Source of the DNA: Pseudobdellovibrionaceae bacterium
Lineage (GTDB): Bacteria > Bdellovibrionota > Bdellovibrionia > Bdellovibrionales > Bdellovibrionaceae
Direction of reading: 5' to 3'
Assembly (NCBI GenBank): GCA_041288045.1
Contig: JBGGMM010000152.1
Span: 1-22,525 of the forward strand
DNA length: 22,525 bases
Part shown: one piece after another, positions 1-22,525 of the stretch
Position numbering within the stretch: position 1 is the first letter of the stretch
Layout of the letters: the number at the start of each line of letters is the position of its first letter
Position numbers and translations under genes: made by a program
Notes under the pieces: model-generated
What the model was told of the DNA's origin: nothing
The model's input: only the letters and a program-made list of their open reading frames with translations
Databases searched by the model: none

Positions 1-2
1 AA

Positions 3-1241
3 AATAAATTTTCAAAAATGATGGAAGTTGAAATCGCAGTGGCGCGTGTGCAAGCGGGAATGGGGATCATTCCCAGAGCTGCAGCTCAAGCGATTGCAGG
101 GAAAAGCAAATTTTCAGTCAAACGAATTTTGGAAATCGAAAGAGAAACCAAACATGATGTGATCGCTTTTGTTTCAAACATGGCGGAGAATGTCGGTGAG
201 TACGGGCGTTTCGTGCATTTTGGTCTGACAAGCTCTGATGTTTTGGATACAGCTTTTAGTCTGCAAGTGCGTGAAGCTGGTGAAGTCTTAGGAAAGAGTC
301 TTGATTTTCTGGAAAAATCTTTAAAAAACCTCATTCGCCGGCATCAGGACACTCTCTGTGCGGGCCGAACTCACGGAATGTTTGCAGAACCGACGACTTT
401 CGGCTTGAAGATGGCGGGATTTCTGGCGGAACTGAACCGAAACAGAGAGCGAATTGAAAGAGCTCTCGAGCAAATGCAAATTGCCAAACTCAGCGGCGCA
501 GTTGGCACTTATTCCAGTCAGTCTCCATCCGTTGAAGCCAAAGTGGCGAAAGCCCTCAAGCTTCAGCCTGAAGTTGTCGCTACTCAAGTCGTTCCCAGGG
601 ATCGACATGCGGAAATGCTGCTGTCTTTAGCGCTTTTGGGAACAGGTCTTGAAAGATTGGCCATCGAGCTCCGCCATCTTCAGCGCAGCGAAGTGGCAGA
701 AGTCACCGAAGGATTCACCCGAGGACAAAAAGGCTCCTCGGCGATGCCGCATAAGAAAAATCCGATTTCGGCTGAAAATATCACCGGAGCTTCAAGGCTC
801 CTTCGTTCCTACGCACACGCCTCTTTGGAAAACGTGGCGCTTTGGCACGAGCGCGATATCAGTCATTCGTCAGTGGAAAGAGTGGTTTTTCCCGACAGTT
901 TTATTCTTGCTGATTATGCTGTTTATCGAATGGCGGTTTTAGTGGAAGGCTTGGATGTGCACAAAAAGAAAATGCTGGAGAATATCGAGCTCTCCCAAGG
1001 CCAGCTTTTCAGCTCACAAGTGCTCTTGGCTCTGGTTGAAAAAGGACTGGAAAGAGAGCTTGCCTATTTTCATGTGCAAAGGCTTTGTCACTCTTTGGGA
1101 AAAGGCGATCATTTAAAAGATCGAATCCTCAAGGATCCAGAATTAAAAAGGCTTTTGAAGCCAAAAGAAGTGGCTGAAATCTTTAAAGGCAGCAGAAATA
1201 AAAAAGCAGTGAAAGAGATTTTAAAAAGGGTGCTCTCATGA
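3..1241 (+). CDS. purB: Adenylosuccinate lyase (5'-partial; frame open from window edge)
   Basis: Fumarate-lyase signature GSSAMPHKKNP, plus HFGLTSSD, GRTHG, GAVGT and LWHERDISHSSVER. No stop upstream of position 18 in this frame, so the true start lies left of the window. Confidence 0.97.
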   Translation, partial: NKFSKMMEVEIAVARVQAGMGIIPRAAAQAIAGKSKFSVKRILEIERETKHDVIAFVSNMAENVGEYGRFVHFGLTSSDVLDTAFSLQVREAGEVLGKSLDFLEKSLKNLIRRHQDTLCAGRTHGMFAEPTTFGLKMAGFLAELNRNRERIERALEQMQIAKLSGAVGTYSSQSPSVEAKVAKALKLQPEVVATQVVPRDRHAEMLLSLALLGTGLERLAIELRHLQRSEVAEVTEGFTRGQKGSSAMPHKKNPISAENITGASRLLRSYAHASLENVALWHERDISHSSVERVVFPDSFILADYAVYRMAVLVEGLDVHKKKMLENIELSQGQLFSSQVLLALVEKGLERELAYFHVQRLCHSLGKGDHLKDRILKDPELKRLLKPKEVAEIFKGSRNKKAVKEILKRVLS

Positions 1242-1957
1242 AAGGCGATCTACTTTACGAAGGAAAAGCCAAGAAAATCTATTCGATTCCAGGCAATCAT
1301 CACGATGTTTTGGTCGAATATAAAAACAGCCTGACAGCTTTCAACGCTCTGAAAAAAGGTGAATTTGAAGGCAAAGGGCAAATCAACCGGGAAATCACGT
1401 CTTTGATTTTTCAGTATTTGAAAAAAAATGGCGTGGCTTCGCACTGGCTTCGCGACGTAGGGCCGACGGAAATGGTAGTTGAAAAAGTCAACATCATCCC
1501 GCTTGAAGTTGTCGTGAGGAATATCCTGGCGGGCTCAACAGCTAAGAAATTAGGAATTGAAGAGGGAAAGAAACTGCGAAAACCATTGGTTGAATTCTAT
1601 TACAAGAATGATGCTTTGGCAGATCCTTTTTTAAGTGATGACCAGGTTCTCATGCTTGAGATTAGCAGTGAGCAAGAAATCAAGGAGCTCAAGGCCAAAG
1701 CTCTGCAAATCAATGAACTGATGCGAGATGTGTTTCGCCAGGCCGGGATTGAGCTGGTCGATTTTAAAATTGAATTTGGCAAAAACCTGAAGGGCGAAAT
1801 CATTTTGGCTGATGAGATTTCACCGGATTCTTGCCGGCTCTGGGATCTGAAAACCCAAGAAAAATTGGATAAGGATCGCTTTCGCCGCGATCTTGGAAAT
1901 ATCAAGGAAAGTTACGAAGAAGTTTTAAAAAGATTGAAAGAGGTGATTCATGGCTGA
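1238..1957 (+). CDS. purC: SAICAR synthetase
   Basis: LYEGKAK, IPLEVVVRN, LVDFKIEFG, LADEISPDSCRLWD, DKDRFR. ATGA overlap with the purB stop. Confidence 0.97.
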   Translation: MKGDLLYEGKAKKIYSIPGNHHDVLVEYKNSLTAFNALKKGEFEGKGQINREITSLIFQYLKKNGVASHWLRDVGPTEMVVEKVNIIPLEVVVRNILAGSTAKKLGIEEGKKLRKPLVEFYYKNDALADPFLSDDQVLMLEISSEQEIKELKAKALQINELMRDVFRQAGIELVDFKIEFGKNLKGEIILADEISPDSCRLWDLKTQEKLDKDRFRRDLGNIKESYEEVLKRLKEVIHG

Positions 1958-2195
1958 GCGAACAAGAATCGGAGTGAAAATCATGCCCCGAGAAGTGATT
2001 CTCGATACTCAAGGCCGAGCGATTGAACAGACTTTGAAGCTCAATGGACTTCCAGAGGCCAGCTGTCGAGTGGGTCGTTTTGTCGAATTGGATCTGCAGG
2101 TTTCGTCTGAAAAAGCCAAAGTTCAAGCTGAAGAAATTGCTAATAAGCTTCTTTGCAATCCATTGATAGAAACTTTTGAAATCAAGGAACTTTGA
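1950..2195 (+). CDS. purS: FGAM synthase subunit PurS
   Basis: 81 aa with LDTQG and LLCNPLIE motifs; lies between purC and purQ; GAGGTG Shine-Dalgarno upstream. Confidence 0.93.
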   Translation: MAERTRIGVKIMPREVILDTQGRAIEQTLKLNGLPEASCRVGRFVELDLQVSSEKAKVQAEEIANKLLCNPLIETFEIKEL

Positions 2196-2197
2196 AG

Positions 2198-2839
2198 ATG
2201 ACCAAAGTGGGTGTTTTAAGATTTCCAGGAACCAATTGTGACCGGGATGTATTTTCCTGGGTGGAAGCGCGAGGCTTTGAAGCTGAGTACCTCTGGCACT
2301 TGGATCTTTTTGAAGAAAAAAAATATGACCTTCTGGTTGTTCCCGGGGGCTTTAGTTACGGGGATTACTTGCGATCCGGGGCGCTGGCGGCCCTTTCCCC
2401 AGCGATGAAATCGCTTCGTCGTTTTGCTTCAGCCGGTGGACCTGTGCTGGGAATTTGCAATGGATTTCAAATTCTTTGTGAATCTCATCTTTTGCCCGGT
2501 GCTTTGGTGAAAAATGAAGGGCGAAGGTTCGTCGATGATTGGTCTGAGCTCGAAGTGGTGAATGAAAATTCAAAATTTGGTGCTCAATTTAAAAAAGGAC
2601 AACATTTGAAACTTCCGATCGCTCATGGCGATGGACGTTTTTATGCCCCAGCTGATGAGCTAAAAAAAATCTATGATCAAAACCAAGTCTGGCTCAGGTA
2701 TGTAAATAATCACAACGGCAGCCTGGGTGGAATTGCCGGAATCATGAATGAAAAGAAAAATGTGGCCGCTTTGATGCCTCATCCTGAAAGAGCGATTTAT
2801 CCTTGGATGGGTGGACAAGATGGTTGGGGGTTTTTATGA
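2198..2839 (+). CDS. purQ: FGAM synthase glutaminase subunit PurQ
   Basis: FPGTNCD, PGGFSYGDYLR, GICNGFQ (catalytic Cys), MPHPER (His/Glu). ATG 2198 preferred over TTG 2192 for spacing to AAGGA at 2184-2188. Confidence 0.96.
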   Translation: MTKVGVLRFPGTNCDRDVFSWVEARGFEAEYLWHLDLFEEKKYDLLVVPGGFSYGDYLRSGALAALSPAMKSLRRFASAGGPVLGICNGFQILCESHLLPGALVKNEGRRFVDDWSELEVVNENSKFGAQFKKGQHLKLPIAHGDGRFYAPADELKKIYDQNQVWLRYVNNHNGSLGGIAGIMNEKKNVAALMPHPERAIYPWMGGQDGWGFL

Positions 2840-5013
2840 GTCTGGATTTTCAACAAAAGCTCAAGCACTACCGCATTTCAGAATCCGAATATCAGAAAAT
2901 CTGTGAACTTTTAGGGCGCGAGCCCAGATCCGTCGAGTGGGCTCTTTTTTCAGCGCTCTGGAGCGAGCACTGCAGTTACAAAAGCTCAAGAGCGCACTTG
3001 AAAAAATTCGCTCAGACTATCAATCCAACAGTGCTCAATGCCGCAGGGGAAAATGCCGGCGTGGTGGATTTGGGATTTGGTGAAAGAATTGCTTTTAAAA
3101 TGGAATCCCACAATCACCCCAGCTTTATAGAGCCCTATCAGGGAGCTGCGACGGGAGTGGGAGGAATTCTTCGGGATATTTTTACCATGGGCGCCAGGCC
3201 CGTGGCGATTGCTGATTATCTTTGTTTTGGAGAAACGGAAGCAGCTCGAATGCCAGCTTTGATGGATGGTGTGGTTCGGGGAATCAGCGGCTATGGAAAT
3301 TGTGTCGGAGTTCCGACAGTCACGGGACAGACAAATTTTGATTCGTCTTACAATCAAAATATTTTAGTCAATGCCATGGCAGTGGGACTTTTTAGGCCCA
3401 ATGATCGAATTGCGCTCTCAAGCGCCAAAGGTGTTGGAAATCTCGTTGTCTACGTGGGCGCAAAAACCGGCAAAGACGGAGTGCATGGAGCCGCCATGGC
3501 CTCAGAATCTTTTGATGAAAATTCAGAAGCGAAAAAGCCCAATGTGCAAATTGGTGATCCCTATTTTGAAAAGCTTTTGATCGAGTCCTGTTTGCAAGTC
3601 ATTCAAGAGGGACTTGTGGTGAGTATTCAGGACATGGGAGCTGCCGGGTTGACAAGCTCCAGTTTTGAAATGGCCTCAAAAGGACAAGTGGGCCTGGATC
3701 TGCATTTGGATCAGGTCCCGCTTCGAGACTCCAGCATGACGCCTGAAGAGATTCTTCTTTCTGAATCCCAGGAAAGAATGTTGCTGATCTGTGAACCTTC
3801 AAAGCTGGAAAAGATCAAAGCCCACTTCTCCCGCTGGGGTTTGGATGCAAGCCCGATCGGGACTGTCCAATCTGAGCGACGGGTTCGGCTTTATTGGAAA
3901 ACGGAGCTTCTCACAGAACTGGATCCGGATCTTTTGGTTGAAAATGCTCCGATTTATCAAAGAGAGTTCAAGGCTTGGAGTTTCCCAAGAAAAAAAGAAA
4001 AAATCCAAAAAGTGAAAAGCAAGAATCTGCCGAATCATTTGATGGAGGCTTTGGAATCATCGGATCATGCCAGTCGAAAGCCCATTTACCGTCAGTATGA
4101 TCAGCGCGTGGGAGCCATGACAGCGCAAGGTTCTGATCATGATTTGGCGATTTTGCGTCTTCCCGATTCGGGGCGGGGTTTGGCTGTGGCCGTGGGCTGC
4201 CGGCCTTCGCTGATGAAAGTAGATGCCTATCTCGGAGCTTTGGATGCAGTGATTTACCCGAGCCTGCAAATGGCTGTGAAAGGCGCTAAAGCCTGTGCGG
4301 TGACAGATTGTTTGAATTTTGGAAATCCTGAAAAGCCGGAAATTATGTCAGAATTCGTGGCCTCGGTTGAAGCGATCACCGAAGCTTCCAAAATTTTGCA
4401 TGCTCCTGTGATCAGTGGTAACGTCAGTTTTTACAATGAAACAAAGGGCGTGAATATCACATCCACTCCGGCAACAGGCTTGATTGGAATTCGCCAAGAT
4501 GTCGAGAGAATTCCCTCGGATCTTTTTGAAAATGAAGGCGACAGTGTTTTCTGTCTTTCTTTTCAAGCGGTTCAAGTGGGTCTCAGCGAGCGAGAATTCA
4601 GCGGGCAATTGAATTTGGAAAAAGTCGCTGGGTTTCAGAAAGTGCTGATGAGCCTTGGCTCCAGTGGATTATTGAAAGCTTCTCAGATGGTGGGATTTGG
4701 TGGTCTGGGCCTAGCACTTGCGAAGATGAGTCTGAAGGGTGTTGGCTTTGAATCCGATCTTTCCTGGAGTGAGGATGATTGGTCAGAAGATCAGCTCTAT
4801 CGAGCCCTGCTGGTCACAGACCGGGTCCAGGACTTTGAGCTTCTTCTTGAGAGAGAGCTGCAAGCTGCCGGAATCGAAGAGGATTGTGAATTTCATGAAT
4901 TGGGTCTGACAGGTGGTTCGCAATTGAAATTAGGATCCTGGGTTCAAATTTCAGTTGAGCATTTAAAGTCCCAACACCAAAACGGGTTGAAGAACTATTT
5001 TGAAGGCGTGTAA
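2836..5013 (+). CDS. purL: FGAM synthase subunit PurL (small type)
   Basis: WSEHCSYKSS, KMESHNHPS, GAATGVGGILRD, QDMGAAGL, SESQERM, DCLNFGNP, SGNVSFYN. Start set at ATG 2836 (ATGA overlap with the purQ stop). Confidence 0.97.
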   Translation: MSLDFQQKLKHYRISESEYQKICELLGREPRSVEWALFSALWSEHCSYKSSRAHLKKFAQTINPTVLNAAGENAGVVDLGFGERIAFKMESHNHPSFIEPYQGAATGVGGILRDIFTMGARPVAIADYLCFGETEAARMPALMDGVVRGISGYGNCVGVPTVTGQTNFDSSYNQNILVNAMAVGLFRPNDRIALSSAKGVGNLVVYVGAKTGKDGVHGAAMASESFDENSEAKKPNVQIGDPYFEKLLIESCLQVIQEGLVVSIQDMGAAGLTSSSFEMASKGQVGLDLHLDQVPLRDSSMTPEEILLSESQERMLLICEPSKLEKIKAHFSRWGLDASPIGTVQSERRVRLYWKTELLTELDPDLLVENAPIYQREFKAWSFPRKKEKIQKVKSKNLPNHLMEALESSDHASRKPIYRQYDQRVGAMTAQGSDHDLAILRLPDSGRGLAVAVGCRPSLMKVDAYLGALDAVIYPSLQMAVKGAKACAVTDCLNFGNPEKPEIMSEFVASVEAITEASKILHAPVISGNVSFYNETKGVNITSTPATGLIGIRQDVERIPSDLFENEGDSVFCLSFQAVQVGLSEREFSGQLNLEKVAGFQKVLMSLGSSGLLKASQMVGFGGLGLALAKMSLKGVGFESDLSWSEDDWSEDQLYRALLVTDRVQDFELLLERELQAAGIEEDCEFHELGLTGGSQLKLGSWVQISVEHLKSQHQNGLKNYFEGV

Positions 5014-5016
5014 ACA

Positions 5017-6402
5017 ATGATGTGGAAAGAAGAGTGCGGAGTTTTTGGCATTTGGAATCATGAGGAAGCCTCAAGGCTTGCCTATCTGGGGCTCTATGCC
5101 ATGCAACACCGAGGACAAGAGTCGGCAGGGATCACTTCGGTGGACGGATCTTCGCACCTTCATCACAAGGGTCTTGGGCTTGTTGGTGATGTCTTTCAAG
5201 AAGAGGATCTGCAGCGTCTTTCTGGCCGAGTGGCCATGGGTCATGTGCGCTATTCCACAACCGGACAAAACCTTTTGCAAAATGCCCAGCCGCTGACGGC
5301 GAATCTTCTCTCGGGTCCCATTGCGGTCGCCCACAATGGAAATATTGTGAACACGGAATCCTTGAAAAAGGATCTGCAAGGCAAGGGATCTATTTTTCAA
5401 GGCACGAATGATACGGAAATTCTTCTGCATCTGATTTCGCGCCATCACAGCTGGAATGTGATCGAGTGCTTGAAAGAATCACTGTCGCAATTGGTGGGCG
5501 CATACAGTTTTGTCGTGGCCGCTCAGGGTAAAATGATTGCGATTCGGGATCCGCATGGATTTCGTCCTTTGATTCTTGGGAAAAAACAAAATGACCGCGG
5601 TGAGTGGGCTCAAATCATCGCCAGTGAAAGTTGTGCTTTGGATTTGATCGGCGCACAGTTTGTGCGGGAGATTGAACCTGGTGAAATGTACTGGCTGGAT
5701 GAAAATGGAGAGCACTCCGACAGATTCGCGGCTCCAGTGCAGCCTTCACGCTGTATTTTTGAGCATGTTTATTTTTCGCGCCCTGATTCGGTGGTGTTTG
5801 GCCATTCGGTTTATGATTCAAGAAAACAATTCGGAAAGTGGCTCGCCAAAGAAACCTCTGTGGATGCCGATGTTGTGATTCCAGTTCCGGATGGAGGAGT
5901 TCCGGCGGCTCTGGGTTACAGCTCTGAAAGTAAAATCCCCTTTGAATTTGGTATCATCCGAAATCACTATGTGGGCCGGACCTTCATTCAGCCTCAGCAG
6001 AGCATCCGAAGTTTCGGAGTCAAAATTAAGTTAAATCCGCAAACGGCTGTTTTGGCTGGCAAAAGAGTGGTGGTGGTAGACGACTCTTTAGTTCGCGGAA
6101 CCACCAGTCAAAAGATCATTGCTTTGGTCCGGCAGGCAGGTGCTAAGGAAGTGCATTTGAGAATCGCCAGCCCGCCAACCATTGGGCCTTGCTATTATGG
6201 TGTTGATACCGCGCAAAAAGTGCAGCTCATCGCCGCTCAGCAGAGTCTTGAGGAAATTCGAAAATTTGTCGGTGCCGACACTTTGGCTTATTTGTCTTTG
6301 GAAGGGCTTTTTGCGGCCTTGGGCGAAAAGCCGGAACCCAATAAAAAAACTTTCTGTGCAGCTTGCTTCGATGCTCAATATCCGACACCCTTGAATTTAT
6401 GA
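5017..6402 (+). CDS. purF: Amidophosphoribosyltransferase, Fe-S/propeptide type
   Basis: EECGVFG (N-terminal nucleophile Cys after a short propeptide), QHRGQE, GHVRYST, HNGN, VVDDSLVRGTT. Four Cys (RCIFE, GPCYYG, CAAC) match the 4Fe-4S ligand pattern of Bacillus-type PurF. Confidence 0.97.
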   Translation: MMWKEECGVFGIWNHEEASRLAYLGLYAMQHRGQESAGITSVDGSSHLHHKGLGLVGDVFQEEDLQRLSGRVAMGHVRYSTTGQNLLQNAQPLTANLLSGPIAVAHNGNIVNTESLKKDLQGKGSIFQGTNDTEILLHLISRHHSWNVIECLKESLSQLVGAYSFVVAAQGKMIAIRDPHGFRPLILGKKQNDRGEWAQIIASESCALDLIGAQFVREIEPGEMYWLDENGEHSDRFAAPVQPSRCIFEHVYFSRPDSVVFGHSVYDSRKQFGKWLAKETSVDADVVIPVPDGGVPAALGYSSESKIPFEFGIIRNHYVGRTFIQPQQSIRSFGVKIKLNPQTAVLAGKRVVVVDDSLVRGTTSQKIIALVRQAGAKEVHLRIASPPTIGPCYYGVDTAQKVQLIAAQQSLEEIRKFVGADTLAYLSLEGLFAALGEKPEPNKKTFCAACFDAQYPTPLNL

Positions 6403-7343
6403 CATTCAAAAAAATTTCAGCTCTCAAACCCGGCGATCTGGTGGATGTGGTTTCCCCAGGTTCCGGATCCAGGTTTGAGGACGTGCAGCTCTGTGTGGAA
6501 CTTTTAGAAAGCTGGGGATTGAAAGTCCGCCTTCCGAAAGAGACTTTTTCTGAACATCCTTTTCATTCCAACGAAGACGCAGTTCGTTTGAAACTTTTAA
6601 AAAAAGCTCTCATGGCCAAGGATTCCAAAGCCATTTGGTGTCTGCGTGGGGGCTATGGCTCCAATCGACTCTTGCCAGAAATGTGGAAATGGAAAGCTCC
6701 GGCCCAGGCAAAAATGCTAATCGGCTATAGTGATATCACTTCTTTGCATCTTTTTTTAAATCAAAAATGGAAGTGGCCGAGCTTTCATGGGCCGCTTTTA
6801 GAGTCTCTCATTTCTGGACGCCTCTCTTTGCAACAGCAGCAGGAAGCTCGTGAAGTTCTCTTTGGTGAAAAACGAGATATGAAATTTTCATTAAAGCCGC
6901 TGAATTCAAGAGCAAAGAAAATCAAGTCTCTGAAAGCATCACTTTCAGGTGGAAATTTGGTTGTGATTGAAAGCGCTCTTGGGACCCCCTATAATGGAAA
7001 CTTCCAAGGGAAAATTCTTTTTCTTGAAGAAGTGGGTGAGCGCGGTTACCGAATCGATCGAATGCTGGAGCACCTTCGGCAATCAGGAAGTTTGAAAGCA
7101 TGCAAAGCTCTGGTCTTCGGAGATTTTTTATATGGTGATGAGCGAGACGGGAAAAATTTTGTGAGCTATGCGATTGAGCGATTTGCGCAGCTGAATCTTC
7201 TGCCCTGTTTTTCAGGGCTTGCAACAGGCCATGGAGAGCAGAATCGAATGATTCCCTTAGGTCCAAAAGCGATTTTAAGTAGCGAGGAGCTCTTAGTTCC
7301 GACCGGTCTTTTTCAAGAGTCGCAAAAAGGAAAAAGGCGATGA
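6399..7343 (+). CDS. ldcA: LD-carboxypeptidase (peptidase S66, LdcA-like)
   Basis: RGGYG, GYSDIT (Ser), GGNL, LEEVGE..YRIDRML (Glu), GHG (His). Start set at ATG 6399 (ATGA overlap with the purF stop). Confidence 0.9.
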   Translation: MTFKKISALKPGDLVDVVSPGSGSRFEDVQLCVELLESWGLKVRLPKETFSEHPFHSNEDAVRLKLLKKALMAKDSKAIWCLRGGYGSNRLLPEMWKWKAPAQAKMLIGYSDITSLHLFLNQKWKWPSFHGPLLESLISGRLSLQQQQEAREVLFGEKRDMKFSLKPLNSRAKKIKSLKASLSGGNLVVIESALGTPYNGNFQGKILFLEEVGERGYRIDRMLEHLRQSGSLKACKALVFGDFLYGDERDGKNFVSYAIERFAQLNLLPCFSGLATGHGEQNRMIPLGPKAILSSEELLVPTGLFQESQKGKRR

Positions 7344-8395
7344 GTCTTTCTTCTTTTGAAAAAAAATTAAAAAAACAAATTGAAGCCGTGCTCGCACCTG
7401 CCAGCCCTGGACTCCAAGTTCAAGTTCATCAGACGGGCAAGAAAGTCTGTGATCTCGCGGTTGGTGAAACCTATGCTTATTATGATTTTGCCAGTCTCAC
7501 CAAAGTGGTTTTTACAGTTCAGGCCATGATGAAGGCTTATGATGAGGGTCGTTGGAATCTGAAAAGCAAAGTGAAAGAATTCTGTCCTTGGTTTGCTCAT
7601 GACGAAGTCACAGTTGCTCAGTGTCTCACTCACAGTACTGGGCTGACTTGGTGGATGCCGCTTTACCAGCAATTGGATCTTTCCACCTCTTCTTTGAATC
7701 GTTGGACCGAAGGAGCTAGGATTCTGCGCAGCTTGCCGCTGCAAAAATCGGAAGCCAGTGTTTATTCGGATCTTGGGTTCATTCTCTTGGGGCATGTTTT
7801 GGAAAGCCTTTACGCTTTGCCCTTGATTGAAGTTTGGGAAAGACTGAAAGCGGACATTTATCCACGCAGCACTTTGGAATTTCATCGTGACAATCAGCCC
7901 GTTCATTCCAGCCGCTACTATGCCCCAACAGAAAGATGCCGTTGGCGACAGAAAACCATTCAAGGCGAAGTGCATGATGACAACACTTGGGCTTTTGGCG
8001 GGGTGTCCACGCATGCGGGACTCTTTGGTAGTATTGATGATTTAGGTTGGTTTGCCTTGTACTTGCGAACGCAAATGAAAGGTTTTTCGAAACTTTCAAT
8101 CAAATCCAAAACAGCCCAGCTTTTTGCCTCTCGGGCCAGGCCCCAGGGAAAAGGGGATTGGGCCTTGGGCTATATGATGCCCACTCCTGGTGGCTCGAGC
8201 AGTGGAAATTATTTTTCTCCGGATTCCATTGGTCATACTGGCTTTACGGGAACTTCGATTTGGTATGATCCAAGCCGTGACCTCAGCGTTTCGATTCTCA
8301 GCAATCGTGTTTTCTACGGTCGCGAAAACAAAGAGTTTGCCTCTCTTCGTCCCCAGATCCACAATTGGATTATTGAAGGATTGAAGAGGGTATAG
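7340..8395 (+). CDS. Serine hydrolase, beta-lactamase/PBP-like fold (AmiE/YbbE-like)
   Basis: SxxK (ASLTK), LTHSTG, YSDLGF, GEVHDDN..GG..HAGLF, GHTGFTGT. No evident signal peptide. Confidence 0.85.
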   Translation: MSLSSFEKKLKKQIEAVLAPASPGLQVQVHQTGKKVCDLAVGETYAYYDFASLTKVVFTVQAMMKAYDEGRWNLKSKVKEFCPWFAHDEVTVAQCLTHSTGLTWWMPLYQQLDLSTSSLNRWTEGARILRSLPLQKSEASVYSDLGFILLGHVLESLYALPLIEVWERLKADIYPRSTLEFHRDNQPVHSSRYYAPTERCRWRQKTIQGEVHDDNTWAFGGVSTHAGLFGSIDDLGWFALYLRTQMKGFSKLSIKSKTAQLFASRARPQGKGDWALGYMMPTPGGSSSGNYFSPDSIGHTGFTGTSIWYDPSRDLSVSILSNRVFYGRENKEFASLRPQIHNWIIEGLKRV

Positions 8396-9826
8396 ATGTC
8401 ACAAGCAACGACAATTGATGTGAAACCGGGTGGTCGTATCCACTTGATGGGAATTTGTGGAACAGCCATGGCCAGTCTCGCCGGGCTTTTGAAGGACCGC
8501 GGATATCAAATCACCGGCAGCGATCAAAACCCCTATCCCCCCATGTCCACTCAGTTGGAAGCTCTCGGTATTTCCATCATGAAGGGATACAAAAAAGAAA
8601 ATTTGCATCCTCAACCTGATTTTGTCATCGTCGGCAATGTCATTTCAGCCAACAACGAAGAAGCTCAAGAGCTTGTCAAGCTCGACATTCCCTATACCTC
8701 CCTCCCGCAAGCCATGGGAGAATTTATCATTGCCGATCGGGAAAGTGTTTGCATCAGCGGGACTCATGGAAAAACAACCACAACAGCAATGATGGCCTGG
8801 GTGGCTGAGAGCCTGGAAAAGGAACCCGGTTTTATGATTGGGGGAATCCCAAAAAATTTCTCACGCAGTTTTCAAAACGGAAAGGGCAAATATTTTATCA
8901 TTGAAGGGGATGAATACGACACGGCTTATTTTGATAAAGTCCCGAAATTCATTCACTACAAGCCACGACATGTGATTTTCACAAGCTGTGAATTTGATCA
9001 CGCCGACATTTACGCCGATTTAAAGGCTGTGAAGTCTGCTTTTTCTAGACTTCTTCAGTTGATTCCCACTGAGGGAACTTTGCTCGCCTATGCAGAAGAA
9101 AAAAATGTCATGGAGCTTTTGCCGCAATCTCGAGCGAAGAAAACTTTCACTTATGGAAAGAGTCAGGGCGATTATCAATTTCAAACTTTGAAAGTGACAG
9201 ATGCTGGCACCCTTTTTTCAGTGAGCTTTAAAAATGAAAAACTGGGAGAATTTCAAATTTCCCTGACAGGGGACTACAATATTTTAAACACTCTCGCTGT
9301 CGTCGGGCTTTGCCATCAATTGGGCTGGGATTTGAAAGCTGTGCAAAGGGCCCTCTCCACTTTTGAGGGCGTGAAAAGACGACAAGAAGTTCTCGGCGAA
9401 CCACGGGGAATTTTAGTGGTCGAGGATTTTGCTCATCATCCAACAGCTGTGCGAGAGACGGTGAAGGGGATCAAAGCAAAATATCCAGGACGCAAACTTT
9501 TTGCGGTTTTTGAGCCTCGATCGGCGACTTCGCGGCGGAAGGTCTTTCAAAAAGATTATGTCGAAGCCTTTCAAGAATGCGATGAGACTTTGCTTGCAAG
9601 GGCCTATGATCAGAGCAAAATTGGCTCAGAAGATCGATTTTCCAGCGAAGAGCTGATTGCTGATTTGAAAAAAACAGGCCGCTCTGCCGAAGTTTATGAT
9701 TCAGTTGATCAGATTGTGACAGATCTGGTGAATAAGTCCAAACCGCAGGATTTGATCCTGATTATGAGCAACGGCGGATTTGACGGAATTTACTCTAAGC
9801 TGATTACTGCTCTTCAGCAAAACTAG
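8396..9826 (+). CDS. mpl: UDP-MurNAc:L-Ala-gamma-D-Glu-mDAP ligase (murein peptide ligase)
   Basis: HLMGICGTAMASLA, GTHGKTTTT, IEGDEYDTAYFDK, DFAHHPTA, FEPRS, MSNGGFDGI; these are Mpl-type rather than MurC-type variants. Confidence 0.92.
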   Translation: MSQATTIDVKPGGRIHLMGICGTAMASLAGLLKDRGYQITGSDQNPYPPMSTQLEALGISIMKGYKKENLHPQPDFVIVGNVISANNEEAQELVKLDIPYTSLPQAMGEFIIADRESVCISGTHGKTTTTAMMAWVAESLEKEPGFMIGGIPKNFSRSFQNGKGKYFIIEGDEYDTAYFDKVPKFIHYKPRHVIFTSCEFDHADIYADLKAVKSAFSRLLQLIPTEGTLLAYAEEKNVMELLPQSRAKKTFTYGKSQGDYQFQTLKVTDAGTLFSVSFKNEKLGEFQISLTGDYNILNTLAVVGLCHQLGWDLKAVQRALSTFEGVKRRQEVLGEPRGILVVEDFAHHPTAVRETVKGIKAKYPGRKLFAVFEPRSATSRRKVFQKDYVEAFQECDETLLARAYDQSKIGSEDRFSSEELIADLKKTGRSAEVYDSVDQIVTDLVNKSKPQDLILIMSNGGFDGIYSKLITALQQN

Positions 9827-9913
9827 GCCTTTGGGCCAGTTGAAGTGAAATCTCGGGCATTCCACGGTTGATTTTCGTTGCATGATTTTTTACCTGAGCG
9901 TGAAAATGGAGAT

Positions 9914-11419
9914 ATGAGTCTTCATTACAGTCTCTTCTTTTTGGCATTTTTTCTCTTTAGCTGTCAGACCACACCAAAAAATCAATTCACGGAATCTCGC
10001 CAACCCGCTCTGACCTCTGCTGATTGGCCCGAAGGCCCGATCGATGACTGCATTCAAAGTGAGTTGATTTTTGGTTTCTCAAAACCGGTTTCTAGCGAAT
10101 GCACTTTCAATTATGTGCATATCTATCCGAGTGATATGGGAAATACTCCGATTCTCAATCATGGTCAGGCCAAGATCGGCTCGTTTAATGTTTTTCACAT
10201 GGGCGATAAGCAGGCCCCATTAAAAGATTTTCGTCGAATCGCAAAAATCATGAATCAGTGGGATCTTGTCGGAACCCAGGAGTTCATGCCGCTGTCGACA
10301 GAGTCAGCTCTTGATAACAGACTTTTATTTCAAGCTTTGAAAGGCAAAGACAAAGAAGCTGTGCACTCTTTGTTTAAAAATCAGCCAGCTCTTGCGCCCG
10401 GCCATATTCGCATGTTGATTGAACTACAGAAGTTGGATTCTTCTTGGGCTTTGATCATGCAACCTGTACCAGAGGGTGAAGGCAGCAGTGGAGAGATGGC
10501 TGGATTTTTCTATCGCTCCAGTGTGACTCGGTTGAAGGAATGGGACTATTGTCCCAAATCAGGTTTGGCCGATGTGCGAGGTCATTTTACTGCTAAAAAT
10601 TGGGCTTGTTTGGTGCAGGTTCCAGAAGCGCAAAGAAAGCTCATGTCAAGATCTGCATTTGCCGCTTTTTTTCAAATTGGCAATTTTGATTTCATCGCTC
10701 TGACTTCGCACATCCGCTTTCGTCCAGCTACGCTTGCAAAAGATCGGGCTTTGCAATCTCAAGAACTTTGCGAAGTGCAAAGCGAGGCCGCCAATTGCCG
10801 TATCTCTCAAGAGAATGTCGGACGATTTTACGAAGTCAAAGCCGTTTTGGATCAAATTGACGAACTGAAAAAAGCGTCTCGAGATCAAGATGTGATCTAC
10901 ATGGGTGATTTCAATCTCGAGCTGATCAATAGCACTCGCCCTCACTGGAAAATGGCTTTGGCTTCGGCTGAGGGTTTTGATGTGTTCCAGACAGCTCCCA
11001 CCACATTGGGTGTGAAGAAAACAAGGCTTGTGAGCAATTATGATCACTTTATTTTGCATTCTCAGTTGAGCAAAGAATGTTTGACTGCTTCGATGAAGCC
11101 CTTTGATTTCACTCAAGGAGAAGCGGGTTCAAAAGATCCACTCATGAAAGACATTGGTCAGCTTCTCACTGAGCAGGGGCAAGCTGAAGTCATCGATTAT
11201 AAATCCGCTGAGCTTTCCCAGATGGTTAAATTTCAGAACTCGAAAGGACAAGTCCCTTTTCGCAAACTGAGCCCCACTGAAATTCAAAACGCTCAAGAGA
11301 GTCTAAAAAATGCCCTTGTTCGGGCGCGAAAAAATTCAATTGCCGCTTATCTTGAATTTCTCAGCGATCATCTCCCTATCGAAATGGTTTGCCAAACAAG
11401 CCGACCCGATGACGATTAG
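9914..11419 (+). CDS. Endonuclease/exonuclease/phosphatase (DNase I-like) family lipoprotein
   Basis: Hydrophobic leader ending in lipobox-like LFSC. EEP motifs in order: SFNV, TQE, TSH, MGDFN, NYDH, SDHLP. Start set at ATG 9914 to give a normal-length signal peptide. Confidence 0.8.
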   Translation: MSLHYSLFFLAFFLFSCQTTPKNQFTESRQPALTSADWPEGPIDDCIQSELIFGFSKPVSSECTFNYVHIYPSDMGNTPILNHGQAKIGSFNVFHMGDKQAPLKDFRRIAKIMNQWDLVGTQEFMPLSTESALDNRLLFQALKGKDKEAVHSLFKNQPALAPGHIRMLIELQKLDSSWALIMQPVPEGEGSSGEMAGFFYRSSVTRLKEWDYCPKSGLADVRGHFTAKNWACLVQVPEAQRKLMSRSAFAAFFQIGNFDFIALTSHIRFRPATLAKDRALQSQELCEVQSEAANCRISQENVGRFYEVKAVLDQIDELKKASRDQDVIYMGDFNLELINSTRPHWKMALASAEGFDVFQTAPTTLGVKKTRLVSNYDHFILHSQLSKECLTASMKPFDFTQGEAGSKDPLMKDIGQLLTEQGQAEVIDYKSAELSQMVKFQNSKGQVPFRKLSPTEIQNAQESLKNALVRARKNSIAAYLEFLSDHLPIEMVCQTSRPDDD

Positions 11420-11442
11420 AGTAGTTGCTCTATACTTAGATT

Positions 11443-11462
11443 GAGTGAAAACTCTTTTTTTT
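11443..11462 (+). terminator. Possible weak intrinsic terminator
   Basis: GAGT-GAAA-ACTC hairpin (GNRA loop) followed by 8 T, 23 nt after the EEP stop. The stem is only 4 bp. Confidence 0.35.
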
Positions 11463-11500
11463 GTTGAATCTTTGAAGAGGACCGAGATATCTCCGGGCCT

Positions 11501-12454
11501 ATGAAAACATTCAAAACCATTTTATTTGCAGTTTTATTGGCAGTTTCTTTTTCCTCACAGGCACAGGATCTTCAAACTTCTGTTGAAAAAACAGAAACGA
11601 AGACAGCCCCCAAATGGAAAGCGGATTTCTACTCTTACTATTACAATTTTGCCGGCACAGAAGCTTCGAGCAAAGACGATGCACAGTATGATTTCGACGA
11701 TGCCACTTTGAATATGCAGCTGATGAGCTTGCAGTATCAATATTCAGACAAATGGACTTTTCAAGTGATGGCGACTTATCTCGATAACTATGTCGAGACC
11801 AAAATGTATGGACCTGGCGGCCTGACTGTTTATAAAGACCGCACCACAGGCATGGGAGATACTGTCTTTTCGGCATTCACGCCACTGTATGCCAGTGCTG
11901 AGGCTTTGGTGCTTGCAGATGTTGGGGTCTCAGTTCCGACAGGCGATATTGATCAAAAAAATGAATACTATCCTCAGTATCATTATGCCTACAACATGCA
12001 AAATGGCTCTGGCACTTACGATGCTGTGACTGGATTGACGGCTTTGAGTTTTCAGGGAAACACTCAGCTTGGCAGTCACTTGACTGGAATTTTTAGAAAC
12101 GGTCGCAATGCCAATGGCTATGGTCTTGGAAACTTATTTCGAGCCGATGCCTGGGTGGATTACAACACCAAATGGGGTCTGACACCAAGACTGGTCGGCT
12201 ACTACAAGCACAAAGGAGCTGTTCGAGGTGAAGATCAACAGTACAGCCCACGCGGAAACTCATTGGTTGAATTTTATTACCACGATCAAATCAATTGGGA
12301 TGTCTCGGCCGCTTTGAAATACAGCCAACCTGTCGGCCCCGTCGCCCTCTCTGCCGAAGTCGGCGCCCCTTTAGCCCAAGGAAGCCGAAATTACGACAAC
12401 GTCGTCGTCTCAACCGAATACTACGGCTCCTTGAACGTCGGCGGAAGCTTCTAA
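11501..12454 (+). CDS. Outer-membrane beta-barrel protein, probably COG4313/MetA-pathway-like channel
   Basis: Sec signal peptide ending SQA, aromatic-rich alternating strands, GMGD / GVSVPTG / MQNGSGTYD motifs, C-terminal Phe. Confidence 0.7.
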   Translation: MKTFKTILFAVLLAVSFSSQAQDLQTSVEKTETKTAPKWKADFYSYYYNFAGTEASSKDDAQYDFDDATLNMQLMSLQYQYSDKWTFQVMATYLDNYVETKMYGPGGLTVYKDRTTGMGDTVFSAFTPLYASAEALVLADVGVSVPTGDIDQKNEYYPQYHYAYNMQNGSGTYDAVTGLTALSFQGNTQLGSHLTGIFRNGRNANGYGLGNLFRADAWVDYNTKWGLTPRLVGYYKHKGAVRGEDQQYSPRGNSLVEFYYHDQINWDVSAALKYSQPVGPVALSAEVGAPLAQGSRNYDNVVVSTEYYGSLNVGGSF

Positions 12455-12500
12455 TTCTCCAAACCCTCGGCAGCAAAAACCCCTCAAGCCTCAAATTGAT

Positions 12501-12823
12501 CCCTCCTCCGAAAAACTTGCCAGACGACCACGATGGTCGTCTGGAAGCCTTCGCATGGACGGACCCACCCGCGTTTATCCTCGGCACCGCTGTGCTCGAG
12601 ACCCTCCATCCACGATGTTGACCGTCGGTACACCATACCAACGGACAACATCGTGGATGGGGTCGCCGCGAAGTCATTTAACAAAGTGGTGTGCGAAGCC
12701 TGCGTCTTCGCCTGATCGTGAACATCCATGTCCGTCTTTTCTGGAAATTCGGCCCTCCACGGCCTCACCCCTTCGGGGTCCGCCTTTGGCGGATTTCCAG
12801 AAAACCTAAAAGATTAGGAGGGG
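12501..12823. other. Highly structured GC-rich intergenic element (unassigned ncRNA or interspersed/MITE-like repeat)
   Basis: Perfect 11-bp hairpin at 12520-12544; 25-bp stem with 2 mismatches at 12606-12660; 12-bp perfect stem 12737-12748/12793-12804 enclosing three small hairpins; several further hairpins; bounded by CCCTCCT (12501) and AGGAGGG (12816). Confidence 0.75.
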
Positions 12824-12847
12824 AAGGGAAGTTGGTGGGTTTCGGCT

Positions 12848-15073
12848 TTAAATCAAAGCTCGAAGCTTGCTGCGATCGCCGACGATCCAGAGCAGGTCGG
12901 CGTTTTGGATTGTGAGGCTTGAATCTGGGTTGAGGATGCGATTGCTTTTTCTTTCGATGCCGACGACGAGGCCTGAGGTCTTTTCTCGGATGCCACATTC
13001 TCGGATGGTACGACCGATAAAAGGACTTTTATCGGTGACTAGATACTGCTCAAGGACGAAGGCTGAAGGATGGGCTTTGTCTTCACCAACTGGGATATAA
13101 AAAGTATTCAGAAAATTTTCAAATTCGCTGAGCTGCTCGTCGGTACCGATGACACTGACTCGGTCAAAAGGCATTAGCATTTCATTTCGGCTAGGGGCGG
13201 GGATCAGGCGATGGCCTCTTTGAATCATGGCGATAATGATTCCGAAATTTTCCCGCAATCCGAGTTGGGCCAATGTCTTTCAGACACATTCGGATTCTGG
13301 GTGGATTTCGTACTCGCTGAGATGGGCGTCCCAAGGGGCTAATTCCGGAGCCGGAGTCCGGGGGGAATTTCGCTGATGATGAACTTGTTTGATCAAGCGA
13401 TTTTCCAGGAAATGATAAACCGGTCCCATAAAGCGAAAAAGCGAAAGAGAAAGAGCGGCAAAAATCAAAATTGTCGTTAAAAGAACAGTTTGAAGAGACA
13501 CATACAGACTCAGAAGGCTTGAGACCAAAATCATGGCGAGCGAAATTCTTAGAATCGCAAAAAACTTGTGAACTCTTGGCGAAAACTGATCCCTGGCCAC
13601 TGCGATCAGTTCGGGTTTCTTGGTCTGGGCAAAAATAATCGCCCATAGAAAGGGGCTGGCCAGAAGCAACGACATCACAAGCGTGATCATGCGGGGCAGG
13701 CTTTCAGCTTCAGTGCGATTTTCGACAAAAGGATACAAAAAACGAGCTGAGAGAAGGAAAATCGCGATCACAACCACCATGTTGACAAAAATTTTCAAAA
13801 GATAACTGCGCAGCAAAGCTCGCCATTCAGAGTTGGCGCGGACGAGGTTTGAGAACTGCAGATACTGAAAGAGAAAATGCTGTGCTTTGGGTGGAATTAA
13901 TTTTTCAATTTGCGTGGCAAGAGTCGTTCGTGAGCGAATCAAATAAGGTGTGGTAAAAGTGGTCAAAGCTGAAACAGCAACAATGGTCGAATAAACTTTT
14001 TGATCGAGAACTTTCAGATTCATTCCAACTGAAGCCATGATGAAAGAGAATTCACCAATTTGCGCCATGCTGATGCCTGCTGGGATGGCAGTGGCCACAT
14101 TCTGTCCCGCCAGCAGAGCTCCGGTTGTGACATAATAGATCTTTCCGATAATCAAAACCCCAGCCAGCAGAAGAATGGTTCCAGGCTGGCTCATCAGGGC
14201 ATCGGGATCGATCATCATTCCGACAGAGACAAAGAAAACGGCCGAGAAGAGATTTTTGACCGGATGAAGAAGCTTATCGATTTTTTCTTTTTCATCGGTC
14301 TCACCTAAAATTGATCCCATGATGAAAGCTCCAAGAGCTGCTGAAAAGCCGGCCTGGCTGGCAGTCACCACCATCATAAAGCAGAGAGCCAGGGCAATAA
14401 TGAGAGTGCTCTCGTCAGTCAGAAGAGGTTTGACGGTCCGAATGGCCCAGGGAACAAGAAACAGTCCGATGACAAACCACCAGACCAGGTAAAACCCCAA
14501 TTTCCCAGCTGTCCACAAAAGTTCTGTGCCTTCAAATTGTCGGGAAAGACCCAAAGTGGTCAAAAGCACGATCAGAAGAACGGCCATTAAATCTTCAACA
14601 ATCAAAATGCCAAACACCAGTTGGGCAAAACGTTTGGCTTTCAATTGAAATTCTTCAAAAGCTTTAAAAATAATCGAAGTCGATGAGATCGAGATCATGG
14701 CGCCGAGAAAAAGACTTTGCAAAGTGGACCAAGACAAGATGAATTTTCCAACCATAAATCCCATCAGAAACATGGCTGTGATTTCAAAAAGTCCAATGAT
14801 CAGGACGGTGGATCCCATTTGTGCCAGCTTGCGAAAGCTGAAATCAATCCCAAGAGAAAAGAGCATGAAGATCACTCCCAGTTCGGCCCAAACTTGAATG
14901 CTCTGCATGTCTGTGATGTTGGGAAAAAAATGCGTGTAAGGACTGATCAGAAACCCCGCCAGCATATAGCCCAAAATCACTGGTTGTTTGAGTTTTCGGA
15001 AAATCAAGCTTGTCACAGCTGCCGTAATAAGAATGATGGAAAGGTCATGGATGAGCGGAGCAAGATGATTCAT
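12848..15073 (-). pseudogene. CPA2-family cation:proton antiporter with two C-terminal TrkA-C (RCK_C) domains, interrupted by an in-frame TGA at 13280-13282
   Basis: LKQPVILGYMLAG, AELGVIFMLFSLG, SISSTSII, GILIVEDL, ALGAFIMG, FFVSVGM, QIGEFSFI. ORFs 13280..15160 and 12848..13273 share one frame, separated only by the TGA. Start set at ATG 15073; 741 aa if the stop is read through. Confidence 0.85.
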
Positions 15074-15233
15074 ATCTCTATTGGAAATGCTGAAAGGCGA
15101 GAGATCAAGGATTGAAAAAAAACAGTTCCACGCAGGGAAATTTGCTAACAAAGAGAGCAATAACTCTTTGCATTAAATCAGCTAAAAGGGGTTTTCGTTG
15201 ACCCGGGAAGCTGGCTGTTTTTAGGTGGATGGC

Positions 15234-17699
15234 ATGACTCCACTGATGCGCCAGTATTGGGATATCAAATCCGCTCACCAGGATAAGATTCTTCTTTTTC
15301 GCATGGGCGATTTCTATGAAATGTTCTTTGAAGATGCTCAAGCTGCGGCTCCGCTTTTGGGAATTGCCCTGACTTCCAGAAATAAGAAATCCAGCGATGA
15401 AACCCCCATGTGCGGAGTTCCTCATCACTCCATCGCCGGTCCGATCAATAAACTTTTAAAGTCCGGTTTGAAAGTCGCTATTTGCGATCAAATCGAAGAT
15501 CCCAAAACGGCCAAGGGAATTGTGAAAAGGGCAGTGACTCGGATTTTAACACCGGGAATGGTGTATGACCCGGAGACTCTGGATCAGACTCAGAGCAACT
15601 ATCTGGCCTGTCTGGATCAGGGAACCTTGGCTTGTGTAGAAACGAGCACTGGAGAAGGTTTTTATTTTTCCGACCTCAGTGAAGTCGAAATCAAAAGGCT
15701 TCTTTCTGTTTTGCCAATTGCCGAAGTGGTGATTGATGAGAATTCAGAATTTTCAGAATTTCCAAATTTGATCAGCCGACATGGCGGATTGAAGTCTCTT
15801 TCTGATTCTTCTCCACAAGCCGTGCAAAGGCTTTTGTCTTACGTGGAAAGTCTTGGCGGAGCTGAAGCTCTGCAGACATTAAAGCCTTTTGAAAAGCGAA
15901 ATTTACAAAAGCGGTTGGATCTCTCAGCCACTGTTCTTCGGCATTTGGAAATTTTTTCGACCTATAAGGGAGATGGCAGCGGCAGCCTTTTTCAGGCCGT
16001 GGATCGCACCAAAACCTCGGCAGGAGCCAGGCTTTTGCGAAGCTGGCTGTCCTTTCCTCTCACTGAAGAAATGGACATTCTTCCTCGGCAGAACAAAGTC
16101 GAGAAATGGAGCCAAAACCCGGCATCACTTAAAAAATTGCGCGAGATTCTTGCGCAAATGGGAGACATCGAAAGAAGGCTTGGGAAAATCTCTCAACCCC
16201 AATGCAATGCCAGGGATCTGCTGGCTCTTGCTCATTCTGTCGAAGCCGGCCTTTCGGCACTGCAATTGGCAAATGAATCTTTGCCCGGTGAAGATTTAAA
16301 AAACCTCAGTGCTGAAATTCAAAAAACGATTGTCGAAGATCCGCCTTTGCAAACTCGCCAGGGGCATTTGATCCAATCGGGTTATTCACCGGTTTTGGAT
16401 GAGTGGATTCGTCTCTCGACTGACAGCCAGTCCCTCTTGGCAGAAATGGAATCCCGAGAAAAAGACAAGACGGGAATTTCAAGTTTGAAAATCCGCTATA
16501 ACAATGTCTTTGGTTACTACATCGAAATCACCCACACTCATAAAGACAAAGTCCCCTCTCATTATTTGCGAAAGCAGACCCTGGCCAATGCCGAAAGATT
16601 CTACACAGAGGAATTGGCCGAGCTGGAAAAGAAAGTGCTTTCAGCGCAAAACCAAAGAGCAGAGCTTGAGTATGAAATTTTTGAAGCTTTAAGAAAAAAA
16701 TGTCTCTCTCTAGCACCACAACTTTTAAGTTTGGCAGCGACTTGCAGCGAGCTAGATGTGACCTCCGCGCTGGCCTGGCTGGCCATTGAGCGCAAGTACG
16801 TCAAACCCAGCTTTGTCAAAAGTCGGCATTTAAAAATTTTGGGCTCTCGCCATCCCGTGGTTGAGCAGACAGTGCAAAAGTTGTTTGTGCCCAATGATAT
16901 TGAACTTTCCGCTCAAGGCTGTCTGCTGCTGACCGGTCCAAATATGGCCGGTAAGTCGACTTTGATGAGACAGGTCGCTTTGACCTCGGTGTTGGCTCAG
17001 GTGGGATCCTTTGTGCCGGCAGATACGGCTGAACTTCCGCTCTTTGATCATCTTTTCACTCGCATCGGAGCGAGTGATCAGCTTTCAGAGGGGCTGTCCA
17101 CCTTCATGGTTGAAATGACCGAGACTTCTGAAATGCTGGCGAAAGCCTCTGAAAAATCACTTTTGATTTTAGATGAAATCGGGCGGGGGACGAGCACTTT
17201 TGATGGAATGTCATTGGCTCAGGCGATTTTGGAGTTTTTACTGGAAAAGAAAAAAGCTCTGACTTTCTTTGCCACTCACTATCACGAGCTCACAGCCCTT
17301 GAAGAAAAATACCCACAGTTGAAAAATGCGCATATGACAGTGCTTGAAAAAAGCGGAGAGATTCGCTTTTTGCATACTCTCAAACAAGGTCCTGCGCAAA
17401 AATCATACGGAATCCAAGTGGCCCGGCTGGCTGGACTTCCTCCGGAAATCACACAGCGAGCAGCGGTCCTATTGAAAAATCTCGAAAAGAAACCTTCAGC
17501 CGATAGGACTCCTCAGCTTTCCTTGCTGGACTTTGAAATGACGGAACTGCAAAAACAAGAGAATCCAGAAATTTCAGTGATTTTAAAGGATCTTCAGCAG
17601 TATCCTGTCTCTAGTAAAACTCCGCTGGAAGCGATGAACTCAATTGCAAAATGGCAAGAAGCTCTCAAGGTTTCTCAGGAAGCCGACACACATTCTTAG
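15234..17699 (+). CDS. mutS: DNA mismatch repair protein MutS (MutS1)
   Basis: TPLMRQY, FRMGDFYEMF (Phe-X-Glu), GPNMAGKST Walker A, STFMVEM, DEIGRGTST, FATHYHEL, SYGIQVA. Start is ATG 15234 or GTG 15225. Confidence 0.97.
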   Translation: MTPLMRQYWDIKSAHQDKILLFRMGDFYEMFFEDAQAAAPLLGIALTSRNKKSSDETPMCGVPHHSIAGPINKLLKSGLKVAICDQIEDPKTAKGIVKRAVTRILTPGMVYDPETLDQTQSNYLACLDQGTLACVETSTGEGFYFSDLSEVEIKRLLSVLPIAEVVIDENSEFSEFPNLISRHGGLKSLSDSSPQAVQRLLSYVESLGGAEALQTLKPFEKRNLQKRLDLSATVLRHLEIFSTYKGDGSGSLFQAVDRTKTSAGARLLRSWLSFPLTEEMDILPRQNKVEKWSQNPASLKKLREILAQMGDIERRLGKISQPQCNARDLLALAHSVEAGLSALQLANESLPGEDLKNLSAEIQKTIVEDPPLQTRQGHLIQSGYSPVLDEWIRLSTDSQSLLAEMESREKDKTGISSLKIRYNNVFGYYIEITHTHKDKVPSHYLRKQTLANAERFYTEELAELEKKVLSAQNQRAELEYEIFEALRKKCLSLAPQLLSLAATCSELDVTSALAWLAIERKYVKPSFVKSRHLKILGSRHPVVEQTVQKLFVPNDIELSAQGCLLLTGPNMAGKSTLMRQVALTSVLAQVGSFVPADTAELPLFDHLFTRIGASDQLSEGLSTFMVEMTETSEMLAKASEKSLLILDEIGRGTSTFDGMSLAQAILEFLLEKKKALTFFATHYHELTALEEKYPQLKNAHMTVLEKSGEIRFLHTLKQGPAQKSYGIQVARLAGLPPEITQRAAVLLKNLEKKPSADRTPQLSLLDFEMTELQKQENPEISVILKDLQQYPVSSKTPLEAMNSIAKWQEALKVSQEADTHS

Positions 17700-19939
17700 A
17701 ATCTTTCACTTTGTCCGAGGCCGCCCTGCGACTGAAGCCACCTTCAGAAATGCCAACCGGAGAAGTGGATGAGCCGCTGGCTTGGAGTGCCTCCGATGTT
17801 TCGCAATTTCTTTCACAGGAAATTTTAAAAAAATTCAGGGCCCATCCTCAATGGCAAAAAGCTCAGCCGATTTTGCTTGGCTCTTGGGGGCGGGGGGATC
17901 TTTCTGCCAAATCCGATTTGGACCTTTTGTTTCTGGGCCCTCATGAGACAGTCATGCAATTGGTCAGGGATTTGCAAAATGAAGGTCTTCGGATCCGCTA
18001 CCGAGTTCCCGAAAATCCCAAGGACTGGTCGGCAGGAGTTTTAAGCACAGATCTTTTAGCGCTTTGGCAAGCGCAAGCGGAAACTCCAGAGGCCAATGCT
18101 TCTCTGCTGGAACAGCAGCAAAAAATATTTAGCAATTCAAAAATCAAAAGAAAAATTCTCAAAGACCTTTGGAAAGAAAGAAAAGAAAGAGCCAGACGAT
18201 TGGATTCAATCCAAAGCTTTCTTGAGCCGCAGATCAAATTTGGGGCTGGAGGATTGCGTGATCTCTTTCAAGGCCAAGTCATTTTGCATCTTTTTTCAGA
18301 AAAATTTCAAGATGCTGGTTATGAGCGAAAAGTGCTCGAGTACTACCGGCATTTTTTCATGACTCTCAGACATTGGCTGCATTTTCATGGATTTTCAGAT
18401 GTGCTGATTGCTAGCGAGCAATTTGAACTGGCTCGCTGGTTTGGCTTTGATAAGCACTCAGAATTTATGCGTCAAATTCAAAGAGGCCTGGCGCGAGTTC
18501 ATTTTTATTCGGATTGGATTTTGCTCCAAGCCCAAATTCCGGAAAGCCAAGCGAAAACTTTGGAAAAAATAAAGTTCAAAAAACCAGAGGATCTGCTGAA
18601 GCTTTTGCAAAAAAATCCTTCTGTCCTGGCTCAATACAAAGTTCGGCTTTCGATGAATCGTTTTTCTTATTCGAGCCAAACTCGGGCGCGGATGCTCAGT
18701 CAGCTTTTTCAAAAAAGCACATCCGATGAAAGCCTTCAGGCTGTCTTTCGCTCTCGGTTGATTGATAAGCTCTGTCCGCGGATTTCGCATTTGGTGGGCC
18801 TGGTTCAGCATGATCAATACCATCGATTCACAGCGGATGCTCACCTTCTTCAAGCTTGCCGTGAAGTGAAAAGAGTTGAGAAATCGCCTCAAACGCTGGG
18901 AGCTTTGAAAGCCTGGGCTTTGAAATTAAAAAATGAGGACTGGAAAATACTTGCTTGGTCTTCACTGTATCATGATATCGCTAAAGGCCTTTCGGGTGAT
19001 CACAGTGAAATTGGCGAAAGCTGGGTGCGAAAGGATTTAAAGAGCTTTGGTTTTTCCAAAGCCTTTATCGATGAAGTGGCTTGGCTGGTGAGGAATCATT
19101 TGGCTCTTTCGACTGCAGCCTTTCGGAAAAATCCCCAATCTCCCAGGACATGGGAAGAGCTTCAAGAGCTGGGACTGAATGAAAGAAGGCTCCTTCGCTT
19201 GGCGATTTGGACAGCTCTTGATATTCGGGCCACCAATCCTGAAGCTTGGAACGAATGGAAGGCCAGACTTCTTCATCAGCTGGTTGAAAAAGTTTTAGCA
19301 GGCGGGACACAAACCTATTTGGAATTGAAAAAAAAGCTTCCTCGAGGAGTTTCTAAAGAATGGATCGAGGGTCTGGATCCGCATTTGTTTGAAATTTTCT
19401 CAGTTAAAAAACTCAAGGAAGAATTGCAAAGTTCCCTAGATCAAGATGGCAGTTGGGCGATTTTAAAAGATTCACAAAAAAGAAATTGGCTTCGCTATCA
19501 GCAAAAAGAAGATCGCTCCGGTCTTCTCAGTGAATTGGTTGAAAAAATTTATGCTTCTGGGGCTTCCATCCAGCACGCTTTGATTCACACTTTACCTCAG
19601 GTCGGAGTTTATGACTGGTTCCAGATTCAAACTGCGAAGGATTCTCAAAGTCTTCTCAAGCGACTCACACAAATGAAGGCGGCACCAGTGCCCCTACCTG
19701 CTGTTCAGTTTTTAAGTATCGATCTGATTAGTGAAACACCGCATGAATGGGTGATTTCATTTCGTGGAGTTGATCAAAAAGGACTTCTTTTAACCGCTGT
19801 TTCCAAACTGAAAGCTTTAGGAGCTGAAATCCGTTCGGCGCGGGTGCATACGTGGGGTCGACAGATCGAGGATCTTTTTCATATTGATCCTCAAAATGAG
19901 AATTTTATGCAAAAACTGCGAGAGGGATTGCTCTCTTAA
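17651..19939 (+). CDS. glnD: [Protein-PII] uridylyltransferase/uridylyl-removing enzyme, compact
   Basis: Nucleotidyltransferase motif GSWGRG..SDLDLL, EPQIKFGAGGLRD, QHDQYHRFTADAH, HD motif LYHDIAKG..GDHS, AWNEWK, two ACT-like segments (DRSGLL, DQKGLL..IEDLF). Start uncertain (17651, 17711 or 17750). Confidence 0.88.
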   Translation: MARSSQGFSGSRHTFLESFTLSEAALRLKPPSEMPTGEVDEPLAWSASDVSQFLSQEILKKFRAHPQWQKAQPILLGSWGRGDLSAKSDLDLLFLGPHETVMQLVRDLQNEGLRIRYRVPENPKDWSAGVLSTDLLALWQAQAETPEANASLLEQQQKIFSNSKIKRKILKDLWKERKERARRLDSIQSFLEPQIKFGAGGLRDLFQGQVILHLFSEKFQDAGYERKVLEYYRHFFMTLRHWLHFHGFSDVLIASEQFELARWFGFDKHSEFMRQIQRGLARVHFYSDWILLQAQIPESQAKTLEKIKFKKPEDLLKLLQKNPSVLAQYKVRLSMNRFSYSSQTRARMLSQLFQKSTSDESLQAVFRSRLIDKLCPRISHLVGLVQHDQYHRFTADAHLLQACREVKRVEKSPQTLGALKAWALKLKNEDWKILAWSSLYHDIAKGLSGDHSEIGESWVRKDLKSFGFSKAFIDEVAWLVRNHLALSTAAFRKNPQSPRTWEELQELGLNERRLLRLAIWTALDIRATNPEAWNEWKARLLHQLVEKVLAGGTQTYLELKKKLPRGVSKEWIEGLDPHLFEIFSVKKLKEELQSSLDQDGSWAILKDSQKRNWLRYQQKEDRSGLLSELVEKIYASGASIQHALIHTLPQVGVYDWFQIQTAKDSQSLLKRLTQMKAAPVPLPAVQFLSIDLISETPHEWVISFRGVDQKGLLLTAVSKLKALGAEIRSARVHTWGRQIEDLFHIDPQNENFMQKLREGLLS

Positions 19940-19940
19940 A

Positions 19941-20156
19941 TTACTTTCGAGCTGAGGTTTTGGCGGAATCGCTTTGCGATTCACCAGCTTGTGTTCCCGT
20001 GTGATGGCGCCAATTGTAAGTGGGATTCATTTTCAGACGGTTCTGCCAAGCTTCCCATTTTTTCTTGGGGTGTTTGTGGAGAACGTTGCCATTTTCATCA
20101 AAAATATCTGGATCTTTTCCGAAAAGAAAATCAAGAACTGGCTTTAGAACTCCCAT
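19941..20156 (-). CDS. Small hypothetical protein (71 aa)
   Basis: Strong SD GGAGG 6 nt before ATG 20156; protein-like composition; converges on glnD with a 1-bp gap. Confidence 0.7.
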   Translation of the reverse strand: MGVLKPVLDFLFGKDPDIFDENGNVLHKHPKKKWEAWQNRLKMNPTYNWRHHTGTQAGESQSDSAKTSARK

Positions 20157-20202
20157 GGTGATCCTCCAACAAGCCAAAGTCTAATCGAGGTCCTATTCAG
20201 AA

Positions 20203-20487
20203 TCAAGTCGTGCGGGGATTGGCGCAAACATCAATGATATCAAGGCCTCGGTCTTCAGAAAGCCGGCGCCCGGCTTTGAAGTGTCGGTAGCAGGCTTTGG
20301 CAGCTCGTTCAAAAGCCTCTTCATAGCTGCCTGATTTCTGTGAAACTTCGAAAGTTTCATTCTGCATTCGATACTTAAAGCTATAGAGCTTTTCGGAAGC
20401 ATCGTGGGAGACCCAGGCCTTGGCTTGAATGCTCAAACCCAGGATCAGAACCAGGGTCAGGCCAAGAACAATTGCAATGCGTTTCAT
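20203..20487 (-). CDS. Small secreted hypothetical protein (94 aa, two Cys)
   Basis: SD AAGGAG before ATG 20487; Sec signal peptide MKRIAIVLGLTLVLILGLSIQAKA; mature part has AAKAC..DVCANPR. Confidence 0.8.
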   Translation of the reverse strand: MKRIAIVLGLTLVLILGLSIQAKAWVSHDASEKLYSFKYRMQNETFEVSQKSGSYEEAFERAAKACYRHFKAGRRLSEDRGLDIIDVCANPRTT

Positions 20488-20530
20488 AAGATCTCCTTGC
20501 GGCGGATTCGGTTGCCTGACTTGATGAAAC

Positions 20531-20547
20531 AGCAAAAAGGCTGCCAG
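20531..20547 (-). promoter_or_regulatory. Putative sigma54 (RpoN) -24/-12 promoter
   Basis: Minus strand reads CTGGCAGCCTTTTTGCT, i.e. YTGGCA-N6-TTGCW with canonical GG-N10-GC spacing, ~45 nt upstream of ATG 20487. Confidence 0.65.
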
Positions 20548-20561
20548 GGCCTTTCTTTTTT

Positions 20562-20623
20562 TCTCATTTTGAGGCGGGCTAAGTAGTAGAAATAAAAGGT
20601 GAAAATGAATTCTCATCTTGAGA
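20562..20623. promoter_or_regulatory. Two copies of a TCTCA-N3-TGAG(A) dyad (candidate regulator sites)
   Basis: TCTCATTTTGAGG at 20562-20574 and TCTCATCTTGAGA at 20611-20623; 11/13 identical, 49 bp apart, in the divergent intergenic region. Confidence 0.55.
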
Positions 20624-20676
20624 CGTAAAAGCACTAGAGAAGGGCGCCAAGAAAGGTTAAAACAGCTGTCGAAGGG

Positions 20677-21519
20677 ATGGGCAGTCCGATGGTTCAAGTG
20701 GCTTTTCAGTGGCTGGTTTTTTCGATTTGTTTGGGGCTTTCGGTTGTGGCCAAAGCCAAGATTCTTTTGGTGTCTGATATCGATGACACTTTGAAGATTT
20801 CTCACGTCAGGAATTCTTGGGATTCCATCAACAATTCAATGGCAGTTGAAAATCATTTTCTTGGCATGAGCGAGCTTCTCAAGGCCGCCAGTCTCAAGCA
20901 GGACCTGCAAGTGGTGTATGTTAGCAATGCCCCAGCCGCTTTGATGCAATGGTCACACGAAAAATTTCTGTCCTACAATTACTTCCCGCAAGGGGAAGTC
21001 TTTCTCAGAGATTTTTCCGGAGATGAAACACATAAGCTGAGAACCATTTCCCGTTTGATTGAAGAGAGTCAGCCAGAACTTGTCATTCTGATTGGCGACA
21101 ATGGCGAAAGAGATCCGATGGATTACAAAAGCCTCGAGGAAAAATATCCGCACATTCGTTTTTACACTTGGATTCATCAGATCTATTCGGTTCTGGCTTC
21201 TTCTGAAAAGGGCGAACCTCTGCAAAAGAATCAGAGAGGATTTGCGACTTCCATTGATCTGGCCCTGGATATGAAATCCAAGGGCCTCATTGCTGAGAAT
21301 CAATGGCTTTGGCATTTGCAAAATTTTGTGCCCAAGGTTCTCAAAGAGCCGCTGCATTCCTCCCGAGATGAACTGGCATTTCCCGGCTGGATGGACTGCC
21401 GGGATTATTTCAAACAGCACACGCAGGATGAATTGGCTTTGCCTCAGCCTGTGCAAAAGTTAGAACTGCAAATGCAATACGAATGGAAAATGAAAGCTCG
21501 CTGCGCCAATCCTCTATGA
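20677..21519 (+). CDS. App1-like (DUF2183) HAD-fold phosphatase with probable signal peptide
   Basis: SDIDDT (DxDxT), YVSNAP, HKL, LIGDNGERDP; hydrophobic leader ending AKA. Start is 20677 or 20689. Confidence 0.8.
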   Translation: MGSPMVQVAFQWLVFSICLGLSVVAKAKILLVSDIDDTLKISHVRNSWDSINNSMAVENHFLGMSELLKAASLKQDLQVVYVSNAPAALMQWSHEKFLSYNYFPQGEVFLRDFSGDETHKLRTISRLIEESQPELVILIGDNGERDPMDYKSLEEKYPHIRFYTWIHQIYSVLASSEKGEPLQKNQRGFATSIDLALDMKSKGLIAENQWLWHLQNFVPKVLKEPLHSSRDELAFPGWMDCRDYFKQHTQDELALPQPVQKLELQMQYEWKMKARCANPL

Positions 21520-22298
21520 TTCAATACCAATTGCCTGATCTCTATCGGCAGCTGCTTCCGAAAGAATTTCTTTCGGCTGAGATCGTTGAAACCAAAGCCA
21601 CCTGCAATGCTTGCAATTGGAAGTCCTATCAACCCCAGCTGAAGTGCTGCACATATGAACCTTACCTTCCCAATTATTTGGTGGGAGCCTTGCTGGAAAG
21701 CCCCTCGACGGCACCCTCTGCGAAAAAAGCATTGCAAGAAAAAATCAAAAGGCGCAGTTACAGTCTTCCGATCGGCATGATGGCCAGTGTGAAATATCAA
21801 GTCGAATTCAATCAAAGAAAGCCTGAAGATTTTGGCAATCGCCAGGACTGGCTTTGCCCCTATTACAATCGGGAGCTGCAAAACTGCGGTGTTTGGAAAT
21901 ACCGAGGGGCCGTGTGCTCAACTTATTATTGTCAGTCCAATTATGGGAAAAAAGGCCTTCGTTTTTGGGAAGAGCTCAGCGGCTATTTGACCTATGTTGA
22001 AATGGCCCTGATGGAAGAAGTGCTCGTTCACTTGGATTTTTCGCCTCGACAGATTTCGGATTGTTTGGTTTACATCAATCGCTCAGAAGGCTCAGCTTCA
22101 GAGTTGAAATCTCATCATCTGCCTTTGGAAAAAGCGAAAAAGCTGTGGAACGGATACTTTGATGAGCAAGAGGAGTTCTTTCGAAAAACCTATCATATGG
22201 TCAAAGACTTCGATAGAAAGAGATTCAACGAAGCCATGGGAGAAACTGGAGCTGAAATTCAGGACAGGCTTCTAGACACCATGAGGAAGGTCTTATGA
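21516..22298 (+). CDS. YkgJ/CxxCxxCC-like cysteine-cluster protein
   Basis: Eight Cys: CNAC..KCC..LCPYY..NCGVWKYRGAVCSTYYC. Start set at ATG 21516 (ATGA overlap). Confidence 0.7.
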   Translation: MIQYQLPDLYRQLLPKEFLSAEIVETKATCNACNWKSYQPQLKCCTYEPYLPNYLVGALLESPSTAPSAKKALQEKIKRRSYSLPIGMMASVKYQVEFNQRKPEDFGNRQDWLCPYYNRELQNCGVWKYRGAVCSTYYCQSNYGKKGLRFWEELSGYLTYVEMALMEEVLVHLDFSPRQISDCLVYINRSEGSASELKSHHLPLEKAKKLWNGYFDEQEEFFRKTYHMVKDFDRKRFNEAMGETGAEIQDRLLDTMRKVL

Positions 22299-22525
22299 CA
22301 TTGAAAGAGCGGGGAGAGCAATTTGCCGCCGAATTTGCCAAGCTTTCCAGCTGGGAAGATCGCTATAAAAAGATCATTCAATTGGGAAAAGCACTTCCGG
22401 ATCTGCCAGATTCATTGCGCACCGAAGAATCCAAAGTCAAAGGCTGTCAAAGCCAGGTCTGGCTGCATGCCAAATTGAATGATCAGGGCGAAATTGAATT
22501 TCAAGGGGACAGTGACGCACTTTTG
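22295..22525 (+). CDS. sufE: SufE-family sulfur acceptor (3'-partial; absent from the ORF track)
   Basis: Hand translation MTLKERGEQFAAEFAKLSSWEDRYKKIIQLGKALP..VKGCQSQVW..FQGDSDALL carries the WEDRY, GCQSQVW and DSDA motifs; ATGA overlap with the upstream stop. Confidence 0.93.
   Translation, partial: MTLKERGEQFAAEFAKLSSWEDRYKKIIQLGKALPDLPDSLRTEESKVKGCQSQVWLHAKLNDQGEIEFQGDSDALL

Follow-up and report, generated by a model that had tools for sequence, protein, structure and literature searches.

Structure and setting of the element

The window, a stretch of 22,525 nucleotides from a Pseudobdellovibrionaceae bacterium, contains a non-coding element at 12501..12823. Throughout, G000 denotes the genome of the window, C numbers its contigs, further G numbers other genomes of the family, and L numbers loci. 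As initially annotated, the element lies between two convergent genes. The left neighbour (11501..12454, + strand) encodes a protein of 317 aa, outer-membrane-like by inspection and without a Pfam match; the right neighbour (12848..15160, - strand) encodes a KefC-like CPA2 transporter with Na_H_Exchanger and TrkA_C matches. The transporter gene shows an in-frame TGA at 13280-13282 (- strand, codon 627), at a position where five homologues have Gly, and its TrkA_C domains are thereby split off. In G002 and G006, the 317-aa gene and its upstream region (11420-12847 in the window) have the opposite orientation: there, the gene follows the transporter gene in tandem, and the element is missing. 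One breakpoint of this inversion lies no more than about 20 nt from the transporter stop, beside the right end of the element.

The element is a near-full copy of a modular intergenic repeat with the blocks M1 to M7 in fixed order. It begins with a pyrimidine tract and linker (12501..12515, + strand) of the subtype seen in copies upstream of Y1 transposase genes of clade A, described below; positions 12503-12529 are 100% identical to a Y1-linked copy on contig C234, and the left tract is only loosely kept in other copies. Hairpin M1 (12516..12548, +) carries the loop box CCACGATGG at 12528-12536, and its stem co-varies across the family. The M2 box (12549..12565, +), with CATGGACGG at 12554-12562, lies 17 nt past the M1 loop box and forms a bipartite motif with it. 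The bulged hairpin M3 (12574..12603, +) is the outer end of the M1-M3 unit and often adjoins a stop codon in short copies. M4 (12606..12660) is a 55-nt palindrome in which a 25-nt arm is doubled in inverted orientation, and is followed by M5 (12663..12691, +), a weak and variable spacer hairpin whose pairing is the least conserved among the copies. M6 (12686..12736; 22-25 copies) combines a hairpin, with GCGAAGC at 12693-12699, and a CRTCCRTG box that is the reverse of the M2 box. The three-armed domain M7 (12737..12804, -) is the inverted counterpart of M1 and shows the triloops GAA and AAA on the - strand of the window copy. A poorly conserved right tail (12805..12823, +) consists of a small hairpin and a purine tract. 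We group the blocks into the units A (M1-M3), B (M4) and C (M6-M7).

Most of the structural description in the initial annotation could be confirmed. The G+C count of 176 in the 300 nt of 12501-12800 is correct (the G000 average is 46.5%), and the claimed strong folding is evident from RNA z-scores of -7.99 (+ strand) and -8.95 (- strand). When the element is folded as DNA, the z-scores of the two strands are -8.35 and -9.23. In all four tests, none of 100 shuffles matched the stability of the element. The hairpins at 12520-12544, 12580-12600, 12606-12660, 12693-12711 and 12805-12818 and the three-armed domain at 12737-12804 are placed as claimed and present in the minimum free energy (MFE) structure. 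The proposed stem GAACAT/ATGTCC (12720-12733) contains an A-C mismatch, leaves a loop of 2 nt and does not appear in the MFE structure of the + strand. The suggested pairing of the outer ends conflicts with the terminal hairpin: AGGAGGG (12816-12822) overlaps TTAGG (12814-12818), and the two cannot both form fully. No family of Rfam 15 reached its gathering score; three matches at E-value level lie far under threshold.

Copies within the genome

BLAST (E up to 0.05) finds 67 loci of the repeat in G000, and chance may account for the weakest of them. Long copies are 70-90% identical to the window copy, and both of its ends are spanned by 15 of the 30 best loci. A block scan showed that the order M1-M7 is fixed and that further blocks, M0 and M8-M12, occur outside both ends. 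Individual blocks differ in abundance, with 50 copies of the M4 arm, 39 of M3, 30 of M1 and 29 of M7.

The copies are unevenly placed, with a bias towards the 3' ends of genes. Crude gene calling identified both flanking genes for 43 of the 53 best loci, and the gaps of these 43 are convergent in 22, tandem in 19 and divergent in 2 cases, compared with 107, 421 and 204, respectively, among 732 background gaps of at least 100 nt. Short copies stop at block boundaries, and such ends lie at most 20 nt from a stop codon in 14 of 32 cases, against a per-base null of 5.6%. For the outer ends this holds in 5 of 64 cases, a biased figure since the repeat often runs on.

No sign of target-site duplication was found in 15 copies, where the longest direct repeat averages 3.9 nt in own flanks and 4.2 nt in crossed flanks. 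Terminal inverted repeats are limited to low-complexity tracts (5.8 vs 5.1 nt). A MITE of a DDE insertion sequence, which should show both a target-site duplication and conserved terminal inverted repeats, was rejected on these grounds. A circular master sequence was dropped as well, the outer blocks joining both ends in inverted order. Contigs from four DNA sequencing runs, the best of which may equal the source sample, contain block-level variants of the repeat and no empty-site joint; no RNA run was listed as containing it. Copies called for replication strand are split 10 to 8, with 43 uncalled, and the skew is too weak for a demonstration of bias.

We regard 12501..12823 as almost certainly one copy of a repeated, gene-less element and not as a unique RNA gene. 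The initial annotation had offered two options, an undescribed structured RNA and a non-autonomous interspersed element; the latter is supported by the number of loci, the modular build and the links to Y1 transposase genes.

Blocks in related genomes

At least one block was detected by BLAST in 16 of 182 genomes of the family, G000 included (four candidates scored per genome), while the whole composite occurs in none of the 181 others. M4 forms stand-alone doublets of the 25-nt arm in G002, with spacers that are short or about 30 nt long, and singles in G004 and in other genera. G006, G116 and further genomes have M1-M3 units as inverted doublets, and M7 is solitary in G007 and G084. Presence of the blocks is patchy among close relatives.

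The hairpin-plus-box pattern CCACGAYGG-N12,26-CAYGGAYGG is matched in 30 of the 182 genomes, with two control matches in all; single matches may be due to chance. Spacing within the motif is nearly always 16-18 nt. Among 34 such units, selected from the retrieved loci, 96.1% of the stem cells are paired and two-sided changes occur at 7 of 9 pairs, which beats all shuffles (in cells and score) and all slid controls. The search pattern included only two inner stem pairs, whereas loop and box are invariant among the 34 units by construction; the same loop and box were also seen in relatives found by BLAST.

Outside the family, the likeness of the multibranch module to repeats of other proteobacteria, suggested in the initial annotation, could not be confirmed in the plasmids, phages and genomes searched. 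Plasmid and phage searches gave two chance matches and none, respectively, and 300 other genomes of the phylum one weak match. A pattern scan of metagenomes returned five matches, none resembling the element. A viral scan returned 69 matches, of which 53 have no stem beyond the motif and none has more than three pairs, and which are thus attributed to chance.

The blocks are older than the composite: the units were fused to one fixed composite, which was amplified in the G000 lineage.

DNA or RNA

Several features of the copies bear on the nature of the folded molecule. Five of 20 G000 copies have a flipped M4 loop, and the closing helix of M7 has lost its left arm in 10 copies and retains it in 18. 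One and the same 40-nt insert occurs in the loops of M1 and M7, oppositely oriented, which identifies the two as inverted counterparts. Departures from Watson-Crick pairing in the M1 stem, read on the + strand, are G-T in eight cases and A-C in one. The M7c loops, read on the - strand, are GCA (13), AAA (10), GAA (4), GTA (1) and ACA (1); 18 of these 29 fit GNA, and the last base is A in every one. According to the available text of PMC13037366, a GNA triloop with a closing C-G pair makes an extra-stable mini-hairpin in DNA and is weaker as RNA. M1 thus favours the + strand and M7c the - strand; such opposite preferences of the two halves resemble those of a doublet. M7b can be read either way, since the + strand would give a cUUCGg tetraloop.

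Judged from sequence, the folded molecule is more probably DNA than one RNA, as indicated by the loop flips, the loss of the closing helix and GNA triloops of the DNA type. The first option of the initial annotation, one undescribed structured RNA, is at odds with these strand preferences, with the loop flips and arm losses, and with the solitary blocks of other genomes.

Link to Y1 transposases

The Y1 genes of G000 fall into three groups. The proteins of clade A, represented by P0001, keep the HUH motif in the form SHIH, and the Tyr is invariant in 48 homologues. Their best sequence match in the PDB is IS608 TnpA, while a monomer model has its best TM-score, 0.58, with TnpAREP. Clade A lies below both NCBIfam cut-offs, with 19.4 bits against a cut-off of 80 for NF047646 and also under that of NF033573. 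The motif YLILNQ of P0001 reads as Y-x4-Q or Y-x3-NQ.

The element ends around clade-A genes are ragged on both the 5' and the 3' side (9 leaders and 11 3' ends compared), and unrelated DNA sets in within the last codons at the 3' end. Seven of the nine leaders have blocks directly upstream, in a single orientation; five score at least 59 against M1-M3 of the window and two more match via the insert-bearing form only, compared with 1 of 552 control windows that reached a score of 40. On C242, a full M1-M7 array stands ahead of an intact clade-A gene. Y1 copies at different loci have linkers in common (C234/C189, 130 of 157 positions; C242/C12, 120 of 142), which suggests that blocks and genes have moved jointly.

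In G123, a member of another genus, the motif lies at most 340 nt from 12 of 19 Y1 profile matches, upstream or downstream, and ten of these were viewed directly. G157 and G168 share one orthologous doublet, and 66 nt of the local Y1 gene lie between its units.

The link is not universal. In G006, none of 27 motifs lies within 1 kb of 29 Y1 matches when compared by coordinates. The G000 blocks are absent from 59 Y1 loci of relatives and from 24 clade-A loci of four genomes, four loci being common to both sets. The motif is absent from 30 further Y1 loci, one of which has an outer block. In G004 and G022, which contain M4, the search for clade A remained without a match at 1e-10, and in G084 the 17 motifs are accompanied by a single weak Y1 match; repeats are often unassembled, and such genes may therefore have been missed. 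Conversely, G001 has 41 Y1 matches and no blocks. A scan of genome contigs with the Y1 protein gave one weak, unrelated locus.

Two observations were made along with this survey. Clade-A leaders across genomes (L042-L047, L071-L090) keep the box GGGCGAAG, which is part of a small hairpin roughly 110 nt ahead of the gene start. In G001 (L086:1560-1800), a different repeat is tied to the same Y1 clade, with 47 matches, some of them free inverted pairs.

Comparison with known systems

This comparison draws on the available parts of the papers cited by PMC number. The closest parallel is provided by REP, BIME and REPIN sequences with TnpAREP in E. coli and Pseudomonas (PMC3479197, PMC3116915, PMC8266576). 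These are likewise intergenic imperfect palindromes whose units occur as singles, inverted doublets and mosaics, with an HUH Y1 gene nearby, which in our case holds for G000 and G123 and not for G006 and other carriers. Strand-specific hairpins with a conserved loop resemble group-3 REPs, which are read through their loops (PMC8266576). TnpAREP binds one strand of the hairpin, and its cuts fall at varying distances to either side (PMC3479197); cutting of this kind fits the ragged ends of the element. The differences are equally clear. A GT[AG]G foot is absent at the M1 feet of 27 G000 matches on both strands (other blocks were judged by inspection only) and is not among the eight commonest M1 feet of the family loci; without GTAG feet, the element is not a canonical REP. 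Its units are longer and bipartite, and the composite comprises about 310 nt and seven blocks. Unlike the class 2 RAYTs, the clade-A proteins are multi-copy, lack Y-x3-NP and lie far below NF047646. By analogy, the element may work like a BIME or REPIN mosaic (PMC3116915), but without the GTAG feet and without a transposase of class 2.

The Y-x4-Q signature agrees with class 3 TnpA-Y1 (Quentin et al. 2018, PMC6006769, Table 1). That class also has several related genes per genome, atypical flanking structures that are dispersed as well, and a behaviour between IS and REPtron (PMC6006769). In contrast to it, we see no constant CnGA foot, which occurs in 1 of 27 G000 matches (minus foot) and in a minority of the family loci; clade A has SHIH instead of NHVH, and Phe for the conserved Trp. 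Bdellovibrio is not named in the available text and supplements of PMC6006769, and our literature search found no description of such repeats in Bdellovibrio.

With the IS200/IS605 elements IS608 and ISDra2 and the non-autonomous derivatives of this group, the linked Y1 proteins share the HUH motif, the catalytic Tyr, the TnpA fold and the best PDB sequence matches, as well as a multi-copy transposase and the lack of target duplication. They differ in that there are no fixed left and right ends with subterminal hairpins and no TnpB, and that they fall below the NF033573 cut-off. TIRtrons with TIRYT of subclass 2.1 (PMC3733652) are represented by one element in G000, on C213, and three of its TIR pairs enclose M1-M3 doublets; the window element itself is without a TIR of the C213 family.

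Interpretation

Our preferred reading, to which we assign a probability of roughly 0.6, is that the element is a non-autonomous, BIME/REPIN-like mosaic that acts as folded single-stranded DNA and is spread by clade-A Y1 proteins. By analogy with TnpAREP and group-3 REPs, the clade-A HUH Y1 would bind hairpin-plus-box units of the M1-M2 type on exposed single strands, nick at loosely fixed distances and join strands. Units would be copied to new sites in this way, leaving ragged ends and no target duplication. Copies would persist mainly just past stop codons, and a role as terminator or as a 3' shield of mRNAs would be secondary only.

A serious though clearly less probable alternative accepts the same repeat and assigns it another mover. 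The blocks would then be passengers or targets of several mobile genes, such as the TIR-flanked subclass-2.1-like Y1 gene and multi-copy HNH nucleases, or template switching and host recombination would have spread them; the link to clade A would reflect local hitch-hiking. The M1-M3 doublets within C213-type TIR pairs at C104, C144 and C187 argue in this direction: the same TIR, with 51 copies in G000, flanks the clade-C Y1 gene at C213:12975-13718 (L035), the sole TIR-flanked subclass-2.1-like gene, which is situated between two flagellin genes. However, the downstream context of this gene is the same in G002, G004, G006 and G007 while the TIRs differ in each genome, and no blocks adjoin it. 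Several block carriers have no clade-A link, and G004 and G022 show a clade-C Y1 only; against this, a link of the clade-A type recurs in two genera. HNH genes are implicated by a doublet that brackets one of them in G099 and by M9, which lies upstream of 5 of the 8 HNH genes of G000 with visible upstream DNA, but the surroundings (600 nt) of 22 HNH pieces of G000 contain no M1-M7 block.

Two further explanations place the function in RNA. That the hosts keep the blocks as cis-acting structures at mRNA 3' ends (bidirectional terminators, nuclease blocks or ribosome-stalling elements) which spread secondarily appears improbable to us. The bias toward convergent gaps and stop codons would fit, yet it is also expected if harmless insertions survive there. 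On the - strand, M1 together with a T-run is scored as a terminator (chance expectation 0.7), G-T exceeds A-C in the stems, and the + strand cUUCGg reading of M7b would suit an RNA; on the other hand, the geometry of M7c admits a triloop only, the halves favour opposite strands, and presence is patchy among close relatives, the same gene pair being without the element in G002 and G006. Still less credible is a discrete, independently transcribed structured RNA of 320 nt. Its case consists of the very stable fold, the missing Rfam match and a long-range M2-M6 pairing that is conserved among full copies. Yet most copies are partial, loops flip and helix arms are lost, no promoter-like site is seen, and a search of the other 181 genomes of the family gave no whole composite.

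Returning to the single-stranded DNA mosaic spread by clade A, a bolder and rather doubtful extension can be formulated. The clade-A proteins might constitute an undescribed class of HUH Y1 elements without fixed ends, which read a bipartite single-strand signal (the hairpin with the CCACGATGG loop and a CAYGGAYGG box about 17 nt away) and copy themselves with variable flanks. Each genome would thereby build its private hairpin mosaic and undergo local rearrangements, such as the inversion beside the window copy.

In known systems, the hairpins have GTAG feet and are paired with a transposase that is domesticated and low in copy number. The present unit is bipartite, has a co-varying stem and no GTAG, and is found in two genera next to a Y1 clade that is multi-copy and, it appears, mobile to this day; transposase-linked, deletion-type and free copies are all seen. 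The spread of REP-like repeats is described as still poorly understood in the available text of PMC8266576. Clade-A Y1 and the blocks make up a putative, well-defined pair of enzyme and substrate for testing and possibly offer a view of the step from IS to REPtron. For annotation, a word of caution is appropriate: very stable intergenic folds in this bacterial family are repeats and not new RNA genes.

Further observations on mobile genes

In the G099 case (L214:1058-2642), it is an inverted motif pair that brackets the HNH gene, whose stop lies inside the M1 arm; L214 also contains a long tandem tract of short units. The HNH nuclease genes of G000 are multi-copy, with tandem M9 about 240 nt upstream (seen at the contig ends C53, C65, C83, C133 and C151). 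Their layout equals that of the clade-A Y1 genes, and by eye a short leader motif is common to both. About 1.4 kb of other DNA interrupts a Y1 gene of clade B at C134:12086-13905.
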